Source: Bugula neritina
Taxonomy: Eukaryota > Animalia > Bryozoa
Reading direction: 5' to 3'
NCBI GenBank assembly: GCA_964035545.1
Contig: OZ037767.1
Coordinates: forward strand, 2,739,680-2,803,679
DNA length: 64,000 nt
The notes under the pieces are model-generated. The model saw only the letters and a list, made by a program, of their open reading frames with translations, searched no databases and was not told the origin of the DNA. The number at the start of each line of letters is the position of its first letter. Within the stretch, counting starts at the first letter, position 1. Positions 1 through 64,000 of the stretch are shown here, one piece after another. The translations under genes were made by a program, and so were the position numbers.

Positions 1-1272
1 GGCCAATGAGATGTCCTGTAGAATAAATACAAGAAGTATGATAAATATATGAACTTCTCAAAAAAGCACATTTGAATAAAGACATAAAATAAAATATGCT
101 TCTCAAATAATATATAATAATTGCGCAAAATTTTCACAAAAAACACAATAAACTAATATAAATATTAATATAAAATTTACTAACCTGTTCGAATAAATAT
201 ATAGGCGCAATACACTCCAAATACAGTTGTATATGCAAATTGGAACACTGTAACAAAGCAGAACCGATGTATGTACAGATAAGTAAAATATAGCCTCAAA
301 GTTTTAGCAAAACCAGATTAGCTTTGCAGCTAACTTCAACAACTGAAGTGCCATAAGAAAAAAATAAAAGATTTTAAATTAAGGGCACACAGTCGAATGT
401 CATCCCATAAGATTACTGAGGCAATCAATACAGTCAGAAACTATGAAAGGCAGAGTTGTCTTCTCTAACAAGTGAGATAAAAGTTATTAGAAGTTACCTG
501 ATTGAAAGAAAGCGGTTTTAAACTCCAAACCTTCAAACTTGATCTTTTGAAGCATATGATGAAAATGTGCTACAATAGAGAAAGTACACATGCAACAAAA
601 GAGGTAGACTAATACAAAGTGCAATTCAAAACTATTTCTAAAACTAATTTGCTAAACACATTGCTCTCAGAGTTTACCTAAGCCGAAGAAAACAGGACAG
701 AAGCAGACGGCAGCCTTCCAGCCAAATGTAGGAACCATGAGTGGCATCAGACAGGCTCTGAACAAGAACTCTTCAGTCAGGGGACCCTGGATATGCAGTA
801 AGAGTATAACTAGATACCAATAGTATAACTAAATATATACAGAGAAAGTATAACTATACACAGAGAGTATAACTATATATACAGAGAGTATAACTATATA
901 TACAGAGAGTATAACTATATATACAGAGAGTATAACTATATACAGAGAGTATAACTATATATACAGAGAGTATAACTATATACAGAGAGTATAACTATAT
1001 ACAGAGAGTATGACTATATACAGAGAGTATAACTATATACAGAGAGAGTATTTCACCAGAAAGCTTAATAAAAATATACGTGAACTATAAACATATATTC
1101 TACGATGTAGCAAGAGACAAGTATATTTCTTCAAGGGTTGTGGTGTACAATGAAATGCGTTGTTACTCACCACCACGTGATTTCGTATCCAGATTATATT
1201 ACTCAGACTATTCTTCCAATAATTTATGTCTGCAAAAGATAAACAACAACCATGAATCATCTACAAGAATAT

Positions 1273-1312
<40 letters not shown>

Positions 1313-2392
1313 TAGCCAATAGCAGTGAAGACAGCATCACACAAACAATTGAATTACCATTGTATAGTTCAAATATTCCGGCTTCATACATCTGAACTAA
1401 AGGTCCCGCAAATAGTATCTAAAAGTAAACAGAGTACAAATTTGGAGTTGTTTAACCTTTTCCATGGAATAAAAATAAGAGGTGAAAAATTCTCTAAATT
1501 TTTTTTATAATAGTTTGAACAGTATTACAGTAGTGCAGCCCCTATAGATTGCAGACAGAGCAAATAGTTTAACTAATATTACCATAGTAAGAGCCAGAGG
1601 TAGAATGGCCCCTTGAACTACTCCTGTGGATCGTACGCCAACCCATGACATCAGCGAGTGACCCTGCGAGTAAACAAGTAACTAACATTAAGAGACTTAC
1701 AAAGGATTTATTGACACCCGAAATAAAACTCTAGGATGAGAAAAATATCGGTGGCTATATTGAACATTAGTTGTTATTTTTGCAAATCTTAGTAAAATTA
1801 AAATCTACTACTTCAGTCAAAATGATTGAATAAATAATAATAGACTTACAGATTCACTAGATGTCGATATTAAGTAGAGAAAAGGCAAAGCTAGGAAACA
1901 AGCACAAGTCACAGCTAAAAATCTTATTTTTATAGTTTCGGGGTGATTCCTCCTGCAACATTGAAAAGTGTTTGACTGATAAAAAAGTGAAGCATTTCTG
2001 TACAAGAAACAATAAATTAAATAAACTTCATATTTAGCAAACTATATTACTACTAATACAACTAGTAAAGCATTTACTTCAGAGTTACTGCCTTAATTGT
2101 AAATAAAACTTTAGCTGCATACTTGAAATTTTGCAAACAGCAAATATCAATATGATTAAATTGTTAAATTATTAAATCAGTGAGTGACCCAGAACTGTAA
2201 GCTGACATGTTTCATTTTATAAGCTAGCGAGTTTTACTATATTCCAACTTACCCTTGAGTTGTAGGCTTTATGTATAGACTAGAGACGTAGCTGAATGCC
2301 AGTAGAAAGCAAGAAAAGAATGAAAACAGAGGATTCAGTTCAAATGTTATTTTCGAACATTCACTAGAAGTGACAATCGATTCTTCAAACAT
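1..2392 (-). CDS. RCE1: CAAX prenyl protease 2 (RCE1), 3' end outside window
   Basis: Exons (-) 2392-2253, 1952-1850, 1663-1583, 1418-1358, 1229-1171, 786-678, 569-498, 247-185, 15-1, all GT-AG and in phase. Translation includes [73 protein letters not shown], i.e. the EExxxR and FxxxH motifs of RCE1. Confidence 0.95.
810..1050. repeat. Intronic minisatellite, 20-22 bp unit (CAGAGAGTATAACTATA[TA]TA)
   Basis: About 10 directly visible tandem copies in an RCE1 intron. Confidence 0.9.
1273..1310. repeat. (CAG)n microsatellite, intronic
   Basis: Uninterrupted AGC/CAG run between RCE1 exons 4 and 5. Confidence 0.95.
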
Positions 2393-4267
2393 GATGATGT
2401 TGAACCAAGTGGTCGAGAATCCAAATCAATTTTAAAAGAGCATTCGAACCCAAGTCAAATCCGAACTTACCTAATGAATAGTAAAATCCAAATTGAAATA
2501 ATAATACCAGTACTACTACTAATAATAATACTAATAGTAATAGAACTAAATAAACAAATACTAATAATCATTAATATTAATTATATTTATAATAATATTA
2601 ATAATGGCATTATTAATTCTAACTTTAAATGAAACTGAATACCACAAATACTTAGTCTCGGAATACAAAAATTGAATGTCTGAATGACCATCAAAGTCAC
2701 TATGAGAATATTAGTTAATGAATTATCAATATGAATATGAATAAATATAATTATAATATTAATATTAATAAAATTAAATGTTAATGTAATAACAGTAATT
2801 TAAATTAATTAATTATAAATATAATCATAATCATAATGATTATGAACAACAGCTCCAATACAAAATTGAAATTCTTTTCTTCTGATATATTTTAATTATT
2901 ATTAATTCATTTACTTAATGCCTTGTCATTGGTGTTATGCAGAGCTCTTGTTATACTATTATTAAAATTCAGTCCACAGTAGACGTAGTAGCTACAACTT
3001 GCATAGCTACAATAATTATAATTTGAAATATTGTAAGCATCGATAATTGTGTTCCTTAGATTGTAACAACAAAAATTCTACCTTTCCGAACCAAGTACAA
3101 TAGCCTGTAGCCAGTATTTTGTTCTTTAATTTTGAAGTTTGGAGACGATCTAGGTCGTTTTGAAAGGACATAGCTCGGCTGCTAAAATAATTTCTGTTAC
3201 GCCAAGGTCGTTTTGAAATTCTCGCACTTTAAAGTTGACTTTAAATCGAAGTAATTTTGTTAGTGACTTTAATTTGAATTGCAATGTTTAGATGCTAATC
3301 CAGTAACTCAGTGGTCGAAATTTGTCATTAACTTTAGATACAGCTTGCATTTTCTTATATTTTGTCAGTACTAATCTATTACCACTGAAGTATATCATAC
3401 TCAATCATGCTCATACTCATGAGTCATGTCTCATACTCATAGTGATAGTCATAGTCACTAAGTGATAGTCATACTAGTATTACTCATACTCATACTGACC
3501 GTGACGCTGACAGTAAATCACTAAATGTAATCACAGTAAATGAGTAATACTAGTAGTAATACTAATAGTATTACTATTAGACTATAACTATTACTATTAG
3601 TATTACTATTGCATTATGATTATTAGTATGAGTATAGTTATTCTAATATATTTATATTGTAATATTAATAGTAGTACTAGTACTAGTAGTAATACTAATA
3701 CTAGTAGTTATACTTATAGTCAATGTCATAGATATACTTCGAGTTTAACTTATACTTATAGTTATAGTAATACTAATAGTAATAGCAATACTAATAGTGA
3801 TAGTTAAACTTATTGTTATACTCTTACTGATGCTCTAATACTACTAGCCATAGTCATAGTGAAACGACTTGTGTACGAACTGACAGGACCCCATCAGTAT
3901 ATATTATGATATGTAGCAATTAGAGTTATGCTCATGATTGTAATTAGAGAAAATATAATTCTATTTTTTGCTTATTCTCTAGCGAATTGTTATGATCAGC
4001 TGCCCTATCAGCACAGTTGAAGTTTGAGAAGTAATGCTTAGAATTCAAATTGATTTTATAGCAATTTGTGTTTAATCTCTCCTTGGTATTTGATTTTAAC
4101 TCATCAATATCAATATTCATATTGATAAGAATGTCAGTAAGCACCGTAGTTATTGTTTTAATATTCATGATCCATAAGAATGATAAATTGCAGAAATCAC
4201 TATGAAAAGTCTAATAGAAAAAGACTAATACAGTTTATGCTGTAATTTAGCTTTTATTTGTCTAGAA

Positions 4268-6114
4268 ATGGCTACCAAGGTGGCTGGCAAACTTGCGAAA
4301 GCTGGTAAAAAAGCAAAAGCTGCATATACTCCATTTTTAAAAGTGACCATTCCTGCTAACCAGGCAAAGCCTGCTCCACCTCTAGGACCACAATTAGGGC
4401 AGGTAGGTAACCTACTAGTTGTACTAAAATATAAATGGACTTGATCACGTTACACTTGATATATGTGTATCTGTACTGCCAATGATATGAAAAATCTTGG
4501 TTTAATTCATACGCTTTACTAGGATTTGTAAGAAAAGAAAGGAAATAATGTTATTTAAATTTTATTTTTAGTTTATTTACTTTTTATTGTTGGACACGTT
4601 TTTGATGTGCATGTAACTGACTGTCAAGAGGGAACAAATCTCAAACTCAGTAAAACCTCTCTTAGTGTAACAAACATCTACAGGGTTACTTTAACTGATT
4701 GATCTGTTTTATGAGTTTGATTTTTGCAATTTTCTTGAAAAGAAATATTTATTGATTGTATTATGCAAAATATTGTTATTTTTAGCTTGGAATAAACGTA
4801 CCGCAATTCTGCAAAGAGTTCAACGCCAAAACTGGTCACATGATTGATGGCTACCCACTACCAACAAGTATCTCTATTAATGTAGGTTTCTAGATTGTTC
4901 TAGTTTGTAGATGCTGGAGATCTCATTTAGGTCTTACCGTTTGTTAAACTACTATTGTAATCTGGTCTTTGATAATTGCAATGTCATCTGATTCCTAGAT
5001 GGACAAAACATTCAGCATGGAGATTCACACCCCTGAAACTAGCTTCCTAATCAAGAAAGCAGCCGGCGCACCAAAAGGTGCCATGCAACCTGGTAGGTGG
5101 TAGATTTACCTGCTTTTTGTAGCTGGAACTATGTCATGTTTTGAGATATGTAACTTGTACTAAAATTATCTAGTATAAAGTAATACAGTGTAGTATAATG
5201 TAGTATAAAGTACTGCTGTGTAATATAAGGTAGTATAGTATAGTATAAAGCAGTTAAGTTTAAAGTTAAGTAATATAAAGTAGGATAATGTAATACAGTG
5301 TAGTGTAAAGTACTATAAAGTAGTGCAGTGTAATATAAAGCAGTATATACTATACTATGTATAAAGTAGTACAGTGTAGTATAAAGTAATGTAGTATAAT
5401 ATAAAATAATACAGTGTAATATAAAGCAGTATATACTATACTATGTATAAAATAGTACAGTGTAATATTGTTCTCTGGTATAACTAAAGTCCCTTCCAGG
5501 TAAAGAATGTGCCGGAATGATCTCTCTGAAGCATGTCTATGAAATCGCCAAAATCAAAAGTGCTGACTCAAACTTGGATGGCTGCTCCATGACCCATATT
5601 TGTGACCTCATAATCGGACAGTGTCGCTCTCTAGGAGTGAGTGTAGTGAGAGAGTTAGATGCTGATGAATACAGGTATGTTCTGGGAGTTGTCTACTCCG
5701 GTGTGTTGAGTTGCACAAGACTCAATATTATGTCTGATAAGCTGCTCTGTATAGTAATAAAAGTGTAGTGTAGGATCCATGACTTGTGAAAAAGAAGTTG
5801 TCTGCTCCTGAAATTGAACAATTTAGAAATTAAATGCTAGGCTTGAAACCTCCACATTTTACCTTCATTGGTCACTAGATAATGTTTACCTGCTCAATAA
5901 AGTGCAAACACTGTGACTTAGACCTAGTTCTTTCAAGTTGAGTCCTGGCAATTATGTTAGTTTGCTATACCTATAGTCATTGCTCTTATCTGTATGTTAT
6001 GTAATAATAACTTTAATTCGTTGTAGAGAATTTTTAGAAAATAGAAAATTTGAAATTGAAGAACAAAACAGAGAAATTGAGGAGAAGAAAGCAGCTAAAA
6101 TGTTGCGGTTGTAG
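4268..6114 (+). CDS. MRPL11: Mitochondrial ribosomal protein L11 (uL11m), about 195 aa
   Basis: Exons 4268-4402, 4786-4881, 4999-5092, 5500-5674, 6027-6114 (588 nt). Motifs [69 protein letters not shown]. Confidence 0.95.
5170..5470. repeat. Degenerate AT-rich intronic tandem repeat (GTATA/TAAAG-type)
   Basis: Low-complexity periodic sequence in MRPL11 intron 3. Confidence 0.7.
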
Positions 6115-6737
6115 CATATTGAAGGAACTATTGTATGTTACCAGTTACCACTGTCAGTTATTAGTGTCAGTTACCAGTGTCAGTATTGTTAGTAGTCATT
6201 ACTGCCAGTTACCAACAGTTATAACTATCAGTTGTTACTATTACTGCCACTTTGTTGTTTGATGACTCTATTCAAGCTGATGAGAAATTGTATAAATCAG
6301 AGAAGGAAAATTATTACTGCTTATTTTTTTGTTGAACTCTACTGAGTAAAGTGATAATTTTATAGAACTATGTTGATACTCATCACTCTGGCTAAAATTG
6401 GCTATTTTTCCCCAACATTATGCTTAGCTGTAAGTTTTGTAATACCAAAATTAACTTTTATTTACTTTCTTGTTGAAACCCCAATATTTGAGGTAAAGAA
6501 AGATTTGTCGAAAAAAACTATTATTTGGAAGAAAAGTGCCTGAATTAGGATGTTTTTTCAGTTTTGTAATTTTAAATTTGTCTTCATGATAGTACATATA
6601 AACAATAAATATTGTTGTAATAATGTAATAAATATAATTGGTCAACTTCTTGAAATAACTTTTATTTTGAAGAATATTTTAATGTACAAATACAGAATCA
6701 TTTGTATCAGGAGTTGCTTTTCCCACGCCATTAAATG

Positions 6738-7388
6738 CTAATAGTTATCAGTAGTAGATAAATCCTCGCTTTCAGTAGTCCAGTTGTCTTGCAAATACTG
6801 ATAGATCTGACACACGCTGTCACTGTATACCAAACACTCACAGCTTGGAGTGTCTAAACACATCATGAAGCACTGTAGCCTGTGATCTACAACTTTCTCT
6901 CCCAATAAGTCGCTGCATCTGTTGAAGGAGTATATATTCAGGGCATATACTTCATTTTTAGAAATGCGCCGTGCATAGTACGAGTCCATTCGTCTTGCCT
7001 GGATGATTTGTGTGGTTGAATAGGACATCGCCTCTAAACCTATAAATTATTTGTCCAATGCTTAACAATTATCCATACAAATAAACAATTAGTATTATAA
7101 ATATTTTATTCTACTTTCATGGAGCATAACTCCAAGTTACTATGTATGATGCTCGGAGCTAAGCAAGTATTAAGGAAAGTTTCCAAGACATGTAGAATTT
7201 GCTCATAATTTTTATGGCAACTAGCTGCATGTGTGACCTATGAATTAACTTATTGTATATAACTGAATGCTGTCACATATATTAGTAGATGATGGATATT
7301 TATAGTTTACCAACCATTAAATATAATATATGTACTTACTTATCCTGACAAAGGAAAGAACAAGGAGGGCTCCATAAGCCACAAACAT
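6738..7388 (-). CDS. Small secreted protein with a PAN/apple-like cysteine pattern, about 114 aa
   Basis: Exon 7388-7340 encodes a signal-peptide-like MFVAYGALLVLSFVRI followed by the donor GTAAGT. It joins in phase 1 to exon 7033-6738, which contains QCFMMCLDTPSCECLVYSDSVCQIY (PAN-like CxxxC..C..Y..C spacing). Confidence 0.7.
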
Positions 7389-7685
7389 TTTACCTGCCTA
7401 CAGTTTTAGCTTACACCTATATATGGGTGAATGTGCTACTGCAGCTGTAGCCAAAGCAATATATTGATTGGATTTAGCTACCTCATAATTTAAACAGGAT
7501 ATCATTAAGATTAGAGTGGTTCTGCTAATAACAATGTTTTCAAGGAAATTTGTGTTCAAATGAAAAATATTTGATTTTGAATAATTATTAGTGGACAGAG
7601 ATCTGTATTCATGTCACTCCATGATGGAACTCATGCAAAACATAGCTTGATTTTAGCATTATAACGACGTATTGGCTATTATAGG

Positions 7686-7750
<65 letters not shown>
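7686..7750. repeat. (TA)n microsatellite
   Basis: Pure TA run to the left of the inverted repeat. Confidence 0.95.
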
Positions 7751-7754
<4 letters not shown>

Positions 7755-7781
7755 AATATATCTTTACGAGCTAGCAATTTG

Positions 7782-7975
7782 ATTATAAATAGGTATACGA
7801 GAAACATTGTTGTTTTTTTACTTTATTAGGTAAAGTAATTACACTGATATTTCGGGTACCACTGTACCCATCTTCATTGCTACTCTGAAGATGGGTACAG
7901 TGGTACCCGAAATATCAGTGTAATTACTTTACCTAATAAAGTAAAAAAAAACAACAATGTTTCTCGTATACCTAT

Positions 7976-7982
<7 letters not shown>
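7782..7982. mobile_element. Inverted duplication, probable Penelope-like retroelement terminal-repeat remnant
   Basis: Arms 7782-7876 and 7886-7982 are reverse complements apart from a 2-nt homopolymer length difference, with a 9-nt spacer. The structure sits between (TA)n tracts and contains a hammerhead core. Confidence 0.7.
7881..7920 (+). ncRNA. Minimal type I hammerhead ribozyme motif
   Basis: TACT-CTGAAGA-T-GGGTAC-AGTG-GTACCC-GAAA-TA-TC-AGTG: stem I 5' arm, CUGANGA box, perfect 6-bp stem II, GAAA box, vestigial palindromic stem III, AUC cleavage triplet, stem I 3' arm. Confidence 0.7.

Positions 7983-8037
<55 letters not shown>
7983..8037. repeat. (TA)n microsatellite
   Basis: Pure TA run to the right of the inverted repeat. 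Confidence 0.95.
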
Positions 8038-8040
<3 letters not shown>

Positions 8041-9005
8041 CAAATTTATAAATATACATATAATATTATGCTCCTACATTTATAAATATATATAATCTAG
8101 TATACATATGCATCTTAAAAAATCTTAACATGCCTACATGTGCTATTTTTCTATATACTGTAGTTTTCTATATAATATATATGTATTATTGAATTCCAGT
8201 TTAAATGAACATAAAAGTATTTCAATGTGCAGACTGTTTTCCTGCCATAATTTATGCAAAACATGCAGTTTTTAAACCAGTAATAAATGTCCAGGGTAGG
8301 TAAACCTGCTTGGCCATAATATAGTTAATCAATAATGGAGTAGCACATCCTTTTTACCTACTAGATACAGTAATACTCGCTGATGGTGTACGAGAAAGAA
8401 TATAAACCCATAAACCAGCACACATTCTCAAACATGTTAGTTGATTGCTATGCCAAAAATTGTCACAATTCACCAACACTAATGCTGGAAGTTGATTCTT
8501 TTATTTATAATATTGAGTAATAGGAAAAGCAAAAAGTTAGCACAATATTTACGAACTAAATATCTACTATAAGTATTATTTTAATCAATGAGATTTACTT
8601 TCTCATGCAGATCTTACACGTATAGAAAAGGTGCAAAGAAGGAAAAAAGTTATGTACAATTTCTTTAATTATTGATTCTATCAATCACATCCAGTTCTCA
8701 AAATTGGTCCACATTTCAAAACAAAAGTAAAGCAAGAAAAAATATAGTATTGTCAAGAGCAATAAGACATAAAACAAGAGTACAAAAGTTACACATAATA
8801 AGAAAAACAGTCTTAACATTGTGCACCAACTAAATTTCACAACCAGCTTGTAGCCTTAATATATAGTAGGAGTTGCTTTGCTTTGTGCCAAGATATTTCT
8901 AATAAGCTATGAATATTGTCACGAATAGAAGTAGTTTATTGCCTGGAACACAGGCTTGGATTAAACAGAACTATAATATAGTGAATGTATAGCGATTCTT
9001 ATAGC

Positions 9006-11360
9006 CTATGGGTGAGAAAGCATCATTCTAGTGAACCTGAGGGAGTACCCATAGCCCAGCCAATCCTTCCAGTATATTCCGTCGTAGTACCCACCAGTAG
9101 GGACATAAGGACCACCAACATAGTAGATGCCGTTTAATAGAGCGTAGGAGCAGTAGTTGTACCACCACCCGGCTGTAACGATATTTCATAATAATAGAGT
9201 AAATACTACAATAGTACACCATACATATAGTAGATGTGGGCCAATATTAAACACTATACCCTATTATGATATAATGCAAATAATACAACTATCTCACACT
9301 ATGTCACATGTCGTACTATATTACAATATGTCACAACTGAACACATGTCACAATATGTCACAACTGAACACTATGTCGCAGCTGGTCACATGCCACACTA
9401 TGTCACAGATAGCACAGTTTCTAGAGGCTTACTAGTATATATTACAATAAAAAATAATTTAGAAAAGTTATAATACCATATAAACATAATATAACAACTG
9501 GTGAATGAAATATTTAATACAATAAAATAATTACATTATTTCCCTAGTGAGACCCTAGCACATTATTCTCTCACCTTTCTGATTACCGGCGCAACTATAT
9601 GTATCCGGGTAGTCGTAAGTGGCAAACTGTCTACCATTAGAATAGGAGAAATCATCTGGAACTGTGCCAGCATATCCAGAAACCTAGGAGATGACGGAGA
9701 GAAGGGGTAAACTGCGGAAAGTTAATATAATAAAATTACACACAAAAGATGTAAACTGCAGAATGCTCTGGTAAAAAAGTACATAAAAATCACTTGATGT
9801 GAACTGCAGCAAATCTATGCATAAGTTGAATAGAGAGCTACTAACTACAAAAAATATATAGGAGATAAAAACTGTAGGTAATTGGTATACATTATACACA
9901 CATGAGCAAAATCTAAAAGTTTATAAGTAAAATGGAAAAAATTTCAATAAATTTTTGCAAATTTGAAATTAGATTTTTGAGTAAATTACTCTTTCCAGGC
10001 AATTTTAAAGAAAGGTTTTAAAACTAATTGCAAGACAACCAGTTAAAAATTTCAAACAAAGGGAAGACAAACCTGAAGTCGATATCTGTCTTGGGCACTT
10101 CCAAGTGAAAAGTGTTGGTAAGTTCCAGCTCGGTTGTTACCATTCCAGTCTTGTAGTTGCAAGTCCATTACAGTGTTACCTACAGAATAAGACATGACAG
10201 GCAATACAGTGTTACCTACAGAATAAGACATGACAGGCAATAACCAAACCCAAGAATCCAGTCGCCCGGAGCATTAGCAACCACAATGCCAAACAGAAAA
10301 TGAAAAATAAAATGCTGATCATCAATCAACAAATAAAATTTTGGTGAAATATTAAAAAATATTTTCTAATCAATCATTGATCATCATTACAGCTGACGTA
10401 TATATAAATCACAAATTACCATAAGAGTTCATTAGTTAAGATGGATAATCATAGATTTTACAAGCAAATTTTCTTAATTTAAGGTTACAGACTAATAAAT
10501 TGCTGATGGCTTTACTTATATTTTTACACTATGAGCTGTCTATGCAGTAAATTAGCCTAAGAATGTTGACAGTAGAGTACCTTGTGAGGTGAGATGTTGC
10601 ATCGTAATCAAACCGATCCAGAAATCACCTGACACAGATCCAAAGCCGATTTGATAGTCATTGTAGGTCCTCTGAAAGTTTTCATTGCCGTACATGCGCT
10701 GTTGAACAATTGTGTATGACTTATTCACCTGATGGTCACACAGCACCTTGGGAGAAAGAGCAGGTAACATTACATTCTATAGAAAATATTACAATATAAT
10801 CTTATATAATTCAGTCATTTTGATAGACAATGAAAAGTCAATTGACCTACCTTCACAGAATATGATGAGTTAAGATAAATTTTATAGTTGCCAGACTTTA
10901 TATGACCTCCAAGACGAATATCATGACAATCTATAACATATGTGTTCAAAATAAGTGTTTTACATTCGCAAGGATTTCCAACTTTTGGAAGTTCGGAAAA
11001 AACTGGCATTTAAAACGAAAGATAATGGGTGATAGTTTAAAGTTTTATCAAATAGTAGAATGCAAATTATTGTTACAAGCTTTTTAAATCAGTATTTTGG
11101 AAAACTTCTCACAGCTTTCCCCCGACACAAATTGTGATAGATTTGGATGACACAACAAGTAATTTAGTCCCAACTAATAACACAAAGTTCTCTCTCAAAA
11201 CATTGATTACCAAGCAGCGATGACCTTTTCATTTGATAGGCTGAGACCCACCTTTCGGATATTTAATTCGTTTAAAACAATCACAGCAGTAAACAGAACA
11301 CAACACAATAATCAACAGAAGTAGTCTCTGGTTCATTGTTTGAGAGGCAGTCATTCTCAT
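9006..11360 (-). CDS. Fibrinogen-related domain (FReD) protein; first exon frame-disrupted (possible pseudogene allele)
   Basis: Intact in-phase exons 11002-10851, 10746-10581, 10179-10073, 9683-9575, 9172-9006 give DCHDIRLGGHIKSGNYKI, VLCD..TIVQQRMYGNENFQRTYNDYQIGFG..GDFWIGL, YQHFSLGSAQDRYRLQVSGYAG, GWWYNYC..LNG, GIYWKDW..YSLRFTRMM. Putative exon 1 (11360-11113) starts with a signal peptide but has stops or frameshifts. Confidence 0.85.
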
Positions 11361-13086
11361 CTAAAACATACAGTTCAATTTTAGTCTAATTAATATATTT
11401 AATTCATGCATTGACATCTGCTTTATTTTTCATTACCATATAAATATAATTAACAAATACCGTAGCAGATAACTTATCACTTATACTATTAGTAATACTA
11501 TACTAAACAATTATCATATTTCCAGAGATAACAAAAAGAATAACTTAGAGTTAGTGACTCAGACTACTGATGATAAAAATATAGTCCAATTGAATTTATT
11601 TTATTCCAGCGGCCCAGCCTGTTTAAGTACTATAACGACCAATAACAATATTAATAGACAATATGAATATTATAGTTTTATTTTTTGGCTTTTAGTTTAA
11701 GGGGTTAAAAAGTTGTTAAGATTATTCTTTATATTTTTATTTTACTTTATAATTATTCATGCAGTGATCCAATAGTTCATGTTGCCACATTTTGGCTGAA
11801 CTTCAACTTGTACTCATGTTCATGTTAATGTAGTTCTACTACTACTGCTGCTACTAGTACTAGTACTCAACTAGTAGTAGTACTACTAGTACTAGTTGTA
11901 CTACTACTAGTACTAGTAATAGTACTAGTACTACTTCAACTTGTAGCACTAGCTGTACTAGTACTACTAGTTGTAGTCAAGTGTAAACACAACAAGTTAA
12001 TATTCATACTTTTAAACAGATACCTGTTCAAATTTTACGATTATATATTTGAGCTAAAAATGATATATTTACGTGAATACGATTATTTGATATTGGTTAT
12101 ATTGGTATATACAAACAATAATAAGTATAATATCATTTTGATTTTAATAATCTATCCAAAATGCTTCTATTTCAAAAACTTTGTAGAAAAGAAAATAATG
12201 GAGCAGTTGTAATAGCGTTTTATAAAGGTAGATAACTCCCATAAAATTACGGTGAGCTTTGTTACATTTTAGCAATTTAACAATAATCACAATTTTGGGG
12301 TTGCTTTTTTATATTGGATTCACTATTTTATATAGATGGAACACACAGCTAAGCGTCGCCCAATTACCACTCTTCAAGTAATTGGGTGACATAACTTTCT
12401 TACCTCTCCGAAAAAGCAGTAAGGTGTATTGCATTGAATTTTTGTTACTGTTTTGTGTCCTAAGCTTAACTCTTTAGATTGGTTGGTATGATGAATGCAT
12501 GTAAACTCTGAGTTTGATTGTATGTTTTGTGAGTTGAATTTCAACTCAGCAGAAATCAGCACCACAGGTTTGAAGTAGTCTATAGTAAGCAAAGTACTGT
12601 GCCTGGCTAATTTGATTAGCTTAGCAACAGTTACAAAAAAAATTAAATTACCTGAAAGCTATAACAAAGTAATTACAATAATATAAACCATGTACATATA
12701 TGCATACTGTAAATAGTGCTATTATATATAATACTATAAACATATAATATAATATTACAGATATTATATATAATAATATATAACATGTAATACTATAAAA
12801 TGCTACTATATACAAATCTTTTCAGCATCTGTAAATCTGCCACTAAAAACAGATGAAGTGATTTAAATTGGATTTAGTTTGAATAAACATTTTGCAATGT
12901 TAGTAATTTAACAGTTATACATTATTGTATCAAATTTATTTTAAAAACTTTTAACATTTATTGCAAGAAATATGCAACTTTACATGTGTAGGATTGACAA
13001 TATAGGACATTGCATTGTGTTATGTGTTGTGTTGTCTTGGTGTATGACATAACTTCTAACGCAATGATAGGTTGTATTTTGGAATC

Positions 13087-16000
13087 ATGACGTTCAAATT
13101 CTTTTACCTTTCACTATATTTTATGTTGTATAATGATCTATTTTCAGCAAACGACTTCTGTAAAGATGAAAATGTTCATGGTAAGATCATTTCATACCAT
13201 TGGGTATTTTAATATTGAAAAACGGGTTTTATTGCAAAAGAAGAGCTCAAACTTCAGTTTGCTATAGATTGCTGCAGTTTCAGTTCGCCACATGTACTAA
13301 TGATTCTACAAATGTACAATATGCTACTACTACAATATGATTTATAACAAACATTCATTTTTAGTACGTGTATCTATTTATACAATATTATATAATTATA
13401 ATTTGCACAAGTAGGGAAGCAGAAATAGCTAGATGCAACACAAAGTTTGAGGTCACTAAGTGCAGTGTTTGTATACCCATTATATTGTTCGCACTGAAAC
13501 TCGAAAAATCTAAACAATTTACTTAGTGACCCTAAACTTTGTGCTGCATCAAGCATTTTCTAAGAAAGCAGCTGTATTTCAGTAACAAAAAATTGCAGCA
13601 TAGCTATTAACTGGTGCTGAAGAGAGCATTTAAATATAACTGCACCATATTTAAAAGCTGCAGCACGCTGGTATATGGTTTGAGGCAAAGTCAATACAAT
13701 CATCTTAAACCATTCTAAACAATTAGGGTTTTGAGAAACAGCATTAGTTATATAATATGCAGTAAAACTAGTGTATTCCATCAACTGAATATTCAAACAA
13801 AAGACAATTTATTCTAAACAATTATGCTGCAATTGTTATTTTCCCTGCAAAAGCAAACATTTGAGTATATTGTATAAGTTATATATAGATGCAATAACAT
13901 ACTTATATACATATTATACACATCTAATATATTTATAAGTATAATAGATGCAATGAAACTATATTTTTTTTGCATTGATAACCAATTTTATTTTGTAATC
14001 ATAGCTTTTAAACAGCAATTTTTTTGCAGTGTAAAAAAACTTTTATCTTACTAAACTTAGGCACAATTTAAAAACAATTGACACCAGAGTTACAATAATT
14101 AACTTAAATACCAATAATATATTTACCTGTTGTAATAAAATGATGTACTAATAAAATAAAACTTATTTTAATAAAATATATCGGTAAGGAGGATAGGTCA
14201 ATGTTTATCACAAATTTGTGTTGCCATTAGTTTGCCCGACTGGAATAGATGCCATAGGTTGCTTCAGTGGGTGTGACTGCGACAGTCACGTGTTAAAGTG
14301 TGCAGATGGTTACCCAGTGTGTCTCAATACCCTCCTCATTGGCTCCCAATACACCGGGCCAAAGGTCACTAACATCTCCGCCCAGGCGAGTAAAGCTCTA
14401 TCTAGCTGTACTTTAGCTATATAGTTGCTATAATGTAGTTATTTAACTAGGTTATATGAATATATAGATCTATAGTTATTTAGCTATAGCATTCTTTTAT
14501 CTATGTGTTTTGGGCTTTTTTATTTTTTTTCTTGTGTATATTCTCTCTAAAGTATATTATCTTCAGTATAAAGTTTTTCCTTTACAGTTTGTTAGCCACA
14601 TAATATGACTATACAGCTATATAAATGTTTAATATGTTATGTTTTAGACTTTAGAGGCAACCTGCTTGTACGAAGTCTATGAAGTGGTTATTCAAGATTT
14701 TGATAAACTGGTGTGGATTGAGCCTGGAGTTTTTGAGCCCATTTCTGGACAGTTGCAGGAAATTAACATAAGGAATAATAGCATTTTAAAAACGATTGAT
14801 AGAAATGTGTTTATAGGTATAATTAACCTAAAATAATTATTTGACTGTAATTATGAAATTATCCTTAGAATATAAACAAAAACTTATTACCTCTGTAAGG
14901 TTGTAAGATTGTTTAACATAAATTTCACGTTGTATTAGCTGACAATGGCACTTGTGTTACATTCTACAGCAGCAAATAATATTAGTTTTTGACCAATAGC
15001 AATATCTGCATCAAATCTTTGCATATTTTGTAGGTATCTTCCCGCATTTGAAAGCCGTAGTGATTGAGAGCAATTCACAGCTATCAGACATTTCCTTCCT
15101 TGTAGACACAGACATAGATGGAATAACTGAGCTACTGCTAGCTAACAACAACATTAGGTAAGAATATGTTAGCTTATAGGAATGACCGATCAGAAGGACT
15201 TTGTGTTATATTCTTTAAAATTCAGGCAGTTTTTAAATTATCTATTACTGAATTGTGATAACGATAATTTGCAGTTTTTTTATTTGACATAACCAAATGT
15301 GGCCGTGCTTTTCAATTTATAAATAGTAATCTTGATCAAAGATCAAATACATTATTCTCCATTTCTTTTGCTGATTTAAATACATTGACATTGCTACTCA
15401 GTTATACCATTTTTGAATTCAATTTTGATCATGAATTAAGTATTATACAACACTGAGCAATGTTTATATTATAACTGACGTCAACTAGTATATAGTACGT
15501 TGTGTTACAGTTTTCTGCCTTGTGGACTCTTTAACAGACTTCTGTCATTAAAGCAGATTGACCTGCAAGGAAATAGAATTAAAGTGATTGACCAGTGCAT
15601 TATGGGATCTGTATTCCTTTTCAACGGTGTTATTAATATGAATCTAGAGGATAATCCTCTTAGCTGCAACTGTTCTATATTCCGTAAGTCTTTGTTTTAG
15701 ATTTCATGAAAAATTGTCCTACATTTCAAAATGGCTACTTTATACTTTATAAGTATTTGCTCTTTATTTCATATAAGTATGCTCGCATGTCTTAATCCGT
15801 CTAATAAATGAACATGCAGCTTTAGCTTTTATCATATGAATTTGAATGTTATATTTACATATTCAGTGAATTAATATTTGTATATTCTAATAATCGTTAG
15901 AAGAAAATTAGAAAAGATCTAAAGCTAAGCTCAAAAAATCTAGTTTTATTGAATTATATTTTTTTATCAGTTTTATCCATGTTTGTGTAAATCTTATATG

Positions 16001-18589
16001 TTTCAGCATTTAAAAATTCCAGGTGCAGTTTTGCATAAAAAGCATTACTTAGCTTCATGTTACTACAATTTCTATACATACCATGATGCATATAATAACA
16101 CTAATATAGTTAGCTTCAATTCATCTCCGAAAAGTTAGTGCTTGAGATGAGTAATTAAGATTAATAAATGTATGGTACTTTTTAGCCATAGCACCTTACA
16201 TAGACACACCTGCAAGCACCATGTGCGGTCCGCCAATACAGAATATGCGATTTCAGTTAGCGATGGCTATCTTAGCTAACAGCTCTTTAGCAGATGGAGT
16301 CGAAAGCTGCCCACAAGAACCATCAGCTGCTATTGAGAAAGCAAAGAACTTCTCTAGATGTCCATGTGACCTAAATGTATTCAAAGGTAGGTCATATTAC
16401 ACAGCCCAGTACACTCACTGTCATAGCCTGACACTCACTGCCATTCACTGATAAAACCTGATACTAGCTGACACAACCTGACACTTAATAGCACTCACTG
16501 ACACTAACTGTCACAGCCTGACACCCAATGACACTCACTGACAAAACCTGACACAACCTGATACTAACTGCCATAGCCTGACATCTATTCACACAGTTTG
16601 AAACTCACTGGCACCGAAATATGTGATTCTTTAGAACTTTTATAAGAAATAATTACAAATAGTAAAGCGCTGTGTAAGTTATTATTGAAATTGAAAGCAA
16701 ACTTCAAATCAACTCTAAGAAATATTATTAGCGCATAAATTATTTTATACTAACATTATACATCAATCGTTTCAGAGAAATGTGAACCAGATTGCGTATT
16801 TTACAAAAATCGTCCGATGTGTAAAACCAATACTGACTTGGGATGGAAGGGGAAATTTGAGGGTTGCATTTGCAACACCCTTCTCTGGGGTCTTAAGCTA
16901 AAATTTGATGTAGATTGGGAAGAAAAATACTGCATAGAGAGAGGTATACATATCCTATCTGTTCTACATATTGCGTAATGTCTTTACTCCGGCAGATATA
17001 GGGGGACAGTAATACTGACATGTCTAGAAATTGCAACAGACTGAAAGTTAAAAAGCTATAGTGCTAAACGCTGAACACTAAATATAATAATTATAAATAA
17101 ACAGTAATTTGGTCAATTCATATGGTTTAAAATTATAATTTCTGAGTAGTTTATTTTTGGTATTCATCATGTTTACCAGCTACACATCATTTCATTGTTC
17201 TGTATCATGCTATTTATTACACTTTGTTTTATATAATATTTATATTGTTTATATTGAATTATTTTTATATATATATAATAGACATATTGGAATTTAAAGG
17301 TGCCTTAATTAATCACATGGAAACGATGTCTGGACAAATCTGGTTGTCTATCACGGGATTCGTCATTCTCCTGCTTGTAATTCCTATGGCCGTCAACGCA
17401 CTGAGATGGCATCGAGAGAAGAAGAAGGAAGAAGACGATGACGATCTTGAAAGTGAAAACGAGGAATTTGTAGAGTTTCTTTTGGTTTGTAATTATGCCT
17501 AATGTTAGTTAGAGTTGTCTTCTCAGCTGTTAAACTTGATGTTGGAGAAAAAGAAATTTCTAGTATGCAGTTGTAGTTCTTGTAATTAGACTTAGACATT
17601 GTTGGCTGGAATAGGTTGCAGCATTAAGTGACAAATTTGTTAATATTAGTTACTGTGGGACTTTGTAAGAGCCCTTTCTAACAACATATAAAGTTGAAGG
17701 TTTCTTGGCGTTGATAGTTAAAGCTAATCTAAATGTATGTAGTTTGCACATGGTTAGATGTAAAAAGTTGTCCTCTCCTAAATTCAGGTTGACATGGCAA
17801 TTAAAATTTACTTTTTTTCAACTTAGAAGTTACTATAATCATTTTAGTAATAAACTTGGTGCATTTTTTCAGTATGGAGGAGACTCACAATGGTCCAAAC
17901 GACCAACAATAACATCAGAAACTGCAACTGACGACAGCAAAGCTAAACCAATTACGAGGGAGCAGATGCATCATAGAACACAGTTAAAGTCAAAGAAAAA
18001 GAAAATACCTAAAAAGAAACATCGTGAATTAGCTAAAAGCAGTAGAGAAAATGTCAGAAATCCTAATAACCAAAATTCCAATAGAGATGAAGAGCTAGAT
18101 ATAAGAAGCTCGTTTGAGCAGCTTGTAGTTCCCGTTTTATCGGATGAGTTACACTCAAGAAACTCGTTGGAGGAGCCTTTGGATCTGAATGTAGGTCAAA
18201 GGAACATGACCGAAAGTCCCGTTTTATCGAATGATTTAATAATGGACGTTCCGACATTTAGCGATACAGGTCAGATATATATCAAAGATTCACTCGAAGA
18301 TCAGATGCGACCTGTCACAATCCTCAATGACCTCAAAAATAAGAAACTTTTTGAGAATGAAGACCAGGAAATGGATGGTGAAAATTCTAATGACGACATG
18401 CTAAGTGGCCCTGGAGTGGGCCAAGCTTCTTCGCCTGCGTCAGCCTTGTCTATCGGAATGCTAGAGTTTGAGAGTGCTGCCGAGGTAATTGACTCTGGCA
18501 GCGATTCTAGGAGAGGTCTGAGCGACTCATTTGTTTCAATTGATGAGGAGTTGTATGCCCACTCTGTGCTTCATACGTCTGCAGATTAA
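13087..18589 (+). CDS. Single-pass leucine-rich-repeat membrane protein (signal peptide, LRRNT-LRR-LRRCT, Cys-rich stalk, TM, long acidic tail)
   Basis: Exons 13087-13180, 14231-14385, 14648-14816, 15034-15157, 15511-15683, 16186-16386, 16776-16943, 17282-17469, 17873-18589 in phase. LRRs LQEINIRNN, ITELLLANNNI, LKQIDLQGNRI; LRRCT NPLSCNC; TM IWLSITGFVILLLVIPMAV followed by basic residues. Confidence 0.8.
16405..16610. repeat. Degenerate intronic repeat (CTGACAC/CACTCACTG units)
   Basis: Roughly 10-bp periodic sequence downstream of an LRR-gene donor site. Confidence 0.7.
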
Positions 18590-19367
18590 TTGTCTGCTGC
18601 AGAAAACAGATTTTACTAACTTCTTTACTTGTTGTAACTATACATCTAAAGCTTTTGAAATGTTATACACTGTATGAGATCTGGAAATATATTATTATGA
18701 ATGACATTAGTTGATCCTGACAGTACCATACTCTGATATAAACTAGTATTACATAACTATATTAATGACTAATGTGAATTATTGTAGTGCTATGTTGTTC
18801 AACTACAAGCAACAGTTGCTAATATTGAAATTTATTTATTGATTGATTTTGACTTAGAGTGATATGACTGCAACCAACACTATGTACACGCAGTATAACT
18901 GTAAGTATTGCTCAAGCATCAGCTAGTTCAAATATATACAGACCTAACACAGCAGTATGTAAAGGAAATAACACAATCATATACCATAAAATAAAAACAC
19001 TAAAATACTGTTTTGTTGTTACACTGTCAAGGTGTGCGCTAGCACCAAAAAAAGTGTATGATTTAGCAGCCTATTTGTAAAGTAATAACTTGAAATATAA
19101 AACAGTGACAAAAGGCTCCCAATACACACATTATGATGAAATTGATATTTTACAGGAGTTGTCTTCTTAGAATACAACTCTTACTAAAAGCTTGTAGTTA
19201 TTGAGATTACATAATATCTGGCAAATACTAAAAAGTGCCTCCCTTTTTGAAAGCTGCACAGCAAATGGAAAGTTACATGCACATTATATTTTGTCAAATG
19301 AAACATTGTTAACAGCAAAACGAAAGTTTTAAAACCAGAAAAGTAAGCTGCCTTCCAGAATGTGCCA

Positions 19368-22300
19368 TCAGCTGATGATGCAACTTTTTTTACTGGATTG
19401 TGAAAACTCCTGAGGATTGAGGATCTGTTTCCTAGCCTTGTCAGGCGGCGCCTTGAGGGTGGCGTAGAGGAAGTTCCTCATTCTAGTCTGAGTTTTGTGA
19501 GTGAGAGAGTAAGTCTTCAAGTCGGCCTTACACGAGGACGGGAGGGAAAGCCTCTCGATGCCGTAAGTAGGCACTCGAGTCACCAAGACCCGCATACTCA
19601 GTTCGTAGAGGGAAGGAACTTGACCACTCGTAGAACACAGCCTGTTCATGCCGTTGCGTTTCAGCACTACTCGAGAGAGTTCGGCAAAAGACTCGATTAC
19701 GTTGAAGTCGCAAAGTGTGGAGACTTCGAAGAAAGGCATCCCGTGTCGCTGTGAGTACAGCTCAGCCGTAAACTCGCTCACCTGCAGAAAATACAACTGC
19801 ATGATGATCTATAGAAAATATTATAATTACATGATAATCTATAGAAAATTTATCTATATAATGACCAACAGAAAATATACATATGTACATAAATTTGAAA
19901 GATACAGCTGCATGGCAATCTGAAGAAAATAAGGCTTTTACATGATAATCTGCAGCTAATATTATGGTGAGTGTATGGTGCTTCTACCCTGAGTTTCTAT
20001 GAATACTTTATGTCTAAGAATAGTTAATATAATAGTAAAGTTTATCCGTAGGACTTCCTTTCAAATACAGAAATAAAAAATATTTCCATTTCGAGTAGCT
20101 GGTTGAGAGTTTGGTTGAGGAATGACTGCTTACTCGGTGCAAGTGTGGGTAACTCCCTTAGCTAGATATATGAGAGAGATAACTCCCTTAGCTAGATATA
20201 TGAGAGAGATAACTCCCTTAGCTAGATATATGAGAGAGATAACCCCCTTAGCTAGATATATGAGAGAGATAACTCCCTTAGCTAGATATATGAGAGAGAT
20301 AACTCCCTTAGCTAGATATATGAGAGAGATAACTCCCTTAGCTAGATATATGAGAGAGATAACTCCCTTAGCTAGATATATGAGAGAGATAACTCCCTTA
20401 GCTAGATATATGAGAGAGATAACTCCCTTAGCTAGATATATGAGAGAGATAACCCCATTAGCTAGATATATGAGAGAGATAACTCCCTTAGCTAGATATA
20501 TGAGAGAGATAACTCCCTTAGCTAGATATAATGATTGACAAGAGATTGTATTGAAACAATTCACCAGGGGAATTTTTTACTGAAGACAATGTACTGTCTA
20601 ACAGGTGTACTAATCTCCAACATACTTCCATAAACTAAAACGAAAACTTATCTGTTTCTCTCTCTTTTCTTACTAATTATATTACTCTACGTTGTGAAAA
20701 TGCAAGATAATTTGGACGCCTCGCTTTCATTACATAAAACATCAACAGAGTTGGAATCATTTGTCTAGAAAAAGTGCAGCCAACATATTGCAGATGTGCA
20801 GGGTATGATCTGTGCAGGTTGAAAATATTTCTCATGTAATTATGCTGGGAAATGATGAGCATAGTGATGTAAACAATTATTCATGACCTTTGTATTAGAA
20901 ACTGGTATTCATGAATTCCTTACTCGCTGTATGCAATACTACCTACTCTGTCTACAACCTATCGGCTGTCAGCATATCTACATGTCAGTGGGTGTCAACA
21001 CCAGCTTGTCAGCACTTATTGAATACAATCGCTGCTAACAAATGACCTGTTTCGATATTGCACTCCCGAAATCAGTTTTTAAACAGTGATAAAAATTGAA
21101 GCACTTTTTAAGTAAGAACACACTTTAAGTGAGACTGCTGCCACAAAGTAAATCTAGTTAGTAAGTTATTAACTTACATACGGCAGCACAAAGAAGAAAA
21201 CTCTCTATAGCTAATTAACCTTGACACAGCTCACCAGATAAGGATGTGCAGAGTGTAGTGATTAGCTAGTTATACAGATAATTGGGTACTACAGGAGTAT
21301 AAACAAACCGCTCCAGTTACTACAACCACATGAGATTTGAGACACTGGCCACTATTCAACATACTACAAAGAAGGAATTCCACAAAACATTCCCTGAGCT
21401 ATGTTATGCAGGAAAGGGTTTGTGTATATACTACCTCATCACAAACCTACAACTGTTTACATTAGTAGCTAGGGAAGATGCTGTTAACTGCTATCCCTGA
21501 GGGAAAGTGTTATAATTGAAGAGTTGTTAAACTCAATTAGCGACTTTACGGCAGCAGCGCACTTCCGGCAGCAAGAGATGCTTGTAAAAAAACAATGATA
21601 AATTAACTTGACATTGTCATGTAACAGAGTGCACAGTATTTAGTATAATTGAGTTAGAGTTAGAGATAAACCCTGGACTCACTCACTCAATACTGCGGCA
21701 TTCACTGACAAAAGTATAACTATAATGAAACTCCAAAAAATATTTTTTTGACAAAAATTTCCTAGAATCTTCTTTTTTATTAATATTTTGGGACATCTCA
21801 GCTATATCCAGTGGAAAGATTTGTTGAAATCAATTGACACAGGTTTCTCAAATTCAATTTAAAGGTGATGCATTTTTACTAGCCGAGATACGCAGCCAAA
21901 ACCTCCTATCAGCAAGAAACATAGAAAACTTAATCAGCCAGTGGTGAATAAATTTAGTCAAATATTTTTGTGGCGGGTTTTGACCTTTAGGCTCGTGTTC
22001 TTTTTAGATAACTTTATATGCATAGAATCATTATACATAATTCATAATAAATTATTATTATTATTATTATTCCTACCTGTCGATTGTAAGCGAGGTGGAG
22101 ACGATTACCAACGAGTATTTTCGGAACACCTGGAGCATGCTCATTCACCTCATTCAGCCAGCGTTCAATTCCCTCGAAGCTCCACTTATTTGTGATGTCA
22201 TAAACCAACAGGATGCCCTGAACGCCTCGGGAGTAGGAGCGCAGAACGGTACAGAATCGACCTTGACCTATAAAATAAGACTATTCATAAAACTTAGCTG

Positions 22301-23075
22301 GGTAAGCTAAACGTAGTTTGAGCAGATAGACAAAAAAACTCGACCAGTCCCAGGGATGACTAGTTGACAGTGTGTTATTGTCACATTGATGTAGGATAGA
22401 AGATGGTAACAGATACACATTATTTTCACATGAATCAAGTCAACGTCTGCGCTAATCCACTATAACCAGACTACAAACTACATGCACTGAAAATCTCAAG
22501 TACAGTATGAAACTATCAAATCTGCACAAATGTTTTGCAAAGTAAACCTAATAAAGTACGCAAGATAATTATAAGTTAAGATTTAAGTTACAATTTAGAT
22601 ACGGATAAACAATGCTATGAATAGCCAAGATTGCTCTATACAAGTATTGTTTACATTATACTTTATATGTATAAAATAAATGTATGTAATGCCATTAGTG
22701 TGTATAATTTGTGTATCTAGTACCATTTATGTAATACATATTATAGTTTAACGTATTTTCATCCCAAACCAAACAGAAAAGGAAATGCTGATACACAAAA
22801 CTCTGGAAACGCATAGACAGACACACAGACAGACACACAGACAGACACACAGACAGACCTGAAGTGTCCCATAAATGTAGTTTAACTCTTCTCCCATCAA
22901 TAGTGATGATAGTAGCCTTGTAGTCTGTACCCTTAGACGAGTAAGGTGAGTGGGGGCTTTGAGAGCAGTCCACCAGACCCCCCAATATCTCTTCCTTACC
23001 AACGTCAGAATCACCGACTAACAGGAATTTAAGGCTATAGTCATACACCTTTTCCATATGACGCGGTTGTACCAT
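19368..23075 (-). CDS. RAB40: Rab40 GTPase with SOCS box
   Basis: Exons 23075-22859, 22267-22077, 19781-19368. [81 protein letters not shown] box [24 protein letters not shown]-terminal CIIS. Confidence 0.96.
20150..20530. repeat. 30-bp minisatellite (TAACTCCCTTAGCTAGATATATGAGAGAGA), about 12.5 copies
   Basis: Nearly perfect tandem array in RAB40 intron 2. Confidence 0.95.
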
Positions 23076-26000
23076 AATCCCCTATAACCTTACACAGCCA
23101 ATCATAATTCAGCCACTTCCAAATAACTCCGAGACGACTGGTGAGAGAAACTGACTGGTGAGAGAAACTGCGTCTACAAAGATATGATGTACTTACTCAA
23201 AAAAGTGTAGATACGAGACTTACTTACAAGTTAGACTTACAGCGACTACCACTCAACATTACCTGAACTCTAGTGTAGAAAGTGACTAAAGGCTTTACTT
23301 CTCCACACACACATACTATATGCGAATAGCTTAGTAACAAACAAGACGATTGGTCGATTCCTGATTTCACCAGGTAGTTGGGTGACGAAACAATCACCTC
23401 CAGAGTAAGACATTCACTTTACGGGATGTATATATGCTGGCATTAGTGTGTGAATATATTCAGGTATTCTACCTGCAGAATTGTCTCCATGAGTGAGACT
23501 TTTACAATGAGAAGAATGTGCTGTATGTTCACACAAGTAGTATTTGTGCTGGATATTTATAACCTGGGCTGCCTAGAAGTCAACACCCTATGAGTGGTAG
23601 ATCCTAAGTCTACAATTTGAGGGCATCTCTGGGAAATATTAAATTTATTTCATTCATCAGCTAAAAAGTGCAAGATTATTTTTACCAGCTCAGTGAGTGA
23701 ATTACTAACTCAAATGTGAAACAACAGACAGCATTACATTGACTGTCCTTCCTTAGAACTTACAAGGAGAAACAGACAAATGGGAACCAACCAATAGCTT
23801 ACTGATTGTTTACATTGGGGTATCAAGGAAAACTCTGTGGTGACATAGCATAGGCCATAGAGTGTGTGAGTCTCATGGTATGTCTAACACAGCAAGCAGC
23901 TTTGGATATAATCCTGCATCATTTCATAACAATAAACATATAAATATGGTAATCATATTAACAAGTATAATTACACAATAATGTTTCAAAAGTGTGGCTT
24001 CTAATATAATATCAATACATAACACAATACTGATACACACATTGGATTATAATCAGCATGTTTTGTTTGAAACACCACAATGAGTGTGACCAGAATGATA
24101 AGTCATCAAGAAATATAATACATTTATAAGTCTAATAGATTATCATTATAATAGTTGAGTCACGGTGACAGTGGTAGGCCATAGGTCACGGCCATATTTC
24201 ATAGCCCATAGGCATAACTCATCATTCAAATGCCAAATATAACTATCATTAGTCATTTTAAGTATCAGAATAAATATAAATAAAATTCTCAAAATGGTGG
24301 ATTAAAACAAAATTGATTGCCAAGTGATAATTGAGTAACAATACTAAACCCCAAACCCCAATAGAGTACTTTTAAAAAATAAATTGCAGCTGGTGAGACC
24401 AGGAGTTTTCTTATACTAAGTTTAACATTTACATTATGACTATCATTAACTATTAGGGCAAGTATAATCTTAACCTAACCTATTGGCCACTACATTTACA
24501 GTTAAACTTAATGTATACCATTTTTTGATTTTAGTTTCAAAATCAGTAATTATAATCAACCTTACTTTAACTGTAACTTACAAGTTTACTAAGAGTAAGG
24601 CTAAGAGCACGATTTAGACTAAAAGTAAGAGTTAGAGACTCACTCACACCAACAGTAATATCAATTGAGTGACACTGACTGTGAGTAATGTTTTTATTTC
24701 AAGATATGACACTGACAGTGACACCCATACTCATACTGATACTCATTTATAGTGATAGTGATGCTCATAGTCATACTCATAGTATCAGTCATAGACCATA
24801 GTGAGTATCATAGTCATAGTGATAGTCAAATTCAATGTCATACTCATACTGATACTCATACTGATACTGATAGCGATACTCATACTCATACTGATAGTGA
24901 TACTGGTAGCGCCAGTGGTAAAACTAAAAAGTAAAAATGCTTGTTCAGCTTCAAGTTCATGTTGATGTTGTGATAATCATTAATCATTTAATGATTATGA
25001 CTATGGTTGACAGTATAAATCACACAATAAATAATTTAATAATAGTAATTCAGCCAATACTTTGAGTTTACCTGTTAGTGTTAACATTAAATGTAAAATA
25101 ATGATGATAATCTTAATGGCTAATGATCATGATCATGATGAATTATTATTAAACCGTGATACTGATCTCATTCCGAATGTTACCTTCGTTATACTGTAAT
25201 AAATGAGCTCTTCTCAAAAGAAAACTGATTAGTATAATAAATATTTTTCAGCTTTAGCAGAGATCAGAGTTGTAAATTTATGAACATCTTTGTGTTTATA
25301 AAGAATAACTACATGACAATTTACGAAAAATGGGTTATTGAAAACGATCCAAACATTATTATTTTTACTACACTTCCGTTTGCGCGATAATTGAATTCCT
25401 AACCCAAAGTGAGTGAGTGCCACACTGATACTAGATGGGAAAATTAATAATTTACCAAATGTAAACAATTATATCTAAATCTGCTCAAACTACAAGAATA
25501 AATTTTAAGGTAATTTATTTGAGTAGCATTGTGTTATTGGCAAATTAAGTCAATTCAGTTCAAAAGCCAAGCCCAATGCCGAATACTGAAAGTGAAAGTG
25601 AATACTATAAGTATAACTATAACTATAAGTATTAGTATAAGTATAACTTATAACTATAACTATAAGTATAACTATAAGTATAAGTATAAGACTATAAGTA
25701 TAACTGTATAAGTATAACTATAACTGTATAAGTATAACTATAACTGTATAAGTATTATACTTAGTATCAGTATTACTGTTAGACTTAGAATTAGTGTTTT
25801 ATTTACTATAAGTATAATTATAAGTGTAAGTCTATAACATTAACTAAACGTAAATGACGAAGTCTAACTCTAAGACTAAAACTATTACTAAGAGAAAGTT
25901 ATTTAACTTTAAGTTTAAGTATACCTTAAACTATAAGATAAGCTTGAAAATTAGTATTACCGTTACGTATTGGTATAATTTAAATTATATTATATATTAA

Positions 26001-26309
26001 TATATTTAATTTTTATTTTAAATTCATTATCAATAACAATTATGATAATCTTAATCATCATCATAGTGACTATACGTATAAATTTAATAAGTATAATAAT
26101 ATAATTATAATTATAATCTTAATTATACCAATACTATAGTTATACTCTACTCTATATTGTAATCCTTAGTCTTAGCTTAGCTAATTTTTATTGTTTTTAG
26201 TAATGTTATATAAAATTTGAATTGCTAAATAGTTCGATATAATTTTCGATTCAATTAAAATAAAAATATACTTTAAAAGCAGTGTCTCTTAACTTTTTAC
26301 AGCTGAAAA

Positions 26310-29300
26310 ATGAAGTTAACAAGTGAAGTTCAAGTTGTTAGTAGGCTATGCCCAACACTCAACATAAAGACTTCTGCAAAGGCAGTGCGCTGCCAGCTAG
26401 CTATAGGTAAAAAACCCGCTAGCGCTGACAAGACTATATTTATTATGATTTCCACAACTCAGAATCTCAGTGGTCACTTTTATAAGGTAGGAATGGCTTC
26501 TTTGTTGGTTTGTAGAGCAATCTTGACTAAAAGAGAAATAGCCTAAATAGGAAATTCATGCTAAAAGGTCTAATTAAGACTACCTATGTGGTATATTGAA
26601 GAGGCTCCACACACCTTGTACCATCCATGCTTGTGTAGTTGCCATAAACACGTGTCTATTTGTACTAATCATGCTTAAACAGGCACCTTGACTGCATGTT
26701 ACTTTGTGTAAGCATATGTGCAGATTGTGTGAACAATTTAGTTGCACAAGTACTTTATACACCATACATTTTAGATACATGAGAACATTGAAGCCATTCA
26801 CTGTAAATTCATCAATGAAGGTAAAGCTTCCATAAGGGTAAAACAGCCAGCTATGGACATCATGATCAGTAAAGTAGGTTGAAAAGACGTACCTATATAT
26901 TTATTGACGTGCATTATGCTAGTTTAACAGTTTGTGAACCATAGTATCTCGGATGTTAATGTTTGTATGTCTATGAGGTATTTGAGAGTTACTTTATTAA
27001 CATGCTGTAATATTAATCAATGTAGGCACAACGTACAATGTGCGCAGTTTGGTGATCACCAACTGACAAACATATTACTCTTTGCTATCTGCTTGTAATG
27101 CAAAGAATTATAACATTGAGCTACCAACATGCTATGTCTAATGTATTATGTTGCGTGCACTCACGCACTCACACGCAGTATGCATTAACACATACAGCAT
27201 TTGTTTTTGTTTTTAGGCTGATGGTTCACAACTGAAGAAATTCGTGCAGCTAATTAAAATGGTCGTGATGAAAGGTTCTCTCGATGACGGAGAGGGTAAC
27301 AGAAACTTTGTTGAAATTATTGAGATTGCATTTGTTTCCCATTTTCTACATTTATGATACATAGACTAGCAAAATATAGCATTGTATAGCATAGTCTAGA
27401 TTAGCAAAGTATAGCATTGTATAGTATAGCATAGATTAGCAAACTATAGCATTATATACTATAGCGTAGATATTAGCAAACTATAGCATTATATACTATA
27501 GCATAGATATTAGCAAAGTATAGCATTGTATAGTCAAGCATAGCATAAATATTAGCAAAGTATACATTAGAATATATTAGCATTGTATAGCTTAGTTTTG
27601 TATAGCAAAGTATAGCATGCTCTCAATGTGGTATCTGTTTGCAGCTCCGAGCCAGCTCTCCACTCTGACTCCCGTTACAGGAAAAGCCTTAAATAATGTG
27701 AAAGTTAAGAAGATATGCGGCAGAGAAAACTATCCAATCACAGAAGGTTTCTCATCTGGTCTAACTCACTTACAGGTCAGATATACACACCATGTTATTT
27801 CTATTGAGAAATTAGTAACATTTCTTTCCACTAGTATTCAGTTTTAATGAGTTCCAACTTAAGAAAACTGTTAGAGCTAGGGTTTTTAGAATAACTCCAC
27901 AATTTAAACTATTTGTGTTTTGGCTATAACATATGTCGGTGTATGTACAAGGGAAGTTCTTGTTAAAATGCTATATTTATTTTATTATATAAACTCATAC
28001 AAGCTTATAGTCACCATCTCTTTGAGAGAACCCCTGATGGAAGGGGATTTTGTTCAAGTGGGCTAAGGAATTATTCAGATGGGGCACAGGAGCAATTATG
28101 ACTGAATGCTCTTTCTAACATTACCAATGGAATTTGCTGGGGTTCAAACCCATGACTTCGTGTTCACTAAGTAAATGCTCTAACCCCTAGACCACGGCTG
28201 CTCCCTATTTATTTTATTATATATAATGACATGAAAGCAGTTCTCATTGGTTGTACACGCTGGTGTTGTAGATAAGTGACTGTCGCCTCAGGAAGTTAGA
28301 CTCTCGGGTATTAGGATTACAAGATCTCACACAACTCGATTTGAGTAATAATAAACTAACATTTGTACCTCCCGAGTTAAGAGAGCTGCCTCTTACACTG
28401 CTAAACCTTAGCAAGAATAACATTAGCAACTTCAGCGAAGATTTCTGTAAGGAAAGCACATTGAGTTCTTCTCTACAAACACTCAACCTAGAAGGTATTT
28501 ATTTTCTGCAGATATCAGTTTCTGCAGCTGTTAATTTTCTGCAGATATTCATTTTTTGCAGGTATTTGTTTTACATGTATATACTATACAATATTGTCAA
28601 CTCTAAAATAATTGTTATGTTTTCAGATAACCCGAAACTGTCAAGGTTACCAGTCACCTTACATAATCTGTCAAGACTTCACACACTCAATGTTAACAGG
28701 TGCTCTCTCACACGCCTTCCATCAATGATTGGCTTCATTAGATCGCTATGTTTCCTCTATATAGCCGATAATAAAATCAAAACATTGCCCCATAGGTACG
28801 TTTTAGCAGCACCATAAACTCAACGCTGTCTTTTATTCTTTATACTTTGCATTTTTTTTTTAATATATTTTATACTAAAATAAAGTATTATCATGATTAT
28901 TCTGTGAAATTCAACTAAACCAGGCATTGAGGCTAGTGATAAGTTGACATGGTATAATAACTCCTGTTGGTAGGCTGAGTAGTTGTGACACTCAGTCTAT
29001 GAGTTGACTGCATGGTATATCTATCAATCAGTCAAAGTTTTGACTGACTTTATATATGTTTAGTTTTCTGAGGTTACGGCTGGACCAACTGCAAGCGTCC
29101 GGAAATGAGTTCATTGCACCAACAGATGTGGTGGAGAGTCGGTTCCAGTCCCCCGTACCGAGTCTGGAGGAGCTGGCAGCCAGGGCTCTGAGGCTTCACA
29201 AGTATGTATTTGCCGTTTGTGCTGTTTGAAATAGAAGACAAATCCTAAAAGTTGCAGTACCTCATTGCTTGGGAAGCGTTGGCTGTATTATCACACATTT

Positions 29301-29871
29301 GTAGAGGGTTTTTTTGCTGCGCTATTATTATCATTATGTTATAGCTTTGTTATAATATGTAATAATATTTTAGATAATATAAATATAATATAATATATAT
29401 TATACTATATAATATAGTAGCATTATATTTTTATTTTATTATAGTATTTTTTCTCACCTATCTCTGCTTTGTCCTGTTGTTTTACTATAATATATTATAT
29501 TATATATATTATAATATTATTTTTCGGATAAATTGTTTATTTGAACTCAGCTGCCATTGTAGGATTTCATATTATATTATATCTTATGATTTTGTAGTGT
29601 TTCTGTTACAAGAACACAAGTGTTTCCAGACATGTGGCAGTATTTGAATTCAGCCAAGAAGTGTTTCTGTGGAGGTTATTGCTTCGAGTCTTTCGCTTGT
29701 TTCCTCAATCACGTCCCTCTCATCCGACTGTGCAGAGTATTCAGTACGACGGCTGGTACTAATGCGATGGAGGGACCCGTAGAGTGTTTCCTCTGCTCTC
29801 CAGAGTGTCTGAGGACCTTCTATGGCAGTAGACAATCAGTGCAGCGGTTTTATGCACCTTCTAGTTCTTAG
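26310..29871 (+). CDS. LRR1: Leucine-rich repeat protein 1 (CRL2 substrate receptor, PPIL5)
   Basis: Exons 26310-26486, 26775-26873, 27217-27295, 27645-27775, 28272-28494, 28627-28795, 29064-29201, 29598-29871. N-terminus MKLTSEVQVVSR..ENIEAIHCKFINEGKASIRVKQPAMDIMISKA resembles the LRR1 N-terminal domain; then LRRs, BC-box PSLEELAARAL and Cys-rich end (KCFCGGYC..FLCSPEC). Confidence 0.92.
27360..27617. repeat. Intronic tandem repeat (TTAGCAAAxTATAGCATT-type, about 35-39 bp)
   Basis: Visible degenerate copies in LRR1 intron 3. Confidence 0.75.
27992..28205 (-). mobile_element. tRNA-derived SINE, copy 1
   Basis: On - strand: A box TGGTCTAGGGG, B-box-like GGTTTGAACCC; 18-bp direct repeat TATTTATTTTATTATATA at 27974-27991 and 28206-28223; homologous along its length to 39496-39708. 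Confidence 0.85.
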
Positions 29872-32800
29872 TGCTAAAGTTAATAGAGTCATATCGGGAT
29901 AATCTCCCCATTATTTTTTATTTTCATAAATCTCATGTGATTCTAATAAACAAATAAGTATTTTTCTCTCAGGGTTTTAGAGATTTTATTGCAATGTAAA
30001 TTATTTAAATTTTTAGTAGAATGCTGCGAAAGTACTGTTTGCATAATATTTTTTGTACTTTTGATGAATTACATAATGTAAGTAAAGGACAGAATCTAGT
30101 CTACAGTTAATAATATTTATACAAATACAATCTTAGTAAAGCTGATGGTGAAATGTGTGACCACTATTCTCCTGCAATTGGCTAGACCCAAAATCTCTAA
30201 AGTGTATACTCTGTAAATTACATTATATCTGCACTTGTTAGTTTTGTGACTTTCGTCTTACAACAAACCTGAGATGCAAGCTGAAGACACACCAGTGAAA
30301 GACACAAAAGTTTTTATAATTCATTTGCATCTCTCAAGCCACATGCGCAATCTTGTAGGAAGCCTTGAGTAAAGGTTTATGGCTGTTCAACTTATAAAGT
30401 AATAAGCAAAAGTAGTCTAATAGAAAGTTAAGATGATGTGCTTTTCAAATGTTAAAAGGCTTTTAGGTCAGCCAATCAACACGGCCCTTATAAACAGCTT
30501 GAGAATGCTTGAGTTAACGACCTTGACTATGACTATTGAATGTAGTTATCTAATTGACTATGCTGTGTAAGAATATATCATGAAGAATTTCATACTTTGA
30601 GTATAAGTATAGCTAATCAATAGTATTACCACTCAATGTTCTCTTTGCACACAAACATATAAGATATTTTTTTACTTTCGAATGATTCAATTGGTCGAAT
30701 GGCTTTCAGAAGTTTGTTCACCTTCAACTCTCGGTTTACTTATCTGTTATATTGCACTGTGTTTGTAAACATGGACAACATCTTTCCAAATTAGTTACTT
30801 CTCAGTGTTTCTGACAAAAGTCTGGATCAGTCTATTTTACTTCACACCCAAGACACTCTTGGACTTCAAACTGAAGATTTCAGACACATAAATTCTAACA
30901 GTGAGTTATTCTATAATATGTTTCATTTTATATACTAATTTATTAGCTAGGAAGATATTTATAGCTAGCAGAACTTGCCTAAGATTTAAATTGAGATTTC
31001 TACAATAAAAAGATATTATATGCTCAAAAGTTAAGCTTTGTAAAAAATAGTTTTATATTTATTTCAGGTGTAATCTATTCATTTAATAAAACATAATAGA
31101 GAAGATAGCATATTTCTTGTTATCCCTAACCCATACAAATTTGTTACAAATATTATAATTATATATGTAAGTTATGCTAACTGTTGAGCTCCCCCCCCCC
31201 CAACACTAGTAAACACTGTGTTTGTTTTCACGCACTTTTTGATGACTATATGGAATAAGTTATACAGCTTTTGATAAAGGAAAATGGAAACTGAATACAT
31301 ATAATGACTTTAAATGTAATAAAACATTCCATCATTCAGAGGGTTTTTGAGAGAAAAGTAATGAAACAGCGCAGAATATACTTATTACAACCACTACTAT
31401 ATACAGACTACACTATTATTATTCTTGAGAAAGTATAGCAATTTCCTTGGAATATTGAAGCTCTATTGCACAACTTGACTTTACAAGAGCATCTAATCAA
31501 TGCTTTATGTCTAGTGTTTACTCAGTTGCAAATCATACAAGTATTTCACATGACATAATCCTATGATAACTTTTCCAAGTCTTCTGGCATATAGCATGTT
31601 TATTATGAACTATATTATCAGAGGTTGTTTCAACACGTTCCTATGGTTACCAGTAAATTATAATCACTATATAGAATGCCATGTTACAATTATAATCTGC
31701 TTGTATGCCCAATACAATAATATCTATACATATTAAATATTTGTTCAAAGCTAAGTTTAATTTATCAAATAAAATTAATTTGAGAACCTCAGGTAACTTA
31801 TTTGTATAGTTTGTAGTATATATCATTATGTATAATACCATATAATAAAAAACATAAGTAATATAGTATAATGACGCATATATTCCTTTACAATTTAGGT
31901 AGCTACAATCTAATTGAATTATACATTAGACTAACAGCAGCAGTGGGGTTTGGGGTTAGCTTTAGTTGAGTTCAGCTGTTTCTGATAGTTTAGAGTTAAA
32001 ATGCGGCTGAGTAATTTAATGGGCAGATAACTTCATTTGTGTTGGTTTTTTCTAGAACTTAGATTTTGGGAGAACAGCTTGTTCTTATAATCATTGCTTT
32101 TTCATAAAAGCTAATTTGCATTGTAACTTGTCTTTATATGTTGGCATGTGGAAGTGTACTAAAAATATCACAAAAGCTACAATGTAGTAATGACCTAGTA
32201 GCTATTGGAAATAGTTTGTATGTAATATAATTCAATTAATATTAAACAGGTTTCATAATTGTATTATGGCATTATAATGTTATCATAGAATCTGGTGGTA
32301 TTGTATTAGGCTGTTCTATTCTATCAGTATATAAAACTACCTTTTTAAATTTCATTGCATGAAACTAGTAGTTAAATAAATTCTATTTGAAGTCAATGAC
32401 TAAAAGTTACATTTTCTAAAATTAAATATGCTACTAAGTACAATATTTAAATTTTGGTGACTAAGTTAAAGGTAAAGCATTTATATATCTTTACAATTTT
32501 AGAATTTTATATCAATTGTTCCAATATCTATGGGCTTCACACTGGTTTTTTTTGTAAGAAAATTTTTTCTGTAAGTATCACTTTCATTTCTTAAGAACTT
32601 TGGTGTGTCAAGTTAAAATATTTTATGAAAGCTATGGAGACTATAAACTTTGTTGGTATTATTTATTGTGATGCATGTTTCAAAGAGAGAACTTTCATAA
32701 AAAAGAGAACTAAACATTAGTAATTTGTACTCACAAAACATGAAAGGTGTGAAAATTAGTGTCAAATGTATCAAGTTAATTCATTATTTATTCATTCATT

Positions 32801-33155
32801 TCATTTGCAGTGAATAATTGTTAGAATTTTTTTGACACATGCATAGATATTTAGAGTCTCCAGTGTAAAACACTTTGCCAACACATTATCTGTCCAGATC
32901 ATGGGGAAAGCTGCAAGACATCGCCGCAATTAAAGATTTTGCTTCTCATGCAAATGTATAGCCTAAGTTCTAAAAGTTAAACAACCTATGAACGTTTAAG
33001 GAGATGTGATTGAATATATTTCTTTGTACTTCTTTTAAACTCAGTCTTATAAATAGCAATTTAGCCTTTGGGACTCGTGTTACAAGCAGTTCACATATTA
33101 ATTATTCATGGACTGTTGCACTATTTCTTAACTAATTCCTTGTAGACATGGAGCC

Positions 33156-44987
<11,832 letters not shown>

Positions 44988-46462
44988 ATATTTTTATTCC
45001 ATGTGAAATTTCACTGTTCACCGTTTAAAATTATTGTGCAACTTTTGTAAATTTATAACGTGGCGGTGATAAACGATAGTAAACATTTTGTTAATGTTGC
45101 TTTGTATATGCGAAATAATTGCATTAGAAATTTGTATCTAAGAAAAAATTTGTATTTAATTGTTTTTATATTAATCATTTGCAATAATATTGTTGATAAA
45201 GTAATAGTATTTAATAAAATATTGTTTTAACATTAGAAAAAACAGTGTTGTATAGTAAACTGCATAATATGCACATTACTCCCAGCCTGTCTATGAGATT
45301 TTTAAGCTTTTTATCAAGGTGCATTTATTCCTTCAAGATTTTTGATGAGGTTAATTTGACTGAGAAAACAGTTCCCACAAGTTTTTTTTCATTATATAAG
45401 AAATATGTTCAGGTAATCAATTTCTCAGCAGCTTTCAGTATACAGCTTAAGGGAATAGTTATATGACTTATTTAAAGGACATCAAATGAGACTTGGTTAA
45501 GCGACAGTAATTATAGTTATCAGTGAAGTTATCAATTTTATGCAGTTTTTGACACATGATATCTTTTTAAAAAGCAATATGCAACTCATGTATTGTGAAA
45601 AGAAGCTACACAAGGAAGGCTTAGCCTAGTTAAGTTAACTAAAACGCATTGTTGTTGTTGAGACGGTGACAAAATTCAGGGTGAAGACAAATTCATCCTC
45701 AATAGAGGTTTCCCAGTATATAGACTTTATAATTTATTTATTTGATTTTCGGAGTTTGAGGACATCAAAATAATATATCATTATACAATATTGATAAGCC
45801 TTTAAAAGAATAATCCAGAATCCCTCCTCACTTTTGAGCACAGCTTTTATAAGTATAGAATGATGAAATATATGTTGATAGAATACAATCTTCCGCTCCG
45901 GTGACAATAAACAGTTATATATTACTACCATAATACTCATAATAGTAATTGTCTTCTCTCTGTAAGAAAACCGTATAATATTACCCACAATACTTTTCTT
46001 GTTCTCTCTCTTCTTTATACGTAAAATACAGCAGTCTTGTCAACTACAACTCTATTAATTTTATCCCAACATTTAACATGAATAAGATGGCATCACTTTC
46101 CAACTCAACAACATAAGTACTAATTCAAACTTTAAAAATACTAGTATATCTATAAACAGTTATGTTGGAGTACAGGCAGTAGTTATGTAACAACATATTA
46201 AAAGCCTATAATAATGTTGTTTAAAAATCAGTTAGAATATAGCTGCTTGTCATAGCCAAGCTAAAATCTCTAAGTTCTATGGAAATATATTCTCGAATTC
46301 TACCATCATAAGATCAGAATATTTTTCATTTATGGTAATATTGAAAAGTTGCATTAAAAACTGTTTTAAAGCATGTTTTGTGCATCTGATGCTGTAGTAC
46401 TATGTTGCTAGCATTTGATCATTGTAAAGTTGGAACCAGCATGAATCCCATCTCTTACTCAT

Positions 46463-47944
46463 CTAGACTTTCTTTAAAATACCTTCTGCTTTTACATTTG
46501 CTTCAGTAATTTGGCTTCGTAGTCTTCCAGTCTACAAAATTGGATTTTTGAAGTTATCCAATTTTGCTTAAATTGAAGGAAAATAAATTCTTAAAACCTT
46601 TAGTTGTAACGTCAACATTTTAAACATTTCTCTCACACATAGGAAAGATAACTCTTCAATTTCACAGTGGTATTTTAGAAAACTGATAATAAATACTCTA
46701 TAAAGGAAAATACTAAGTTTCCTTTTACCTCTCCGCATATCTGACTCAGACTTTTGTTTTGTGTGTCTATTTCATTGCCTATATCAATAGACATGTTCTT
46801 GAGCACATTCACAGCATTGCTAACCGCTTGAAGGTCTTCTTCCATTTCCTCTTCTCTCGAATCATTCATAATTCTAATAATTCATATAATTTGCTGTGAA
46901 ATCGTATCTGAAAGTTTGTCTAATAAGTGGAACTATCATTTGTTCAAGTAGAATAGTAGCTCCTAAAGTTTAATAGCTTACAAAAGGAAAATAATATATA
47001 AGTAGAAGTTGAAGTAATTGAAAGCTAAACTTGTATGTCTAATAGTTAAAAAATGTGTCATTAATAACTGTAGCTATAAATCCTGAAGCTGCGTGATATG
47101 AATAAAAAAAAAGTTTATTAGTAAACTACTAGCTACTATGTCTCACAGTAATAGCAATCTCACCTACCTACCATGTTACACAGCAATAGCAAGCTCACCT
47201 ACCTACTATGTTACACAGTAATAGCAAGCTCACCTACCTACTATGTTACACAGCAATAGCAAGCTTACCTAGCTACCATGTTACACAGCAATAGCAAGCT
47301 CACCTAACTACTATGTTACACAGTAATAGCAATCTCACCTAGATGCTATGTTACACAGTAATAGCAAGCTCACCTAGCTACCATGTTACACAGCAATAGC
47401 AAGCTCACCTAGCTACCAAGTCACCAGCTGGCACTACTGCTCCACCAACCACTGTACGTGGCTCTTCTGATATACTTTGTTCTCCATTTTGATTATTCCA
47501 GCTGGTATCATAGTCTGGGTTTTTAGAATGTTTTGACCTGCGCATTGAGTACATAACAACTTTATATATTTTTAACGCATGAAATATGTAGACGGTAAAG
47601 AAGACTTACCATTGTACCCTTCCGAAAGTGCTTTTATGTTATTGCTACAAATTTATTTGTTTAACATGCATGTAACAAGTACAGCACTATAAAATGTATC
47701 ATACTCAAGCATAAAATGAGCACTGGTGTGTGGCAAATAGTATATTAGAAAGTAGCTCACCGTTTCCACGGTAACACACAAAGTCCACAACAACCTTCCA
47801 TGTCTTTCAAATTCTTTTTAGCTTCCTTCATGTCATTGTCCATTTTATTTACTCCTTCTTGTATTCTATCTATCTGTTCTGCATTACAGAATTACAGAAT
47901 TACAGAGTTACAGAATTACAGAATTACAGAATTACAGAATTACA

Positions 47945-48032
<88 letters not shown>

Positions 48033-49860
48033 CCTACACTGACTTAATTAGGCGAATCACAACATAAAACATAAATGCAGAAAGCAAAACATAACTTATA
48101 GTTTAGGAAGTGGCACATAAACACAGCAAAATTTGATATCTAGAAAAAATGATATAGACTAGTTATATAAAAAAATGCATAATTATTATAACATAGATTT
48201 GTACTAAATAAATAAATATAATATTATGGTTGTAATACTATAAGGCCACATAAAAGAATTTAAATCACATTCTACTAGCAGCTGAAAGAAGGTGATGAAA
48301 TATATTTATACAACGCATAACACCTGATATATTACCTCCCTGTTCATCCAGGTTTACTAAGATAGTAATCCCTGCATCTTTACTCTAAATATTAATATAA
48401 TGCATTAATTACTAATTATAAGTTACTTCTCTCTTTATTCTATGTACAGCGTCTAGTTGTTGAAATTGATTTAATTCATGGTTTTTATTTCGGAACTCTT
48501 TTGCCACCAATAACTGTTGTTTATTAATAATAAATACAAATATGTTATGATATTTTCAAATTGAACTAACCACTATGTGAAAACATCTAAGCAAGTAATT
48601 TGATTGTCTAAGACTCAATTGTTATGTTAGAATATATGATACTATAATAGCTGGTAAAAGATTTTTAAAACCAAAGCCCACTGGGATTTCTGCATAGAGC
48701 TAGGCCATTTTTAAATTGGATACATATATGTAGCTAAAAAATACTGTGTCACGTGACAAGTATTATAATTATTACATGTATTACAAGTCACTAAGCTTCA
48801 GAGATATATTTGAGAATAGTAGTTGTCTGTCCAATGTATGAGCTCTTTTCCACATCAATATAAGAAGCATTATATAACTTACCTCATTTACTAACTCTGT
48901 CATACGCTTGCAGCTTTCCATACTCTTTAAAAAACAAAGAATACACAAAGTTTAATATAATAACTTTAAACAATAATATATAATATTATATAACCACAAT
49001 GTCAATAACTGAGTTTAATATACAAAATAGATGTAATTGATAACTTTATGTAATACATTTTTTTTCTCAGTTCAATTTATCTTTTATTTAGAGAAGTCAG
49101 TAATCATATAATTATATAGAAATATATTATTTGAATGATACATGCCAAACATATGATTGTGTATACATATAATTAAAACATTTTGATGCAATGGTATTAG
49201 ATTAATTAATATCTTTTTGATCAGTTTGGCACTGTAAGGTCATCAAACTTTGTAATATACCACTTTTTATTCGAAATAGAGTAGCCATACAACTATAAAA
49301 TTTGAGATTATATAACTTTCTGTAAGTAATAAATAAAGCATTTGAAATCCAAGAACAAGTTTTGTAACAAAAACAAAAAAGACAATCTAATGTAAATATT
49401 TGCTTTTCTAACTATAATCTGAACAATAGCTATACTAGTTTTTGCCTTGCACATACACTAAAGTGAAAATAAGGACAAATATAAAAAATTTGTATAAAAT
49501 AATGAAAAACAAGCAACATATTCAAATTAAAATTATCAACTTATCAGAAAAAAGCAATAATATGTAAAGTTACATCATATCTAAGAAATTGATGCAATAT
49601 AATTTAGTTTGATGAGTTTTATGCACAAATTTATAACATGTAACTCTATGGGCTTAAATGCGACAGTGAAGTTTTGCAGGCCAGTATATAACTAATAAGT
49701 ATACACTACACTGTAAGTCAATTAGCATAGTTACCTCAGCTACAGTTTTATTAATCTGAATTTGTAGTCTCATATCTTCCCTCTCTTCGTTTGTCACAGC
49801 TACAGGCTTATACTCGCATTCGGTTTTTCTCAGGTTCTTTGCCCAACTGTTTTTCTTCAT
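46463..49860 (-). CDS. SNAP25: SNAP-25-like Qbc-SNARE, divergent tandem paralog
   Basis: Exons 49860-49735, 48924-48883, 48384-48336, 47878-47761, 47537-47409, 46873-46729, 46531-46463. The internal sizes 42/49/118/129/145 are identical to the upstream copy. [61 protein letters not shown]. Confidence 0.9.
47125..47417 (-). repeat. 35-bp tandem repeat whose unit contains the exon-5 end and splice donor of the SNAP-25 paralog
   Basis: Unit (+) ATGTTACACAGCAATAGCAAGCTCACCTAGCTACC, about 8 copies; on - strand it reads GGTAGCTAG|GTGAGCTT. Confidence 0.9.
47883..48029. repeat. (ATTACAGA)n octamer followed by (TA)n
   Basis: Directly visible; abuts the exon-4 acceptor of the paralog. Confidence 0.9.
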
Positions 49861-51569
49861 ATTTTTCTCTGACAGTACCTTAGCTAAAGTAACAACCTTT
49901 TCACTGCCTTTGCTATAGTCGGTTGTAGGAATTCTTCAACTCTATACTTGTAAATAATGTGTTATTACCAAGAATAAAGAATTTGTTAGTTTTGAGAAGA
50001 GCTCTGTCTGCCCCTTTTATACAAACACCAATATTGATTATTTAAACGCTACATTTCGAAATAATACACATCATGCATATTGCTTTACTTTCTTCAATAT
50101 ATTACTAATGCTGGGGCGGGCAGAAATCCCCATCAAAGTTTGTTTCAAAAGAGTATATATCAGTATATAGGTATCTCAGAGGAAAGCAATGATGAATCAT
50201 ACTGATCATCAGCTAATGGGGAAACTTCGCTGACCCAAGTTAATGAATAATAAATAGGTCAGCCAATCAAATGAAGGTATGTTACAGAACCGACTGTTGC
50301 AAACACTGTAATGTATTGATCAGAAGAAATAGGGAATACATTCAACTCCCAACAAAGTATAAACATATACCCACCCGCTGAAATATTAAAAATATTGTTA
50401 TTTTTCTGCTAGACATGATGCGGATGCATATAATAGTGGAGTGTACCATAAGAGCAGGTAAACTAGAAAGTCAATCAAAAATTTTATAGGATGAATAATT
50501 GAAGACCAAATGCAGTAATGAAACTGTTGCATAAAATAGGCATTCGAGAGAAAGTTTAAATGATTAGTCATAGTTATTTGAGGAAGGGGTGCGTTTAATT
50601 AAAGCTATGTATTTTAATGCAGCTTATAGTAGAATATATGCAGTTCTACTTCCCTCACCATGAGAAAATTCACATGGTAAAACGAATCATCAGCCAATTT
50701 CCTTCTAGTAATGTAAGCTAGTATAGACTCAAAGGGCCAATATAATTAATACTCTCCTCTAATGAATTTCTTCCAGTTGATATTATAAAGAAGTGACAAG
50801 TTAGATGCAAGCAGCTTTCACTTGAAAAGCCTTTCGCATAGAATAGCAACTTTTCCTCCACTTGAATGGCATAAACTTTGTTATTGAGCTTCTCACGTTG
50901 AGTACTATATGAATGAATAATTATAGAAAAGGTTTATGAATAAAAAGAGAATAAAACTAAAATGGATGAATTTAACTTTTTATTTTTATTATAATGATAC
51001 TACTTCATAGCGATATTGCATAACATATATTAGGTAATGTAGTCATGTGATCATAACAGATAAATAAAGCAACAGAAAATGTAAATGATGGTTGCCAAAC
51101 ACCAACATTAATGAATCTAACTTCTACTTGTTTTTAAGGAACTCCACAAACTACATCATTTGAAAATATTGTAGTAAAAATCTCCCAACCTATTTCAGAC
51201 TATAGCCTAACACATAATATTTAGAAAAGTAGAGGCGTAAAGACCAAATGCTATTATTAAACACACATGAACCCTCACCAAAATAAGTAATAACTCTAAA
51301 TGAATATAACATCGAAAAATACACAGACAAGCATGAGTATAATACAATTCAATGAATATTCATAATATAAATATAAAACGATTTCCAAGGCATAAAAAAT
51401 AATTTAACAAAGGAGTTAACATATGAGAAGACAAGCTACTTCAACTTAGTACACTTGGTGTCAACATCTGCCTAAATAGTAGGCTATAAATAGCCTGGCG
51501 ATGAGTCATGTTGAATATTTTGACAGCTCATTTACAAGTAGAGTAGGTTCTTGTAGTTGTATGGTTGGA

Positions 51570-51638
51570 CTAAGACTTTCTCAGAATACTAATGGCTTTT
51601 TTATTTGCGTTGTCCACTCGATTGTCCAGGGTTTCAGC
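51570..51638 (-). CDS. SNAP25: SNAP-25 alternative last exon 7b ([22 protein letters not shown])
   Basis: AG acceptor, phase 0, aligns residue for residue with exon 7a ([21 protein letters not shown]). Confidence 0.8.
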   Translation of the reverse strand, partial: AETLDNRVDNANKKAISILRKS

Positions 51639-54600
51639 CTATATATGAAATATAACTATAGATTAGCTACAGAGAGCACGACTCCATATATAGAGCGTAA
51701 ACTTTCCTTCAACTTAAAAAAATGCTGTAAAACCTGACCAGCTTTCCACAAAGTGAGTGCATACAAGCACTGCTGAGCACTGCATGCACTGCTCTAAACT
51801 AATTAACTAGCTAGCTGACTAACTAGCTAGTTAACTGACTAACTAGCTGATTTCTTTCAACTCATAGAACATAACATAATGAAACATATACGGTGTAAGA
51901 CTTGAAAATAATATTTAAGCAACCAAAAAATTAGTATGAAGCATGGAGACAGACATAAGTGAGACAAACAGACAGACACAAAAGGAAAAGCAAGTGGTTT
52001 GTTCAAGAGCAAGAAGCATGAACATAATTCAGTTTTAAAGACACTCTGGAAAATTGATAATTTTGAACAAAAGCATACTAATACTATTTTACACATAAAA
52101 AAAGTAGTTTGTATATTCAAATGTAGGTTTTCAAAGATTATACTACTTCAGTATTTAGCAGACGAGAGAAAGACTGATAAACAGATGAAACAAAAGGACT
52201 AATGAGTAGACTATATAAAAGTAATTAGAAAGACTGATAATAAGACTATAATACAAAAAGACTGCTTAATAGACTATAATAGAAAAGGTCAGACTCAACA
52301 GAAAGATAGACTATATCAAAAAGACTGATGAATAGATTATAATAGACTAAAACAAAAAGCTGGCAAATAGACTATAAGGTATTTTTCCATGTTTTATATA
52401 GGCCACACCTCCTAACACCTAAAGGGATGGAGGCTAAATTTATAAAGATTATATTGATAAAATAAAGGCAACATAACACAGTGCAGATGATTTAGAGAAG
52501 TAATGCTCTGAAACCAGACAGTGCAGCGGGTGGGGTAGCTGGGTAGGGGGTCAAGATGCACCAAAGGAGGAGCATGGAGCTATGAGTGAGAATCTTAGTG
52601 TGTCTTTACTATGATGAGCCAGAGGTTGGCATTTACCTGCTGAAATGCAGTAAATAATTTATCTTCTCAAACAAAAAAATGAGAAACTATAAATCAATAT
52701 TAATAGGACAAGGCAAGTTGACCCAAGTAGCAAAAGCTGTTAACAAGTAAGTCAACAACCGTACAAAAGGCCATAAATAACATTTGATGTAAATTTTTTA
52801 AAAAATACAAAATAAATTTATACTATAAATATTGAAAAGAACACAACTCCTGTTTTATTCCCAAAAACTGTTAGGATAGCTATACACAAATCATTTTTGA
52901 AATGAAAGACAACTCTTATTACACTTTGAGAACGTATTATTTTATTAGAAGTTGCCCACTCTTTGGAGCCTCTGGCTCATCATATTCACGACACATCGGG
53001 TAGGGAGATCAGAACCCAGAGTTGAAACAAATAAGTTGTTGAAATGATAATCAAATGAAAACGTAAATTTTTGATCACAAAAGTAATTGAAATTAACAAT
53101 TCCTGTGTACTATTCAAATGGGTCCCATCATGGACTGAAAGTTGGGGTAAATTTAGTGCATGAGCAAATCATAAAGTTAGCAATAAATAACAAAAATCAA
53201 AGCATAGTGTGCAAAGTAAAACGTGAAGGTGTAACGCCATGCCTATGAAGGAAATATAAAGAAGTAACACCATGCCTATGATTTGAGAAGTTTGTTGGCG
53301 CGTTTGTTGGCCTCAACAACTCGCGTCTCATTAGATTGGGCCTAAAAGTAGAATATACAAGAATGCAGGCTAAGATAGTTGCTTTAAACTGTGCGTGGAA
53401 ACACAACTTCTGCTGTCATGTAACTGGAAGAGTAAGTCATGTAATAAAAGTTCATTTCATATTTGAAATAGTACTGAATAACTTTCTTATAAAACACTCC
53501 CAAGTGTAAACACTATGCAATGAAAGTATCAAACTAAAATAATAGAGAATTACATTATGAAGTTATTCCACAGATTCCTAAGTTGGTGAAATATTCTTTT
53601 CAAAAATTGCAATGTATAAAAAACAGACTCAAACTTTTTACCACATTATACACTCTATCTAACCAGCAATTAATTGTGTGCAGGCAAACACCACACGATA
53701 TTCAACTCACCTTCTTATTTATCCTATCAATGACTTTGTTCTGTGACTCAATCTCATTGCCCATATCTACGGCCATATTCCTCAAGTTAGACACCATACT
53801 GCCAACTTGCTGCAGGTTCTCTTCCATCTCGTCTTCTCGCGCATCGTCTGTGATTCTAAAATTGAAAGTTTATCCAGCTATGTTACACAGCAATAGCAAT
53901 CCTCTCTAACTACAATGCCACACAGCAATCTTACTTAATGATCATATTACACAGTAATAGTAATCCTATCTGATTTTTTATGACACAACACAACAATAGA
54001 AATTTATTTGCCTACTATGTGAAACAGTAATACCAATCTTACCTAGCTACCTCGTGACACAGCATGCAGTACTAATCTCACCTAGCTACTATGATGTTAC
54101 ACAGCAGTACCAATCTTACCTAGCTACCATATTGCCAGTCGGAGCCATTCCTCCCCCGACCACCGGCCGAGGCCCGTCTGTGTTTGCCTGTCCGTCATTC
54201 TGACTCTTCCAGCTGGCGTCATAGTCCATGCCTTGCGGGTTCTTTGACCTGAGTTAAATGTCAGACAAGTTAGAGAAAGGAAGACAACTACTATCACCGC
54301 ACAGGTGACTCGACAGGAATTATTCTAACCATATTATCAGGAAGTTGAGTGTGCTAAGAGAAGAAAGAGATACAATTTAACAGCTAGTGTTATACTACAT
54401 ACAGAAAAGAGCAGGAGAGAGGAAGTGTAGGAAAATGAAAGGCTGTAGGTGGAAAGAAAAAAAGGTATGAGGTGAGAATAAAAAAGAAAAAGAAGGTAAA
54501 TGGGACGGATGGAGCTACGACATATGAAGGGGGAGCAGATAAGAGTGCAGGCGGAGGGGGGAGGCAAGTGAAGAAACTGGAGAGAAGATGGTAAGATGGA

Positions 54601-57600
54601 GTAACTCACTTCTTCCAGGGTAACACACAGAGACCACAGCATTTCTCCAGACCTTCTAGACTCTTCTCGGCATCCTTCATGTCTGTATTAATCTTATCCA
54701 TCCCTTCCTCTATTCGGTCCAGCTGCTCTGCACATTGGAATATAAACTTCAGCACAATGTACCAGCATTGTATGAAATATATCAATTAAATGCATCAAGC
54801 TTCAAACATAGTGCAGCCTTCTGACAGAATTTAAAAAGTGAATTGCATCAGCATAGCAATTATTGGTGATCACATGATCAGCTTATGCTATTTTAGAATT
54901 ATTATATCAGGTATGAATCGGGTACCATCATTTACAGGAGCCAGTTTAACAAAAGCAATGTCAATACTTCAACATTAGTTAACTAAAAATACGAATGAAG
55001 ATCTAACAGTTCCCCAATACCATACCAATTTTGAAGGAAATTCAAATTATCATTGTGTATAATGAGATAGTTGCAAGAAAGAGTAAAACTGAAAAATGTA
55101 ACAAATGGATACATAGATAGGGCCTTACCGCCTTGCTCATTCAGAGCTACGATAGTTTTGACACCACTATCTTGGGCCTAAAACACATATTGGGTAGACA
55201 ACACCTGAAAAGCTGGAAATTATAAAGTGACACGCACACAACATTTATTAAGTAAAAGTATGATGGAAACGTATACAAAATGAAAGGGTTAGTGGACTAG
55301 CGACTGAATACAATTAATTATATTGTATTGCTATAATAACATATAAACCAAGCATCTGCTAACTAATAAAATCTACAGCAAATTAAAATTGTAAAGCACG
55401 GGAATTTGTATAAAATGTGTGAGACAACACACATCTACAACAAACCAGTATCAACAGCGTTTAATCTATGATGTCACCAGTTTAGTTAGAAATGACTAAA
55501 TTGGAATAATTGTGATGGTGTATCATGGACTAGTGATGTTGATACAGCAGGTAAACTGAAAACAGACTATCATTACCTCCTTGCTCATCCAGAAATACTA
55601 GCGTTTTTATACCGGCTTCCTTACTCTGGGGATACAAATATATTCACTTAACTCATGGAGAGGCAACGACCAGTAATATTTTATGAGGCCGAAAATACAT
55701 TCTTTAACTTATAAGGAGATAAATCCCACTAACATCTGTCTAATATATTGGATAACTTATGAGTTTATTAGAATACCACCAATATCTGATCACTACACCT
55801 GATTGGCTGAGAGCAACTCACCTCTGCTGCCATCTCCATCATCCGCCTCGTACTCTCCAGTGACTAAAAACACAAAATAATGAAATAGCAATGTAGACAG
55901 CCAACACTAACACCAGATAGTTCGAAAGGTGCTTTGTATGAATATGAAAAGTTTCAGCGTTGAAAGTTTGGAGGAGGATTTAGTTAAACAGTAGATGGTA
56001 AGAAACAAACTAAACACTAGGAAATACTGTGAAAACGTGCATGATAAATAGAGAGGATAACCCTGTTAACTTGAGTTTGATATACAGTGTAAAAGTAGAC
56101 TTCCACCTGTGTATAGGATTGCAGTGACACAGTGCACACTTCATACTCTACATCATTCTGGTAGTCCAATTGTACATGTAAATGTACATGTATGTGTAAG
56201 TGTAGTACAGTGTGCGGTTGCACGTAACACACAGTACATGTATATGTTGCATGTAGCACACACAGTACATGTATGTGTTGCATGTAGCACACACAGTACA
56301 TACATGTGTTGCATGTAGCACACACAGTATGTGCACACAATACATGTATATGTAACACACACAGTACATGTATGTGTTGTGTAAGGGCTAAACAAGTCCA
56401 GAGTATTGATTATTGTGCACACTTTAAAAGCATATCCTGTATTGAATAGCCCTGTGCTTTCACTGTCTTTCATCAATACAAACAATCAACTGATAATTCC
56501 TATTCCCACAAGACACACCAGAGTCAAGAAGGCTAGAGTAAACATCACCTAATTACTCTACACTCACAAAGCATGCATCAAAGCAAAAAATTTCAAGTGC
56601 TCCATTTTACTATCTTAAAAAGTTTAGCTACAGGTTCTATTGATGATTTAGTATGTGAGTTATTTCCACTTTGCAATATGGCATCACTATTGAGTTTAGA
56701 AAGTAGTTCCTATTGATTGAATACTCAATTATCAGACATGTATTCTACAATCTGCAAGATAAATTTCAGAGCTTAATTGTCAGACAAAAAACAGTGAAAA
56801 TTTTTAAAATTTTGCCACAATGTTAGTATACTTTTGGAGTAATCCAAGACTTTGTAACTAGATGAGCACAGAAGCAGTAGAAACAGCGGTGACATAACAA
56901 TCTCAGTTTATTACTTCGGGCAGACAGACATGTTGGTGGCTATTCAGCCCAACGTGGAAGAAGCTGCATTTAACTCAGTGATGAGGAGGTGTACGTTAGT
57001 TTGATAGTATACTTCTAAAAACCTGAAAAATGCATTTTCTAAAGAGACTCAACTCATAAATAATGCTTTTGCACAGCTTAGGATAAAGAGTGTGGCATAT
57101 CCAATTATTTCAGTACTGCTAGCCATGAAGGTGAAGGTTGAAAATTGCTACACAAACTAAACCTTATGCCCATTCAGGTGACTATTGCCTATTGGTTTAG
57201 TGGTGTAAGAGAGAGGAGCTATTGGAGAGATGGACAGTTTTTCATAAAACTTTTTGCATTATTTTTTAGCTTTAAAATGATTTCCCTATAAAAATATACT
57301 TTTAAAAGTATTCTAAAGATATATTTTGCAGAAGAAAGAAGACAATTGCATGAATAACCTTAACAAGCAAGTTAAAGCTTGATGTTTCTGAAATATTAAA
57401 GTAACATAATAGTATTTCAATTTCATTCAAATGATAAATGATTTTTGCAGTTGACTGTGTGAACCAACAACCTGTTTATTAGAGTTTAAATTGAATAAAT
57501 TAACAAACAGCAAACAGCTGCCAAGCATGGTTAAGGCAGCAGAGACTTTGTGCCAGTATCAAATGTAACTGCTTCAAGAGATTTATAACAGTGAATCTGG

Positions 57601-60600
57601 TTGGTTTAAAGGGGAACCAATAAGCAGAGACCCAGAGAACCACTGTAGGAGTTCTCCAGTTACAAACCAATAAACTTGACTCAGTGAACTTAAGACGCCC
57701 TCTCAGTACTGACAGCCCACAAGTAGTTTATAAAACACCAACTTGAAAAAAATATCTTGAATGAACTTCATTATTCTGTAAGCGTTTGGTTTCCCATCAG
57801 AGAAACTAGAGAGAGCTCAAGACAAACAATTCAACTGCAATGTGTACAGTTGCAGAGTTCAGGCCAAACCTTTAAACACTGAAACCAAACCTTTCAAGAT
57901 ACTCGAACACAAAGTTTCTTATTAACCGCTGCCAGAACTTACTTCTGTGACAGCATTGTTTATCTGAGTCTGCACCTCCCGGTGTTCCCTTTCCTCTTCA
58001 GTTTCTGGAACTATTTCCTCCAGACCGACCTCGCCGTTACCATCTTGCGCAGTCATACTGTATTCCGATATATATCTCTCAGCTCATTAGATGGAGAATG
58101 GTTGAGCTAGCTCCAGCAAGATAAATACCTCCAGAGTTTACTAGTATATCAGGTGTACAACTCAGAGCAGCTATGACACCAGTATGACTAGAAGGGGTTG
58201 CTGTGTAACATCGTTTATACATATCTACTCTCATTATTGATCGGCTCAAACAAAAACCTTGTCTTCCATCAACAAAATAATATTGGAATTCATAGTTAAT
58301 GCCTTTAATTCAATAGAATTATCCTCTCTCCAATTCAGTGTATGGTGAAGTAGTTTAGTGAATACAAATATGCATCCAGCTATCCTTAGGGTAAAGAGTA
58401 TGAATATCTCAGAGGGAGATGCTGACGGGATAAACTAATTATGTATGATAAGAGATACGCTGCCATTCCTATATCTGATTCAGTCATCAGAATATTTCAC
58501 AGTATCTTACTATTGCATCGTCGTTGGGTAAATAATAAACATTGATCCGTACTCTTTCCAAAGTGTATAAATAAGTTAACCTGCAGATCATGTTTTATTT
58601 ATTTCCCCCACTTTTCTAGAGTGCTATTATGCTCCATGCCACAGCAATTCTCACTTCATAATATTTAGAGGCTATTTTTAAATATATATAGAATTAATAC
58701 TTATATATAGAGTGTACAGCCTTCACATGAGTACATACTACAAATAGTAAGGATATTGTCTACCCAAGCTGTCTCTATACTACAGTATGTACTGTTCCCT
58801 ATACTGCAGTATGTAGTATTCTCTATACTACAGTATGTAGTGCTCTCTATACTACAGTATGTAGTGTTCCCTATACTACAGTATGTAGTGTTCTCTATAC
58901 TACAGTATGTAGTGTTCTCTATACTACAGTATGTACTGTTCCCTATACTACAGTATGTAGTGTTCTCTACACTACAGTATGTACTGTTCCCTATACTACA
59001 GTATGTAGTCTTAGCTATACTAGAGCAGGTAGTGTTCTATTGTCACAGTATATTGATTTACAACTTACAGCAATTATTTATAATGAAGCTCAGAAAGTTT
59101 GTTATGTGACACATGATCTGCTCACTGATTGACATTTACGTTTAATTAATCACTGATAATTTGAAATTATTTGTCTAGACTATATTAATTTCAATATAAT
59201 ATGTGTTACCTACTTATAGTATATTATATTATTATATGACATCTACTCATGCTACCCTATGATATTACATGCATATTTGAGTTGGGGAATTTTTGACAAT
59301 TGAATTGATACCGACTGTGTGTGTGTGTGTATCTAAGGATAGAGATAAATATAGGTATGATGAAGACATAGAGATATAGAAATAGATATAGGAATAGATA
59401 TAAAACTAGATATATGGATGAATGTAAAGAGACATAGAGATAGACACAGATATAATAAACATATTACAAAATAATATCTACTTTTCGTTTATATAAAAAT
59501 TCATCATGATAATTTAAATACTTGAAATAAAAGTAAACTAAGTATTCACTTCACACTCACATAATCATAAAATATTATAAGCTTTTATTTAACTTTGAAA
59601 TGATAATTTTTTGCATTGTAAATTTCGTTAAAATAGACATCACTGTCCCAATAACAAGCATATAAACTACAGAGTTGTACATGTAGGAGAAAACAACTCC
59701 CAACATGTTTGTAGCCCCAGTATCACTGCCTACAGGATAGCCAGTGCGGGCCTCCTTGGACCCAGCCAGAGTATAAATGCTAAATTATGCGTGCTAGTTG
59801 AAATATAGAAGCGCACTTCTAATAATCCAGACTACCTCTAACACTAACACTACTGTGTAACAAACTCAAGTGTACAACTTCTGTATGGGCATGCTCAGTG
59901 CAGAATGTATAAAAACAATATTATACTCGGAGAGAGAGAAGTGGTTGCCAAAAGTAAAATAATTCACACAACATATCAAAAAAATATTTCAATGTTGATC
60001 GTCAAACCCAATTATTCAAAGTTGTTTCCTCTTTGATACTACAACTTGGGAAAGACAACTCTAAAGAATGATGCACGCTGAGATGTATATGAATTGTCTT
60101 CACAAAGGTGTAAAATAAACCTAACAAGTTTATGAAGAGCAGACGAAGGGATTCAAGGATGTTGAAAATACTAACAAATGTTGAAAACTTTTAAACTTAT
60201 TCTCTCCAGAAGTAGTGAATAACACAAACAAAATAGTAGCCTGCATAATATAAATGCGCTGGCAAAACAGATAAAAAGAATGCATATTGTCACATGGTGT
60301 GCAAGGGCGTACGTACATAATTATTGATGGGAGTGGAAGTTTTTGTCTAACTGTAACAGTAAGTGCAATAGCTTAACTTAAGTAGATAATGAAACAATAC
60401 AAGCAGTGAAATATTTATAGAGAGCTGTGTTTTCAAATAAACTTGATATTAAAATCAATAATAATATATCAATTGTATAATTAACACTCTTACCAGTTAT
60501 ACTGCTACCAATGCCTAAGTAGGGAGAATATATACAAGTTGAAAAGTCATTGATTAGTTACAGAAATTACATTTATTCCACTTGTCTACTGCAAGAAGTT

Positions 60601-61576
60601 ACTACCGCCTTGCAGATACAATAGATGTAATAACTCACTCTATTCAATTAGTCTATTAACTCAGTTTCACTGACTGTACTAACTCAGTCAGTCTCACTAT
60701 TAACTCAGTTAGTCTCACTACTAACTCAGTCAGTCTCACTATTAACTCAGTTAGTCTCACTACTAACTCAGTCAGTCTCACTATTAACTCAGTTAGTCTC
60801 ACTACTAACTCAGTTAGTCTCCCTACTAACTCAGTCAGTCTCACTACTAACTCAGTCAGTCTCCCTACTAACTCAGTCAGTCTCACTACTAACTCAGTCA
60901 GTCTCACTATTAACTCAGCCAGTCTTACTACTAACTCAGTCAGTCTCACTACTAAATGAGTCTCACTCACTCTATTAACTCAGCCTGATTAGCTTAAACA
61001 TGTAACCATATAAACAGAACATGACCAGAAATTATGAAATAATTATCTTTTAATGAACATTTCATTTTATGCTAAATTCGAATCAACAAGCAAACTAAAA
61101 CTAAAGTCAGGAATTAAGCTTGGTGATTTTAAATGAATTTGAAAATAGATTTTATGTTTTAAATATTAGACAAACAACTAAAAAGTTGTAGCTCTTCAAC
61201 AGTAAAACAATAAATATGCCTGAAGAAAAGTTTTGGTAGAACATGCACGCAGTATAGTTTGAGGAGCGTGTTACAAGTAAATACACAGCACAGTAGCGGT
61301 GACTTTAAGTTGAAGGTTAAGGAGGTTGTTAGTAATGATAACTCATTCAGTGAACTGCACTGAACATCTTGAACAGGAGACCACAGGCTAAAGTTTTCTA
61401 TATGGATCTACATATAGCCATCACTAAAACCATAGTCTCAGTTCCTCAACTTACAATATTTGTATACTCTGTCTACTAACCTCATCAGTCGTCTGATTAA
61501 TCTTCACCCTGATCTGCCCAAGCTCATCCTGAGGCTCATCGTCAAATCCGTTAGTATCAACCGCAGAGTAAGACAT
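51570..61576 (-). CDS. SNAP25: SNAP-25 (canonical copy) with alternative exons 1a/1b, 3a/3b, 7a/7b
   Basis: 1a 61576-61481 or 1b 58056-57943; 2 55863-55822 ([14 protein letters not shown]); 3a 55625-55577 or 3b 55177-55129; 4 54727-54610 ([31 protein letters not shown]); 5 54248-54120; 6 53855-53711 ([24 protein letters not shown]); 7a 53341-53276 or 7b 51638-51570. Confidence 0.95.
55129..55177 (-). CDS. SNAP25: SNAP-25 mutually exclusive exon 3b ([16 protein letters not shown])
   Basis: 49 nt, TTTAG acceptor, G|GTAAGG donor, same length and phase as 3a ([16 protein letters not shown]). Confidence 0.88.
56230..56380. repeat. About 32-bp tandem repeat (ACACACAGTACATGTATGTGTTGCATGTAGC)
   Basis: 4-5 visible copies in a SNAP-25 intron. 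Confidence 0.85.
57943..58056 (-). CDS. SNAP25: SNAP-25 alternative first coding exon 1b ([38 protein letters not shown])
   Basis: ATG-initiated, phase-0 donor GTAAGT; its C-terminal half aligns with exon 1a (..[15 protein letters not shown]) and with the paralog's first exon. Confidence 0.85.
58770..59040. repeat. 27-bp minisatellite (CTATACTACAGTATGTAGTGTTCT/CC-type)
   Basis: Directly visible tandem array (gives the SILQYVVF repeat ORF; unit is 24-27 bp). Confidence 0.8.
60653..60983. repeat. 21-bp minisatellite (CTAACTCAGTCAGTCTCACTA), about 14 copies
   Basis: Directly visible tandem array in a SNAP-25 intron. Confidence 0.92.
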
Positions 61577-62734
61577 TCTCACACACTTCCTGTACGTAGA
61601 TTATACAACTTACCAGCCTGTAACAAGAAGCAATCTACATTTAATTTCATCACCAAGTGATATCTTAACAGATATCCCACAACAATCACAACTATCACAG
61701 CTTGTTACTGATAAAGGTCTTGTATTGATATATTTAAAGTCATTTGTATGGTAACTACTAAGTTATATTGAATCAATACTTATGAATTGCCCTAGTAATT
61801 TTTACTAATGAGATAACTTATCAACACATAGTCAAAGTGAATACCGACTTGTACATGCATACAGCATGGCACTTGCATCAGAACAAAATGGTATACCAGT
61901 ATGCATAGTTTGAGTCACACCGGATTACTAGGAATAGTAAAAACTAAATATTTCTCAACAGTGAGTCAACCATGGTCAAGGAAATATGATCTGGTGGAGA
62001 AGAAATGTGTTTTCATGTTAGTCTTACATTTGATAAACTATTTGAATAAGCTCCACCTTTCGAAGTTGGCATTAACACCGATTGAGTTTGGATTTCTAGT
62101 CAAACATCTTAGAATCAAAAAGACATCTTGAATTTTGGTGAAAAATAAAAAAAACTACAATTATTTTTTTGAGAGTAAACATCGATTGATCTGGTCTACT
62201 TAGTAAGTTTGACCTACTAAAATTTAATCCGTGATTAAGAGTGTACATGTGACTGTATCAGCATAACACAGATTTCCTAGAGAGGTGAACAGGTTCGTTC
62301 AACTATTGTGCTGAAGAAAACATCAATAAATGCAGCTGAGGGATTTGGTTAAATACTTCAAAGAATTTCTCATGTAACATTTTACTTAACAATTTATCTG
62401 AACAAGAAACAACTGAAGAAAGTTGAAAAAACTGCTTTATAAACGAGATAGAATATTATATATAAAAAGTATATTTGAATACGAAAACAATCCAGTTTTA
62501 CAGTTTTTGGCTCATTGTTGTACACCATTTGCACTTCATATTTCAGTAATACAATTACCTACCTCTTTCTATCTATATCAGTAACACATCACTAAAGATA
62601 TATTTCTAAAAGTTAAAGCCCAAAGGGAAGTACAGCATACAACACAATATCACAACAAATACAGGTTCAGTTCAAATACATGGCTTTGGAAGTGAAAACA
62701 CAATGTAAAACCTCCACTGTCCAGGTAAACTCAC

Positions 62735-62840
62735 CTGGTGATAAAGAAATACACAGGTGAACAGATTGCAGAGTGTTAGACTTGTTTGAGGTGAACCACA
62801 GCCGAGTATAACCACAGCAGCTTTGCTAATCAATTTCTAC
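62735..62840 (-). other. Possible non-coding 5' UTR exon of SNAP-25
   Basis: Strong acceptor TTTTCTCCAG and donor CAG|GTGAGT on - strand, upstream of exon 1a (which has its own acceptor at 61590-61591); no ATG-initiated ORF. Confidence 0.35.
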
Positions 62841-64000
62841 CTGGAGAAAATTAATTCACGTGAAACACAAATCAATAAATATTTGAGTGAGCAGCAAATC
62901 GTAGTGAAACAGTTAGCAGTAGTCAGCAGATTAAATAAATTACTTTATTGTTAGATGACAGCATAGCCTGCTGCAGTAATTAGAATAGCAATGTCAACCT
63001 CAAGATCAATACTCTGGGTGAGAGATTGCTTTAACTTCTACTTTATTTATACTCTGAGAAGCTATAAGCTACAACCTTTTTGATTGGACAAGTGGCACTA
63101 GATGGATTATTATATTATTTCTATTAACAAGTTAGTAGTTTTTAGGACAGAACAAAGGAAGTTCGAGAGAACGAGAGAGGATCATTACAAGGGGGGGGGG
63201 GGGGTGTCTTTTCACTGAAGCAAGCTTCAAGAGTCAAAGTCAAATCACGCACACTCATGCACACACACATATATAATTTCTAAGAAAATCTTTCAACTCC
63301 TAGTTTAAATATAGCGACCACGATTTATTTCAATTATACTTTTAAATGGACATCTCACTAAGACACTGCAGTTTTGAGCAGCGGAAATCATACACTTCCG
63401 TATTGGTATCATGAAATTACTTTAAAAGTTTAGAAAACTCTTTATCCAAGGCTTTTACAATGGTTATAAAATTGATTTTCATACTCAGCCGAGGGGCCAG
63501 CTGTTTTAAGAGCTTAAATTACATTGACTTAACTTAAACCTATTTATATATATCTTTTCAGAAAAGCATGGATAAGCAGTAGGCAAAAGTTGAAAACTTA
63601 ACAGTAATATTAGTAGAAACCTAGTTCAGCTTTAAATAACTTTGACAGCTATATAAGTATACAGATATATGCTAAATTATAATTATTGGATTTATATAAA
63701 GCACACATTTAATGATATTTGCTGACAACTACAATATACAACCTCCTATGCTAATGATAAAGCACAGAGAGATGACAATTATAAATACATTAATTGGCTA
63801 ATATCTATTAGGGCTAATTACAGACACTCTTTGTTTAGTCATTTATAAGTTTAAACTAAAACAACCCACGGACAGCAATGTTATGCAGTACTCAGCATTA
63901 GTACTTTCAAGCAAAGAGATATGTTTGCAAAAATTACTCTCCTCTTAATAGCTTTGTGTAACAGATTTTAATGCTAAATGCCAACAGAAAAACTAGAAAA

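Follow-up and report, generated by a model that had tools for sequence, protein, structure and literature searches.

The minus strand of the 64,000-nucleotide stretch of the Bugula neritina genome analysed here (the window; contig OZ037767.1, positions 2,739,680 to 2,803,679) contains a SNAP-25 gene of ten exons, referred to as gene A, whose exon boundaries all agree with those proposed in an earlier note on this DNA (Table 1). We consider it probable that this gene is a cheilostome bryozoan SNAP-25 with an old lophotrochozoan three-module layout, in which regulated exon choice would tune exocytosis.

Table 1. Exons of the SNAP-25 gene and associated features in the window
Feature	Position	Strand	Description
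Exon 1a	61481..61576	(-)	96 nt, GT donor; first coding exon, ancestral type; N-terminal extension of Qb helix
Exon 1b	57943..58056	(-)	114 nt, GT donor; alternative first coding exon, acidic N-terminus
Exon 2	55822..55863	(-)	42 nt, constitutive
Exon 3a	55577..55625	(-)	49 nt, AG/GT; SNAP-25-like, with K40, L47, V48, D51, and E52 kept
Exon 3b	55129..55177	(-)	49 nt, AG/GT; mutually exclusive with 3a; K40Q, L47I, D51N
Exon 4	54610..54727	(-)	118 nt, Cys cluster, single copy
Exon 5	54120..54248	(-)	129 nt, linker
Exon 6	53711..53855	(-)	145 nt, most of Qc helix
Exon 7a	53276..53341	(-)	66 nt with stop at end; N at layer +4; terminal or internal
GC-type splice donor	53270..53275	(-)	directly after 7a stop; joins 7a to 7b
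Exon 7b	51570..51638	(-)	69 nt with stop; last exon; L at layer +4
Gene B, tandem paralog	46463..49860	(-)	seven single exons, 225-aa open frame

The SNARE family test found two SNARE motifs with glutamine at both zero layers (Q53 in exons 3a and 3b, Q174 in exon 6), and the gene matches SNAP-25 chains in the PDB exon by exon. The linker Cys cluster is present and a transmembrane segment is absent in the exon 4 translation and the full model. Exon 5, scored as a single exon, reached 16.8 bits against Pfam PF00835 (cut-off, 25 bits), a domain that is carried by the proteins P0158 and P0313 of close relatives. The sizes of exons 2 through 7 (42, 49, 118, 129, 145, and 66 or 69 nt) follow the exon pattern of vertebrate SNAP-25. 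Elsewhere in the window, the six-frame scan yielded one peptide, at about 23030 (-), that presumably resembles the P-loop of a small GTPase (Rab40-like) and another, at about 4295 (+), that presumably resembles ribosomal protein L11.

The alternatives lie in three exon pairs. Exons 3a and 3b are adjacent, have the same length and phase, and are identical at 31 of 49 bases, a similarity greater than chance (0 of 5,000 shuffles), as is that of 7a and 7b (p = 0.0004). The similarity of 1a and 1b taken alone is within chance (p = 0.11), and the homology of this pair rests on position, phase, and other species. A six-frame scan turned up no additional exon copies inside the gene, and the 118-nt Cys-cluster exon was single, as the earlier note had it; its sole other match in the genome is in gene B. 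All eight combinations translate without an internal stop into 214 to 221 amino acids, and the earlier note's claim of intact splice sites, open frames, and matching phase for the alternative exons was confirmed. Inclusion of both 3a and 3b, or of neither, shifts the frame and leads to a stop at about codon 65 or 51, respectively, and decay therefore probably removes such transcripts. Neither steric clash nor docker-selector pairing is supported for 3a and 3b, which are separated by an intron of 399 nt with no inverted repeat shared among four species. Reading 1a and 1b together was rejected, since the nearest AG before the 1b ATG adds one base and causes a frameshift. Comparison extending to about 17 kb beyond the window found no conserved upstream noncoding exon; just upstream of the 1a ATG, at 61590 to 61625 (-), acceptor-like and donor-like motifs occur that could delimit an upstream noncoding exon.

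RNA evidence was obtained from Logan contigs of three probable RNA runs (X1, X2, and X3) from the same species but a diverged strain, 3 to 6% from the window. Contigs were aligned to positions 52100 to 58099 (6,000 bases), so that 1a and 7b are visible only as loose ends, and the contigs show presence only; their depth does not rank isoforms, and rare forms may drop out. Direct joints were found for 2-3b, 3a-4 (run X3), 3b-4, 4-5, 5-6, and 6-7a (runs X1 and X3), with 3b spliced in all three runs, and loose ends gave 2-3a (25 of 28 matches to the right exon, run X3) and 1a-2 (26 of 28 at 61510, run X2). Of the junctions listed in the earlier note, those of both choices at exon 3, 1a-2, and 6-7a were thus recovered, whereas 1b-2 and a direct 6-7b joint were unseen. 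No contig of the three runs lies on 1b, which is not proof of absence because exon 2 itself fell below the likeness threshold in two of them, and 7b is outside the aligned 6,000 bases. No 3a-3b joint was seen in these contigs, which can lose rare forms. Probable-RNA contigs also align at 56351 to 56788, within the intron that separates 1b from exon 2; they could stem from a repeat, from carry-over of DNA, or from a 5' region that was left unspliced. Among relatives, another bryozoan's metatranscriptome encodes the proteins 1a-3b-7a, 1a-3b-7b, and 1a-3a-7a, exon 7b is coding in proteins P0274 and P0313, and the Watersipora RefSeq models comprise six exon combinations, four of them with 1b, whose ortholog is used in RefSeq isoforms X1 to X4.

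A fully free combinatorial system, which would produce every one of the eight isoforms through three independent choices, is possible but somewhat doubtful. Each combination has an open frame, the full set of eight is covered when the RefSeq models of Watersipora and the JGI contigs are pooled across bryozoans, and gene models of Pomacea and Mercenaria contain many of them. However, exons 3 and 7 lie about 390 nt apart and cannot be phased from RefSeq models or short-read contigs, phasing of exon 1 with exon 3 is impossible for such data at k=31 across a 42-nt exon, and models based on short reads join exons without constraint. Moreover, both tandem paralogs described below keep only a 1b-type with a 3a-type exon, which is a hint of coupling. 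Eight isoforms are thus an upper bound, and a regulated subset of the eight is probably favoured.

The comparison with relatives and the selection analysis agreed with the earlier view of the six alternative exons as working parts: all are conserved, with pN/pS values of 0 to 0.31 (purifying selection) against Watersipora and two other bryozoans, computed with synonymous sites mostly near saturation. The ratio was 0.15 to 0.21 for exon 1a, 0.19 for 1b, 0.05 to 0.11 for 7a, and 0.09 to 0.31 for 7b, and the 3a protein is identical in Watersipora despite a pS of 0.82. Exon 3b has a low pS and 90 to 93% DNA identity, splice flanks included, to two other bryozoans; such low synonymous change with conserved flanks fits a regulated exon. 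The window gene falls into a well-supported tree group with Watersipora subatra, which also supplies the closest named protein to a close relative's transcript.

The order 1a-1b-2-3a-3b-4-5-6-7a-7b was read outside this species in W. subatra (RefSeq XP_067941356-63), where the three alternative positions and the a and b types are also the same, and in the snail Pomacea, both with all ten exons, and partially (2-3a-3b-4-5-6-7a-7b) in another bryozoan, L004. The automatic RefSeq annotations of bivalves, gastropods, a chiton, a pair of nemerteans, and the brachiopod Lingula contain isoforms that vary at the same three places and with the same a and b types. When non-bryozoan pairs were split into two classes without the bryozoans and the window exons were then scored, the a and b copies each fell into the class of their own type, for exon 7 in 12 of 12 species (0 of 20,000 null draws) and for exon 3 in 11 of 11 (p = 0.013), although these species are related and mostly molluscs and the counts are not independent trials. 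The 7b class has L4 in all 12 species and also D9, I18, and R20, all of which are present in the window 7b; Q2, D3, and I9 are shared at exon 3. The resemblance of 1b to molluscan 1b was weak (p = 0.38 for the window exon and 0.04 to 0.15 for that of Watersipora), and this link rests on order. Evidence for recurrence of the a and b types in molluscs, nemerteans, and a brachiopod is firm for 7a/7b, moderate for 3a/3b, and weak for 1b, and 1a is clearly the ancestral type. The simplest reading is that the layout arose once, before bryozoans and molluscs diverged, and that some lineages later gained further copies.

Vertebrate SNAP-25a and SNAP-25b (exons 5a and 5b; PMC2581893) belong to the same family, have the same intron positions and phases, and likewise arise by tandem exon duplication and mutually exclusive splicing. 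In vertebrates it is the 118-nt Cys-cluster exon that is duplicated, whereas in the bryozoan gene the variable positions are the first coding exon, the last exon, and the 49-nt exon that corresponds to vertebrate exon 4. The layout arose independently of the duplication of exon 5 in bony fish, and this part of the earlier description, an independently evolved modular system, stands; a lineage-specific invention is unsupported, because a mollusc has the same exon order and the a and b types span three to four phyla. In insects the same 49-nt exon is multiplied, with three versions in Copidosoma, Bacillus, Apis, and Cloeon and two in Drosophila models; where there are three copies, the first is 3a-like and the others are at most candidate 3b orthologs, and no 1b or 7b type was found in the Copidosoma locus. 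Further versions occur in other animals: the linker exon 5 exists in two forms in some bivalves (P0392, Mercenaria; P0395, Dreissena), exon 3 in five forms in Lineus, and exon 7 in three in Liolophura, and an additional last exon, different in type, is present in the cockroach and in gall midges.

Convergence, by which bryozoans, molluscs, nemerteans, and insects each gained their pairs from exons prone to tandem duplication under selection for similar residues, would accommodate the three 49-nt exons of insects and the second last exon, with N retained at layer +4, of some insects, as well as the extra exons of Lineus, Liolophura, and the bivalves and the fact that tunicates and SNAP-23 reach Q40 with no known duplicate. 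We nevertheless regard it as quite unlikely, given that all three pairs stand in the same order in a bryozoan and a snail and that five residues diagnostic of 7b (L4, D9, I18, and R20, with V8 in the class) are common to three phyla. An open-access search found no literature description of the invertebrate layout; a prior description is possible, above all for insects, and a 1999 cockroach paper reportedly dealt with SNAP-25 variability.

At the 3' end, the earlier note's terminal pair holds insofar as 7a and 7b are two homologous C-terminal exons, but 7a is also internal, its stop being joined to 7b in RNA. In runs X1 and X3 a contig runs on past the stop codon of 7a and enters 7b at its first bases, and an mRNA of another bryozoan (L009) carries the full 7a-7b join. 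Read canonically, this joint can only be a GC-AG intron. Its donor motif, GCAYGG, after the 7a stop is kept in three species and lost in the paralog without 7b; Watersipora and Pomacea, unlike the window gene, have no GC donor there. Both a proximal untranslated region (UTR) contig and the splice onto 7b are present for 7a, and in this bryozoan group 7a works partly as a cassette ending in its own stop, with 7b serving as the 3' UTR. A stop at the very end of an exon should escape decay under the 50-nt rule. At 53240 to 53285 (-), the 7a stop and GC-donor motif recur some 36 nt farther downstream, where a second donor is possible. That the join is a reverse-transcription template switch and 7a purely terminal seems very unlikely: the 7a end and the 7b acceptor have six bases in common, GC donors are uncommon, and the loose end spans just 12 letters, but the join appears in two studies of this species and in the full mRNA contig of another, its only canonical reading is GC-AG, and the three species that retain the donor motif contrast with the paralog from which both the motif and 7b are missing.

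Downstream of gene A, gene B is, by its sequence, a fast-evolving tandem paralog. About 49% identical to gene A, it has seven intact exons, including a 1b-type first exon and a 3a-type exon, a last exon that is unclassable as 7a or 7b type (26.2 versus 26.3), and a very long tree branch. A 35- to 38-nt tandem repeat at the start of intron 5, which repeats the exon 5 donor, occupies 53878 to 54133 in gene A and 47129 to 47416 in gene B; it is about 70% identical between the two genes, occurs nowhere else in the genome, and is absent from the L004 intron. The L004 locus has a downstream copy of its own (4416 to 6616) with 1b, 3a, and 7a only, which is 84 to 88% identical to its own gene A, introns included, and reflects either a second duplication or gene conversion. 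Watersipora has no tandem paralog within 10 kb downstream.

Dead b exons, or a locus merged from two haplotypes or genes, the two ways in which the earlier note could have failed, are implausible in the extreme, and already refuted for 3b and 7b, by the splicing of 3b in three runs, the strong purifying selection, the absence of a second, allele-like locus copy from the genome, the layout shared with other species, and a single DNA contig spanning 52100 to 58099 (which may be the assembly's own source), even though 1b is without RNA support here and a real paralog adjoins the gene.

With residues numbered by PDB alignment, the swaps fall where the earlier note placed them: at the N-terminus, centrally in the Qb helix, and at the C-terminal end of the Qc helix. 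Exon 1 is upstream of layer -7. Exon 7 runs from A185 to the end; 7b has L for N188 (layer +4) and I at layer +8, so that late zippering would be altered. Most bryozoan 7b copies are without the serine equivalent to S187, presumably the PKC site. Exon 3 covers residues 39 to 54 (layers -4 to 0), and both versions keep the core layers, the changes in 3b (K40Q, L47I, and D51N) facing outward. Synaptotagmin-1 contacts K40 and D51 in the primary interface, at which SNAP-25 and SNAP-23 differ by K40Q, L47I, and V48T (PMC8967716). SNAP-23 in neurons leads to asynchronous, Syt7-driven release (PMC4244210). The SNAP-23 exon shares K40Q and L47I with 3b and is nearer the 3b class (63 versus 59.5), and the SNAP-25 exon is nearer the 3a class (68 versus 59); the two are nevertheless separate genes, not splice forms, and SNAP-23 keeps D51 and has a 7a-like last exon.

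In the regulated three-module gene that we favour, 1a and 1b would be alternative first coding exons, probably with separate promoters, and 3a and 3b would exclude each other. Inclusion of 7a would yield the 7a protein, with 7b or its own sequence as UTR, and skipping of 7a the 7b protein. Exon 3a, in which the residues that contact synaptotagmin-1 are retained, is predicted to serve fast, Ca-synchronised neuronal release, and 3b to give a SNAP-23-like form for slower or general secretion, because its interface changes resemble those of SNAP-23. Choice among these exons, regulated by cell type, would tune exocytosis from one gene. A more speculative extension, which we think unlikely, is that 3a/3b is a SNAP-25-like/SNAP-23-like interface switch of bilaterian age, that vertebrate SNAP-25 and SNAP-23 each kept one exon after duplication, and that the bryozoan paralogs with 1b and 3a replay such fixation.

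As a property of this genome the layout is less striking, because the alternative isoforms are already in the automatic RefSeq annotation of many relatives; it is real, functional, old, and widespread rather than unique. SNAP-25 splice diversification is usually presented as a bony-vertebrate innovation (PMC2581893). The data indicate that lophotrochozoans have kept a different and larger set of swappable exons since before the bryozoan-mollusc split. The swaps fall on the synaptotagmin interface and the late zippering layers and would provide natural variants for release assays, and the SNAP-25 of Aplysia, Lymnaea, squid, and Drosophila may be several proteins.

Follow-up and report, generated by a model that had tools for sequence, protein, structure and literature searches.

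In vertebrates, the SNAP-25a and SNAP-25b isoforms arise from mutually exclusive use of a tandemly duplicated exon within the first SNARE helix, the 118-nt exon 5 that encodes the cysteine cluster, and this duplication has been dated to bony fish (PMC2581893). A duplicated-exon event has also been catalogued for Drosophila Snap25, the exon concerned being unstated (PMC9741552 supplement), and the alternative SNAP-25 first exons of C. elegans, ric-4a and ric-4b, differ in usage among neuron types (PMC12084653). SNAP-25 sequence variability was described in a 1999 cockroach paper, as cited in PMC12857021. It is an open question which residues enable SNAP-25, and not SNAP-23, to sustain fast synchronous release (PMC4244210).

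The SNAP-25 gene of the bryozoan Bugula neritina likewise carries a tandem pair of alternative exons, 3a and 3b, in the first SNARE helix. It was found in a window of 64,000 nt, the whole stretch of DNA analysed here (assembly GCA_964035545.1, contig OZ037767.1, positions 2,739,680 to 2,803,679), to which coordinates below refer unless prefixed. Unlike in vertebrates, the duplicated exon is the one before the exon-5 equivalent and encodes residues 39-54. The possibility that 3a/3b are homologues of vertebrate exons 5a/5b was rejected, as that equivalent is exon 4, present in a single copy. We favor, with a probability of roughly 0.55, the interpretation that 3a and 3b are functional tandem-duplicated alternative exons stemming from an old duplication, with a Lys40 copy tightly coupled to synaptotagmin-1 (Syt1) and a Gln40 copy resembling SNAP-23. 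The RefSeq isoform annotation and the duplicated exon of Drosophila Snap25 were already known; papers on a conserved Lys40/Gln40 choice, or on its likeness to SNAP-25/SNAP-23, were not found in a search of the openly accessible literature, to which the main papers on SNARE evolution, published in subscription journals, do not belong.

The SNAP-25 locus and its paired exon 3

On the minus strand, the exons follow each other in the order 1a or 1b, 2, 3a or 3b, 4, 5, 6, and 7a or 7b. The alternative first coding exons are 1a (61481..61576), which has an ATG and an in-frame GT donor, and the predicted 1b (57943..58056), with an ATG and a GT donor in phase 0. Exon 2 (55822..55863; 42 nt), whose splicing was read from RNA contigs, encodes residues 25-38 and has A37 where E37 is expected. 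Downstream of the 3a/3b pair, exon 4 (54610..54727; 118 nt) encodes the cysteine cluster and is the homologue of vertebrate exon 5a/5b. It is followed by the linker exon 5 (54120..54248) and by exon 6 (53711..53855), which encodes the second SNARE helix with N159 and D166 kept; both show RNA joints. Exon 6 joins either 7a (53276..53341; joint in X1 and X3) or 7b (51570..51638; joint in X1, X2 and X3), and the alternative ends would allow up to eight isoforms.

Database searches were run one exon at a time, and exons were joined solely for locating the first in-frame stop codon. PDB SNAP-25 chains are matched by exon 4 (E 8e-12) and exon 6 (E 1e-15), and Pfam PF00835 (SNAP-25) by exon 5 (E 0.0017), a hit that falls short of the cut-off for whole proteins since the query is a single exon. 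The features of a SNAP-25 family (Qbc) SNARE are all found: two SNARE helices with a Gln in the zero layer of each (Q53 in both 3a and 3b), a cysteine cluster in exon 4 and a linker, no transmembrane anchor, and charged C-termini. Two interleaved genes were considered and rejected, given that exons 2, 4, 5 and 6 are single and that both last exons join exon 6.

When the B. neritina genome (216,009,554 bases in 321 contigs) was searched with exons 4 and 6, the matches were confined to this gene and to a tandem paralog (46463..49860, minus strand), whose intron positions, as established by genome search and sequence reading, are those of the main gene. The paralog has one exon 3 (48384-48336), of the Lys40 type. 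It has a 1b-like first exon and a 69-nt last exon resembling 7b, with Ile at layer residue T46 and Asn at E37. Elsewhere in the window are Rab40-like GTPase exons (19368-23075, minus strand), a leucine-rich-repeat exon (28341-28817, plus strand) and an ionotropic glutamate receptor exon (40700-41047, plus strand) beside a long CT microsatellite. Tandem repeat arrays at 20122-20564, 58750-59040 and 60660-60970 give rise to spurious repetitive open reading frames.

The initial annotation had described two 49-nt alternative exons, and both are present on the minus strand, 3a at 55577..55625 and 3b at 55129..55177, each preceded by AG and followed by GT and encoding the peptide announced. They are identical at 31 of 49 nucleotides and 8 of 16 residues. 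When the window's 43,650 stop-free frames of 16 codons were scored by BLOSUM against 3a, the values were 78 for 3a itself, 54 for the paralog exon, 49 for 3b and at most 25 for the rest; as no frame beyond the paralog exon scores near 3b, the likeness of the pair is not due to chance. With 3a or 3b alone the frame is complete, at 216-221 codons, whereas inclusion of both leads to a stop at codon 72 and of neither to a stop at codon 58, in keeping with the frame shift that had been foreseen. The residue numbering (S39-G54, with K40, D51, E52 and Q53) is consistent with rat peptide 37-53 as given in PMC8967716. The segment covers layers -4 to 0, and 3b does retain the zero-layer Gln and the hydrophobic layers attributed to it (A39, G43, T46, L50, Q53). 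Exon 3a has K40, D51, E52 and Q53, from which 3b, with Q40, N51, E52 and Q53, departs at 39, 40, 41, 42, 44, 47, 49 and 51; among these differences, V44 and I47 were absent from the initial annotation, and S42 is added. In structure, the two exons resemble mutually exclusive duplicated exons, being adjacent, homologous, equal in length and phase, and bounded by canonical splice sites.

Splicing was examined in contigs of X1, X2 and X3, runs thought to be RNA, from two studies. These contigs are approximately 5% divergent from the window, and hence come from another strain or a sibling species. Each copy is spliced into mRNA: GT-AG joints link 3b to exon 4 in X1, X2 and X3, and 3a to exon 4 in X3 only. 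On the other side, exon 2 is joined to 3b in X2, with loose ends in X1 and X3, while a 2-3a joint is not among the joints listed. Loose ends also lead from exon 2 into 1a in all three runs. No 3a-3b or 2-4 joints are listed in the RNA contigs, which drop rare variants and cannot show absence, and the DNA run X4 has none of the splice joints. The pieces in X2 are compatible with the path 1a-2-3b-4-5, although contigs cannot phase exons. Contig depth at the X3 joints is 255 for 3b and 108 for 3a, but depth is a poor measure, and therefore only the statement that 3b is not rare is taken from it. Far from never being spliced in, 3b is spliced in all three RNA runs; it is not a minor form, being the sole copy seen spliced in two of them. 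Contigs of X1 and X2 run unspliced into the introns near 3a/3b at 54998-55158, 55286-55606 and 55451-55738, as retained introns or pre-mRNA, and short non-canonical skips in X2 and X3 at 51695-51832, upstream of 7b, are probably strain indels.

How one copy excludes the other can be considered from the intervening sequence. The spacer between 3a and 3b is 399 nt long, and the nearest upstream AG lies 29 nt from the 3b acceptor, with no long AG-free zone, which argues against steric exclusion. Docking-site/selector pairing was sought by comparing the window with the contig of a related bryozoan, L035; the introns are not conserved and no shared inverted repeat was found. The simplest account would be a regulated choice between 3a and 3b, with the frame-shifted products of double inclusion or double skipping being removed by nonsense-mediated decay.

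The metagenome contigs L033 and L035-L037, whose exons are close to those of the window, were taken to be from another bryozoan. Exon order is the same, and the introns are unalignable. Between the window and L035, exon 3a differs by seven synonymous codons and 3b by eight, with no non-synonymous codon in either, so that both peptides are identical; by this comparison of coding sequences, 3a and 3b are both under purifying selection. An extra 7a-like last exon is present between 7a and 7b in the related contig (L035:5739).

Distribution among animals and the probable ancestral state

The Lys40/Gln40 pair is not peculiar to B. neritina but bilaterian-wide, and the duplication behind it is at least protostome-wide in extent and probably bilaterian. 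Isoforms of one gene switch over these 16 residues from Lys40 to a non-Lys, mostly Gln40, form in 19 genera, among bivalves, gastropods, Lingula, Limulus, a copepod, insects, three starfish genera and a sea cucumber. Tandem 49-nt cassettes are found at genomic loci, namely three in the annelid Owenia (L040), three at L038 and two in the starfish Acanthaster (L043), and three non-Lys tandem cassettes lie in the stretch examined of the lobster locus (L039). Alternative first and last exons accompany the cassettes in most of these genes; as molluscs, Owenia, lobster and echinoderms all have this layout, it is old as well.

Nematostella has one Gln40 copy (L047) with no intron after it, and other sampled cnidarians, Trichoplax and a sponge are also devoid of Lys40. 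Gln40 therefore looks ancestral and Lys40 derived, and it follows that, of the two copies, the derived one is probably 3a. The initial annotation had given K40->Q and D51->N as changes in 3b; Q40 and N51 are indeed present, but the polarity at position 40 is probably the reverse. The Nematostella intron is missing between the equivalents of exons 3 and 4 (L047:8389-8440), and the 49-nt cassette may thus depend on an intron gained in bilaterians. Lys40 is found alone in the sampled nematode and flatworm proteins, from single-copy genes, and Gln40 alone in the sampled tunicates. Amphioxus has a gene A with a single Gln cassette and a second gene B with Lys40, placed as sisters with weak support (86/58); the vertebrate proteins, SNAP-25 and SNAP-23, group together in a separate clade (100/98).

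A profile of the cassettes was built from the 19 within-gene pairs, with position 40 excluded and with leave-one-out evaluation. It assigned 37 of 38 held-out cassettes correctly, a figure that pertains to 16 residues, to related genera that are not independent samples, and to one chosen partner copy where three exist. It groups vertebrate SNAP-25, amphioxus B and the window paralog with the Lys cassettes, as it does the tunicate cassettes despite their Gln40, and it groups amphioxus A and each of the nine SNAP-23 (one weakly) with the Gln cassettes. Position 40 is the only one that separates all 19 pairs, and the most constant differences across phyla include 40, 41 and 42.

A tentative history may be proposed on this basis. 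The protostome-deuterostome ancestor would have had one SNAP-25 gene, with a splice choice between the old Gln40 cassette and a new Lys40 one providing tight Syt1 coupling; in vertebrates (SNAP-25/SNAP-23), in amphioxus and, probably, in tardigrades, each of two paralogs would later have come to carry a single fixed cassette, such that the divide between neuronal and general Qbc-SNAREs began as an exon choice. The Lys/Gln pairs of different phyla might instead result from independent, convergent duplications with no shared ancestral cassette, the likeness to SNAP-23 being the retained ancestral Gln40. This alternative, which concerns history and is compatible with either function, is a serious contender short of even odds. 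The order of the copies differs, the Lys copy being first in Bugula, L035 and Owenia and the Gln copy in Acanthaster (L043:78121, 78881), a reversal that leaves room for independent duplications; moreover, arrays of at least three copies show turnover, CAA and AAA differ by one base, and amphioxus gene A has one copy. Sixteen codons hold little signal, and a nucleotide phylogeny of the cassettes was rejected, third positions being saturated. On the other hand, the Lys copies of protostomes and echinoderms share the multi-site signature K40, E41, A42 and are classed correctly without position 40 (37/38), the Gln copies of starfish, brachiopod and amphioxus are identical peptides, and the alternative first and last exons are shared too.

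The synaptotagmin interface

Residues K40, D51, E52, E55, Q56 and D166 belong to the primary interface (PMC8967716; PMC9811660), and the face at 40, 44, 47 and 51 binds the synaptotagmin C2B domain in the rat complex. Both copies are spliced to exon 4 and retain the core layers of the SNARE helix, and their sequences diverge on this outward face. The 3a isoforms have K40, D51, E52, E55 and D166, and 3b is without K40 and D51; E55, N159 and D166 are encoded by exons common to both isoforms, and E37 is lost in both. The Syt1 of B. neritina (L027; C6:1373660-1379115) can be aligned with rat C2B without a gap and retains R281, E295, K297, N336, Y338, R398 and R399, residue numbers being from PMC8967716 and bioRxiv 10.1101/2025.09.30.679486 and placed by reading alignments. 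A second Syt1-like gene (L005/L031; C3:24007830-24013250) has a C2B without the R398/R399 pair.

Both acids at 51/52 are kept in all 19 Lys40 cassettes, whereas 8 of the 19 partner cassettes lose at least one of them, mostly that at 52 and, in Bugula, that at 51; the remaining 11 keep both. This pattern is in line with C2B contact being relaxed or altered in the non-Lys copy. At the interface, SNAP-23 departs from SNAP-25 by K40Q, L47I and V48T, and with Syt2 it still drives Ca2+-triggered fusion (PMC8967716). In neurons, release with SNAP-23 is asynchronous and depends on Syt7, and spontaneous release is increased; the three central acids are retained in SNAP-23, and in chromaffin cells a linker stretch decides the speed difference between SNAP-25 and SNAP-23 (PMC4244210). 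K40E perturbs evoked release (PMC10102358). Judging from SNAP-23, which works with Syt2 and Syt7, K40Q alone does not appear to uncouple Ca2+ triggering. SNAP-23/Syt2 fusion and the mapping of speed to the linker speak against an overly simple view; 3b may reasonably be regarded as less tightly coupled, as first proposed, and is unlikely to be uncoupled; a splice switch in synaptotagmin coupling is plausible.

In the favored interpretation, the Lys40 copy would offer the full Syt1 interface for fast synchronous release. The Gln40 copy, like SNAP-23, would still fuse and still be triggerable by Ca2+, would be less tightly clamped or synchronised, and might serve general, endocrine or slower secretion, with one gene covering roles divided in vertebrates between SNAP-25 and SNAP-23. 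Against this, sampled tunicate and cnidarian SNAP-25 proteins, from a non-exhaustive search of paralogs, are Gln40 and yet these animals have fast synapses; SNAP-23/Syt2 fusion, linker-set speed, the 11 of 19 partners with both acids, and the absence of E37 from both isoforms also weigh against it.

It is less likely, though quite possible, that the exons are real and selected while the switch tunes another trait, such as the rate or stability of N-terminal zippering, the choice of syntaxin, Munc18 or Munc13, contact with alpha-SNAP or complexin, or kinase sites. The extent of the exon over layers -4 to 0, the further changes of 3b at 39, 41, 42 and 49, with the added S42, and the constancy of 41 and 42 besides 40 would suit such a role, as would the mapping of SNAP-25/23 speed to the linker. 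However, 3a and 3b alike retain the residues of the core layers, the sole position separating all 19 pairs is an interface residue, and acid loss at 51/52 is limited to non-Lys copies (8/19 versus 0/19). That 3b is a decayed or non-functional duplicate is extremely improbable: few Gln-type copies are as divergent (23/32 at codon positions 1-2 when set against that of the starfish), but its RNA joints in three runs and its unchanged peptide in the second bryozoan also led to its rejection as a pseudo-exon.

Comparison with known SNAP-25 and SNAP-23 systems

The interest of the pair rests on its distribution and on the parallel with SNAP-23 more than on the B. neritina genome alone. The two isoforms are identical outside a 16-residue segment on the face that contacts synaptotagmin, and K40, D51 and E52 are lost by degrees across numerous species, which form a natural series for rescue experiments. 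If the proposed history is true, it puts a date on one step in the emergence of fast synapses in bilaterians, and SNAP-25 and SNAP-23 represent a splice choice fixed in duplicated genes.

The duplication of exon 5 belongs to bony fish and that of residues 39-54 to protostomes and echinoderms. Alongside the Drosophila Snap25 event, RefSeq isoforms of insects, molluscs and echinoderms differ at the same 16 residues as in Bugula, and these isoform sets are annotated without interpretation. C. elegans ric-4 has alternative first exons as in Bugula, but the sampled nematodes have only the Lys40 form at 39-54. With SNAP-23, 3b has K40Q and L47I in common, while 3a equals SNAP-25 at 40, 44, 47, 48, 51 and 52. 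The full SNAP-23 signature is nevertheless not found in 3b, as SNAP-23 keeps D51/E52 and has V48T, whereas 3b has D51N and keeps V48. Furthermore, vertebrate SNAP-23 and SNAP-25 are separate genes that differ along their whole length, whereas the Bugula isoforms share one linker. Exon 3b would thus resemble SNAP-23 in its manner of working only, rather than being a member of the SNAP-23 family.
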